Shown: positions 1 through 64,000 of the stretch, one piece after another | How the letters are laid out: every line of letters begins with the position of its first letter | Position numbering within the stretch: position 1 is the first letter of the stretch | From: Octopus sinensis | Lineage: Eukaryota | Assembly (NCBI RefSeq): GCF_006345805.1 | Contig: NC_042997.1 | Location: 174,654,001-174,718,000, forward strand | Direction: 5' to 3' | DNA: 64,000 nucleotides | Made by a program: the position numbers and the translations under genes | The notes under the pieces: model-generated | What the model was told of the DNA's origin: nothing | What the model saw: the letters and a program-made list of their open reading frames with translations, nothing else | Databases searched by the model: none

Positions 1-22
1 AAAAATTGTCAGCTCACTGCCT

Positions 23-222
<200 letters not shown>

Positions 223-224
223 AA

Positions 225-490
225 GTTACGGGGAGGTAAACATCGCTGGTTGTCAAACGATGTTGGGAGGTCAAACACAGACACACAAACACACACACAC
301 ATACATGTATATATATGTACATATATACGACGGCCTTCTTTCAGTTTCCGTCTACCAAATCCACTCACAAGGCTTTGGTCAGCCCGAGGCTATAGTATAA
401 GACACTTGTCCAAGGTGCCACGCAATGGGACTGAACTCGGAACCATGTGGTTGATAAGCAAGCTACTTACCACACAGCCACTCCTGCGCA
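225..490 (-). mobile_element. tRNA-derived SINE, family A (3'-truncated copy)
   Basis: Minus strand starts GCGCAGGAGTGGCTGTGTGGTAAG (A box), then GAGTTCAGTCC (B box) and a CORE-like GGCACCTTGGACAAGTG. Homologous copies at about 1058, 1795, 3984, 17730, 59445 and 63448. Confidence 0.85.
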
Positions 491-588
491 TAATGAACTA
501 TTTCAGGTTACATACATATTACATACATTGTGCCCGGCGTGCTAACGATTCTGCTAGCACGTTGCTTTGCTTCTACTTAATATATTGG

Positions 589-812
589 TTTCGTTTTTGC
601 ACAAGGTCAGAAACTTTGAGTGAAGGGTGTAAAGTCGATTAGTTCGACTCCAGTACCCAACTGGGTACTTATTTTATCGACACCAAATGGATGAAAGATA
701 AAGTCGATAAAGATAAAGATAAAGTCGACCTCAGCGGAATTCGAACATAAAGACGGACGAAATACTGCTAAGAATTTTGCCCAGCGAAGCAATGATTCTG
801 CCAGCTCGCTAC
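589..812 (-). mobile_element. SINE family B, diverged copy
   Basis: Homology to the intact family-B copy at 11112-11345 (GAGCTGGCAGAATC..., GTCGACTTT, CATCC...GTCGATAAAATAAGTACC). Confidence 0.75.
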
Positions 813-1057
813 CTAATTTCTGCTTAATATATTGAATACGTTTTCTTCGTTTACTGATGCAAATATTTATCTTTCAACATAAACAATTGCACACGAACAC
901 TATTTATATGACAACACTTTTTCACTTTCTCCTCACTGTCTGATTAGAGATAAAACTTGAAACATTAAACTCTACAATCCTCACGATAAAAAACCTAACC
1001 AACTCTTCTGTCTTGTTCATTAATTCTTACTGATGCAGTCCGTTATTAGTCTCTCTT

Positions 1058-1439
1058 TCTCTTTTACTTGTTTCAGTCATGTGACTGTGGCCATGCTGGA
1101 GCACAGCCTTTGGTCGAGCAAATCGACCCCAGGACTTATTCTTTGTAAGCCTAGTACTTATTCTATCGGTCTCTTTCGCCGGACCGCTAAGTTACAGGGA
1201 CGAAAACACACTAGCATCGGTTGTCAAGTGATGTTGGAGGGACAAACACAGACGCATACATATATATAGATATACACGACGAGCTTCTTTCAGTTTCTGT
1301 CTACCAAATCCACTCACAAGGCTTTGGTCGACCCGAGGCTATAGTAAAAGACACTTGCCCAAGGTGCCACGCAGTGGGACTGAACTCGGAACCATGTGGT
1401 TGATAAGCAAGCTACTTACCACACAGCCACTCCTGCGCA
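1058..1439 (-). mobile_element. SINE family A, full length
   Basis: tRNA-like head at 1439, internal TA/CA tract, 3' tail ...CCAGCATGGCCACAGTCACATGACTGAAACAAGTAAAAGAG. Confidence 0.85.
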
Positions 1440-1794
1440 TAATGAACTATTTCAGGTTATCAAAACAGAAATCATACATAATTCGACTTAACATGTTCAA
1501 AACAGTTGCTGTCAAGTAATTGACAAACCCCGTGTCCAACGGATGCTTCAGTAAAGTAAAGTGGCATCAACTCTTCTAGACTTGTTTGGAATCTCACCTC
1601 ATCACTAGGCAGGAGTAAATGCACCTTATTTATTTACTTGCAGCAGCAATACTTATATGCTTTAGTAAGCTACCAGATCTACTGTCCTCTCAGAAATTAT
1701 TCTCTTTTTTCTTTGGTTTCGGTAAAAAAATCTAGAGCAACTTATCGTCCTTTTAGAACGTGAAATATTATTTTCGTGTGGATTTCCAGATATT

Positions 1795-2035
1795 TCCTTA
1801 CTCTTTTACTTGTTTCAGTCATTTGGCTGTGGGCATGCTGGAGCACCGCCTTTAGTCGAGCAACTCCACCCCAGGACTTATTCTTTGTAAGCCTAGTACT
1901 TATTCTATCGGTCTCTTTTGCCGAACTGCTATGTTACGGGGACGTAAACACACCAGCATCGGTTGTCAAGCGATGTTGAGGGACAAACACAGATACATAA
2001 ACATATGCACATACATACATACATACATACATATA

Positions 2036-2069
<34 letters not shown>

Positions 2070-2089
2070 CATACATACATATATATATT

Positions 2090-2123
<34 letters not shown>

Positions 2124-2337
2124 ATATATATATATATATATTATATATATATACATATATATATATATACATATATACGACGGGCTTCTTTCAGTTTCCG
2201 TTTGCCAGATCCACTCACAAGGCTTTCGTCGGCCGAGGCTATAGCAGAAGACAATTGCCCAAGGTGCCACGCAGTGGGACTGAACCCGGAACTATGTGGT
2301 TCGTAAGCAAGCTAACTTCCCTCACAGCCACTCCTAC
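1795..2337 (-). mobile_element. SINE family A with expanded internal (TACA)/(TA) microsatellite
   Basis: Same head and tail as 1058-1439; the internal tract at 1990-2177 has grown to about 190 bp. Confidence 0.85.
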
Positions 2338-2534
2338 ATATTATTAAGCGAAAGGTAACATTTTAAACATCCAGTAAGATTTTGAGTCACCGCGGTTCAA
2401 AATCTTCAAAAACCTGTGATCATTGCATTTATAGAAACTACCCTATCGACTGTTAGCATGTGTTCTGGCTTTCAAGCAGACTCTACTTGAGCACATTCAC
2501 ACATGAAACTCTCAACGTTCTTATGGATGGATAA

Positions 2535-2870
2535 AGAGTAAAGATCTCCTTTGGTCATGTATGATCATAGGATTGCACCACGAAAGTTCCCCTCCAAGGC
2601 ACAAGTCCGGGGAAGGTTTTTTATGGAGGACCAGCAGTCGCCCGTGCATACCAGCCTCCCCTCTCCACGCCACCGATGTTATCCAAGGGAGAAGCAAAGG
2701 CCAATATAGCTTGGCACCAGTGATGTTGCAACTCATTTCTACAGTTGAGTGAGCTGGAACAACGTGAAGTAAAATGTCTTGCTCAAGAACACAACGCACA
2801 GCCCGGTTCGGGAATCAAACTCACTACCTCACGCTTGCGAGCCCGACGCACAAACCACTGAGCCATCAGA
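2535..2870 (-). mobile_element. tRNA-derived SINE, family C (CORE-like body)
   Basis: Minus strand: TGGCTCAGTGGTT (A box), GAGTTTGATTCCC (B box), GTTGTGTTCTTGAGCAAGACA. Homologous to 23118-23700 and 31500-31623. Confidence 0.8.
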
Positions 2871-3429
2871 CAGATTGGGGAAAAGTATGTACCTGAAACG
2901 TACCAATATATAAACGTATATATTGTGAGAGTAATTAATATCCACTCTGCTTAATATTTTCCTTTGACTTGAAAATAAAAACAACATCAAATTGTGTTTT
3001 TTCTCATAAATAACGCCAAAAGCAAAGCTCATATGCCGTTATTCTTTTCAAAGACCTGCTATTTTATCTGGTACGTTTCATTTACGAGTGCTTTGACTCT
3101 TGGAAACCGTTGACTACTTTTAGTCTTCTTTTTATATTAGGAACATACAATTTCTAACTCTTCCAAATTCTGATGACAATTGTTAAACGAATCGGATTGA
3201 AAGTAAAGGTATCAATCAGTGAAAAATTTTGAAGCTCGTTGCTTTTGCCAAGGGAGTAAGAATTTCGGACTTTACACTTTATGAAGTTTGAAAATGAGAA
3301 ACACCTATCAGAGTCACCTTTTGTAAACAACTAATAACTTATAAACATCTAATTATTAATGTCTGAAAATTACCAGCAAAGTCATTTCTATTCATTATCT
3401 TCAAATACGTGGCTGCGTGTGTGTGTACG

Positions 3430-4360
3430 TACATACATATTACATACATTGTGCCCGGCGTGCTAACGATTCTGCTAGCACGTTGCTTTGCTTCTACTTA
3501 ATATATTGGTTTCGTTTCTGCACAAGGTCAGAAACTTTGAGTGAAGGGTGTAAAGTCGATTAGTTCGACTCCAGTACCCAACTGGGTACTTATTTTATCG
3601 ACACCAAATGGATGAAAGATAAAGTCGATAAAGATAAAGATAAAGTCGACCTCAGCGGAATTCGAACATAAAGACGGACGAAATACTGCTAAGAATTTTG
3701 CCCAGCGAAGCAACGATTCTGCCAGCTCGCTACCTAATTTCTGCTTAATATATTGAATACGTTTTCTTCGTTTACTGATGCAAATATTTATCTTTCAACA
3801 TAAACAATTGCACACGAACACTATTTATATGACAACACTTTTTCACTTTCTCCTCACTGTCTGATTAGAGATAAAACTTGAAACATTAAACTCTACAATC
3901 CTCACGATAAAAAACCTAACCAACTCTTCTGTCTTGTTCATTAATTCTTACTGATGCAGTCCGTTATTAGTCTCTCTTTCTCTTTTACTTGTTTCAGTCA
4001 TGTGACTGTGGCCATGCTGGAGCACAGCCTTTGGTCGAGCAAATCGACCCCAGGACTTATTCTTTGTAAGCCTAGTACTTATTCTATCGGTCTCTTTCGC
4101 CGGACCGCTAAGTTACAGGGACGAAAACACACTAGCATCGGTTGTCAAGTGATGTTGGAGGGACAAACACAGACGCATACATATATATAGATATACACGA
4201 CGAGCTTCTTTCAGTTTCTGTCTACCAAATCCACTCACAAGGCTTTGGTCGAACCGAGGCTATAGTAAAAGACACTTGCCCAAGGTGCCACGGAGTGGGA
4301 CTGAACTCGGAACCATGTGGTTCATAAGCAAGCTACATACCACACAGTCACTTCTACGCC
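3430..4360. repeat. Near-identical direct copy of 509-1439 (offset 2921 bp): SINE B, unique spacer, SINE A
   Basis: Identical ORF translations 607..792 = 3528..3713 and 1033..1269 = 3954..4190; the sequences align by eye. Confidence 0.95.
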
Positions 4361-5073
4361 TAATCAGTTTTTACTAATAAGCGTATGGCAATGTTAACCA
4401 ATCTTAACCAGGAGATACTTTCTGAAATTCTACGCATTATTTTCATTATATTAATTTCTATAGCAAGGTCACAGTATTTGGATTTCGGACCATATGAAAG
4501 ATGTATGCCATTATTGCGTCTTACTTTTTGAAGTTAATAGTGCAATATTCTTATTTTTAACTGATAAACTATAGATTTTGTATGGAAATCAGAGCTAGCA
4601 CTGTAAGTTATAAACTATGAACTATCATCTATAAACTATACGTATACGATACTATCGTTATATAGCGTAAGTTGTATAGCTACATATTTACTTACAGCGG
4701 AGTGCGCTGGTTATGAATCCTGCTCAGTGCCAGAATTGAGCTTGCAACTTAGATGATATCTCGTCATTATTGAGAACTGGTCAGAAGCAATATTCTCATG
4801 AACACCCACCCACACACAAACTTTCTTTTTATCTATCTATCCGTTTCTCTCTTTCTATCTATCTACCTAGCATACATCAAAAAGTCATACGCATAGTTGG
4901 TGATATTGATACTAACAAGGGCTCAGTCTACTACCTAATGCACCATGTATATACACACACACATGCACACACATATACATGCATATATATATATGTATGT
5001 ATGGACGCATATGTGTACGCGAATACATATAATTATGCACATGTATGTCTCTCTCGTTCTCTATATATGCATA

Positions 5074-5121
<48 letters not shown>

Positions 5122-5131
5122 TATATATATA

Positions 5132-5182
<51 letters not shown>

Positions 5183-6229
5183 ACACACACACGCGCGCGC
5201 ACACGAACACACACGCACAAACATATATATATATATACCAACATATCTATATGTCTCTATGTATGTATGTTTGATATTATGCGTATACTGCGTACGCTTA
5301 TGTGTGTATGTATGTGTGAGAGGACGTCTGTATGTGTTCTGTGTGAATGAATGAATGAATGAACGAATGAATGAATGAATGAATGAATGAATGATAAGAA
5401 AAAAGGAAGTATAGAAAAAAAAAGAACCATGTGAAAAGAACTGAGAAAGAAAATAACAAAAGAAACAAAAAAATGCCAATGATTTCTCTCCGTTTCTGTA
5501 GAGAATAATGGCTGCCACTAAAATTCTCCCGAAACTCCAACATAACAGAATTAAAGCAATGATAGATTCTAGTCAGGCTCTTCTTAATGGATTACTGTTT
5601 CTTTCTTTTACTCTTTTTCCTTCTTTTCTTTCTCTTCTTGTTTCTTCTTTTCTTATTCTTCCCTTTTTGTTTTTTTATTGGTTTTTTTTTGTCTTTTTCT
5701 CGTCTTTGGCAAGAATTCGGTAAGCTGAAGAACGGAACAGAAACACTGCTATTTTGGATGAAACCAGCGGCAAGTTCAAACGATAATGACCTTTATTTGC
5801 TATTTTGTAACTATTTTTTGAGCTATTTGTTTTTGTCTGCTTTTTATTTTGCTTTTGTTTTTGTTTTTCAGATAGGGGCATGTTCGGTCTATGACTCTCT
5901 GTGAATATATGTATACGAATGTATATGTACGATAGGTTTAGGACGGGGTTGTGGGCATAGGAGCGAAGCCTTCTTCTTTTATGCTTGTTTGTTGTACTTT
6001 TGTTATGTATGTAGTATTTTCTTCTGTAATTTAATTTTTGTTTTTGGTGATTATTTTTTTCTTGTTTTCTTTATTTCTTCTCTACTTCTTCAATTACTGT
6101 ATCTACCAAGAAATAAATATGCTATACGTTACCTTGCCTGCATGAATATTAATTCTAACATCCAGGTATAAACACAACGCATTTCAAAACGTACAAGGCA
6201 CTTACAAACACACACAGAGGCACACACTA

Positions 6230-6287
<58 letters not shown>

Positions 6288-6456
6288 CTATATATATATA
6301 TATGTATGTATGTATGTATATGTGTACATATATATATATACATATTTATATATATGTATATATATATGTATATGTATATATATGTATATATATATATATG
6401 TATGTATATGTGTATATATATATATATTATATATATATATATGTATATGTATATGT

Positions 6457-6503
<47 letters not shown>

Positions 6504-7202
6504 TATATGTGTATATATATATATACACATACATATACATGTATATATATACATATATACATATATATATATATACATACATACACACACATATATATGC
6601 ACACACATATACGCAAACACACGCACACATATACGCAAACACACGCACACATACGCACACTTATGTACGTAACGTCAGCAACAGCATACAGAGATGATAT
6701 AGATACATATACACATATGCGAGTGTGCGTATGCATTTATTCGTAGCTGAATATTTTACTCCCTCGCAACTTCGAAGTTTCCATTTATATCACGTTCCCT
6801 TGGCATACATGCATACATACATACATACATACATACATACATACATACATACATACATACATAAACAAATACACACATGCATACACTCAACACACACACA
6901 CATACATATACATGTCTGCATCTATATTCGCTTATCCCTATTCTAGATTTTCATAATCAGTATCACTACATGCCTTTTATTTGTGTACATACGATTCTCG
7001 CCCCTACCTATTGCTGTTTGATTTGAATATGATTCACTGATGAGGTTTGAAGAGACTGAAATACTTTCTCACACACACACACATCTATACAACCCAAGAA
7101 ACTGCGAGATAGCTTGTATTATCATCGAATTTTTCTTTGGCTGGGTTCTATTATTATAGAATTATCGTAGAATACATACATAAAGGATAAATAAAATATG
7201 GG

Positions 7203-7660
7203 AGTTTGTTTATAAAAGAGCTAGTTATGTAATATTACGTGTAAGGTAACTATGTCACGTTACACGTATTTCATCAATATTAAAAGTATTCCTTTTATAA
7301 GGAAATCCTTATAAATAGATTACATTATGAGATCTGCAGACATGCGTAACTCACTTTAATGACATATATCATTTATACTAATGTCGATTAATGCTTGCCG
7401 TCCATACCATAAAACTGTCTGGAGTCTAATATAATTAGTAAAGCTTAGTAACGAGCGTAATCTAAATTGTTACGGTCGTTCATAACATAACACTGTCCAG
7501 AGTCTAGTATAAACCATAAATTTTTTGAATGAGAATTACGAATCTCTGAGGATTGGATAATGCCATCAGATTATAGGTTTCTTCATTTAGTGAATATTTT
7601 TATTATTAATGAAATACACGTAAGATGACATCGTAACTAATTCATTTATAAACAAAATTT
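7203..7660. mobile_element. Diverged fold-back/MITE-like element
   Basis: Left GTTTGTTTATAAAAGAGCTAG...GTAACTATGTCACGTTACACGTATTTCATCAATA is the imperfect reverse complement of 7600-7660. An internal direct repeat TAAAACTGTCTGGAGTCTAATATAA / TAACACTGTCCAGAGTCTAGTATAA lies at about 7410 and 7488. Confidence 0.5.
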
Positions 7661-7755
7661 CCCCTTCGTATGGTTTTTTATATAACTTTTAGATATGTGT
7701 CCCATGGTATTGTTTTCTGTATATATAAATGCTTTCCCAAATAAAATGGTACCTG

Positions 7756-7793
<38 letters not shown>

Positions 7794-7796
7794 ATA

Positions 7797-8029
7797 CTAG
7801 CAGAAATACCCGGCGTTGCCAGGTTTAAAGAAAATAATGAAATATAATTATGCCTTTTAAATCTCTAAGTAAAATGAAGCATGGATTATGCAGTTCTTAA
7901 CAGTAATTAGCTTCAATTCGTCTTAACTTTCAGGAAAATGGATATTGTTTAATGAAACAGCATGATGTAATTGGTTCATTTTTATTATAACCCTTATTGT
8001 TGTTGTTGTTGTTGTTGTTGTTATTATTA

Positions 8030-8072
<43 letters not shown>

Positions 8073-8340
8073 TACAGAATCGTGAGATAGACACCGCTTA
8101 TCAAATCATCGTAGAAAATGCACATGTTTATTTGTTTATAAAATTATAGTTCTTAAATATGAGAGAAAGAAGCGAACCGTTTGTGTAATGGTAGAACGAT
8201 TGTCACGAAAACATGGAAGTGTGATTTCGAGCTCCACTCCTACAGAAAATCTTATCTTTTTTTGCATCCAGGACTTATATGCCCTAACATTAAACTATTT
8301 ACCTTAGATAGTGATCGTTTATAAGTTTTCCGCTTATAAA
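7797..8340 (-). mobile_element. Non-autonomous Helitron-like element, 3' end at 7797
   Basis: Minus strand ends CCTGGCAACGCCGGG (GC hairpin) TATTTCTG CTAG|T, the standard Helitron 3' hairpin plus CTRR. The 5' boundary is uncertain. Confidence 0.65.
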
Positions 8341-8374
8341 ATATAATTATTATTATTGTTATTATTATTATTAT

Positions 8375-8714
8375 CATTCAGTAGTTTTATTTTTATCGCG
8401 TGCTTTCACTTCACTACCGAGCGCAGCTCTGTGTGCCTTAGGTATGTGCTGTGATTTGTTGTGATGCTCTGATGGTTATTGTATGGAAAGTGTTCTGCGT
8501 AGGATGTGTGCAATGCCTAGTAGTGCAATTTTCTGTATGTTAATGTGTTTGTAAGTCCTGGTGTTTTTGTTATGTATTTGTCTGAATATTTTTTATCATG
8601 CCTAATGCACCTACTATGATAGGAATTGTTTCTGTTTTTAGATTCACATTCTGGTTACCTCTATTTCCAGGTCTTTGTATTGAAAGTTTCTCCATTTTAT
8701 TTTAGAGACACGTT
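8375..8714 (-). mobile_element. 3' fragment of an R4/Dong-type non-LTR retrotransposon (restriction-like endonuclease C-terminus) in a (TAA)n tract
   Basis: Frameshifted minus-strand peptides EKLS.YKDLEIEVT, LKTETIPIIVGALGMIK and IQKIALLG.AHILRRTLSIQ*; flanked on both sides by TAA repeats. Confidence 0.85.
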
Positions 8715-9089
8715 ATTATTATTATTGTGTTGTATATTATCTATATTATTATTTTATTATATTATTATTTTATTATTATTTTATTATCATTATATTATTA
8801 TTATTATTTATAGGATTGTAAAATTGACACCGCTCACCAAATCATCGCATAATCAAAAGGTGTGTTTATACTATTCTATAACCATATCAAAAAATCCAAC
8901 ATACCTCCATCTCAGCTGACCGAGGATATAAGGATAATAGACCGATATTCTAAATAACGATCAAATCTATTGGTCATTTCACATTGTGCTGTGTATTGAA
9001 CACTTAATGTGGTTTTAGTCAGGTTTTGACTGCTGTTTCAAGCAGAGTGGTATCTCTTATACCCTTATTTATAATTTTATATATAGTAT

Positions 9090-9259
9090 TATTGTGCTAT
9101 ATATATATATATTATATATATATCTAATATATATATAGTGCTATTTATATATTTATAATTTTATATATATATATAGATATATATATTCTCTATAATATAT
9201 ATAGTTATATAATATATATATATATATATGTTATGTATCTGTTATATATATATATATAT

Positions 9260-9352
<93 letters not shown>

Positions 9353-9391
9353 ATATATATAAATATATTATTTAATATATAATATCTATAT

Positions 9392-9434
<43 letters not shown>

Positions 9435-9458
9435 CATATACATATAATATATATATAT

Positions 9459-9512
<54 letters not shown>

Positions 9513-9585
9513 AATATATATATATATAGCATTTTCTATTTTAAATATTATATATATATATATATAATATATATTTATATATATT
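9090..9585. repeat. Long imperfect (TA)n tract
   Basis: Direct reading. Confidence 0.95.
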
Positions 9586-9780
9586 TAAAATAGAAAATGC
9601 TAAAATAATTTTATAAAGAACATTTCAGTACCGGTTTTCCGTCATTTTGAGACCTTTCAACTGTAACGATTAAATAATTAAATTTAGAAAAATTAGAAGA
9701 AAAGTTTTTTTTAAAGGAATATTTGTATAGTGTTCAAATATAGTGGAATCTTCCTTGCTTCTGCCTTGCTCTGTCTCTCT
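9527..9780 (-). mobile_element. Penelope-like element terminal remnant with a variant hammerhead-like motif and short inverted copy
   Basis: Minus 9663-9626: CAG TTGAAAG GTC-TCAAAAT-GAC G GAAAA CCGG TA CTG. Inverted repeat TAGCATTTTCTATTTTAAATA (9527) / TATTTAAAATAGAAAATGCTA (9582). Confidence 0.5.
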
Positions 9781-9929
9781 TGTTTATACTTGTGGGTTCG
9801 AGAAATATATACTTAATATAAGAGAACAAAATGTACGTATGCCGCTAATATATATATATATATATATATATATACTTACATATAAGAGAACAAAATGTAC
9901 GTACGCCGCTATATATATATATATATATA

Positions 9930-10623
9930 TGAAATACAAAATGGGACAAGAACGCAAAACATTCAGAAGACGATACAAAAAACATGGACGGGTCATTCGA
10001 ACCTTTTAATCTTCAGTCAAGAACCGGATCATTCTCGCAATTTCGGTTGATTAATCTTGAGATTGCTCCAATCTGGCCAGCCCCAAGGAAAACTAAGCTG
10101 AGAGCATTAGTTCCCTTGGAAAATAGCTCCGAATGTATATGATACAAGAACGGGAAAACGGACGATGTTACACGAATATAAATACAAAAATAATACAAAA
10201 AAACAACAATAATAATAATAACAGGACATCACGACAGGCGTCTTTCGACTAGGAAACGAATTGAATTCAGCTGGCGTGTTAGGAATTGTGCCTTACGGCA
10301 GAGAAAAATAATGTCGGTTTTGCCGCGACCGCTGCCAGACCCATTATTATTATTATTGTTTTTTCATATTATTTTTGTATTTATATTCGTGTAACATCGT
10401 CCGTTTTTTCGTCCTTGTTTCGTATACATTCGAAGCTTTTTTCCAAGGAATCTAATGCTCTTAGCTTAGTTTTTCCTTGGGGCTGGCCAGATTGGAGCAA
10501 TCTCAAGCCGAAATTGCGAGGATGATCCGGTTCTTGACTGAAGATTAAAGGCTTCAAATGACCCGTCCGTGTTTGTGGTCTTGTGGTATGTCTTTGGATG
10601 TTTTGCGTTCTTGTCCCATTTTG

Positions 10624-10632
<9 letters not shown>
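9930..10632. mobile_element. Large inverted repeat (arms about 270 bp), probable PLE pseudo-LTR pair
   Basis: 9930-10200 is the reverse complement of 10365-10632; ORFs 10013..10198(-) and 10286..10525(+) share YYFCIYIRVTSSVF. Flanked by (TA)n. A third partial copy lies at 57495-57610. The inverted repeat is certain; the PLE call is inference. Confidence 0.7.
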
Positions 10633-10661
<29 letters not shown>

Positions 10662-10689
10662 TATATAATAGATAGATAGATAGAGATAG

Positions 10690-10720
<31 letters not shown>

Positions 10721-11111
10721 TGTATGGATTTATGTATGTATGTATGTATGTATGTATGTATGTATGTATGCATGTATGTATGCATGCATGTATGTATGCA
10801 TGCATGTATGTATGTATGTATGTATACGCTGCTTTCGTTTCTTCTTCCTGTCTCGTTCTTTATTTTCCTGTTTAAAATAATCTATCTGATATTCTTTTTC
10901 AGAAGAAGCAATCCGGAATAAAAATACGCATAGCTGCTGCTGCTGCTGCTGCAGCTGATGATGATGATGATGATGATGATTATGATGATGATGATGATGA
11001 TGATTATGATGATGATGATGATGATGATGACGACGACGACGAGGACCAAGACGATGACGAGGACGACGATGTCGATGATGAAGATGATGATAATGATATT
11101 CCTGTATAAAT

Positions 11112-11345
11112 AAGGCGGCGAGCTGGCAGAAACGTTAGCACACCGGGCGAAATGCTTAGCGGTATTTCGTCTGCCGTTACGTTCTGAGTTCAAATTCCGC
11201 CGGGGTCGACTTTGCCTTTCATCCTTTCGGGGTCGATAAATTAAGTACCAGTTACGCACTGGAGTCGATGTAATCGACTTAATCCATTTGTCTGTCCTTG
11301 TTTGTCCCCTCTATGTTTAGCCCCTTGTGGGCAATAAAGAAACAG
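11112..11345 (+). mobile_element. SINE family B, full length, with TSD
   Basis: AAGGCGGCGAGCTGGCAGAAACG...GAGTTCAAATTCC (B box)...GCCTTTCATCCTTTCGGGGTCGATAAATTAAGTACC...AATAAAGAAA. TSD GATATT(C/T)CTGTATAAAT at 11095 and 11346. Confidence 0.9.
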
Positions 11346-12110
11346 ATATTTCTGTATAAATTCGCCTCGATTATGATAGTGAATAAGATGATGATGATGA
11401 TACTGGGGATAGAGCCGATGACGCTGCTGCGCTGCTGCTGCCGTCTGTGCTGGTGCTGCTGCTGTTATTGAAGATACGTCGACGACGATGATGACAATGA
11501 CCACGACGATGATGGCGACGGCGATGATGATGGTAGGTATGATGATGAATGTTTGCCCTTATTTTCTTCTTGACTAGCCAGCCAGCCAGCCAGGCAGCCC
11601 TTCAGCTAGACTTTAATATTCATTCTAGAATCCCTTGCCCGAATAGCAAAAATGAAAGCAAACCAAAGTGAAATGAGAAGGCGGTAGTGCTGATTTATCG
11701 CCTCTTGTTTGTGGTTGTCACCACAGGTGGAATTGTCCTGTCTAAGCTAACTCAGTCATTTATTGCGTCACGTGAGACATAAATCGCCAGTGACATGAAG
11801 TTATGGAGAGAAAGGGTGTATGTGTGTGTGTGTGCTGCTGTGTGTGTGTGTGCATGTGTGCTGCTGTGTGTGTGTGTGTGTGCATGTGTGCTGCTGTGTG
11901 TGTGTGCATGCGTGTATATGAAAGTGTAAGACAAAGGAGAGAAAAGTAAGAGAAATAGTGTATATATACACATAGACATATATGTGTGCGTGTGTATGTG
12001 TATGTCTCTATATATATATAATATAGATATATATATATATATTATATATATATATTATTATATATTATATATATATAAATGTATACATACATACATCTAT
12101 ATATATAATG

Positions 12111-12213
<103 letters not shown>

Positions 12214-12809
12214 GGGGAGACAAAGAAGAGTAAAATAGGGAAAGTAGTAGAAAATAGGTTAGATACATGTATATGTGTATGTGTGCGCGTGTTCTTTTGT
12301 GTGTATGCGCGTGAGTGTTTCTCTCCCTATGTGTGTATGTGTTGTTTTTCTTGTTGATGTTGCTGTCGATATTGCTGCTGCTGCCCCCTCCGAATGTTTA
12401 TTTTATTTTATTTATTTATTTATTTATTTTATTTTCAGAAAGAATGAAAAACTGTAACTTAAAGAAAAGTGCTCAGTACATTGTTTTTGAGTGTCAGCAT
12501 GAGATTTTTTTTTTAAAGGAACCTTACTCATACTAGACTATCCCAATTTATCTTTTTATTTTTATTTTTATTTCTATTACCGAGTTCAATGAATTAATTT
12601 CTCAACAAATACGTTTGATACAAAACGGAAGAATTACAACTCAATTCACATTTACATATTCCCACATCATACCACGCCACACCACACACACACAAATATA
12701 CATACATTTATGAACTTATGGCCTTGACTATTCATCAGTCAATGTAGGTCACAGAATTCTGTTATTTTGATAAATCGTATAATATAAAACTCTAGATCTT
12801 TGTGTCACA

Positions 12810-13590
12810 TACTAGTTAGTATCTAAAAGGTCCCGGAATTGTTCTGTAGCGCGCTAGAAAATGACAACACACAGTTGCTTGCGTTGTGAGAGCTAGCAGT
12901 GACCTCCATGAAACAGTGTACCGAGTGACATCGCTGTGATTACTTCACAAGTTGTGAAATTTGTCTTCTTGTGATCACATGTACGCTGTAGTTTGCGATT
13001 TTGTCATGGGCAAGAACAAAGATCCAATTTTGAATTATACTTCGAAAGTCTGCTACAGAGACATTGACCATGCTTTGGCAAGCTTACGGTGACGAGGCAA
13101 TGAGTCATACGCAATTTTACAAGTGGCACGGGTCCTTGAAAAGCAGAAGAACGTCCCTGAAAGACGATGAGCGATCTGGAAGATATGCTACGAGCATCAC
13201 TTCCAGAAGTGTGGTATTATGCGCACCCCCCCCCCAGGGTCTGACCGTCAATCGAGAATTCTACTGCGACGTTTTGACGCATTTAAGGGAGTATATTCGG
13301 CGAAAGCGACGGGATTTGTCGTGTGCTCTCCTCACTCGTAAGTTTCTCGCTAAAGAGAACATGGTATCGCTTTCGCGCGCGCCTTATTCGCCAGATTTTG
13401 CACCTGCAGACTTCTGTCTCTTCCCCACTACGAAAATGCTGCTTAAAGGTGACCATTTTAACACCCTCGTCGAGATCAGGGGCGAAACACAGAAGGTTCT
13501 CGACTCGCTTACAGAATCTGATTTCCAGTCCGGATTCCAAATGTGGTTGAAACCCTGGGACTGGTGTAGTGCTGCGCAAGGTGACTATTT
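12810..13590 (+). pseudogene. Mariner-family transposase relic, internally deleted
   Basis: ORF 13064..13687 has the mariner HTH region (QAYGDEAMS...W...SLKDDERSGR) and PYSPDFAPADFCLFP (YSPDLAP motif). The first catalytic block is missing and the 3' end is cut at about 13590. Confidence 0.88.
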
Positions 13591-13599
13591 ATATATATA

Positions 13600-13791
13600 T
13601 AACGTCACAAGAAATTTGAAAAGCTACACGCGAAACCGGTATTTCTTTAAAAATTTCTTTAAAAATTATAAAATTATGTCATTTTAAGGAAAGGAAAAAA
13701 ATTTTTCCAATATTCTCCAGACATTTTGACACAAATATATATTTTTTTTAACATTTAAGCCTTCTGTCGTTTTTTCACTCTTTACCATTTT

Positions 13792-13795
<4 letters not shown>
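13600..13795 (+). mobile_element. PLE-type terminal remnant with a variant hammerhead-like motif (13609-13647)
   Basis: AAGAAA TTTGAAAA GC-TACAC-GC GAAA CCGG TA TTTCTT, with a perfect 6-bp stem I. Flanked by (TA)n. Confidence 0.5.
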
Positions 13796-13830
<35 letters not shown>

Positions 13831-13899
13831 CACGCGAAGGAATGAAATGTTAATTATGTCGGTAAAAAAAAAGGAAAACACCCTTGATGATGGGAAGGA

Positions 13900-14700
13900 G
13901 AAGAAATATATATAGCATGAAAGAGCAATGTCCTAACGCAACATACATTTGCATGGTAAATTCTCTGTAGCAACAAATGATGTTTGGGGAGATAAAAACT
14001 AGAACTGAAGAGAGACTGAAGGAATGATTATGGTTATACTGGATCAAGCGTTTGCGAACAAGAGATATCAGCAAAGTCATTGTCAAAGAGAATATTAACA
14101 GGAAGTGTTTGTAGAATGTACGGCGAAAGATAAAAAAGAAAAATGTGTACCAGAAAGAGTATAAGAACTGGAGGCATGGTAGGGTGGCGAATGTCTTGCA
14201 TTGAGAAGTCTGTAAAAAGGACAATTTTCCTTTTTGGTATGATGTGTTGAAAGTGTTAAAGAATGAAAACACAAAGATCCTAAGGGACTGTAAATTGCAG
14301 ACAGGTAAGATCATAGAACACTCTGGGCTCGACATCGATATCTTCTGCACAACATCTCGTGAATGTATAAAGGTGAATATAGTATGCCCCTTTAATACCA
14401 GAGTCAAAAAGAAAAAAACAGGAAAAGCTTGAAAATTACAATGATTTGAGATACGATATTGGACGGTTATGGGAGTGTAAAGGTAGTGTCATTTATCATC
14501 GGCGCGTTGGATACCGTAAGCAGAAATTTTGAAAACTTCAAGGAACTTCTTGGTTGTGACGTAGTCTTTTCCGTTATGCAGAAATCTTGCTTATTAGGAA
14601 ACAGCAAGAATTTTATGAAAGGTGCTAGATGCCTAAAGTCGCGGGATGTGACTTGCTGACCAGCTGAATGAACCAGCATAGCATTTAAAACCGAGAGATA
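13900..14700 (+). pseudogene. Decayed R2-group (R4/NeSL/Hero-like) LINE, REL endonuclease region
   Basis: Broken peptides YKNWRHGRVANVLH, ENTKILRDCKLQTGKIIEHSGLDI, IVCPFNTRVKKK, IIGALDTV and MQKSCLLGN follow the RHD / ILWD-QTD-RPDI / GALG / QKA-LLGT motif order of REL LINEs. Confidence 0.82.
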
Positions 14701-14714
14701 AAAACAACAATGAT

Positions 14715-15450
14715 TTTAAATTTTGACACAAGGCCAGCAATTTCAGGGGAGGGGGCGAGGTGATTACATCCACCCCAGTACTCAATTGGTACGTATTTTA
14801 TCGACCTCAAAAGTATGAAAGATAACGTCGGCCTTGGCGAGAACGTAAACACGGACGAAATACCTATTTCTTTTCTGCCCACAAGGGGCTACACAGAGGT
14901 GACAAACAAGGACAGACAAACGGATTAAGTCGATTACATCGATCACAGTGCGTAACTGGTACTTATTTAATCGACCCCGGATGAAAGCCAAAGTTGACCT
15001 CGGCAGAATTTGAACTCAGAACGTAGCGGCAGACGAAATACCTACTTCTTTACTACCCACAAGGGGCTAAACACAGAGAGGACAAACAAGGACAGACAAG
15101 CGGATTAAGTCGATTACATCGACCCCAGTGCGTAACTGGTACTTAATTTATCGAGCCCGAAAGGATGAAAGGCAAAGTCGACCTCGGCGGAATTTGAACC
15201 CAGAACGTAACGGCAGACGAAATACCTATTTCTATTTCTTTACTACCCACAAGGGGCTAAACATAGAGGGAACGAACAAGGATAGAAAAACGGATTAAGT
15301 CGATTACATCGACCCCAGAGTTCAACTGGTACTTAATTTATCGAACCCGAAAGGATGAAAGGCAAAGTCGACCTCGGCGGAATTTGTACTCACAACGTAA
15401 CGGCAGACGAAATACCGTTAAGCATTTCGCTAACGATCCTGCCAGCTCGT
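14715..15450 (-). mobile_element. Tandem array of four SINE-B units with a single tRNA head
   Basis: About 180-bp units joined at GACGAAATAC|CTA(T/C)TTC (14863, 15041, 15225). The head is present only at 15410-15450. Confidence 0.9.
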
Positions 15451-16003
15451 TACATTAAAATCAGTAAGAAGAATAAGAACAAGAATAAGGATAATAAGAA
15501 TAAGAATCTTATAAATTTTCCAGGTGTGAAGCGACATGGTGAGAAATCTGCTAAACAAGGTTGTGGGCAGAAGTGGAAAGTTACTCAACAAAAGCACTTC
15601 TTAACGTTCCCTCTGCACCGAAAGACATTTGCGTGGTACAAGTTTAACTACAGAGAAAACTCGTTAAAGGTATGTCACAGTTTCATGTGATCTGATACAG
15701 CTTCACCTGTACCGGAAGTACCTTTTGGAAAACAACATGTTATGAAAACCTTCTATATGCGCGCGGGTGTGTGTCTCCGTGTGTGTGCGTGCTTGTGTTT
15801 ATATGTATGTGTTTGTCTGCATATATCTCTCGCTGTCTGCCTTTTTCTATTCTTGTCTGTCTGGAGGGATGACTCGTTCTCTTCTTCTCTCACCACCTAT
15901 CTCCCTTCTCTCTGTCCTCCTTTCACTTTTTCTCTAACTATTGTATTTCTTCAAATTTTGTATATACAACTAATATATATAATACACACGCATAAATTAT
16001 ATA

Positions 16004-16039
<36 letters not shown>

Positions 16040-16135
16040 AGGTCCCCGATTGAGTCGGGGTTAACCACAGTAAATAAGGTACTCAATACATAGCAGAGTA
16101 AATTAATTTATTTTATAGAAGGAGCTTTTATAGAA

Positions 16136-16190
16136 GGAGCTTCTACAGGACTAGAACTGTTTCATTCAAAAGAAATCATCAGGAGCTTCC
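16136..16190 (-). ncRNA. Type I hammerhead ribozyme, antisense twin (stem I one nucleotide short)
   Basis: Minus: GGAAGCTC CTGATGA TTTCTTTTGAAT GAAA CAG TTCTAGTC CTG TA GAAGCTCC. Confidence 0.65.
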
Positions 16191-16235
16191 TGATGATTTC
16201 TTTTGAATGAAACAGTCTAGTCCTGTAGAAGCTCC
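16182..16235 (+). ncRNA. Type I hammerhead ribozyme
   Basis: Stem I GGAGCTTC/GAAGCTCC (8 bp); core CTGATGA; weak stem II (T)TTC-TTTT-GAA(T); GAAA; stem III CAG/CTG with loop TCTAGTC; GUA cleavage triplet (cut after 16227). Confidence 0.8.
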
Positions 16236-16495
16236 TTCTATAAAATAAATTTTTTTTAATATATATAATATGTGCATTTATATGCATGTCTGTTTATATA
16301 TGTGTGTGTGTGTATAAATGTATATACATGTATGTATATATATATAGAGAGAGACAGATATATATAGATATACGTATATATATATGTGTGTATATATATA
16401 TACATATGAATACACACACGTATATATGTATATATATATGTATATATGTATATATATATATTATATATATATATATATGTACATATATATATAAT

Positions 16496-16534
<39 letters not shown>

Positions 16535-16617
16535 ATAAATGTTTCTTTTTATGTTTTAATGGAAACAATTCTCATTAAAATTGCAGAATTGCTCAACAGA
16601 TTTGGTAGAGGAAATAT

Positions 16618-16755
16618 TCATTATTCTTTAACAAGAATAGTATTGCAAGTGATTTCGAACTTTCGGCCAGCTATATCATCAATGGGCAACCCTGTGATTG
16701 CTCAGCTGGCCGAAACTTTAAAGTCAATGTCAATGCTGTTCTTCAAGAATGATAA
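16618..16755. repeat. Older inverted repeat containing two eroded hammerhead-like motifs
   Basis: The left arm ...AAGAATAGTATTG...TTTCGGCCAGCT pairs with the right arm AGCTGGCCGAAA...CAATGCTGTTCTT. Plus: CTG-TGA...GGCC GAAA CTTTAAAG TC. Minus: TTGATGA...GGCC GAAA. Confidence 0.55.
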
Positions 16756-16866
16756 GCACACGCACACACATATACATATGTCTCTGTGTGTGTAAGCGCG
16801 TACCTGTAATGAGAGGAGTGATAGCTGAGAGACTGATTGACCCTTGTATGTGTGCGTATATAATAC

Positions 16867-16901
<35 letters not shown>

Positions 16902-17044
16902 AATACATATGTATACGTATACAATATATATAATAATAATAATATACAACAACAACAACAATAACAACAACAACAACAATATTAATAATAATAATAACTA
17001 ATAATAATAATAATATAATAATAATAATAATAATTAATAATATC

Positions 17045-17077
<33 letters not shown>

Positions 17078-17079
<2 letters not shown>

Positions 17080-17211
17080 CATGTCGCGTACATATGGTTG
17101 TGATGCATGTGCCTGGTGTACCCTTATCAGACGGGTAGTCATGATGGGTATATTGGGCTTCGTATATTTTACTCCAGTGTCACTTTGATGGCATGAACTG
17201 CTCTCTCACTC
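17078..17211 (+). mobile_element. 5'-truncated copy of a (TAA)n-targeting non-LTR element 3' end
   Basis: Reverse complement of 43568-43700 and 44088-44220; ends CTGCTCTCTCACTC followed by (AAT)n. Confidence 0.85.
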
Positions 17212-17244
<33 letters not shown>

Positions 17245-17729
17245 TAATAATAATAATTAATAATAATCCGAATTTATAAACATTTATTGCATCACTACGC
17301 GCGTTTCCACAACATATATTCATGTGTGTGTGACCTTCTCAGCTCCTGTTCTCTTGTTGCGGCAACTCAGAAATACAGTTGTTACTCAAGTCTCATGCCA
17401 ACTAGTTGAATGTTCCACTCACAGAGCAACTATGCAAGCATCTATTCTTTAGTCATTTTTGGATATAACTCCTCACGTGGAGTTTCTGTTAATACTCTAG
17501 TGGATTAGTAAATAGTTCGTAACTTTTACTGTGTCGCATACATTATACAAGTTGGAGCTTTTTAGCAAATAATATTCTTTAGTTATGACAGATATGAATA
17601 TAATGAATTATCGAAATATTAATTGGTGAGTATGTCACTATATTGAAATAAATAAAATTATGTATCATCTTAGTGATACGTGGCTGTATGATAAGAATAA
17701 GAAACACGCTTCTCGACTACAATATTCCG

Positions 17730-18205
<476 letters not shown>

Positions 18206-19236
18206 TTGTATAAGCGTCATGCGAGAAAGTGTAGAGATCTGTTCAATGGGAATGATGTGTTAAAGCGAATAGTTTTAAATTTGGACTTGTAACAGATGTG
18301 TTTTAAAGTGTAAAATTAAAAATAAAAGTTAAGAAAGATAGATCAGTACAAATACAGAGTACTGTTTACAAGAATGTTCTAGATGGAATTTTTCACTGAA
18401 AATGATGACACTTATGAATTGGAAACCCTTTTTGAAGAACTGTTCTCCAGTATTTAAATAATTCGCAGTTATGCTCATGTTTATCTAGATATCCCTCTCT
18501 TTCCATGTACAAGGAGAGATTATTTCACTCCGTTAGTATATGGTCTGCTTCGTTCTAAAATAAATGATATGATGTCACACTCAGTGTTGTGTTGTGTTCC
18601 TTCAGCTACTATATGTAGTTTGCAAGCGTAATTCTCTTAGTGTATCTGAACGACAGGCTAATTTTAAATGGCGTTGCTTAAACCTGCCTTCAAACATTCC
18701 AATATAGTGTTTCCGTCTGCATTTTTCTGCACGACCAACCTACCATTGCGCATCTTATTTCGGGAACATGTGTTTGCATTTTAACAGAGTTCTGAGGAAT
18801 AAAACCCTTCATATTGAAGAAACTACTGTAACTAATTTTCGACAGTTTTTATTGCAGATCTTCTCATAGTGGATATTGAAAGAGAAATATTTGTCTGCTA
18901 AAGCAAAGATCATTTATCTATATTTGTCTTAAAGTTTATTGAAATGATAGAACCAATCGGGAAAGTTTATTTCTACGTTCCACTAAAAAAGCAGTTTTGA
19001 GACGTCAGCAGCATTTGTAGTCTGAGTACGTACGAACAGTGATAATGAATATTGCAAGGTATTCTATCCAATATCGATACTGCTTAAAACAGTGTTTTGA
19101 AAAGCAAAATTAGAGTTAGTCAGAACTGAGTTCAATATTTAGTGCGAGTTTAATGTACTTAAGTATACTGACAAGTAATTGTCTATATAAGGGAGCGAAT
19201 TGTGTATGCATGCGATTACGTCTGCATATACATACA

Positions 19237-19334
<98 letters not shown>

Positions 19335-19827
19335 ATATTATATATATATCAAGGGAGACACAGACAGAGAGAAAGATAGACTAGCAGACAGACAGAGAAT
19401 CTATAATATTGTTCTTTTTAAGAAATGCGGCGCTCTCTTGTGCATTTCTTGAAGCTGGGTAAGGATTTCCTATGCTGCCAATCTTATGATAAATAGTAAA
19501 CAAAATATTCGGAAATCTCTCTTAAGATGCAATGCTAAACTGAAATCGAATTGATCTATTTGAAAAGTACCCATAATTGTTTAGGAAAGAATGCGACTAA
19601 TTGCCAATACTGGAGAAAAGTATGATGCAATAGAATAAGAGATTTTAGAGTCCTTACAATGACAAACAGTGAAGTAGCTTGAAAATGTAAAAATAAAACA
19701 TGAATCCAACTTGTCACCAATTTTCTCCCATCAAGATGAGGACGAGCTGTATTTGTAAATCTAAAGCTGCTTTGACGTCAACTTGTAGACACGACCACTA
19801 GGGATTTGACTGAGTGAATGGCCATAC

Positions 19828-19858
<31 letters not shown>

Positions 19859-20084
19859 CATACATACATACATACATACATACATGCATACAAATATACA
19901 TACATGCATACATACATGCATGCTTGCATACATACATACATATGCACACACATACATACATGTGTGCATGTATTTGTGCATTTGTGCATTTGTGTCCACA
20001 TTTATACATGTTGTTTGCATATTGCACACCGCACTATGTCTGAGCTTACAGAATGTGTGAAGTTATGTGTATATGAATATATGG

Positions 20085-20500
20085 GACGGCGAATGAGCAG
20101 AGTCGTTAGGCCGCTAGATAAAATGTTTTGTAATATTCGTTTCGGCGCTCTGAGTTCAAATCCAATCAAGGCTACCTGTACCTATCATTTCTCGCGATTT
20201 TGTAAATCAAGCCCAAGCTTGGTATTGGGGCCGAATCTTGTAACTCACTCTTATATTTCTCTCACTCATGACTTGTACTTGTAATTCAGAGATCTTGTTC
20301 TTGTATGTCTTAGAGGCACAAGGCCCGAAATTTTGTGGAAGGGAATAGTCCATTACATCGATTCCTATGATCAACTTGTACTTATTTTATAGACCCCGAA
20401 AGAATGAAATGCAAAGTCGACCTCGGCGGAATTTGAACTCAGAACGTAAAGATGGATGAAAGGCCGCTAAGCCTTTTGCCCAACGGAATTAAGCTCGCCG
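20085..20500. mobile_element. Two diverged SINE-B copies, tail to tail
   Basis: Plus copy 20085-20285 (CTGAGTTCAAATCC); minus copy 20315-20500 (GCAAAGTCGACCTCGGCGGAATTTGAACTCAGAACG). Confidence 0.65.
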
Positions 20501-21169
20501 GCTTAATTCCGACTGATAATTGTGTTAAGAATACATTTGTCTGCAGAATACTCAGCCACTTACAGATAAATATTCACGGGCAGGAATTCAATTGGTTAAA
20601 CAACTTAAAGCGTGTCGTCGAAACCGATGAGTACTCATCGCCATATTGTTATGCGTATAACTGTAGAATTGTGTGAGTACTTAAGGGTTTGTGTGCTGAT
20701 ATATCTGTGTTAATATGTATCTGTGAATTTGCCTGCATATGTGTACGTGTGTTACGTGTGTTACGTGTGCGTGAGTGTGTATGCGTGTGTGTGTGTATGC
20801 ATGGGTGTATGTTCAGTGTGTAACTGTGTGCGAGTGTGTGCGTATAACCTTGAAAGTTTGTGATGTCAGACACATTGGCAGTCGGCCGAACAAATACGTA
20901 CGCAGAAGCGAGTTGATGGGAAGTTTTCAATTCAGACACCATGTCACGTGCGTCAATCCACACCAGCCGTAAAGTGACTTTAATATATGCAAATTATCGC
21001 CAGCTAATACACACACACGCCATCGTAGGCCAGAGTCTTGTCTGTCTTATGATAATCTTGTTGTCGCTTCTTTACGTCTAGTTTGGTTTGGTTTGGTTTG
21101 GTCTTGCGTTGCTTCCTGTCTTCTTATTGTCTTGTCGTTGGTGATGATGTTCACGTTACTGTTATTACC

Positions 21170-21637
21170 GCTTTTGTGTCAATGTATTTGTATGTGTGTG
21201 TGTGTGTGTGTTAATGTATTTGTATGTGTGTGTGTGAATGTATATGTATATGTACGAGGAGAGAAAATGTGTGTATGCGTGTTTGTGTGTGTGTGTGTGT
21301 GTGAATGTATTTGTATGTGTGTGTGTGAATGTAATATGTATATGTACGAAGAGAGAAAATGCCTCTGTGTGTGTGTGTGTATGTGTGTGTGTGTGAATGT
21401 ATTTGTATGTGTGTGTGTGCGTGTGTTTATGTGTGTGTGTGCGTGTGTGTGCGTGTGCGTACGTGTGTGTGCGTGCGTGTGTGTGTGTGTGCGTGCGTGT
21501 GTGTGTGTGTGTGCGTGTGTGTGTGTTAGTGTGTGTGTGAGGGTGTGTGTGTGTGTGTATGTGAATGTATATGTATATGTATGAGGAGAGAAAATGTGTG
21601 TGTGTGCGTGTGCGTGTGTGTTTGTGTGTGTGTGTGT

Positions 21638-21681
<44 letters not shown>

Positions 21682-22780
21682 TGTCTGTGTGTGTGTGCAG
21701 ACGATAGATGATGGATGGCTGCATATGGTTAATGACAGGGAAAATGCTTCGTTGGAAAAATAAAAAAAAGAAAAACTTGCAACCGTTCGTTTTTATTTAT
21801 TTACTTATTTTTCACATTTTAACTGATTCCAGGCAACTCATTCCTGTTGGAGGGAGAGTAAATGAGAAAGACTGACAGGATTTAAAGAGAAAGGAGAGGG
21901 AGAGAGCGAGCGAGCAAGAAAGTGAAAAAGACAGGGAGGGGGAGAAATGCACACAAAACAGGCAAATACAACGAGTAACCATAAGAGAGAGGCGGAGGAG
22001 GAGGAGGAGGAGGAAGAGCAAGGCAGGACAAAGAAACAGTGACATGATGAGAAAGAGGAAGCGCGAAGGAGAGAAAGAAAGACAAAGAGATAAAGAGATA
22101 GAGAGTTAGAGAGACAGAGAGAAACAGAAAGAGACAGAGAGAAACAGAAAGAGACAGAGAGAAACAGAAAGAGACAGAGAAAGAGTGCGTGTGTGTGAGT
22201 GTGTGCGCGCGTGCGTGAAAGAGTTAGAGAGAGAGAGAAAGAGAAAGGGTAAGAAAAAGAGAGAGAAACAGTGTGAAGGCAGGGAAACAGTTAATGTGAA
22301 ACAGAACAAAATCCAGTATTGGAAATTTACATCTACCGCTATCATCAACATCATCATTATCATCATCAACGTCACCACCACCATCATCATCCTCGTCATC
22401 ACCACCACCATCATCATCATCGTTATCATCATCACCACCATCATCATCATCATCACCACTACCATCATCATCATCATCATCATAATTATCATCATCATCA
22501 TTATCATCATCATCTTCATCATCATCGTCTACGTTTGTCGTCGTCTACGTTTGTCGTTGTCCACGGCAATAGCACCATCATCATCATTATCATCATCATC
22601 ATCATTATCATTGTCATCATCATCGCCGTGGTCATTGTCGTCGTCGTGGTCATTGTCAAAAGCACTATCATCATCATCATCGTCTTAATCATCACCATCG
22701 TCACTATCAGCATCATTATCATCATCATTATTATCATCGCCACAACACCGCTACCGCAATCACCACCTCTACCACTCACC
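21170..22780. repeat. Compound low-complexity block: (TG)n with repeated GTGAATGTAT...GAGAGAAAATG units, then (GA)n, then (CAT)n
   Basis: Direct reading; source of the poly-CV/TH/M/H ORFs. Confidence 0.9.
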
Positions 22781-23117
22781 TAAAAAGCTAGAACTAGCGC
22801 CACTAATCAGAGGCACCATTAACTTTCTCTAAATACAAGTGCAGCTGCTCCTGTTATCATAATTAACTGCATCCTACACAACCAAACCTCCGAACCCGTT
22901 GCTGTCGCCATGACTGCACACAGCGAACGAAACTATCCACTTATCTACCTACACGATCGAACTGCTTGGAAAATAAAAACAGCTGAACGTCCCTGAAATG
23001 AAATTCAGCCATCTTGAAAAACTTGGAAAAGGAATGAACATACTAGATAATATAATGGTAACAACAGAACAGTATGGTCATAGTTGGAGTGTCTCTAATT
23101 ATAGTTCTTCTTAGTGT

Positions 23118-23700
23118 GAAGGCGCCTGGCTCAGTAGTTAGAACGTCGGGCTCACAATCATGGGGTAATGAGTTCGATTCACGGACCGGGCTGTGTGTTG
23201 TGTTCTTGAGCAAGACACTTTATTAACCTGCGCACGTAAGTAAAAGCAGGGTTATTGTAGTCGCTCGTATTTGTGTGTAAAATTATTGGAAAACGGCTGA
23301 ACGAATTTTCACCAGATTTGGCAGAAATACTCATTGGGTGAATGGCTTGAACACATTATTTTGGTTTCATTATTTTCAAAACTGACGAACGGGTGTATCA
23401 AAATCTTTTTTGTTTGTTTGTTACACATGCATAAACGATAAGCACGCGAAATAACTCTTGATGTCATTTTATTGAAATATGAATTCGTCTGGGAATATAT
23501 TTATTTAATTAATTTTTGTTCTGTCCTTGTGTGTTCCGAGGCCTCTTTACCTCATTTCATGTTGCTCCAGTTCACTCACCTGTAGAAATGAGTTGCGACA
23601 TCACTGGTGCTAAGCTATATCGGCCTTTGCCTTTCCCTTGGATAAGCTGATAGGCATGGACGATTGCTGATCTTCTATAAACAACCTCGTCCGGATTACC
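23118..23700 (+). mobile_element. SINE family C, split by an internal insertion
   Basis: The head GAAGGCGCCTGGCTCAGTAGTTAG...GAGTTCGATTC...GAGCAAGACACTTTATT stops at 23224 and resumes TTCATGTTGCTCCAGTTCACTC at about 23555, colinear with 2535-2870. Confidence 0.82.
23225..23553 (+). mobile_element. DINE-1/Helentron-like non-autonomous insert
   Basis: Inserted in a T run with no TSD. 5' hairpin AACCTGC...GCAGGGTT and core AAAACGGCTGAACGAATTTTCACCAGATTTGGC, which resembles HINE/DINE-type elements. Confidence 0.55.
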
Positions 23701-24480
23701 ATCGGGGGACCTACTTGAACCATCGTGTAATATCAGAGACTTAAGTCTAACTGTCGACAGCAAACTTAGTTGATGTTGCCTACAGAATATGCTCATGGAT
23801 TCTCAGAACTTTCCAATCTATGGATCACAAAGCCATCATTCTTCTCTTCTCCACATTCGCTAGACCCCCATCTCGAATACTGTGCCCATTGTGGTCCCCC
23901 TACAAAAAAGCAAGACATAATGAGGATCGAAGCACCAGAAAGATCAATCACAAAAAAGAAAAATAATAATAAATGCCATGATGGAACTTGATTATTGGGC
24001 TAGATTTAAACAGCTGAAGCTCTATCTCTGCAACGCCGCCGTACACGATACATAATTTGCACCTTGTGGAAAATATCCCACCAATATTATCCAAATGATA
24101 TTGGTATCATATTTAGAATTCAACCAAGACTAGGCCCCCGTGCAATGCGTCCCCTACAAAGGTCGAGATTACATCACATAAGAACATTTCGACACAACTT
24201 CTTCACTGCAAATGGTCCTGCACTTATCAATGTTATCCCAAAAGAAATTAAAGTAGAAAAAGACCCCACAACTTTCAAACGGCACTTGGACAAATTCCTC
24301 CAGAAAATACCGGATAAACCACCTACACCTGGAGACCTCTCAACCAACAACAACTCTCGGCTTGAGTGGTCCATGGTATCCCGAAATAATTAATTAAAAG
24401 ACTTTTCCAGATGGTGCTACTTAGTTAGTCATGGCGTGGGCCGATAATGGCCGAAACCATTCTAAGTTATCTAAGTTATA
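23700..24480 (+). pseudogene. CR1/L2/Jockey-group LINE 3' fragment (post-RT C-terminus and tail)
   Basis: Broken peptides IRDLSLTVDSKLS, WILRTFQS, FARPHLEYC, KKQDIMRIEA, and ORF 24064..24393 (FF..GP.L.N.IP.EI...FKRHLDKFL). Ends in a tandem TCTAAGTTA tail. Confidence 0.85.
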
Positions 24481-24485
24481 TATAT

Positions 24486-24717
24486 ATTTCTTTACTACCC
24501 AGAAGGAGCTAAACACGGAGGGGACAAACAAGGACAGACATAGGTATTAAGTCGATTACATCGACCCCAGTGCGTAACTAGTACTTAATTTATCGACCCC
24601 AAAAGGATGAAAGGCAAAGTCGATCTCGGCGGAATTTGAACTCGGAACGTAACGGCAGACGAAATACGGCTACGCATTTCGCCCGGCGTGCTAACGTTTC
24701 TGCCAGCTCGCCGCCTT
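24486..24717 (-). mobile_element. SINE family B, full length, with TSD
   Basis: TSD ATCTAAGTTATATATAT at 24469 and 24718; inserted in the LINE tail. Confidence 0.92.
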
Positions 24718-25059
24718 ATCTAAGTTATATATATTCAAATTAATCTTTAATTGCCGTCTATGATTAATAAATATGAATCTAATGTTTCTTGAATTCTATA
24801 TCAAGGTTTGTTTCCATTTTGCATTGATAATTAGTTGCTTTATACAATTTTGTTTATTCATATGTTTGTTTATTTATTTGCTTACTTGTTTATTTATTTG
24901 TTTGTGTTTACTCTTTTCAAAAATTCATTCGGAAGACATCTTTATAATGTATTGTTTGTTTGTTTGTTGTTCGTCTGGTTGGCTGACTGGCTGAATGGAT
25001 ATTTTCTATCCTCATCCTCTTCCTTATCATGATAATTGTTATATCCGTCGTGGTCGTCA

Positions 25060-25097
25060 CAAACGTCTTCTCATCATCGTCCTTATCATCATCATCG

Positions 25098-25162
<65 letters not shown>

Positions 25163-25203
25163 TGCATTACTGATGTAAATATTCTGAATGTCGTCGCCTT
25201 CAG

Positions 25204-25236
<33 letters not shown>

Positions 25237-25599
25237 TATTACTGCCGTCGTCGTTATCATCATCAACATCATCATCAACAACAACAAGATCATCATCATC
25301 TTGCTATCTTCCATGAGGATGCTATCATCACCATCCATCATAATTACGTTTCACTATCGTCGTCATGTTTATCATAGACAATACCATTATCAACCTAAAC
25401 GTAATCATCGTGATCAGCAGCAGTAACACTGTCATCATTCTCTTCGTCGTTGTCGTGATCTTGTCGTCATCGTCATCATCTTCATCATCATCATCATTAT
25501 CATCATCATCATCATCATTATCATTATCATTATCATTATCAACATCATTATCACCATCCCGCTCAACACCACCACTACCACCACCTCCATCATCATCAG

Positions 25600-25632
<33 letters not shown>

Positions 25633-25672
25633 TGTCATCATCATGATCATCATGATCATCATGATCATCATT

Positions 25673-25707
<35 letters not shown>

Positions 25708-25729
25708 TATCATTATCATCATCATCATT

Positions 25730-25763
<34 letters not shown>

Positions 25764-25830
25764 CCCTCACCACCACCACCAACACCACCACCACCATCAT
25801 CATTATCATCATCTTCATCACCATCTTCTG
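25060..25830. repeat. (CAT)n/(CAG)n/(CAC)n trinucleotide low-complexity region
   Basis: Direct reading; the poly-D, poly-M, poly-I and poly-S ORFs are frame artefacts. Confidence 0.93.
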
Positions 25831-25959
25831 CCTTTATTTTGGTCAGCACTATCGTTATGTTCACGGCAGTCGCAGATAACTTCCTCGGCATCATCACCAC
25901 CATTTTAATTTTTCAAAATCCTTTAATTACCATAGTTATCATTGTTACCAGCTCGAATT

Positions 25960-26490
25960 TGCTTTAAATGTGTACCAGTCATATACTGGGTGGAAAAAAT
26001 TGACGTTCTTGGGGAAGCTCTAGGTGTCAACGAGGATGAACTAGCTGATCTGTTTTGGGGTACTTTCGGGCCCTTTACCACTATGGATAATTTCCAGAAA
26101 TCCCTGGCCTGGCAGGACTATCAAGGAGTATTGCCAGTTCGAAATAAACTCTACAGGCACGGAAGCGTTGTCAAGCTGGACTGTCCGTCATGAGTGCAGA
26201 ACGATGAAGCCATTCTGCAGTCACGAAACCATTCTGACGAAACCATTCTGCACAGATAACTCTATTGATGACAACAATGGCGACAATGTACCTGCACTAT
26301 TCTCCGAATGTAAATTCGAATAACGAAACAGTATCTTTGGAAACTCCAATAAAGAATATTTTCCAGAAGCAATAAGGCTTGGAGCATTCTGTCGCAAATC
26401 AGGAGCCAGCTTAACACAGCTCATTATAAAAGGAGAGTAAATTATCTATCGCTTCACGAAGACACTGGAGCTTCCTCGACGGGCCGGCTT
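25960..26490 (+). pseudogene. Tx1/L1-clade LINE 3' fragment (zf-RVT region)
   Basis: ORF 25942..26193 ...LAWQDYQGVLPVRNKLYRHG...DCPS*..NDE...ETILH matches the W..H..LP...L...CP.C...ET..H zinc-binding pattern downstream of L1/Tx1 RT. Confidence 0.72.
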
Positions 26491-26616
26491 TTCAAAAATT
26501 CATTCGGAAGACATCTTTATAATGTATTGTTTGTTTGTTATTTGTCTGGTTGTCTCAATGTCGTCGCCTTCTGCATCAGCTTCAGCGTTATCACCATTAT
26601 TACCGCCGTCGTTGTT

Positions 26617-26664
<48 letters not shown>

Positions 26665-26929
26665 GTCGTTATCGTCATCATCATCCTCATCATCATTATC
26701 ATCAACATCATCATCAACATCATCACCATCTTGCTATCTTTGAATATCCTCGTGAAAAACTTCCTCACCAACTCGAACGAACATAAAAACATTATTGGAC
26801 TGATTTGAAACATTACTTTTCCATTGTTGGATATTTTTTTATTTGATTGCTGTACGAATATAATGACATTAATTATTGCTATACTTGTGTTTGTTTTGAA
26901 ATAAACACCGAGGGAATTTTTAAAAAAAC

Positions 26930-27540
26930 ATGTGGATTTAGCGATCAATCATGGCGACTGGTTGGAAAAATGTAGTTGGACAGGAGAGCTAGGAAGAAGG
27001 GGAGATAATAAAGAACTGGTGATTCCAAAACGAAGGTGCACGTGCGTGTGTATGTGAGAATGTGTAAGGCTGTGCGTGTAGATAGAGGTTAGTGACTTTA
27101 ACGTGTGGATGTGTGCGTGTGTTAGTGTGTGCGTCTGTAATGTGTAGGTGTATGGATGATGATGTGTGGGTGTGCGGGTTATGGTGTGTGGGTGTACAGA
27201 TGATGGTGTGTGATATGGGTGCTGGGAAGTAGTCAGTGCTATAGCTTTATGAAGGATTCACTCAATAATGTTGACTGATTTGCGCTAGTAGATCGCCTGA
27301 TGAAGGAAAATAACGAAATGTTAGTGCTAAGTTCGTTCAGAGTTGCCTCTCTTAGGCACATCTCATTGACAAGAGCCAAGATGCTTGAAACATCGATGTC
27401 TGGGATTCCTTGTAGATGGTGACACTGAATAAACCGGTTGTTTTCCCGCCTTTTTACCATAAGCGAGGTATATTCTCCACGATAACTGCAGTGTATTTGC
27501 CTTGGACAGTTCAAATATGTCACAAATATATTTCAACTAA
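26930..27540 (-). pseudogene. Heavily decayed Penelope-like element 3' region (possible GIY-YIG remnant)
   Basis: ORF 27239..27523 IHCSYRGEY...RRENNRFIQ.H loosely follows the PLE I.C..C...YIG.T.R.L..RF.EH pattern. It is followed by a CA-rich 3' region. Confidence 0.4.
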
Positions 27541-27586
27541 TTTAAATTCTTCTTATGCCTAAACACTCCTTAACGCTATTATTTCG

Positions 27587-27626
<40 letters not shown>

Positions 27627-27667
27627 GCACACACTCACACAAACACACACATATGCAGAAAGAGAGA

Positions 27668-27848
<181 letters not shown>

Positions 27849-28181
27849 GGATGGATGGATAGATAGATAGAAACATTGGGATTTTTTTCAAGCTTTGATT
27901 CTCGCGTTGGAAAACGTTCTGTAGTTATTTTTTAAATTCTTTTTAAATAGTAAAATACACAGACACACATGCACACATACACACATAAGGCCTAAAATAG
28001 TTTTAACGAGACGATTTAATGTAGAAACATAGAAATCAATAAATTTATTTCAGACATTGGATTATTATTGGGATACATCACAACTATTGGTTTCATCTCC
28101 ATAAAATCAGTTGTTCAAGTAAGTTTTAAACAAACTTATCTCAACGATGAAATCATTAAGATAGAATAGAATAATTAACTG

Positions 28182-28485
28182 TGGACGCACATGGCCTAGT
28201 GGTTAGAGCAGCAGACTCGCGGTCGAGGGATCGCGGGTTCGAATCTCAGACCGGGCGATGTGTGTGTTAATGAGCGAAATACCTACGCCCCACGCGGCTC
28301 CGGCAGAAGGTAATGACGAACCTCTGCTGACTCTTACGCCACAACTGTCTCTCACTCTTTCCTTCTGCATCTTGCAGCTCACCTGCGACGGGCCGGCGGT
28401 CCGTCCAGGTGGGGAACCTATACGCCAAGGAAACCCGGAAACCAGCCCTTATGAGCCAAGTATGACCTGAGAAGGAACAAACAAA
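28182..28485 (+). mobile_element. tRNA(Arg)-like-headed SINE, family D
   Basis: TGGCCTAGTGGTTAGAGC (A box), anticodon-like GACTCGCGGTC, GGGTTCGAATCTC (B box); GC-rich body; AACAAACAAA tail. There is no acceptor stem, so it is not a tRNA gene. Confidence 0.8.
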
Positions 28486-28599
28486 GAATAATTAACTGCA
28501 GAAACATTTTAGGGTGAAACAACAAGCTATATCGTGACATGTGTATGGGGTGAGGTGCGTGCGAATAAGAAAGAAAGAAGGAAAGAAAGAGTGGGGTAT

Positions 28600-28938
28600 A
28601 AATCTTTTCTACTCTAGGCACAAGGTCCGAAATTTTGGGGGAGTGGGGCCAGTCGACCCCAGTACGCAACAGTAATTTATCGACCCCGAAAGGATGAAAG
28701 GCAAAGTCGATCTCGGCAGAATTTGAACTCAAATCGTAATGACAGACGAAATACCTATTTCTTTACTACCCACAAGGACAGACAAACGGATTAAGTCGAT
28801 TATATCGACCCCAGTGCGTAACTGGTACTTAATTTATCGACCCCGAAAGGATGAAAGACAAAGTCGGCCTCGGCGGAATTTGAACTCAGAACGTAACGGC
28901 AGACGAAATAAAACTGGCGTATTTCGCCCGGCGTGCCA
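28600..28938 (-). mobile_element. SINE-B dimer
   Basis: Two units joined at GACGAAATAC|CTATTTC (about 28754). Confidence 0.85.
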
Positions 28939-29478
28939 GCGGGGTATAAATGTCGGAGCAAAACTGAATAGCTGGTGACACGTTTTCGTCACTCTTGCAG
29001 TCAAGACGGATCAGAAGCAATGGTTTGGCTCATTGGAAACCTGTAAGCAACGATGCAATTTCCCATAAATTGTGATATATGAAAATAAACCCAAAAAAAC
29101 CTAGGGAGTTAAATAAGGAATTAATATTGATTACCATCTTCCGACTTTCACTGACACCTTCACTCCATGGCTGGTACCTTCTTCCATATCGTCGTCGTCG
29201 TCATCGTTGTCATAACCCTCCTCTTCCACTCCCCTCCACGTCCTCCTCTTTCTCCTCCTCATCATCTAAATGATCATTCTATCTTTCTCTATAAATTGTT
29301 TCTTACTTCAGTTTAACACACACACGCACACACACGCACACACACGTACATAGATATATGTATATATGTGCATCAATGTATATATATATTTGTATGTATG
29401 TATGTATGTATATATATATGTATGTATGTATTTATATATGCATGTATATATATTTATATGTATATATATATTTGCATC

Positions 29479-29517
<39 letters not shown>

Positions 29518-29524
29518 GTATGTA

Positions 29525-29617
<93 letters not shown>

Positions 29618-30081
29618 TTCCTTCCCTGAACGTCTGCTAATACTTTACATGTACTACGTACACGCGTTGTTTTTTGTGTTGGTCCTTCGTTTTCTTTTTG
29701 GATTTACTATTATATATATATATATTTTTATATATTTTCATGCATGTATATATGCATATATATGTGTATGTGTGTGTGTGTGTATGTATGTATTCACATA
29801 ACCACTATTATTTTCTGTAGGGCTAGATTTTTCGAAGATAAATCTATTTCTAATTTACAAACTTCCAGTACTTGTATGATGGTTCTTCTCTTGATCACCC
29901 ATTCTCACACATACAAATAAATACACACATACACATACACACACGCATATATATATATATATATATATACGTGCAAACAACACGCACATTCAAACACACA
30001 CACACATGCATAAGGATATACACATGCTTATGTCTGTACGTATGTGCATATTCACATACATACATATAAATATATATACAC

Positions 30082-30138
<57 letters not shown>

Positions 30139-30692
30139 ATATATATATATATAGATAGATAGGGAGAGAAAGATATATATATATAGATATAGATATAGAT
30201 ATAAATATATACATACGTACACATAAGGTACTCTTTCTATCATTTAGGATTATTCTTGCTGTTGTTTCAGTAATATTTTTTGATATTTTCTTTTGTTGTT
30301 ATGTTGTTGCTGTTTAGTTTTAACATTTTTTATGTTTAATTCTTTTGTGAGCCTTATCTGCCTTCGTTATCTGTCACATCTTAATTTTTGTTTTATCTTG
30401 TTTCTTTGTTTTTTTTTTTTTTTTTTGTTTTCGTCTTCGTTTCGTTTTCGTTTGTTTTTGTTTTTTGTTGTTGTTTTTTTTTTGCTTTGTTTTTTTTTTT
30501 TTTTTACCTCTTATTCTTTTTTGCCATTGTCAAGAAGTTGTGACTAATCTTGATAAATTCAAAGAAACAAAAAACAAAATCGCATGCAACATAAAAGTAA
30601 CGGTGTAATGATGATGACGATGATAATGATGATGAGGGTAGGAGGAGGATAACTATAGTGGTGGTGGTTGTGGCGGCGGCGGCGGTGTTCGG

Positions 30693-30724
<32 letters not shown>

Positions 30725-31254
30725 TGATGATGATGATGATGACGACAATGACAACGATAACAACCACGATGACGATGATGACGATGACAACCACGATGAT
30801 GACGACGACGACGACGACACCGACGATTATGCCAAGTAGTAGGAAGTAGAGAAGCGAAGGGTGTAAAAGAAACAGGAGAAGGAAATAGTTATAATGTAAA
30901 TCCGATGCTGAAGAGGAGAGGAATGTCTTACCCCAACTAACTTAACCGCCAAATTTTGCTAAGACGTGATCAGGGCCGTCATTTCACCTTTGGTGCGCGG
31001 CCTTGCTCTGAACATGCGCTTGTAGGTCATGGTCTGAATTTTGAAAGACAGCATTTATGCCGGCGTCCCTTGATGGACCCCTTAGTGGTCGTCTCCACAT
31101 TGGAACTTCTTTCACTTCTTTGTATGTTTATATAGTCTCTACATAGAATGAAATAAATGCCACTAAAATAGCAATTGGATCAAATCTGCTGTATCCCTTT
31201 CAACAGAACGCATGGGCCTCGCACCAAACTAACGCATCGTTTATATAAATGTAT

Positions 31255-31420
31255 GTTGTGTCGACGCCCCCAGACGATGAAGTAGGCTAGCCTAGTACAT
31301 AGATATAGAGGGAGAAGTCTAGACGTCGAGAGTTGAGTAGGGGTCATCCGAAGTTGCGATATAACCGTGGCGACGAGGATTTCGTAGCACACAGACACTG
31401 TGTAGTATTGCGATATAACA
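31255..31420 (+). mobile_element. Possible LTR-retrotransposon relic with a tRNA-Ser primer-binding site
   Basis: TGGCGACGAGGAT (31368-31380) is complementary to the 3' end of metazoan tRNA-Ser(GCT), ...ATCCTCGTCGCCA. It is bracketed by the direct repeat TTGCGATATAAC. Confidence 0.4.
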
Positions 31421-31499
31421 ATGTACAAAAGCAGAATTTGTGTATTTGCATATAACACAATATGATACATTATGATATAATATAAAATAATATAATATA

Positions 31500-31623
31500 A
31501 TAAGGGTAAAGGGGTAAAGAACTAGATCCCTTTGTTCTAGAATGATCATGGGATTGCACTTAGAATGTTCCCCTCCTAGACAGAAGTCCGGGAATCGAAC
31601 TCACAATCTTACGACGGTAAGCC
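31500..31623 (-). mobile_element. Internally deleted SINE C (head fused to tail)
   Basis: ATGATCATGGGATTGCAC...AAGTCCGGG joins directly to AATCGAACTCAC. About 190 bp seen in 2535-2870 are missing, and the join is at a CGGG microhomology. Confidence 0.65.
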
Positions 31624-31779
31624 ATATATATATATATCATCTTGTTGAATAGGCCGTTAGAGACGAATCTCGAAGTCCCAGCTGAATAAACATCTATACA
31701 TCTATCTTCTCTGTTCACTCTTCCTGGAAGGATCCTCTGACATTTCCTTCAAAAGATCATATTGGAAGCAACTGTCATT

Positions 31780-32110
31780 TGACTTTCTGGATGGATTTTC
31801 AAGCGTGACCAGCTGAGACTATAGATATTATTTAAACTTTTCATTCTCAATCTACCTCTAAGTTTCTAGCTTCTTGGTTTGAGTTGAAGAATTTCGTGCG
31901 ATACTTTTCTGTGACATCGAATCACATGTCTGAAGTAGCTGAGCAGTGACGTCTAAATGCAGAGAGCAGCTTCCTGATCTTCGTGTTACCTTATATACGA
32001 GTACCTTATATACGCGATCGTACTATCGTACTCTTTCAGTCAACACCCTACATCCATGACCATTGGGGTGGATAGGCTTGAAGACCTATTCGAAGATAGA
32101 GAGTTTGGCG
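31780..32110 (-). pseudogene. RTE-clade LINE 3' fragment
   Basis: Minus peptides AKLSIFE.VFKPI...GHGCRVLTERVR and later ..RGR match the RTE post-RT consensus KL.IY....P.L.YG.E.W..T. Confidence 0.65.
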
Positions 32111-32737
32111 TTTTTTATCAACTTCTTTTCTAGCAACAAATACTACCAATAGATTTTAATCTACAAAATGCAGTATTGTCGTACATTCCGTGAAATTTTG
32201 TTGCTTTCTATAAATTGTTCCTGAATTGCAATTAAAACTTGTGTGTGCACGTGTGCGTGTCAGTGCGTGTGTTTGTGTGTATGTGTGAGTGTGTGTATAC
32301 AGAGAGATTGATGGATATATAGATAGATAGATATATAATGTTCACACATAATCTCTAATCATTATCTATATTTCTGCCCATCTAACTCTCTCTCACGCAC
32401 TTTATCTCTCTCACGCACTTTCTCTCTCTCACTCTCTCTCTCTCTCTCTATGTATGTATGTATTATGTATGTATGCATAAACACGCACACGCACGCATAG
32501 TCACACATATCTAGAAAATACAGTGAGAGAGAAAAGGACCTCTCAGGTCTGCTCTCAGGTGATTTTAAACAAATAATCATTTAAATAATTATATATACGT
32601 AAAGAATAGGAATTGACCTGCTCGCTAAGTGTTTAATGAGACATGAAATATCTGGATTCTAGAAAATCTTACAATTGAATGATACTATATAAGTGTGTGT
32701 GTGAGTATGTTTGTATGTATACATAGATGTATGTATG

Positions 32738-32768
<31 letters not shown>

Positions 32769-32959
32769 GTATGTATGTATGTATGTATGTATGCATGTAT
32801 GTATGTATGTATGTATGTATGTATATATGTATATATGTATATATGTAGCTATAATTTTATGTATATATATCCAAACTACAATCAGTCTTGCAATTTTAAT
32901 TTTGTTTCATATATGCTTCTCTCAATTTCGTGCAACATTTTTATCATATAAATTTGTCG

Positions 32960-33930
32960 CTGTTGTTATTTAACCCCGTTTGTTGATCAAAATCTTTTGA
33001 ACGCATTCCAGACATCACTAGTTCATGCTTCTCTTGGGCGTTAATTATCTAGAGATTTACAGTAATTTAATGTGTCCTTCCTCTTTCATGAAAGTTGGAT
33101 GTGATTTCTTATACATTTCCTTTCTTGCAGGTTGCTTAACCACAATGAATCCGCGAATCTTTAATCTTACCTGAAATTACAGGCGCCTTTAAGTCTTCGT
33201 TTACTGTTCACCTGTCGTTAAATATTACATTGGCACTTCCAGCATTAATGCAATACATGCCTAATATACAGAATTTAATGCAAATAACAAATCAGATTTT
33301 AATATAAATCTCTTACTTTTATAAAGGACAGTCGACGACACGTGACATACATGCTACATGTGCCTTATATGGATTCTACCGGGACAAAATACGAGACAAC
33401 GATAAATTCGCAAGAGAAGCAAAATAACGCCTTAAAACACGTGTATTTTGGTCAATAAACTGAAAACTTATGTTCATATTTACTTGAAACCTGGCCAATG
33501 AGGAAACCCCTATGCGGTCGATAGATGTGCTAGACATAGCAGCTAAATATCCTTCAAATCACACCCTTCAATAAATGACAATGGATAATGTGGCCCGAGA
33601 TATACTACGTATGAAAATAGGATGGCCGGTCAGTGTTTTGTTATCTTTGATTACAGGTGTTTGATCAAGACTGATCTGGAGCAACACCAATGATCAGGGC
33701 ACCGGATCAGCAATACCAACGAATAACAGCAACACCAATGATCCGGGTCCACAAAGAGATCGCGTAACCTACTAGAGATAACAGCCAATTTTACCGTACA
33801 TCACACCCTGGCGTCTTAAATAAAAAGAAAATGTGGTTACATTAAACAATATAAAACTTTCCAGGCAAAGGCAGGATAGTCCCGGTTAGAACGCTTTTCT
33901 TTTTCTTTTCGTAGGCAAAGTTAAATAACA
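32960..33930. repeat. Cluster of an old dispersed repeat (family E): one minus and two plus copies
   Basis: Shared motif CTAGA.ATAGCAGC.AA....C....CAAATCACACCCT at about 33530 and 33770, and reversed at about 33100. Also seen near 22960, 53450 and 59350. Confidence 0.6.
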
Positions 33931-34374
33931 ACAATAAAGATAACTTGAAATATAGGGACCGAATCACAGAATTTACAAAGATTAAAATTTTTCCACATAC
34001 ATGCATACAGTAACTCGCCTTTTAAAAGCCGTTGACAAAATGAAAACCGCCGAACTTCATGATTTTAATCCTCTTTGATCTAGAAAGCCCAGCTTGATAG
34101 AAACTATTATTGTAAATGTTCGAATTATGCTGCAATTTTGAAACCATGTTGTTTGCTCATAGTATATAGATGTCTCCATTTATTTGTATCTTAATAAAAT
34201 ATCAATTAGGAATAACGGCTGGCTTACATGTGGAGTGTGTGAATGTGTGTTTGTTTATGTGCGTGTATGTACATGCAAGCAAGTGTACGTGTGCACGTTT
34301 GATAATAAATAAAGTGCAGTAAACAAAGAGACAAGGAGACACAGACATGACAAAGAGACAACAGACAGACAGCC

Positions 34375-34470
<96 letters not shown>

Positions 34471-34574
34471 TGACAGAAATAACGGGCGCTTATATTTGTT
34501 GTCTATTCAGGGCCTGAATATGCTTTTAGGCTTCCGCAAGTATATATTTGCATGTATGTATGTATGTATGTATA

Positions 34575-34823
34575 TATAATATATATATATATATATAATA
34601 TATATATTATATATATATTATATATATATATATAAATACACAAACAGACACATACATACATACATGCATGCATACACAAAGGATTCCACTAACAGATATA
34701 CATTCATATACATATAGGTTTTGACAACCATTGATAAGAAAATCCTTGCCAAACTCTGAATGTGTGTGCTGTTATGTGCTTGTGGTGGTTGGCGTGTGCA
34801 TGCATACATGCCTCTGTGTGTGT

Positions 34824-34890
<67 letters not shown>

Positions 34891-35060
34891 GTCAAAGATA
34901 TACATATCAGAAATGTCATTTATCTTAGAGTGTATTAACGATTAGTCCCCGGAGTCCTTAAAGTGGCTTAAATGTTTCGGTGATTTTTCCGTCATTGCTG
35001 CAACAAATGTTGGGATTTAAGAAGGAAGATTAAAGGATGTAAACAAAAAAGAAAGAAACA

Positions 35061-35108
<48 letters not shown>

Positions 35109-35990
35109 AAAAAAAATAATAAGCGAATCAACTAAAGAAAAAAAAAAACAAACAAGAGCGAATCACCTTTCTTTGAAATTCCGGTTTGGTGGGTTCCAAC
35201 AACGGCCATTTTCTGTTGTTACTAGAATAGAAACAAAACTTGACAAACATAGATGACTATCGTAAAACTAAAAGAAAGAAAAAAGATGACTTCTTGCCTT
35301 GTGTATTTATGTATAGCCTGAAGTCGTACCTTAAACTAAGTCTGTTGTGTATGGTGCATGGTGTGCGTTTGTTGTGTCAGTGTGGTGGAACAAAGCAGAG
35401 ATTATTGGTTGGTCGCCTGAGAAATGAAGATCGATGCATCTTGACAAGACATCCTGCTTCTTGTTGTGTATATATATATATATCTATCTACTTACCTATC
35501 TATCTTTCTATATATCAATGTATCTTTTTATACCCATCTGTCTATCTATCCACAGAACATTCGTCATTAAGAGACCCGCTTTTTGCAAAGCTGGTCGGTC
35601 ACCTGAGCAAACGAACAACCTACTTTGTCAAATGATGGGTTTCCGTGAAACCTCTTGTGGATTGGTTGCAACAAGATCGACATTTAATTTAATATTACTA
35701 TTGTTCTTATTGTTATCATTGTTATTATTATCATTGGAACTATGAGGAAGCGACATTATCTTATCTTCTTATCGCGATCAGCTCAAATAGAGCGATCTAT
35801 AAGTATCGGACTCTGCTTACGATTAGACGAAAAACACTTATAATCTATTGTTCCAGGTGATTAACTTATCTATACTACCAGTGAACCGGCTTAAATATCT
35901 TCACAAAGTTCCTGTCTCTTAACTTTTACACATAACTCTGACAGACATTAAATAGAAACAATTAGGAATTTCGATTCATTTTCTTATATG

Positions 35991-36022
<32 letters not shown>

Positions 36023-36249
36023 ATATAATATATATATATTATATATATATATATATAAATACACAAACAGACACATACATACATACATGCATGCATACAC
36101 AAAGGATTCCACTAACAGATATACATTCATATACATATAGGTTTTGACAACCATTTGATAAGAAAATCCTTGCCAAACTCTGAATGTGTGTGCTGTTATG
36201 TGCTTGTGGTGGTTGGCGTGTGCATGCATACATGCCTCTGTGTGTGTGT

Positions 36250-36323
<74 letters not shown>

Positions 36324-37420
36324 AAAGATATACATATCAGAAATGTCATTTATCTTAGAGTGTATAACGATTAGTCCCCGGAGTCCTTAAAGTGGCTTAA
36401 ATGTTTCGGTGATTTTTCCGTCATTGCTGCAACAAATGTTGGGATTTAAGAAGGAAGATTAAAGGATGTAAACAAAAAAGAAAGAAACAAAGAAAGAAAG
36501 AATGAAAGAAAGGAAAGAAAGAAAGAAAAAAATAATAAGCGAATCAACTAAACGAAAGAAAAAAAAACAAACAAGAGCGAATCACCTTTCTTTGAAATTC
36601 CGGTTTGGTGGGTTCCAACAACGGCCATTTTCTGTTGTTACTAGAATAGAAACAAAACTTGACAAACATAGATGACTATCGTAAAACTAAAAGAAAGAAA
36701 AAAGATGACTTCTTGCCTTTGTGTATTTATGTATAGCCTGAAGTCGTACCTTAAACTAAGTCTTTGTGTATGGTGCATGGTGTGCGTTTGTTGTGTCAGT
36801 GTGTGGGGAACAAAGCAGAGATTATTGGTTGGTCGCCTGAGAAATGAAGATCGATGCATCTTGACAAGACATCCTGCTTCTTGTTGTGTATATATATATA
36901 TATCTATCTACTTACCTATCTATCTTTCTATATATCAATGTATCTTTTTATACCCATCTGTCTATCTATCCACAGAACATTCGTCATTAAGAGACCCGCT
37001 TTTTGCAAAGCTGGTCGGTCACCTGAGCAAACGAACAACCTACTTTGTCAAATGATGGGTTCCGTGAAACCTCTTGTGGATTGGTTGCAACAAGATCGAC
37101 ATTTAATTTAATATTACTATTGTTCTTATTGTTATCATTGTTATTATTATCATTGGAACTATGAGGAAGCGACATTATCTTATCTTCTTATCGCGATCAG
37201 CTCAAATAGAGCGATCTATAAGTATCGGTCTCTGCTTACGATTAGACGAAAAACACTTATAATCTATTGTTCCAGGTGATTAACTTATCTATACTACCAG
37301 TGAACCGGCTTAAATATCTTCACAAAGTTCCTGTCTCTTAACTTTTACACATAACTCTGACAGACATTAAATAGAAACAATTAGGAATTTCGATTCATTT
37401 TCTTATATGTATATATATAT
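34575..37420. repeat. Tandem duplication, two units of about 1.43 kb, joined in a (TA)n tract near 36010
   Basis: ORFs 35240..35635 and 36672..37055 share the same C-terminal half; the nucleotide sequences align throughout. Confidence 0.96.
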
Positions 37421-37564
37421 ATATATATATACATATATTTACAGACAGACAGACAGGTAGACAAACAAACATATACATATATATATTCATATTCATACAA
37501 ACGCACATACACACATACACACTCATACACACGCACATGTACATACATATACAGATTAAGAATT

Positions 37565-37599
<35 letters not shown>

Positions 37600-37819
37600 A
37601 TATATATACACATTAACCTGTATATAGATACATGTGTGTATGTATTTGTGTGGATGCATACATATGCACAAAGATATAGAATTTGCAGTATGTGTATGTG
37701 TGTGGAGAGAAAGAGAGAAGGAGAAGGAGGAGGAGGAGGAGGAGGAGGAGGAGGAGGGGAAGGAGAAGAAGAAGAAGAAGAAGAAGAAGAAGAAGAAGAA
37801 ATAGAAGAAGAAGAAGAAG

Positions 37820-37850
<31 letters not shown>

Positions 37851-38042
37851 ACAATAACAACAACAAATATGGATGGCTGAAAAAAGGAGGGGACAACAAG
37901 AATAGCCGAGTGAATGTAGATATAAAGTCCATAACTGATGATTTCAAATCCTCTGCAGATCTTTCGTATATTATACCTGGTCAATCCACTTCATTTTAGA
38001 AAGTTTATGTACTTCGTTAAGCAAATTTTCTATTAGTGTTAC

Positions 38043-38288
38043 ATTCATCATCAGATTGTCAAATGACTTTGAAGTCACTGTCAACCAATTCATTTCAAAT
38101 ACATACATACGAACGCGCACGCACACACACACACACACATAAGAGTAGTAAATTTCACAGAAAGACGACAAAGGAACATGGAAAAAATCACACACGAAAC
38201 ATAGGCATGCTCATTCCTGATCAGTTATCGGCAAAGAAAAAATACATCACAATTTCGTGTCATTATCGGTAACATAATGTACGTGTGT

Positions 38289-38322
<34 letters not shown>

Positions 38323-38482
38323 TGTGTATGTGTGTGTGTATGTGTGTGTGTGTATGTGTGTGTGGGCGCGTCTGTATGTGTGTGTGTTGTGTGTGTGTGT
38401 GTGTCTGCGTGCATATGTATGTATTTGCAATGAATTGGTTGACAGTGACAATTGGTTGACATTTGACAATCTCATGATGAAT
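38043..38482. repeat. Inverted repeat with arms of about 85-95 bp
   Basis: ATTCATCATCAGATTGTCAAATG...GTCACTGTCAACCAATTCATTTCAAATACATACATA (38043-38109) matches the reverse complement at 38413-38482. The pairing is extended by CA/TG tracts. Confidence 0.8.
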
Positions 38483-38669
38483 AATAAACCAAAATTTCGA
38501 AACCACTATCAATCCTTCCTTTGTGAAAATTGTTATGTACTCAACTAAAAATTAATGAGTTAATTAAAGTTAAACTGCTTTTGTATATTGCTTCACTTAA
38601 AACAGACATCTATACATCTAGCTATCTCTCACTGCCTGTGTGCGTGTGCGTGTGCATAAGTGTGTGTGT

Positions 38670-38708
<39 letters not shown>

Positions 38709-39302
38709 TGTGTGTATGTGTGTGTGTGTGTGTAACTGTTTGTCTGTCAAATCTGTGAATGGCCTAACCACTGTCAAAAATAAATAAGTGAACATATATA
38801 TAAGAAGAAGGACAGAAAGAAACAAGAAAGTAAACAAGAGATGTTTAAAGTTACTAAGTTCATTCATTGATAATCTATGAAGACAATGGCTTCATCCATA
38901 CATTTCAACAAGGGATGCAATCTCCTAGTGGGAGCCAGAAAACCACGACTGCTCCCGCAATACGCCACACCTTCTAAAACAACAGAACTGGTGATATTTC
39001 ATTAGCCTAGATGTGAGGAATATCCTTGTCACCACAGCAAGACTATTTGACTCATAGCAGGGGATGTCAATTATATGCTACACTGACTTACACTCGCTAG
39101 ACACCGATGCTAGTCTAACGTAAGCTTGTTTTAAAAGTGATAAAGATCTACACGCACATTTGAACGAAGAGATCTCCAAATTTCGCAGTACCAACTAATT
39201 TGGTGTGATTCCAGTTTATAAAACATCATTCCAGTTCTTAGTCCCGCATCGTGGTTGCTGTCCCAGAATGGCAGTATTTTACCATTTGCACCGGTTACTA
39301 CC

Positions 39303-39537
39303 TATTTTTTTACTACCCACAAGGGGCTAAAGACAAAAGGGACAAACAAGGACAGACAAACGGTTTAAGTCGATAATATCGAGCCCAGTGCGCAGCTGGT
39401 ACTTATTTGATCGACCCCGAAAGGATGAAAGGCAAAGTCGACCTCAGCGGGATTTAAACTCAGAACGTAGCGACAGACGAAATACCGCAAAGCATTTCGC
39501 CCGGCGTGCTAACGTTTCTGCTAGCTAACTGCCTTAG
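39303..39537 (-). mobile_element. SINE family B with 17-bp TSD
   Basis: TSD TTGCACCGGTTACTACC at 39286 and 39538. Confidence 0.93.
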
Positions 39538-39891
39538 TTGCACCGGTTACTACCATCGGCCTGCTGTCGCCAACTTCGAAGTTGTGAAGATGAAGGCCAC
39601 TTATTTTCTTCTATGCTTCATTTGATTAAATGTAAACATGCCACTAGACATGCGTTTATATGTAATACCCGTACGTATACATCGATACCTTATTGGATGT
39701 CCATTCATTTCGTAGAGTTTATCTACCCCATGACAGGTCTTCTTTTTCATCCTGGTGGAGTGGTAGAGTGCCAGTTTAGTCGCCGTCTATATAATCCATT
39801 ATGCACACAGACACACACGCATATATATAGGATTTTGATTATTGATAGAAAAAAAACGTGCTTGTGGATGTATTATATATATATGTATGTG

Positions 39892-39974
<83 letters not shown>

Positions 39975-39994
39975 TATATATACATACATATACA

Positions 39995-40062
<68 letters not shown>

Positions 40063-40063
40063 T

Positions 40064-40106
<43 letters not shown>

Positions 40107-40202
40107 TATATGTATACATATATATATACATATATATCTTAATATATATACGTATATGTATATGTATCTACACACACATGCACACACAAATATTTACATA
40201 TA

Positions 40203-40245
<43 letters not shown>

Positions 40246-41574
40246 ATACAAGTGTATAATTATATGTATGTAGGTATGAATGCATTTGAATACATATATT
40301 ATATACATATTTATCTGTTTGTCTGCTGCCCTAGATTTGAATTTATTCATTGTGTTTCTGCTTGTATTCTTTATTTGTTTTATTTTCTGATTATTTCCAA
40401 AACAATAATATGAGACCTGGAAGAAGAAAATAAAATATTTATAGTCAAGTTTTATGAAAATAGTTTTCCTTAATTAAGATAAATTCCGTAGATTTCCTCC
40501 ACCTTTGCCATAGCATATCGAAAGCTTTGATCTAGAATTACTTCCTTTTTTAATAAAAACAAACCAAGGAAAAATGGTAAATAAATAACCTGCCATAAGT
40601 CGCAGAGGGGTGCCAATACTGAGCTTGAAGAATTAAAAAAAAATATGCAACATGAATCATTTACTTAGTGGGGGATACAGATTTTTTGCTTAGTTTTGTC
40701 ATTTCAATTCCCCTTGCTGTTAATTGAGACAAATAATCTTAAATCCTACTAAGAATTTAAAAGAAAAAAAATCTATGAAATAAAAAGAAATGGAACTATA
40801 AAGTATAAATTAAAATGTGTAAACAGTTACACAGATAATAAAGAGAGAAATCTTTAGTGTATTAGCAGAGATAAGTTGAATTAAATCTAAAGGACTTAAG
40901 AAATGAACGAGGTTGCTTCTCTCTGTCTCTATGTTTTTCTCAGTCAGATGTCATGTTATTTCAACTAGGTTTCGCTGATGTATTTTAGACATGATGGATG
41001 TCATCACATCATACTCTACGAAGATTGTTACTGCCGTATGGCATCTTCATATCAACCTCTACTTCACTTACGCTTAGAATGGAAGCCGTGCTGTGCGACA
41101 CTTCCCGTAACACGTTCTCATACTCGCTTTCTTGATTTCTCCCTGACATACTCTCTTTCATCTTCCTTTCTTTCTCTTTCTTTCTCTCTCCCTCTCGCCT
41201 CCTAATGTCTTTTCCTTTTTTCTTTTCCCCAATTCAGTAGTAGCAAGCTTGACAAAAGCAACTGAATCAGAAAAGAATATAGTACGGGACGTATATATGT
41301 GTTCGTTAATTGAGAAGTTGACATCTTTCACTTGCAATGCAGTTTTGATATCACCGTATAAAACGCTTAATTTTCAAACGTAGTGTTACAGCAGCAATTA
41401 GCGGAAATAATTGGAAAGAGCCTAACTACCACTCATTTTTACTCTTGTGGAACCAAAAACCCAATCTTCAGGAATTCCATAGTGTTACTAATAAATTTTT
41501 CCCAAAATTCTATCGTTCACGAAGATAAATTTTCACAAAATTACATTGACACATGATCAATTGATTAAAAATAT

Positions 41575-41996
41575 TTTTTTTATTGCCCACAAGGGGCTAA
41601 ACATAGAGGGGACAAACAATGACAGACAAAGAGATTAAGTCGATTATATCGACCCCAGTGCGTAACTGGTACTTTATTTATCGGCTCCGAAAGGATGAAA
41701 GGATGAAAGGCAAAGTCGACCTCGGCGGAATATGAACTCAGAATGTAACGGCAGACGAAATACCTATTTCTTTACTATCCACAAGGGGCTAAACACTGAG
41801 AGGACAAACAAAGACAGACAAACGGATTAAGTCGATTATATCAACCCCAGTGCGTAACTAGTACCTATTTAATCGACCCCGAAAGGATGAAAGGCAAAGT
41901 CGACCTCGACGGAATTTAAACTCAGAACGTAACGGCAGACGAAATACCGCTAAGCATTTCGCCCGGCGCGCCAACGTTTCTGCCAGCTCGCCGCCA
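41575..41996 (-). mobile_element. SINE-B dimer within one TSD pair
   Basis: Junction GACGAAATAC|CTATTTC at about 41763; flanks CAAT(T/C)GATTAAAAATAT on both sides. Confidence 0.9.
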
Positions 41997-42258
41997 ATCG
42001 ATTAAAAATATATTTGAGGACGTAAAGGCAGCTGTAAAGTGATTAGAATCCAGAAAGTGGATACTAATACATGTTACCGTTAAAAGAGTGGAAAAAGACA
42101 GGAAACAGCATAGGGCCAGTAAAAATGAAGATGGGCCATATCACAAGACAATCCAGAGAAGAAAGGCAAAAAGGAGACTGGGAATCCTTTACGTTGACAA
42201 TTCTATGTCTTTGGAGATGCTGAAGCTTACAATCATCCAAAAGAGTAACCACAAAGTA

Positions 42259-42770
42259 CTGTAAATCCTTGAGTATGGTCTGCCCTTGAGTATAATACGC
42301 AGGGGATTTTTAGGGGGCTGTACCTCTGAAAAACCTAAACTTTGTGTATAATATGCACCCCTTCTCTAACTTGAGTCAAGGAGGTCTATATAATGTCCTT
42401 GGTTTGTAAAAATGTATACGGCAACGTCCTTTATTATTATTGTATATATAGCATAATGCAAACGTGTAACTTTTTTGTGCATTTTGTTTGCAGAAAATAA
42501 AGAAGTAACAGTAATAACATTTAATAAATGTTGCTTACTGCAAGTTATGGATGATTCTTTTATGACTTCATAACTTTCAGGCTTAGCTTGAGGTATTTTC
42601 GCCCCTGACATCACAAAATGTGTCTGGATAAACATTGCCGGACAGCAAATAGAGGCTCGGACATTGCTTAGAAAATATCTTTCATTTTTGACCTCGTATA
42701 TAGTACGCACTAGGGATTTTTGCCTTTAAATTTTGGGAAAAAAATGCGGATTATACTCGAGGATTTACGG
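42259..42770. mobile_element. Tc2/pogo-type MITE
   Basis: TIRs TA|CTGTAAATCCTTGAGTAT and ATACTCGAGGATTTACGG; subterminal repeats GTATAATACGCAGGGGATTTT / GTATATAGTACGCACTAGGGATTTT. Confidence 0.75.
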
Positions 42771-43515
42771 TTCTTGAAATGGTAAGGGAGCAGAAAAAGG
42801 ACAAATTACATATTGCACTGAATGCAGACGAAATAGAGATCGAATACCTAATCGCTCTTCCTTTACGAGGATAGATTGTTGTCGAAAACTTCCTCAGTGG
42901 TCTGTCGATCACTAAGAGATCATTTCCAGAGGTCGTGGGCCTCTTTGCCACATAGCAACAGTCAAAAATACTCACGGGCAGTTTCAGAGTACACACTTTA
43001 CAGGTGACTGAAGTGGAAGGTTGTCAATGTTATGAGTGTTATGGTCCTAAGAATTGTTTAACGTGTCCATACATTGTATTATGGTCTCTGTTCTATTCGC
43101 TGCTAATTATATATAAGTACATCACCATGTATTTTGCAACACTTTTAGCTGTATGAACTGAGCATCGATGCCGTTACTGAAGAAGGTAGAGGACAAAACA
43201 CAATTGATAATGTGTGGTCATAACTACACTAAATGCAAAGTTAAAGATTCTGAGCTGGCAGAATCTTTAAAGCTTGAGGAAATGCTTTAAAGTATTTCTT
43301 TCATCTCTTTATGTTCTTTCAATCCAGTGAAGCTCAACTTAGCTTTCGTTCTTTTCGAGTCGATAAAATAAAGTATCAGTCAAGTACTAGGTTCGCTATA
43401 ATCGACTGACCCCCACTTCAGAAGTTACTGACTTTGTGCTCAAAATTTGAAACAATTGTTAAAGAAAGGATTATTATTATTATTATCATCATCATCATCA
43501 TCATCCTCATCATCC

Positions 43516-43555
<40 letters not shown>

Positions 43556-43567
43556 TATTATTATTAT

Positions 43568-44011
43568 TGAGTGAGAGAGTAGTGCATGCCATCAAAGTGA
43601 CACTGGGATAAAATATACGAAGCCCAGTATACCCATCATGACTACCCGTCTGATAAGGGTATACCAGGTACATGCAACACAACCATATGTGCGTGACATG
43701 GTGATCTTATATCAAAATAAACAGCGCATGACCTTGCAGGTGGGGCCCAGTTAGAATTTTCTTCTGGTCGAGTAACCCATCCCGCTCAAAAGGTCCCTGA
43801 ATAAGGGTTGTTTAAGGATGTTGAATGAAACACCCATGTTTTCAGAGGTGAATTATTCAAACCCCAAAGAACCCCTCTCAAAACATGGCTATGATGTTCC
43901 CCCACTACTTCTGCTCGTGATCAGAGATGCACGTATCGTCAGCCACTAAGGGACATGCTCAACTGGTTAAGGTAAAAAAAAACTCACAAGCAAATCTGTG
44001 GTATTGTGCAG

Positions 44012-44012
<1 letters not shown>
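43568..44012 (-). mobile_element. (TAA)n-targeting non-LTR element 3' region, copy 1
   Basis: Homologous to 44088-44530; embedded in TAA repeats; 5'-truncated. Confidence 0.85.
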
Positions 44013-44074
<62 letters not shown>

Positions 44075-44087
44075 TATTATTATTATT

Positions 44088-44572
44088 GAGTGAGAGAGCA
44101 GTGCATGCCATCAAAGTGACACTGGGGTAAAATATACGAAGCCCAGTATACCATCATGACTACCCATCTGATAAGGGTACACCAGGCACATGCATCACAA
44201 CCATATGTGCGCGACATGATGATCTCATATCAAGATAAACAGCGCATGACCTTGCAGGTGGGGCCCAGTTAGAATTTTCTTCAGGTTGAGTAACCCATCC
44301 CACTCGAAAGGTCCCTGAATAAGGGTTGTTTAAGGATGTTGAAAGAACCACCCATGTTTCCAGAGGTGAATTATTCAAACCCCAAAGAATTCCTCTCAAC
44401 ACATGGCTATGATGCTCCCCCACTACTTCTGTTCGTGATCAGAGATGCACATATCGTCAGCCACTAAGGGACATGCTCAACTGGTTACGGTCAAACATCT
44501 GACAAGCAAATCTGTGGTATTGAGCAGAATATTTGCTGTAGCCCATCTTTTATACCAAGACAAAACAATGTA
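44088..44572 (-). mobile_element. (TAA)n-targeting non-LTR element 3' region, copy 2
   Basis: Same 3' end with a longer 5' extent. The minus peptide ATANILLN resembles the terminal LGTA.ILR motif of R4/Dong ORFs. Confidence 0.85.
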
Positions 44573-45240
44573 TATTATTATTATTATTATTATTGGTATT
44601 GTTATCAATTTTATTGAGTCTCACTAATTTAAGTGAATTTATGTACAGTTTTCGTGGTTCTTTTTTACTAATAATGTAAGTTAGATTCGTTCTGTTTATT
44701 TTATTGTTATACTAAAGAGTGGACGAAGTGTTATATATCATACCTCATTTACGGTTACAAGTTTGTTTGTTAATTCTTTATTTTTATAATGATATAGCGG
44801 TGACAGTCGGCATTGTTTTTTATTTATTTATTTATTTATTTATTTTATTGCTTTTCAAAAGAATTAGCTAACTTCCTCTTACATGAAGTTAAAAGAATGA
44901 AAATATTTTTGTATTAATAATATTTGCCAATAATATTAACAACAATAACAATAATATCTATAATTCAGGCAATATTGTCAATGTGAACAGAAAAGAAAAC
45001 ATAATACCTAAATGAAGTCACGTGAAAATTGATGCAAGAAGTACGGTGACTGTTTTCATGTTTACGAAGACAGAGGAAATGTTAAAACCGAAGAAACAAC
45101 ATACATTTTAAAGAATAATATACTTTAATTTCCAAAGGACGCAAGAAAAATGGAAGAAATAGGGAAAAAGGAGACAATACTAACCATGAAGGACGGATCG
45201 CTAATGGTTTAATTGATGTCATTTTTAAGTTGGAGGAAAA

Positions 45241-45695
45241 CAGTGAGCTAGCAGAATCGTCAGTGCGTCGACCAAATTGATAAGCAACATTTTTCTGGTT
45301 CTTTACGTTCTAAGTTCAAATCTTGCTGATTGCTGACTTTGTACTGACTTTGCCTTTCATCCTTTCGGATTCGATAAAATAAAGTCCCAGTCAAGTACAG
45401 AAGTTGATATAATCTATTTTCCCTTTCCTGATATTTGCTAGCTTTATGCTAAAATTTGAAACGATAGGGTAAACGATTTGAAACGATTGACAGAATCGAT
45501 ACCGCATCGGACAAAATGTTTGGCGGGCATTTCTTTCGGCGGCTTACTTCCTGAATTCAAATTCCACCGCGGTTGACTTTGTGGTTCATCCTTTCGGGAT
45601 CGCTAAAATAAAGTACCAGTCGAGTACTGAGGTCAATATTATCTACATCCTGCTCTCCTCAAAATTGTTAGCCTTGAGCAAAAATTAGAAAGAAT
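45241..45695 (+). mobile_element. Two old SINE-B copies in tandem, flanked by a 15-bp direct repeat
   Basis: GACTTTGCCTTTCATCCTTTCGG motifs at about 45347 and 45575; TTTAAGTTGGAGGAA at 45224 and 45698. Confidence 0.72.
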
Positions 45696-47057
45696 TCTTT
45701 AAGTTGGAGGAATTAACAAGAAAATGCGCAGGAGTAATACAGGTTTCAACAAGTTTCTTACTAGTGCCTTATTACAGAAGAAAGTATCGTTAATGTGAAA
45801 GCAATACTTGTAGAGATACAAGAGCAGTTGTGAAAATTACGCAAACCTCCTTAGGCCCTTCCAGCTGCTTGCAAAAGTTCTGAATAGATTTTTCAAGAGC
45901 AACAACGCAAACTTCAACTCCTAGAAGGTTGCCTATGCTGTATTAAGAAATATTTATTGAAATGTAATGATAGTTTGGATCCCAAACATTTTTATAGCTG
46001 GCTACACAAAATTCAGGTCTGTAATCTGTACGGATAATTGATATCGGAGGTTTAGTCAATAACCTGACTACTTGAAATTGAACGCATCATTTAAAGCGCT
46101 GAAAACCTAAATTGACCGGATTAATGAGCTAATTAAGCGAGTGCGATGGATGTGATGTTAACAAAAATGTTGAGTGGATTAAAAACACAAATTACATTAG
46201 ATTCATTGAAGTTGAATAAAGAAGTTGTGATATAAAACATTAAACAGCAGGATGATTAGTAGATAGTTTCAAAACGGCTGGCAAAAAGACATGTCGGCCG
46301 AGATATTAGTAGTAGTGATGATGAACCTTGTTTTTTGGACACTAGAAAACAAAGGTTTACGTTCTTTGTTCTAAGGTGCATGTACTAAAACACGAAAATA
46401 CAAAGTTGTTCGATGGATTTGGAGGCATCACAGTCACTATACAGTTTTTCATTAACTATAATCGGTGCAGTTGCTCTTTCAAACATATCTGCGCAGTTAA
46501 CAACACTTTGCTAAAATATTTATGGGAAGAATTTTCTAACATAGTTAATTCTTCCACTAACTGAAAAGCCCATAACGGTTTCTGATGTATGCTTGCTATT
46601 GTGTGGTTGAGCGAGGAAAATCCTCTGAGCAAGAATGATCTGTGTTACAAGCTTAATTTCATCTTGCAAAATTTGTTCACAACTGTCACTGCAAGTACAA
46701 ACTGCCACTGACAGCAAATTGAATACTTACAGATGTACGTGCCGAGGAATGATGCGAATAAGAAAGACATAATAGATATTGTTTAGCTATAGCTTTATTA
46801 CGTACAAAGCTAAAGATTCTAATAAAGGGAGTGATGTGGGGTCAGCGTTTGTCCTTCATAATGTTGTTGGCAATGGGCGGACATATGAGACTCCGCTAAG
46901 TCCACTTCATGAGATTTAAGGTAAAACGGCATAGTTTTAGATCTGATTTTGATAGTGTGCTGAGTAACTAAGTTATAAGAAGGTGATTTCACCTCTATTT
47001 TTAGTATGTCAAGTGACCACGTAGAATCTTTATTGCTGGCTTAAGGTTCATTATTGG

Positions 47058-47640
47058 ATCAGGTCAGGTAAGGTATGGGGGCATGCACTGTGCATTGCGC
47101 TGCTGCATCTACCATTTGTCGGTATCTGCACGGGTTGTCCTGGGTAACTCTTCGAGCAGTGTCTCTCTCAGTTCTCATCTTCGCGAAATACTTTCACATC
47201 CGCTGTGACCATGAGGCATGTGACCGACTAACACGAGCAGCCGCCCCAGCCTGATCCCGAGAGAAAAGACCACGGTACGCATGAACCAAATCGAAAAATC
47301 GTGCAATATGATCAAATATTGTTGACACTCTCGAATCGAACGAGTAATAGGACGCATCCCAGGTTGAATACGAAATCTGACCAAAGGTAAATTATAATTC
47401 TGCAAAGCGTCCTGGTACCGAAGGAGTTCAGACATCTCCTAAAGGCTTCAGACAGTGTTTCAGTTTCACTATTATAGAGCAGGACAGCGAGGACAAGAGA
47501 CAAAGTCTCGAACATTTTTTTCGCATGCTCAGGATATCGACAGAGCCAAACACTCTTGGCCATCAAATCCACAACCACACCAGCACGCCCAAGTCTGTTT
47601 ACGACTTCGGGCTTGCAGCATCAATAATTTCGGCATTCTT
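47058..47640 (-). pseudogene. RTE (BovB-like) LINE 3' fragment
   Basis: ORF 47312..47578 VWLCRY...SLVLAVLLYNSET.TL...RRCLNSFGTRTLCRII.Y.WSDFV matches the RTE post-RT region; short ACCTG-type tandem tail at about 47060. Confidence 0.82.
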
Positions 47641-47982
47641 ACCTATTCATTTCTTTTCTTTATTCTATTTTTCTACGCAGAGTAATATTTTCCAGGAAGT
47701 TTTATAATTATATTTAAGTACAGAAATTTTTGAAAGAATTGCAGGTGTATTGGACAAAGCGAATCATGCTGATGTTCTTGTTATTGCATAGCCTCACGTC
47801 CGATCTGATCTAACAGACAGATCAAAAGTGTTACCGTCAAGACAATGCCATCCGTAGAGCACAGAATAGGTTTAGTAAAGGATTATGTATGTAACAAGGA
47901 GGTATTAAGCATCAGAGACTGCAGAAGAATCAACGAGAGAAACAATGAAGGAAACAAGTTACTAGGAGCTTTTATTTAAAAA

Positions 47983-48240
47983 ATTGTATTTAGGAATGGT
48001 CATGTTGCCAGTTTAGCCAATAAAAACACATTTGCTTCAGCTTTATTTATTTTTTACATTAATCTTAATTAAGATTAATGTGAAAAATAAAGCTGAAGCA
48101 AATTAACACCAAATATATAGTACGTGGGTTTTTATTGGCTAAACTGGCAACATGACCATTCCTAAAAACAATAACATCTGTTTCAACACACGATTTCACA
48201 TCAAGAATCTTGCACAACAAATATATAAGCGTAATAATTT
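47983..48240. mobile_element. Fold-back retro-insertion (palindrome 47983-48172 plus unpaired tail)
   Basis: Arms TTTAGGAATGGTCATGTTGCCAGTTTAGCCAATAAAAAC and its reverse complement, centre TTAATCTTAATTAAGATTAA. TSD-like ATTT(A/T)AAAAATTGT at 47974 and 48237. Confidence 0.78.
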
Positions 48241-48556
48241 TAAAAATTGTTCTCTATGAAAGATTTAGCTTTGTGGAAGAATCAAACAGATTTTGTTTAC
48301 ATCAGAACATCGTTGATGCAGCAGGTCTATGATTACACCCAACCTACCAGCTGTGACCATTGAGTATTTTCATTTGGAACATTATAGATCAAGGATAAGA
48401 TGTATGTTGCCGAAAATGTACGTAATTTTATAATTATAGCTATACGATAGCTATTTTTGGAAGGACGAACCATTATGTGCAACAAACCTCACTACTCGAA
48501 ATGAGTTTGTCGAACGTTAGGTGCCCAAAGAGTAAAATATCTCGTATATATACCTG

Positions 48557-48788
48557 TTTCTATACTACCCACAAGGGGCTAAACACAGAGAGGACAAACA
48601 AGGACAGACAGACGGATTAAGTCGATTACATCGACCCCAGTGCGTAACTGATACTTAATTTATCGACCACTAAAGGATGAAAGGCAAAGTCGACCTCGGC
48701 GGAATTTGAACTCAGAACGTAACGACAGACAAACTACCGCTAAGCATTTCGCCCGGCTTGCTAACGATTCTGCCAGCTCGCCGCCTTA
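48557..48788 (-). mobile_element. SINE family B with TSD
   Basis: ATATCTCGTATATATAC on both flanks. Confidence 0.9.
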
Positions 48789-49330
48789 AATATATATCTC
48801 GTATATATATCTCGTATATATACCGTGAACCCAATGTGTGTGCCTGTTTGAGAGGAGAATTCTTGTGTGGATAGTCTTTTTGCCTTATATAGGGTAAATA
48901 ATACTCATGTGGATACAAATAAAGGGTTACGAATAAGAAAACTCATACCGTACAGAAAATCAAGCTTAAAATCAAGTTTAAGTCTGTAGGTATAATCACA
49001 TATTAGAACACAATAGATAATCGTATCTATATGGACACAAAGACATAACAACAGCAAATATGGAGAAGCGTAAGTGTATAACCATAAACGTATGGCAATA
49101 ATACATACACAATAATAACCATAGTTACAGACACACTCAAACATATACATATACACACAATTCTATGATTTTTATATGCGTATATATTTGTGTTTGTAAG
49201 TGTGCGTGCGTGCAAATATATGCGTGTGTATATGGATGAATATACAAACATACAGATATGCGCGTGCGTTTTCATACACGCATACATAAATATATATATA
49301 TATAGTATATATATATATAATATATATATC

Positions 49331-49364
<34 letters not shown>

Positions 49365-49420
49365 GTATATATATATATATATATAATATATATATATATA
49401 GTATATATATATATATATAG

Positions 49421-49468
<48 letters not shown>

Positions 49469-49472
49469 GCAT

Positions 49473-49505
<33 letters not shown>

Positions 49506-50365
49506 AATAATATACATATACACAAACACATATGCGCACACACAAATTCGTACAAACATACGTGTGTACATAAAATCTTGCATGTATAAAATTGTGATAA
49601 TAAAAAAGAAAGCGATGATGAAAAAGTAAATAAATACAGCAATGAAACTGGAAATTGTTTTTTATTGGTGAAAGCTTAAAATGAAATAAAAATTATTTTA
49701 CATTGACATATTTATCACGCTGAACTGTATTTCACTTGCTATAAAAATTGTCTGCGCATATGTATGTAAATATTGTATGTATCTATGTATGTATGTATGC
49801 ATTCATGCATGTATGTATGTGTGTGTGTGTGTGTTTGAGTAGGTAATACTATATATATATATATATATATGCGTGTGTGTGTTTTTGTGTGTATGTATAT
49901 TTTATATATGTATATGAGGAATATGAAGGTATATATATTCATAAATACTGTCAACCGTAGTCTCATATATACATATATAATATAACATATACACACACAG
50001 GCATAGACATACATACATGTATATATATATATATGTGTATATATATATATATATACATATGTGTATACACACAAATATATATGTACATGCATGCATACAA
50101 TAATATATATATATTAATTTATGTATATATATATATATATGACATATATATGTGCGTGCGTGCGTATGTATATATATATATATACATACACGCATATTTA
50201 CATACATATTTGAATACAATGTATGATTCTACCTATTAAAGATATTTTTCTATTCGTATATATCTCTATTCTAATAATATATATTATCTACGCTCATACA
50301 CATATATATATATATATACGTATAAAAAAACCCACACATATATGTATGCATTCATGCATACATAG

Positions 50366-50423
<58 letters not shown>

Positions 50424-51088
50424 GTATGTATGCATGTATGTATGCATATATATATGTATGTATGTATGCATGTATGTATGTATGTATGTATGTATGTATG
50501 CATGCATGTATGTATGTATGTATGTATGTATGTATTCATAGATGTATGACTTCATTGAATCGATTACTTATTGTTTTATATTACTTTAAATGTTCTTTCT
50601 CCATTTGTTTTTTTTTTTTTAGTTATTGTCGTTACTGTTGCATATTTGTTTAGCATCATATCGGGGATTGGTGCGGCGGCAATGGCGAGTACGAGGGCAG
50701 TCATATTGGCGGCGGCAGTGGTTGCGCTGCTGCTTGTGATTGTAGTGGTGTGGTGTGGTTTCTATGATATTATTAATATTTAAGATATTTTTATTAATTT
50801 TTTTTTATTCTATTGAATCTTAGATTATTGCAATTGTTATTTTCCTCGCAAAATAAACATATTTCATATATTTAAGATTTCGATTTTTCTCCTCTTTTTG
50901 AGCTTATTTGTGTGTAGTTTTGTAGATTTATTTGTATTTGTGTGTGTGTTTGTGTTTGTATATGTGTGTGTGTGTGTGTAAGCACGCGTGTGTAAATATT
51001 TGTTTGTTTGCGTGAATGTCTGCCTGTCTTATGATTGCTTCTGTGACAGTGTACGTATATGTGTATGTGTGTGTGCGTGTGTGCATGC

Positions 51089-51123
<35 letters not shown>

Positions 51124-51165
51124 CGTGTGCGTGTGTGCGAGAGAGAGGAGAGAGAGAGAAAGAGC

Positions 51166-51204
<39 letters not shown>

Positions 51205-51584
51205 AGCGTATGTGTGTGTTGTGTGTGTGTGTGTGTGTATGTTTGTGTGTGTGTGTGTGTCATTTGTTAGTTTTTCTCGTTTGTATTCTTTACTGCTGTA
51301 TTCATTTACAGAATATACACACGACTAACGCATGCATAAACTCTCTCACAGATGCACATAAATACATATGCATGTATACTTTTAGTATCACTCACACACA
51401 CATATATATAATTATTTTCACACGCACACTCATATATATATGCCCACATACAGTCACATATATCTATCGTTAAATATGCGTGTGAGACAGTTTATGCGTG
51501 TATGTACAAATATGCATATATGTATGTAAATATACATACATACATATATATATGTGTGTGTGTGTGCGTGTATATATATATATA

Positions 51585-51636
<52 letters not shown>

Positions 51637-53082
51637 CCTACATATGCATCTGATATATACTAATTCTCTGCTATATATCTCCCACACAAACACATCCTTA
51701 CACATGCATATTCACAAATAACAACAATCTCCCCAGTAGATGTCAACACAACGGTTGTGTGTGTGTGTGTATGTGTGTGTGTGTATATGTGTGTGTGCAT
51801 GCGTTCGTGCGTGCGTGTGTATGTACGCGCGTGTTTTAGAGAGAGTGGAGTGTGGGGTTTTAAGGACTGAAGGCTGAGGTGCAATGACCCGGTAAGCCTT
51901 TCATCTAACTGTAATTATTCAGGACTTCCTCTCATCTCAGAAGACTTTTATCTTCTCATTTTCATTCTTTCACCCATAACATTATGACAACAGTTATTCA
52001 CTCTCACAAAACAGTTCTTTACTTATGCATTATTTTTATTGCATTCTTCTTGTGAGTAATTGTTGATGGCTGTTGCTGTTCTTCTTGGAGCCTAACTTGA
52101 ACGGCATTTTTCACGTTTAAACACTTAATGACGGGTGCCAATGGGACAATATGTGAATTCCATTCGTAAACACATTATAATTATACTAATGCTTTTAAAA
52201 TAAAATGCCACCATTAAGGATATTGTAAATCCATAATTTTCTGATGGAAAATCTTTAATATCGATGGAAGTATCTGCAAGACAACAATTCAGTCCGTTTA
52301 TTAATTTTTTTTAAAGAAAAAAACATGCTAAAGAATGTTATATTTCTCCGAGAAGCATAGAGTACACTTTTTTGAACTCTTGATATATAGAGACGCTAAC
52401 TCGATAAGGAACCGATCTATTTTTGTTCAATATTATTATCATTTATATTACAAATATGATGAGGTAAAGCATCTTTCTAAATATCTGAATATACATATAG
52501 TTTGCGAGGGATATGACTTACAAAATTCTTCGAACTAGTGCAGATTTCTCTGAGCACCCGTTTTTCACACATATCACTGAAATCATGAAAGTATTGCGTG
52601 TTTCTTCACTTGACAAGGTATGGATGAAAATGTTATGCATTTTCAAACGGATTAATTGGCAACCAATCAAATCTCATGCAAAACAATAATATTTCGATGT
52701 TTTAGAATATCTTTAGTTATAAATTGTTACGCTACAGGCCTTTATTAATTGCCTGAACAATCAAAAACATCAAGTTCAAAATTCTGATTCGAGAAGCTTC
52801 AGCTTCATATAAAATCGACATACATGTCGTATCATTTAAATACATTTTACATATTATTAAATAGAATCTAAACACACCTGCTTATGATATAAAATATTAT
52901 ATATTATGTGTGCGTGTATGTGTATGTGTCAGTGTGTGTGTTAATGTATATATGAGTATATTTATACAATTACACACACATATGTATATATACATGTATG
53001 TATATATACATATGTGTATGTATAATTCTAAAAAAAACGGAGAAAGAAAGCCAAGAATAAAAACACGGAAGGTAAAGAGTAA

Positions 53083-53121
53083 TTGTTTTACGTTTCGAGC
53101 ATAGCTCTTCTTCGGAAACAA
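53083..53121 (-). ncRNA. Minimal PLE-type hammerhead motif (one core substitution) within a remnant at about 53020-53190
   Basis: Minus: TTGTTT CCGAAGA A GAGC-TAT-GCTC GAAA CG TA AAACAA. Stems I and II are perfect, loop III is the palindromic CG, and the core reads CCGAAGA instead of CTGAAGA. Confidence 0.68.
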
Positions 53122-53279
53122 GAAACATAGGAAAGTCCAAAGGAAAAAGAGAAGGAGGGGAATAATCGCCAACAGTCTACATGTAGTTATATTTATATGT
53201 GCATGTATATATATATACATATGCATTTACATAGACAGGCAGACAGACAGACAGATAGATAGATCGATAGATAGATAGG

Positions 53280-53355
<76 letters not shown>

Positions 53356-53356
53356 C

Positions 53357-53427
<71 letters not shown>

Positions 53428-54743
53428 GTGTCCTTTTTTATAGACAGTAGGGTGTGATTTGATGGCGATTTTAACTACAACTACTACGATTATCAGGTCA
53501 ATAATCCGGCAGGGTTTCTGTTTGCATGAAAAATAGTATTGTATGTTCCCGGTACATTACAATACTCATTCGCTTACCCTGTCAACTCGAGTACAAAAAA
53601 TAATATTTCTCCTAACTAGATTTAGGCTGAGATTCTAGAAGGCCGAGGCTGTTATATGAATTTTGTTTGGTGTTACAACTGTGATTAGCTTAATCTCTAA
53701 AAATCATCAAAGAATACGCTGAGAGGCTGGAAATTGCATTCTCTCGTAGGCACTACATGGCCAAACCACTTGAATCATAATCATACAGTCCTCCTTCTTC
53801 CAGATATGGTATCGCTGTATTTTTTTTTTTTTAGCCAACGGAGTTAACTCCTATAAGGTTGGAGCTTTGATAGCAGTATCGACTTACTTTCAACCTTATC
53901 ATCCCAAATTTCTCATAGCAAACATGAAGAAAAAACCAAAGTAAACAAGAAATAAACAATTGGATTAGATTGGCGTGTTCCTGTCTAAGCAAGATATAAT
54001 ATGTTCTATTAAGAGGAGGGTAAACGGGGGGGGGCTGAATTAGACCTCTAATGCATCTATGCAATAATTTTAGATAATATTAGAGAATTTCGTGATCGTT
54101 TAATAGTGTATAAATTTATTTTTTTGTTACTAACATAAACACTATCATATTTCTTGTCAGGGGAGTCAAATATATTAGGTAACGGTTTGATTTATAAAGG
54201 GAAGCGTTCCTTTGATCAGTAGAACCGTATGCTACAATGAGTCAGTCATTAGCGTAATCTGCGATATTTACATCTCAGCAGGAATTTTACTGAAATGCTA
54301 CAGCTCACAAATCGATGGTCATCAATGATCTCAAGATTCTCGTTAGCTATCTTTCTCTTATTAAATTTTTTTCTTCTATATTTGTTTGTATATTTAACTC
54401 GGTGTTATCTCCTCTGTTACCATATACATGTGTGTGTGAGTGTGTGTGTGGAGGGGGGGATAGAAAGGCTATGCTATCTTCACGATAAGCAGGTTACTTG
54501 GTGGGGTTGTTGCATTTTAAGGTAATGGGGGCTATAGATGCGCCTCTCTTAAAGAATAGATTTTTCATTCAGACGTCCTATACTGTTAATTTCGTAATAT
54601 TGATGATGATGATAATGATGATGATGTTCTTGCTGGTGTCGTAGTTTTTATTATTGTTATTATCGTTGCTCTTGTCGATGGTGTTGTTCTTGCTGCTGCT
54701 GAGGAGGCAAAAGGCTTCCATAGAGAATTATATGTGCATGTAA

Positions 54744-54815
<72 letters not shown>

Positions 54816-55584
54816 TTACACATATATATATATATATGCATGTATATACATGTGTATGCATGTATCTATACATATATATATATGCAAGTATGTATATATA
54901 AATATACATATATAGGCATACATACATGCATACATACACAGAGGAGTAAATGTAAGGAAAAGCAAGTTAAACAGGTCGATATACAAATAATATTAAATGC
55001 TTTAAATACAAAAAAAGTATGTTGACATACAAGAAGGTCCGACTTACACAGGATCGAAATGATATCAAGAATTAAAGGGGTTGAAAAAGAGTAATAAAAA
55101 TCCCAAAAGCTGTTTATCCAAAATAATGGTTGTAAATTGATTTCATAGTCGGATGATACGATCCTCCGTCTTCAGGGAACAAATCTTACATTGACAGAAA
55201 TCTTACGTTGACAGAAAAGAGAAACCATTTTTATATAGATGGCCACTTATTGTAACCACCGAGTAGATTCTACTGTTATATTGTAGTATTTCAGACTCTG
55301 GAAACCAGACAAAACCGGCTGCACGGAGGACAGCCGCCAAGCACTGATGGCCAAGTCTATCGTAAGTGTCAGATTGTTCTATGTTTATTAACAATTCTCC
55401 CTATAATTATGCAACTTGTCATGGATAGGTGTACCGAGGACAGTTAATGCCTGTGCCTTCTCCCACTACCGATAGGCATCTGTTTCTTCGTGCTTTGGCC
55501 AAAATCTTGAGCTATGCAGGCTATATTGATATGAGCGGTAATTGTCGAGGATGATACTCACTTCTTATTACTGCCATACCTAAG

Positions 55585-55990
55585 CATTTTATCTGATCAC
55601 ATTCATCCTATGGTTGCGGAACGCTATCTTTCAGGAAGATAATGCTCCAATTCACACAGCTAAAGCTGTTCCTGAATGGCACGAGGAGCATTCAAGTGAA
55701 GTTGAGCATCTTATTTGGCCACCACAGTCCCCAGATCTCAATATTATTAAACATTCATGGTGCATTTTAGAAAAACAAGGAGTCGATATCCTCCACCATC
55801 ATCGCTACAAGAACTGGAGACTTTTTTAGCTGAAGAATGGACAAATATTCCTTTGGGAACAATTCAAACTTTGTACGAATCCATACCTTGTAGAATTCAA
55901 GTTGTAATTACTGCTAAATGCGCTCCTACACCATATTAAAATTAATTTATTTGAAATTCAAAGGTGTTTCCATTATTTTGTCCAACCCTG
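55585..55990 (+). pseudogene. Tc1-family transposase 3' relic with right end
   Basis: FQEDNAPIH...WPPQSPDLNII.H.W (ORF 55614..55829), then LQELE..L.EEW..IP...IQ.LYESIP.RI..VI.AK...TPY* (55757..55939). Ends TTATTTTGTCCAACCCTG. Confidence 0.9.
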
Positions 55991-56006
55991 TGTGTTGTGT
56001 GTGTAG

Positions 56007-56074
<68 letters not shown>

Positions 56075-56484
56075 TACTAGCTACAGGGCAGTATTAATAC
56101 TAATAGATAATATTGATCTCCAAATTAACGAGGCGATTGAGGTAGAACATACAATACAGCATAATATTATTTACTTTGAACGAATCTCTTATAAGGACTC
56201 GCGATGCATCGAAGCACTGAACATTATATCGCTAACAGACATGAATCGCCTGCTGCAGCCGCCAGAACTGCCAGATCACGTCATTTCACCCGACTGTGAG
56301 TTCCTCAGAGACGGATGTCCCGCAGCAACCTAACAGCCGAATTTCTCGTTAACGATATACAGGCAGTGGTATCACAAAGAGCCAGTGAGCTTACTAAAAA
56401 TTAAATTAATAACAACTGAAGCAGTGTGAATATTAAAATGTAATCTTGATCTCCAGCATAGGGTGGAGGATTGTTAGAACACAG

Positions 56485-56762
56485 GAGAATATATATATAT
56501 GTATATATTAGAAGATATGAAGTCCTCAGAAATCTGAATGGTTTTATATTTACATATATTTATTAGTATGTCACATGTTTATATATATATAGCACTTTCG
56601 TCCACTGTAGTGGAGTTGTCAGATTAGAGTGGACGAAAGCGCTAATATATATAAAAACATGTGACATACTAATGAATATCTGTAAATATAAAACCATCCA
56701 GATTTCTGAGCACCTCATTTCTTCTAATTTATAATACTTGTACATCTTCTCCAAACCTTCTA
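56485..56762. mobile_element. Inverted PLE-type pLTR pair with a hammerhead-like motif
   Basis: Arms CTCAGAAATCTG.ATGGTTTTATATTTACA...ATTAGTATGTCACATGTTT and its reverse complement. Minus 56626-56586: TAAT CTGACAA C TCCAC-TACA-GTGGA C GAAA GTGC TA. Plus arm: GTGGAC GAAA GCGC TA. Confidence 0.72.
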
Positions 56763-56769
56763 ATATATG

Positions 56770-56838
<69 letters not shown>

Positions 56839-56983
56839 ATATATATATATACACACATACACACACACATATATACATTTACATATATGTATGTGTGTGC
56901 GTGTATGTATACATATGTATGTAGATATATAATGTATACACACAAAAACACAGACACACAGAGGCGCACATACACACACACGC

Positions 56984-57042
<59 letters not shown>

Positions 57043-57414
57043 GAAACATATATTCATATACATACATATGCACATATACGCACACACATAAGAGTATTTA
57101 ATGAACTTTCTACAATCAGGGAAGACGAGGATTGTTATTCTTGATTTTGTTTCTTTTTCATCATTCCATTTTTTGCACCGAACTTCTTCACGTTTTTTTT
57201 TCCATATTTTATCTTACTTTCTTACTGTCTAGCGTCCATGTTTATTTTCAATTTTTAAACTATATGTGATGCAAAAACTGAGACTGACAGGTTGCTTTAA
57301 GATACATAGCGTATTTTATAAATACGCCTGTTCAAGTAACATAATAGCATGTAACTATTAGCAGCTCTTTCGGATGTGTATTTAATTTTACACACACACA
57401 CACACATATATGTA

Positions 57415-57492
<78 letters not shown>

Positions 57493-57494
57493 AC

Positions 57495-57606
57495 AAACTG
57501 GGACAAGAACGTGAAACATTTAGAAGACGACACAAAAAACACCGACGGGACTTTCGAAGCCCTCAGTCATCAGTCAAGAACCGGATCATCTTCGCAATTT
57601 CGGCTG

Positions 57607-57610
<4 letters not shown>
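57495..57610. mobile_element. Partial copy of the 9930-10632 element
   Basis: TGGGACAAGAACG...CAGTCAAGAACCGGATCAT...GCAATTTCGG shared; flanked by (TA)n. Confidence 0.8.
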
Positions 57611-57648
<38 letters not shown>

Positions 57649-57885
57649 TATATATATAACATCATACCATTAATTTCATTAATCTGGATAACGAAAACAT
57701 ATACCAGTAGAGAAGCAAGTCCGGAAAAATCCGAACTTTCGAGCCAGGTAACGAAATTGCCGAAACTGACGTCAGTATTAAGAATTCTCGATCGGAATTT
57801 TTCGGACGATTTAGATCCCTGTTAGCGTATATGTTTCCATTTATGTGCGTTGACTACAGCATTATAGCATATTAGCACTTATTTC

Positions 57886-58117
57886 TTATTTCTTTATTGC
57901 CCAAAAGGGGCTAAACACAGAGAGGACAAACAAGGACAGACAAACGGATTTAGTCGATTACATCGGACCCAGTGCGTAACTGGTACTTAATTTATCGACC
58001 CCGAAAGGATGAAAGGCAAAGTCGACCTCGGGGGACTTTGAACTCAGAACGCTACGGCAGACGAAATACCGCTAAGCATTTCGCCCGGCATGCTAACGTT
58101 TCTGCCAGCTCGCAGCC
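57886..58117 (-). mobile_element. SINE family B with TSD
   Basis: CATATTAGCACTTATTTCT on both flanks. Confidence 0.92.
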
Positions 58118-58275
58118 ATATTAGCACTTATTTCTAGCAACGTATGTGTGTCTAACACCCTAGTCACATTTAGTGACAATTATACTTCTCCTTTTTGGTG
58201 AAACATCGCAAACTGCTGTTTATGATAATTTTATACACACACACACTCACACACACATACACACACACACACACG

Positions 58276-58311
<36 letters not shown>

Positions 58312-58510
58312 TGTATGCATGTATTTAGAGAGTCAGACAGTCATACAGACGGAATCAGGAACAAATGGACAGGCAGACATACGTATACACGTTATTCCAT
58401 TTTGTTTTGTGTTGACTTCCTCTAACATTTCATCTCTACTTCACAATGCTTCAAATAACTATACTACTATAATGTCTGTCTGTATGCATAAATATATGTT
58501 TACATACATA

Positions 58511-58554
<44 letters not shown>

Positions 58555-59090
58555 CACACACAAACACATACGTACACATACATATGTATGTTATATGTAT
58601 ATGAATTTCGAAATTATTGACATTTATTTTGCTTGTTTTATGAAATATTTTATGAACACATATTTCTTGCAGTGAATGATCTTGTGTATAGGTATAAGGT
58701 CATTTTTCTGCAATAAATGCCTCTTAAACTACAATAAATGACAAGATTTAACATTGCTACCAGTGATATAATTCTCTTAATGTATTCTAATGAGATATGA
58801 AAGTATCGTAAAAACGCATTGTTAATTGTCTATTTATACTCCAGAAAAGCAAAAGTAATGTGAATGTTATAATACGTAGGCTTCAAACTTTAATTGATAT
58901 GGCTGGCAAAGGTCTGATTTTTCTATCAAATGAAGCATGAAATCTGTTTAAATAAAACTCGACTTTATTATTACAGTGGTTATAAAATAAGAGAAACCTA
59001 CTAAGCTCAAAGTAAGATTTACAATGGAGGTTCTTCATAGTCAGCTTAATGTATATATGGAACATTGTTGCTGTAATATACAGAGATATC

Positions 59091-59308
59091 AAGGCGGCGA
59101 GCTGGCAGAAACGTTAGCACGCCGGGCAAAATGCTTAATGGTATCTCGTCTGTCTTTTATGTTCTGAGCTCAAATTCCGCCGAGGTCGACTTTGCCTTTA
59201 ATCCTTTCGGGTTCGATAAATTAAGTATCACTTGCGTATTGGGGTCAATCTAATCGACTGCCCCCCACCAAAAAAACTTTCGGTCCTTGTACCTAGCCTA
59301 GACAAGAA
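59091..59308 (+). mobile_element. SINE family B, alternative-tail subtype
   Basis: Standard head and body, but the tail is CCCCCC...TTTCGGTCCTTGTACCTAG...AAGAATA, like the terminal unit at 28600. Confidence 0.85.
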
Positions 59309-59444
59309 TATACAAGGATACCTTTGTGTTGCAAAAGAAGCCTCTATGCGGTCGATGACTTACTCGAAATAGATACTAAACATACCTCTTATTACATACT
59401 ACCAACGTAAGTAAGGAATATATTAAAAAATATAAAATATGATC

Positions 59445-59820
59445 GGCGTGGATGTGTGGTAAGAAGTTTGCTTCCTAACCACATGGTTCCGGGTTCAGTC
59501 CCACTACATGACACTTTAGATAAATGACTTCTACTATAGCCTCGGGCCGACCAAAGATTGTGAGTGAATTTGGTAGACGGTATAAGAAGCCCGTCGTGTG
59601 CATGTATGTGTTTGTGTGTGTGTTTAATTTTGTGTGTCTTTGTGTCCCTCCCACCACCACCTGATAACCGATCATGGTGTGTTTACGTCCTCGTAACCGA
59701 GTGGTTGAACAATAGAGACTGATAGATAAGCAGTAAGCTTTAAAACATAAGTCCTAGGATCAATTTGTTCGACTAAAACCCTTCAGATCGATACCCCGGC
59801 ATAGCCTCAGTCGCATGACC
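59445..59820 (+). mobile_element. SINE family A, diverged
   Basis: GGCGTGGATGTGTGGTAAGAAGTTTGCTTCCTAACCACATGGTTCCGGGTTCAGTCCC plus body. Confidence 0.8.
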
Positions 59821-60089
59821 ACAGCTGGAAAGCATGTAATTATAAGCAATTATAGCCGATCATGGTTAGCCAAAAGTGCAAACTCTCTTCAGCCAAGTCT
59901 ATCCGACTTACCCTTTTCTTGTTCTCCCACTCCACTGAGCGTGTCTTACTTCCAATACTCTTCTCAAAAAACTGTCCACGCATATCTTTCTTCCTAGGAC
60001 TGCAATCAGCTGGAATTACCTATCTCCACAGACTTACCATGCAAACACACACTCACACAAGCGTGTTTGTTATTTGTGTGTGTGGTGTG

Positions 60090-60120
<31 letters not shown>

Positions 60121-60235
60121 ATATATATATATATATATTTATTTATATATGCACATATATATGTATGCACACACACATATATAGACAAAAGATAAAGATA
60201 GATAGTTAGGCAGGCAGGTAGAGAAGTAAGTAGAT

Positions 60236-60632
60236 GATAGATAGATAGATAGATAGATACATACATACATACATACATACATACATAGGCAGACAGGCAG
60301 GCAGGCAGGCATGCAGGTAGGCAGGTAGGCAAGTAGGTAGGTAGGTAGGTAGGTAGGTAGGTAGGTAGGTAGGGGGTAGGTAGGTAGGTAGGTAGGTAGG
60401 TAGGGGGTTAGGTTGGTAGGTAGGTAGATAGGTAGGTAGGTAGGTAGGGGGTAGGTTGGTAGGTAGGTAGATAGGTAGGTAGGTAGGTATGTAGGTAGGT
60501 AGGTAGGTAGGTGGGTAGGTAGATGGGTAGGTAGGTGGGTAGGTAGGTGGGTAGGTAGGTAGGTAGGTGGGTAGGTAGGTGGGTAGGTAGGTAGGTAGGT
60601 AGGTAGGTAGGTAGGTAGGTAGGTAGGTAGGT
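60236..60632. repeat. Compound tetranucleotide microsatellite GATA > CATA > GGCA > GGTA
   Basis: Direct reading; the (LPTY)n ORF is an artefact. Confidence 0.95.
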
Positions 60633-61577
60633 GTTTAATTTAAACAAAATTGGTTCCTCGTGACTTGTGTTTTACGTTACCATGATCGTTAGACGATTGC
60701 AGTGACGTGTAACTTGAGCTGTGATGAAGGAATATTGAACATAATGAAATCCTTGAGTTCTATCTTCAACATTTCTTTCACAAAAATTAACACTTGAATA
60801 TTTTATATACGCAGTGGTGGCAGTTTTTTTTCTTTAAAATGTCTTTCAAGCAATTTCTCGTCAATTGATAAACCCGTTTAAAAGAAAAGCTGGTGTAACA
60901 TATTACAAACAGTACACGAATCAAAATCACTGTAAGAAGATATTTCTTTGATAATACCACAATATAAATAGAAACTCAAGGAAAGTAAGAGAATAAAGAT
61001 GAGCTGCAAAAGCTTTATTAATACAAAGCAATCAGTAATGCAGCGAGCTGGTAGAATCGTTAGCTCGCTGGCCAAAATACTTAGAGGCATTTCGTGGATA
61101 TTCATGTTCTGGGTTCAAATTCCTCCAATGTCGAGTTTGCTTTTCATGCGCCGGAGTTGATAAAATAAGTAAGAGTTGAATACTAAGGACGTAATCGAAA
61201 TTGCCCATCCCTAAAATTGCTAGCCTTGTGACAAAATTTGCAGCCAGTATAAAGCCGCTGGTTTTCAACTGTGGTCCATGTGGCTCCTGGAGCTTTTTTT
61301 TTTTTTAGGTCCACACAAGCAAAACTGTATATTAGGGATCTCTAACGCTTTACATAATTCAACATGTTTCTGGCCATTGAAACATGTTCTCTCCGAGAGT
61401 TATATTGAAAACCTACACAAGAGAATGTATAAAAATAATACAGGGATTTTGAAAGAAGTATCTATAAAGTAGTTTTAAACATGAGGTGGCTATGGGGATC
61501 TATCAAAGTAAAAAGGGGATCAAAGGGATTCATAAGCTAAAAATGGTTCGGAATCACTGAATATTAGTCAATATATT

Positions 61578-61793
61578 AAGGCGGCGAGCTGGCAGAAACG
61601 TTAGCACGCCGGGCGAAATGCTTAGCGGTATTTCGTCTATTTCTGAGTTCAAATTCCGCCGAGGTCGACTTTGCCTTTCATCCTTTCGGGAGCCAATAAA
61701 TTAAGCACCAGTTACACTCTGGAGTCGATGTAATCGATTTAATGTCTTTGTTTGTCCCCTCTATGTTTAGCCCCTTGTGGGCAATAAAGAAAT
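61578..61793 (+). mobile_element. SINE family B with TSD (an older copy lies at about 61040-61240)
   Basis: TGAATATTAGTCAA at 61558 and 61795. Confidence 0.9.
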
Positions 61794-63391
61794 ATGAATA
61801 TTAGTCAAAAATGAACACAGAAAAACGGAAACCAAGAATGAGTATCTGTCAGGAAAAGTTAACAGCTAGCAAGTAATTCTATTTTATCCAGGGATGAGGA
61901 TTTTATGAATTATAGCATAATTAAGATTGATTTTGCTGTCTACTATCAAAACGCATCGAAGAGTAATCGCCACAACTCCATACGATAAGCCGGGATAAAG
62001 ACGGTCTATTATACTAGTGGTATTAGAAAGTTATCGTTCAAACTAAATATAAAAGACTTATATGGGGCTATAACAAATAATTATTTAAAAAATAAACTGA
62101 TTAAACTCGAACACAGTCGTGTCATCAACATGACATCTTTTACACAAACTTCAACAAGCGCGTGTGAGAGTGCACATATTCACACATAATATACAAGCAT
62201 ATGTTGATGTATGTGTGGGAGGTGTTTATTTATAAGTAGGCTAGGGTATTTCCAAGGAAGCACTCGACCCGAATACTGGGCTATCAACACTGTCGGGTTT
62301 CAAACCAATGCCGGAATTCCTCATGTGTAGAAAATCCAAGTTTCACGACGATTACACCGTAAAGTGGGTTTGGCGAAGAGTAAAAAATCCAAATGATAAA
62401 ATGAAGACAAAGAAAATTCTTTAACACATCCTTAATGGTTAAAGACATATATATATATATATACATGTGCATGCATACTTAAACATGTATAGTAATAAAC
62501 AAACACACATAGACGCTCACACACACACATGCACATGTACATACTTATAGGCATACGTGTGTGTGTGTTCCACAAAGTATAAAATTTATAAGCGCCAAAA
62601 CAGTCACTCCAACGGGCGGACGGAGAATGGAAATTAGAGAGGGGCATCTCGTGCGGATGGCTTTATGATAAACAATTAAATTAGCTAACATGTCGGTGCA
62701 TACATACATACATACTACATACATACATACATACATACATACATACATACACACTGACACAGACGCAGACACACACATATATATGTAGGTGTATTAGGTG
62801 TATATATATAATATATAAATGTATATAAATATATATGTACACACACACACCACACACACGCATGCATACCTATGTACAAATATATACACATCCTTTTTTC
62901 TCAAGTGCATTCTGTATATTAATTATATATATTTAATACGCCCCTTGGAATTCTAATGAGTGTTGTTAAATAATATTTTCATTATTCAACTTCCTAAAGA
63001 TAATTCTAGAGGTCTTCAATAAAATAGTGAACAACATCGTTTTTAAAATGTACTGGTAGGAGAAGGGCTACTGACTCAACTTACATACCATTCATTCTGA
63101 ATGTATAGCACATGATCACGAGACGGACATGAAACAAAACCGGGTATAACATAATTTACATACAATTATACAAACACGTATGTTCACACACAGAAGCACA
63201 CAGCCATACACACACAGATACGCAGAGAGACAGACGCGCACCCAACGTCACACAAACTGATGTATGCAATGATATGGTTATGCATAGACATATGCATGCA
63301 TGAGAGAGGAAAGTGAGAGAGTGAAAGAGAGTGTGGCAGCGTGAATATGTGTTTCTGTGTGAGTGCCTGCCTGAATGTGTGTGTGCGTGTG

Positions 63392-63444
<53 letters not shown>

Positions 63445-63447
63445 GTA

Positions 63448-63577
63448 GCATTCTTACCAACCACATGGTTCAGTCTCACGGCGTGGCACCTTGGGCAAGT
63501 GTCTTCTACTATAACCTCGGCCCGACCAGAGCCTTGTGAGTGGATTTGGTAGACGGAAACTGAAAGAAGCCCGTCAT
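63448..63577 (+). mobile_element. SINE family A, partial
   Basis: ACCACATGGTTCAGTC...GGCACCTTGGGCAAGTGTC...GTAGACGGAAACTGAAAGAAGCCCGTC. Confidence 0.8.
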
Positions 63578-63611
63578 ATATATATATATATAGTATACAA
63601 TGCCTGTTATG

Positions 63612-63711
63612 NNNNNNNNNNNNNNNNNNNNNNNNNNNNNNNNNNNNNNNNNNNNNNNNNNNNNNNNNNNNNNNNNNNNNNNNNNNNNNNNNNNNNNNNN
63701 NNNNNNNNNNN
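63612..63711. other. Assembly gap (100 N)
   Basis: Run of N. Confidence 0.99.
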
Positions 63712-64000
63712 ACCCACACTATATATATGTATATACATACATACATATATGCATACATGCATACATACAGTTGCAATACAACTTGAACTTCTCTTATTCT
63801 TTGACTGCAATTTTTACGTATCTTTGCTTTGTCAAGATGTATAATGCATGTATATATCTATGTGTGTGTGTGTGTTTATGTATGTATGTATGTATGTATG
63901 TATAATGTATGTATGATTGTTCGAGATTAGGAATGTTCGTGTTTGATGTGTATGTAAATATATATGCATCCGGTACTATTCATATATAACGTTGTACATT

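What the first reader, a model, noticed from the sequence alone, without database searches (positions are those of the whole stretch)
16040..16252. Protein-free palindromic twin hammerhead cassette with an intact catalytic core
Seen: a complete type I hammerhead at 16182-16235 (8-bp stem I, CUGAUGA, GAAA, 3-bp stem III with a CUAG-containing loop, GUA site). It overlaps a mirror copy on the other strand, and the axis of symmetry is the AGCT inside the shared 5' strand of stem I. Each cassette is followed by AATAAA, and the longer arm ends in a CCCCGA-TTGAG-TCGGGG hairpin. Known: PLE pseudo-LTRs carry small type I hammerheads with palindromic loop III and often occur in inverted orientation. 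Inferred: transcription from either side produces a ribozyme that is pre-paired with its own antisense in a hairpin of about 65 bp. The cassette could therefore act as a fold-dependent switch between self-cleavage and ADAR/Dicer substrate, or be a small non-autonomous ribozyme retroelement.
Basis: partly seen in the sequence, partly recalled or inferred. Interest (0 to 1): 0.75.

Follow-up and report, generated by a model that had tools for sequence, protein, structure and literature searches.

The report
Penelope ribozyme stub, inserted back-to-back
This 210-base mirror-image sequence is one of many hundred stubs of an ordinary Penelope-type jumping gene in this genome, likely rebuilt afresh at each landing from the start of the element's RNA rather than being a self-spreading ribozyme switch.

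Summary
The two hammerhead motifs and the 59-bp inverted repeat are real. They are the ribozyme-bearing end (pLTR) of a Penelope-like retrotransposon, which has an RT plus C-terminal GIY-YIG ORF elsewhere in the genome. A 25-mer of the family has 1598 exact matches. In 100 consecutive copies, 65 are short palindromes with 41 different junctions, and 98 sit in a (TA)n or (CA)n microsatellite. Longer copies show the same divergent arms from 81 bp to 12.5 kb apart. Junctions are not random, though: 45 of 100 tail arms start within 8 nt of one base that lies 29 nt after a conserved TATA-like box. That base is likely the RNA's 5' end. One arm ends at AATAAA, the other about 70 nt further on, which fits two primings per insertion. 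The 8-bp stem I and the terminal hairpin are features of this junction and copy, and the mirror hammerhead's stem I is damaged. In the full palindrome the ribozyme fold has about zero probability. The architecture is published, and this scan reported such stubs in other genomes. Cleavage and expression are untested.

The parts
16037..16184 (-). Tail arm: 5'-truncated pLTR (element positions about +5 to +137; +1 = A of AGCTTCC), running through the hammerhead, AATAAA and the tail to CCTACA at the (TA)n target
   Evidence: row L001
16037..16106 (-). Tail, about 70 nt; in tandem copies it runs on into the 5' region of the ORF (first Met at about +184)
16045..16061 (-). Approximate span of the 6-bp terminal hairpin, private to this copy
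   Evidence: 1 of 100 copies
16111..16140 (.). 15-bp tandem duplication, private to this copy
   Evidence: D15; 1 of 100
16136..16190 (-). Mirror hammerhead: core intact, 8-nt loop III of family type, stem I damaged by the junction; predicted cut between 16144 and 16143
16185..16187 (.). Axis: 3-nt loop GCT between the arms, one base short of the perfect AAGCTT axis; lies at the inferred RNA 5' end
16184..16249 (+). Tail-less arm: pLTR +1 to about +67, ending at AATAAA (16244-16249)
   Evidence: 62 of 65 inverted arms end at +62..+69
16182..16235 (+). Type I hammerhead motif with complete core; native stem I 16184-16189/16228-16233 extended by two junction-derived pairs; U10.1-U11.1; 3-bp stem II; loop III with CUAG; predicted cut after 16227
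15997..16036 (.). (TA)n target, left flank
16250..16270 (.). T run and (TA)n, right flank; a target-site duplication cannot be read in the microsatellite

Best explanation
The cassette is a protein-free stub of a Penelope-like retrotransposon, two copies of its hammerhead-bearing end joined head to head in a TA microsatellite, and it was likely built at this site by two short reverse-transcription events that ran off the 5' end of the element's RNA. Shown: family membership, linkage to an RT/GIY-YIG ORF, two fixed outer ends (about +67 and about +137), and inner ends piled up at +1. Inferred: RNA starts at +1 from a TATA-like box at -29 in the upstream partial copy. The enzyme cuts both target strands and primes at the two sites. 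The two cDNA 3' ends meet, most often through the self-complementary AGCT, and are filled in. The product lacks promoter and ORF, so it would be a dead end; in any read-through transcript the 59-bp duplex would mask the ribozyme.
For: 1598 exact tail matches, control 0. First 100 listed copies: 65 short palindromes, 19 running into the 3'UTR beyond -25, 16 without a called inversion; by eye 2 of the 16 are palindromes with an internal deletion and 2 reach -9 and -25. 98 of 100 end in a microsatellite. Native-upstream copies form divergent pairs 81 bp to 12.5 kb apart; 5 of 20 fetched stretches hold RT and/or GIY-YIG ORF pieces, whose nearest Atlas clusters score 0.95-0.98 and carry HTH_animal, some also RVT_1 and GIY-YIG. 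The tail runs into the ORF at 55 exact matches. 41 junction types in 65 palindromes. Both arms carry the same loop II variant in 26 of 27 and in 15 of 15 copies, over five loop II variants. The tail is on exactly one arm in 15 of 15 perfect-axis loci; 413 tail-linked matches against 452 perfect-axis loci. 45 of 100 tail arms start at +1..+8 and 2 of 100 at -48..-1; 7 of 12 uninverted stubs also start at +2..+8. The box lies 29 nt before +1 in 18 of 19 copies, across 12 box-plus-spacer sequences. The tail-less arm reaches further 5' than the tail arm in 16 of 65 and the reverse holds in 9 of 65; in L102, L103, L105 and L106 the ORF is on an arm without a detected tail. Both points favour two primings. 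PMC11167929 shows two-strand cutting and two initiation sites in vitro for a Poseidon element.
Against: No RNA 5' end was seen; the start site is inferred from DNA. A test for a cap-derived extra G failed: G 4, T 4, C 3 of 11. AGCT is itself a palindrome, so some clustering needs no RNA end, and other junctions sit at other local palindromes (stem II in 5 of 65). BLAST over-extends arms through microhomology. The 123:102 balance of the two one-base-short axes (p=0.18) does not prove two primings, because symmetric loss of one base at the hairpin tip, or a sequencing error there, gives the same ratio. Unequal arm ends could be later deletions. A few of the 100 copies are local duplicates. The ORF's Pfam RT match is below the cut-off (E 0.0017).
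Confidence: 0.8

Rival explanations
1. Same Penelope stub, but made by one priming: the tail-primed cDNA runs off at +1, folds back on AGCT, copies itself to about +67 and anneals to the TA target. This is close to the self-priming reading of Arkhipova et al. 2013.
For: Arms share subfamily variants; one tail per insertion; junctions sit at small palindromes; PMC3846280 reads junction palindromes as self-priming.
Against: A folded-back arm cannot hold sequence that the first arm lacks, yet the tail-less arm is longer at its 5' end in 16 of 65 palindromes and carries the ORF in four long copies.
Confidence: 0.12
2. A distinct non-autonomous palindromic ribozyme element that is copied as one unit by the Penelope enzyme.
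For: At least 452 loci share one exact axis and are nearly identical; ORF-less hammerhead retrozymes derived from PLEs are published (bioRxiv 10.64898/2026.07.22.740005).
Against: 41 junction types in 65 copies; the same axis recurs in several subfamilies; tail on either arm; no TATA-like box in register in the cassette; arm length runs continuously up to ORF-bearing copies; its RNA would be a closed duplex.
Confidence: 0.05
3. A host-selected RNA switch between self-cleavage and ADAR/Dicer processing at this locus.
For: The 59-bp hairpin is real (-96 kcal/mol) and would be a double-stranded substrate if transcribed.
Against: One of many hundred similar young copies; this copy carries private damage; the ribozyme state is not populated in the palindrome; no host gene was recognised among 88 longer ORFs of the window (only a DDE_3 fragment), though short exons would be missed.
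Confidence: 0.03

Closest known systems
Insertion architecture of endonuclease-positive Penelope-like elements (Craig et al. 2021, PMC8557442, Fig. 2 legend and text; Arkhipova et al. 2013, PMC3846280, Pen2a_Av; passages seen)
   Same: Partial tandems forming pLTRs, an inverted 5'-truncated copy, palindromes at the inverted junction, a tail at one end only, (TA)n targets, a putative TATA box in the pLTR.
   Different: Here most copies are reduced to the two ends with no ORF; the tail is about 70 nt rather than 30-40; the inner ends pile up at one base 29 nt after the box.
PLE hammerheads (Cervera and de la Pena 2014, PMC4209133; parts 1-2 of 4 read)
   Same: Type I motif in the pLTR, palindromic loop III suited to dimers; pairs on opposite strands 100-700 bp apart were already noted in Schistosoma.
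   Different: U10.1-U11.1 instead of the usual G-C, only 3 further pairs in stem II, a 3-4 bp stem III with an 8-nt loop; the two motifs abut.
Poseidon element PAc in vitro (Frangieh et al. 2024, PMC11167929; parts 1-2 of 4 read)
   Same: Two fixed 3' ends bounding the tail, AT-rich targets, both strands cut and extended, uncut RNA used as template.
   Different: Other clade; in PAc the ORF starts inside the hammerhead and initiation is at ORF +111-118, whereas here the first Met lies about 47 nt beyond the tail end.
Metazoan non-LTR retrozymes (bioRxiv 10.64898/2026.07.22.740005, part 1 of 5 and passages; PMC7229834, search listing only)
   Same: Short, non-coding, type I hammerhead, PLE-related.
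   Different: Retrozymes are head-to-tail tandem units; this is head-to-head and is a piece of the autonomous element itself.

Membership tests
Endonuclease-positive PLE insertion | Same ends linked to an ORF with RT and GIY-YIG endonuclease | tested here: met
   Pfam RT match weak; none in the window itself
Endonuclease-positive PLE insertion | Partial tandem: 3'UTR, pLTR, tail, ORF | tested here: met
   for example L189, L197, L202, L209
Endonuclease-positive PLE insertion | Inverted 5'-truncated copy with variable inversion point | tested here: met
Endonuclease-positive PLE insertion | Tail at one end only | tested here: met
   15 of 15; length about 70 nt, longer than the published 30-40
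Endonuclease-positive PLE insertion | Target-site duplication | tested here: inconclusive
   flanks are (TA)n
Neptune or Nematis clade | C-terminal GIY-YIG with cysteine-rich linker upstream (PMC8557442) | tested here: met
   read by eye: CxC-x5-C-x5-C before VYTC and YIG; that this spacing is Neptune-like is recalled
Neptune or Nematis clade | Placement in an RT phylogeny | not tested
   no reference PLE set fetched
Type I hammerhead | CUGANGA, GAAA, NUH core with three stems | tested here: met
   subfamily variation in 66 arms is confined to N7 and loop II
Type I hammerhead | Watson-Crick 10.1-11.1 pair | tested here: not met
   U-U in 65 of 66 arms; a tolerated natural variant per PMC3088659; no Rfam hammerhead match
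Type I hammerhead | Self-cleavage | not testable with these tools
   needs an in vitro assay
Non-LTR retrozyme | Head-to-tail tandem units each with a hammerhead | tested here: not met
Non-LTR retrozyme | Circular RNA | not testable with these tools
   only contigs were offered
Independent non-autonomous element | One inherited junction and fixed polarity | tested here: not met

The most novel reading that the evidence does not exclude
The stubs are a genome-wide read-out of the Penelope integration step. The RNA begins exactly at the hammerhead's stem I, 29 nt after a TATA box, so the ribozyme sits at the very start of the transcript. Each insertion is primed twice, once at each of two internal sites near that 5' end, which would explain inverted pLTRs and one-sided tails without an antisense template.
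Probability: 0.55. Interest if true: 0.45.

Novelty: new member of a known kind. Interest (0 to 1): 0.26.

Why it matters
As a locus it is ordinary. As a family it gives several hundred young, minimal insertions with sharp ends, which make specific predictions about how Penelope-like elements copy themselves (RNA start at +1; priming at about +67 and +137). They also add many perfect 60-70 bp hairpins to the genome, which could feed RNA editing or small-RNA pathways if transcribed. Searches of held papers found the architecture in print but listed no paper on this family; subscription papers, Repbase/Dfam and unread supplements may describe it.

Tried and rejected
Rfam: the whole-window scan showed no hammerhead among the 150 listed of 273 matches, and there was none among 102 matches for the cassette. 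Cap-derived extra G at the junction: not supported. Using the 123:102 ratio as proof of two primings: rejected, since symmetric one-base loss explains it. Such losses are rare at other short runs (about 2 clear run shortenings among 4 variant arms of 83), so the effect is specific to the hairpin tip, but biology and sequencing error cannot be told apart. PDB sequence search of the ORF: nothing at E<0.3. First ten extended loci: no PLE ORF in the part of the output shown, which was cut. Expression: no RNA holder listed; no evidence either way. Contigs of four runs laid on the cassette show the family in three coded organisms and the perfect-axis form in 17, 3, 0 and 1 contigs, so palindromes are not only an artefact of this assembly; they do not settle whether this copy's one-base-short axis is real. 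The TATA count (125 of 135) includes repeated loci and was replaced. The paper by Lunse et al. on PLE hammerhead dimers was not held and is not used.

Full report
Observation. The plus strand has a type I hammerhead motif at 16182-16235 with a predicted cut after 16227. It lies in an inverted repeat of 16126-16184 and 16188-16245 (58 of 59 matched) around a 3-nt loop. The mirror motif on the minus strand has the same core, but its stem I is broken by the junction. Both flanks are (TA)n. No Rfam hammerhead model is among the matches, so the call rests on the motif and on family variation: in 66 tail arms the common variants fall only at core position N7 and in loop II, while U10.1 and U11.1 are kept in 65 of 65 and 65 of 66. 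PMC3088659 (passages) reports natural hammerheads with this U-U. Cleavage is untested.

Family. A tail 25-mer has 1598 exact matches. I fetched the first 100 listed places, all on contig C1, and mapped their ends on a real copy, with +1 at the A of AGCTTCC. The script called 65 short palindromes, 19 copies that continue into upstream sequence beyond -25, and 16 without inversion. By eye, two of the 16 are palindromes with an internal deletion and two reach -9 and -25, leaving 12. A few of the 100 are local duplicates. 98 of 100 tails end in a microsatellite.

Link to an autonomous element. Copies with native upstream sequence (121 exact matches) often form divergent pairs 81 bp to 12.5 kb apart. 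Five of 20 stretches fetched around such pairs (L102, L103, L105, L106, L120) hold pieces of an ORF with a YRDDG motif and/or a cysteine-rich linker and C-terminal YIG motif. Pfam gives only a weak RT match. The nearest Atlas clusters (0.95-0.98) carry HTH_animal, and some also RVT_1 and GIY-YIG, on 12-90% of members. The 3'UTR of this ORF ends in the same hammerhead and AATAAA, and the tail continues into the ORF's 5' region in 55 exact matches, many as 3'UTR-hammerhead-tail-ORF tandems. This is the arrangement described in PMC8557442 and PMC3846280 (passages). The window itself holds no such ORF.

Built anew or copied whole. The 65 palindromes show 41 junction types. Genome-wide, tail-linked counts are 413 for a perfect AAGCTT axis, 123 for a one-base-short axis with complete stem I on the tail arm, and 102 for the window's type; a few loci with two tails count twice, and the window copy itself does not match because of its duplication. 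The two arms of a copy share their loop II variant in 26 of 27 and in 15 of 15 cases, across five variants, and four of these also occur in 3'UTR-linked copies. Repeated formation from subfamily RNAs fits this; one palindromic master does not.

Why the axis sits there. 45 of 100 tail arms begin at +1..+8 and 2 of 100 at -48..-1. Seven of 12 uninverted stubs begin at +2..+8. A TATAAATG-type box starts 29 nt before +1 in 18 of 19 copies, with 12 different box-plus-spacer sequences. I infer that +1 is the transcription start and that cDNAs run off there. Against this: no RNA data, no excess of a cap-derived G, and AGCT is a palindrome that would attract junctions anyway.

One priming or two. Outer ends are fixed: 62 of 65 inverted arms end at +62..+69 and tails end at about +137. 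The tail is on exactly one arm in 15 of 15 perfect-axis loci. The tail-less arm reaches further 5' in 16 of 65 copies and the tail arm in 9 of 65, and the ORF lies on an arm without a detected tail in four long copies. Fold-back of a single cDNA cannot give that without later deletion. Two primings match the two-strand, two-site activity shown in vitro for PAc (PMC11167929). This step is inferred.

RNA consequences. In the full cassette the stem I pairs have probability 0.000, against 0.97-1.00 for the right arm alone; even then the lowest-energy fold is not the exact hammerhead fold (-15.8 against -13.0 kcal/mol). The cassette lacks the box in register, so it would be transcribed only by read-through, as a closed duplex. 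The 8-bp stem I is a product of the junction; the terminal hairpin, the 15-bp duplication and the short loop III are private to this copy. A regulated switch is not supported.

Verdict. A real but ordinary Penelope stub and a new member of a known kind. Its value is collective, as a map of RNA start and priming sites. The scan has noted such stubs before: 227 notes in at least 33 genomes hold my search words. These are unchecked notes and are not counted as support. My reading was recorded before I opened them. Supplements of the cited papers were not read and may bear on whether this family is already described.

Noticed in passing
window 57430-57640, minus strand: Another piece of about 150 bp between (TA)n runs with CTGATGA and CGAAAGTC, related to a piece upstream in L064; probably a stub of another Penelope-like family with a hammerhead-like motif.
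   Followed up: partly
window 27297-27330, plus strand: CTGATGA followed by CGAAA; stems not evident.
   Followed up: no
window 14760-15420: Three to four tandem copies of a 180-190 bp SINE-like repeat.
   Followed up: no
window 55584-55826, plus strand: DDE_3 transposase fragment, E 1.7e-10.
   Followed up: no
G000:C9:87.42 Mb (L204-L208) and G000:C16:42.87 Mb: Arrays of about 420-bp and about 247-bp units of this family (the C9 units hold hammerhead, tail and ORF start) that switch strand in the middle; they look like retrozyme-type tandems arising from the element.
   Followed up: no
L045, L129; G000:C4:57703238-57703395: A few palindromes carry tail sequence on both arms.
   Followed up: no
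L033, L135, L179: A loop III variant with a 6-bp palindrome (ACTAGT) occurs on one arm only in L033, so the arms differ.
   Followed up: no
L002, L007-L010: Copies on C18 and a small contig share flanks: segmental duplicates with a stub of the second arm.
   Followed up: no
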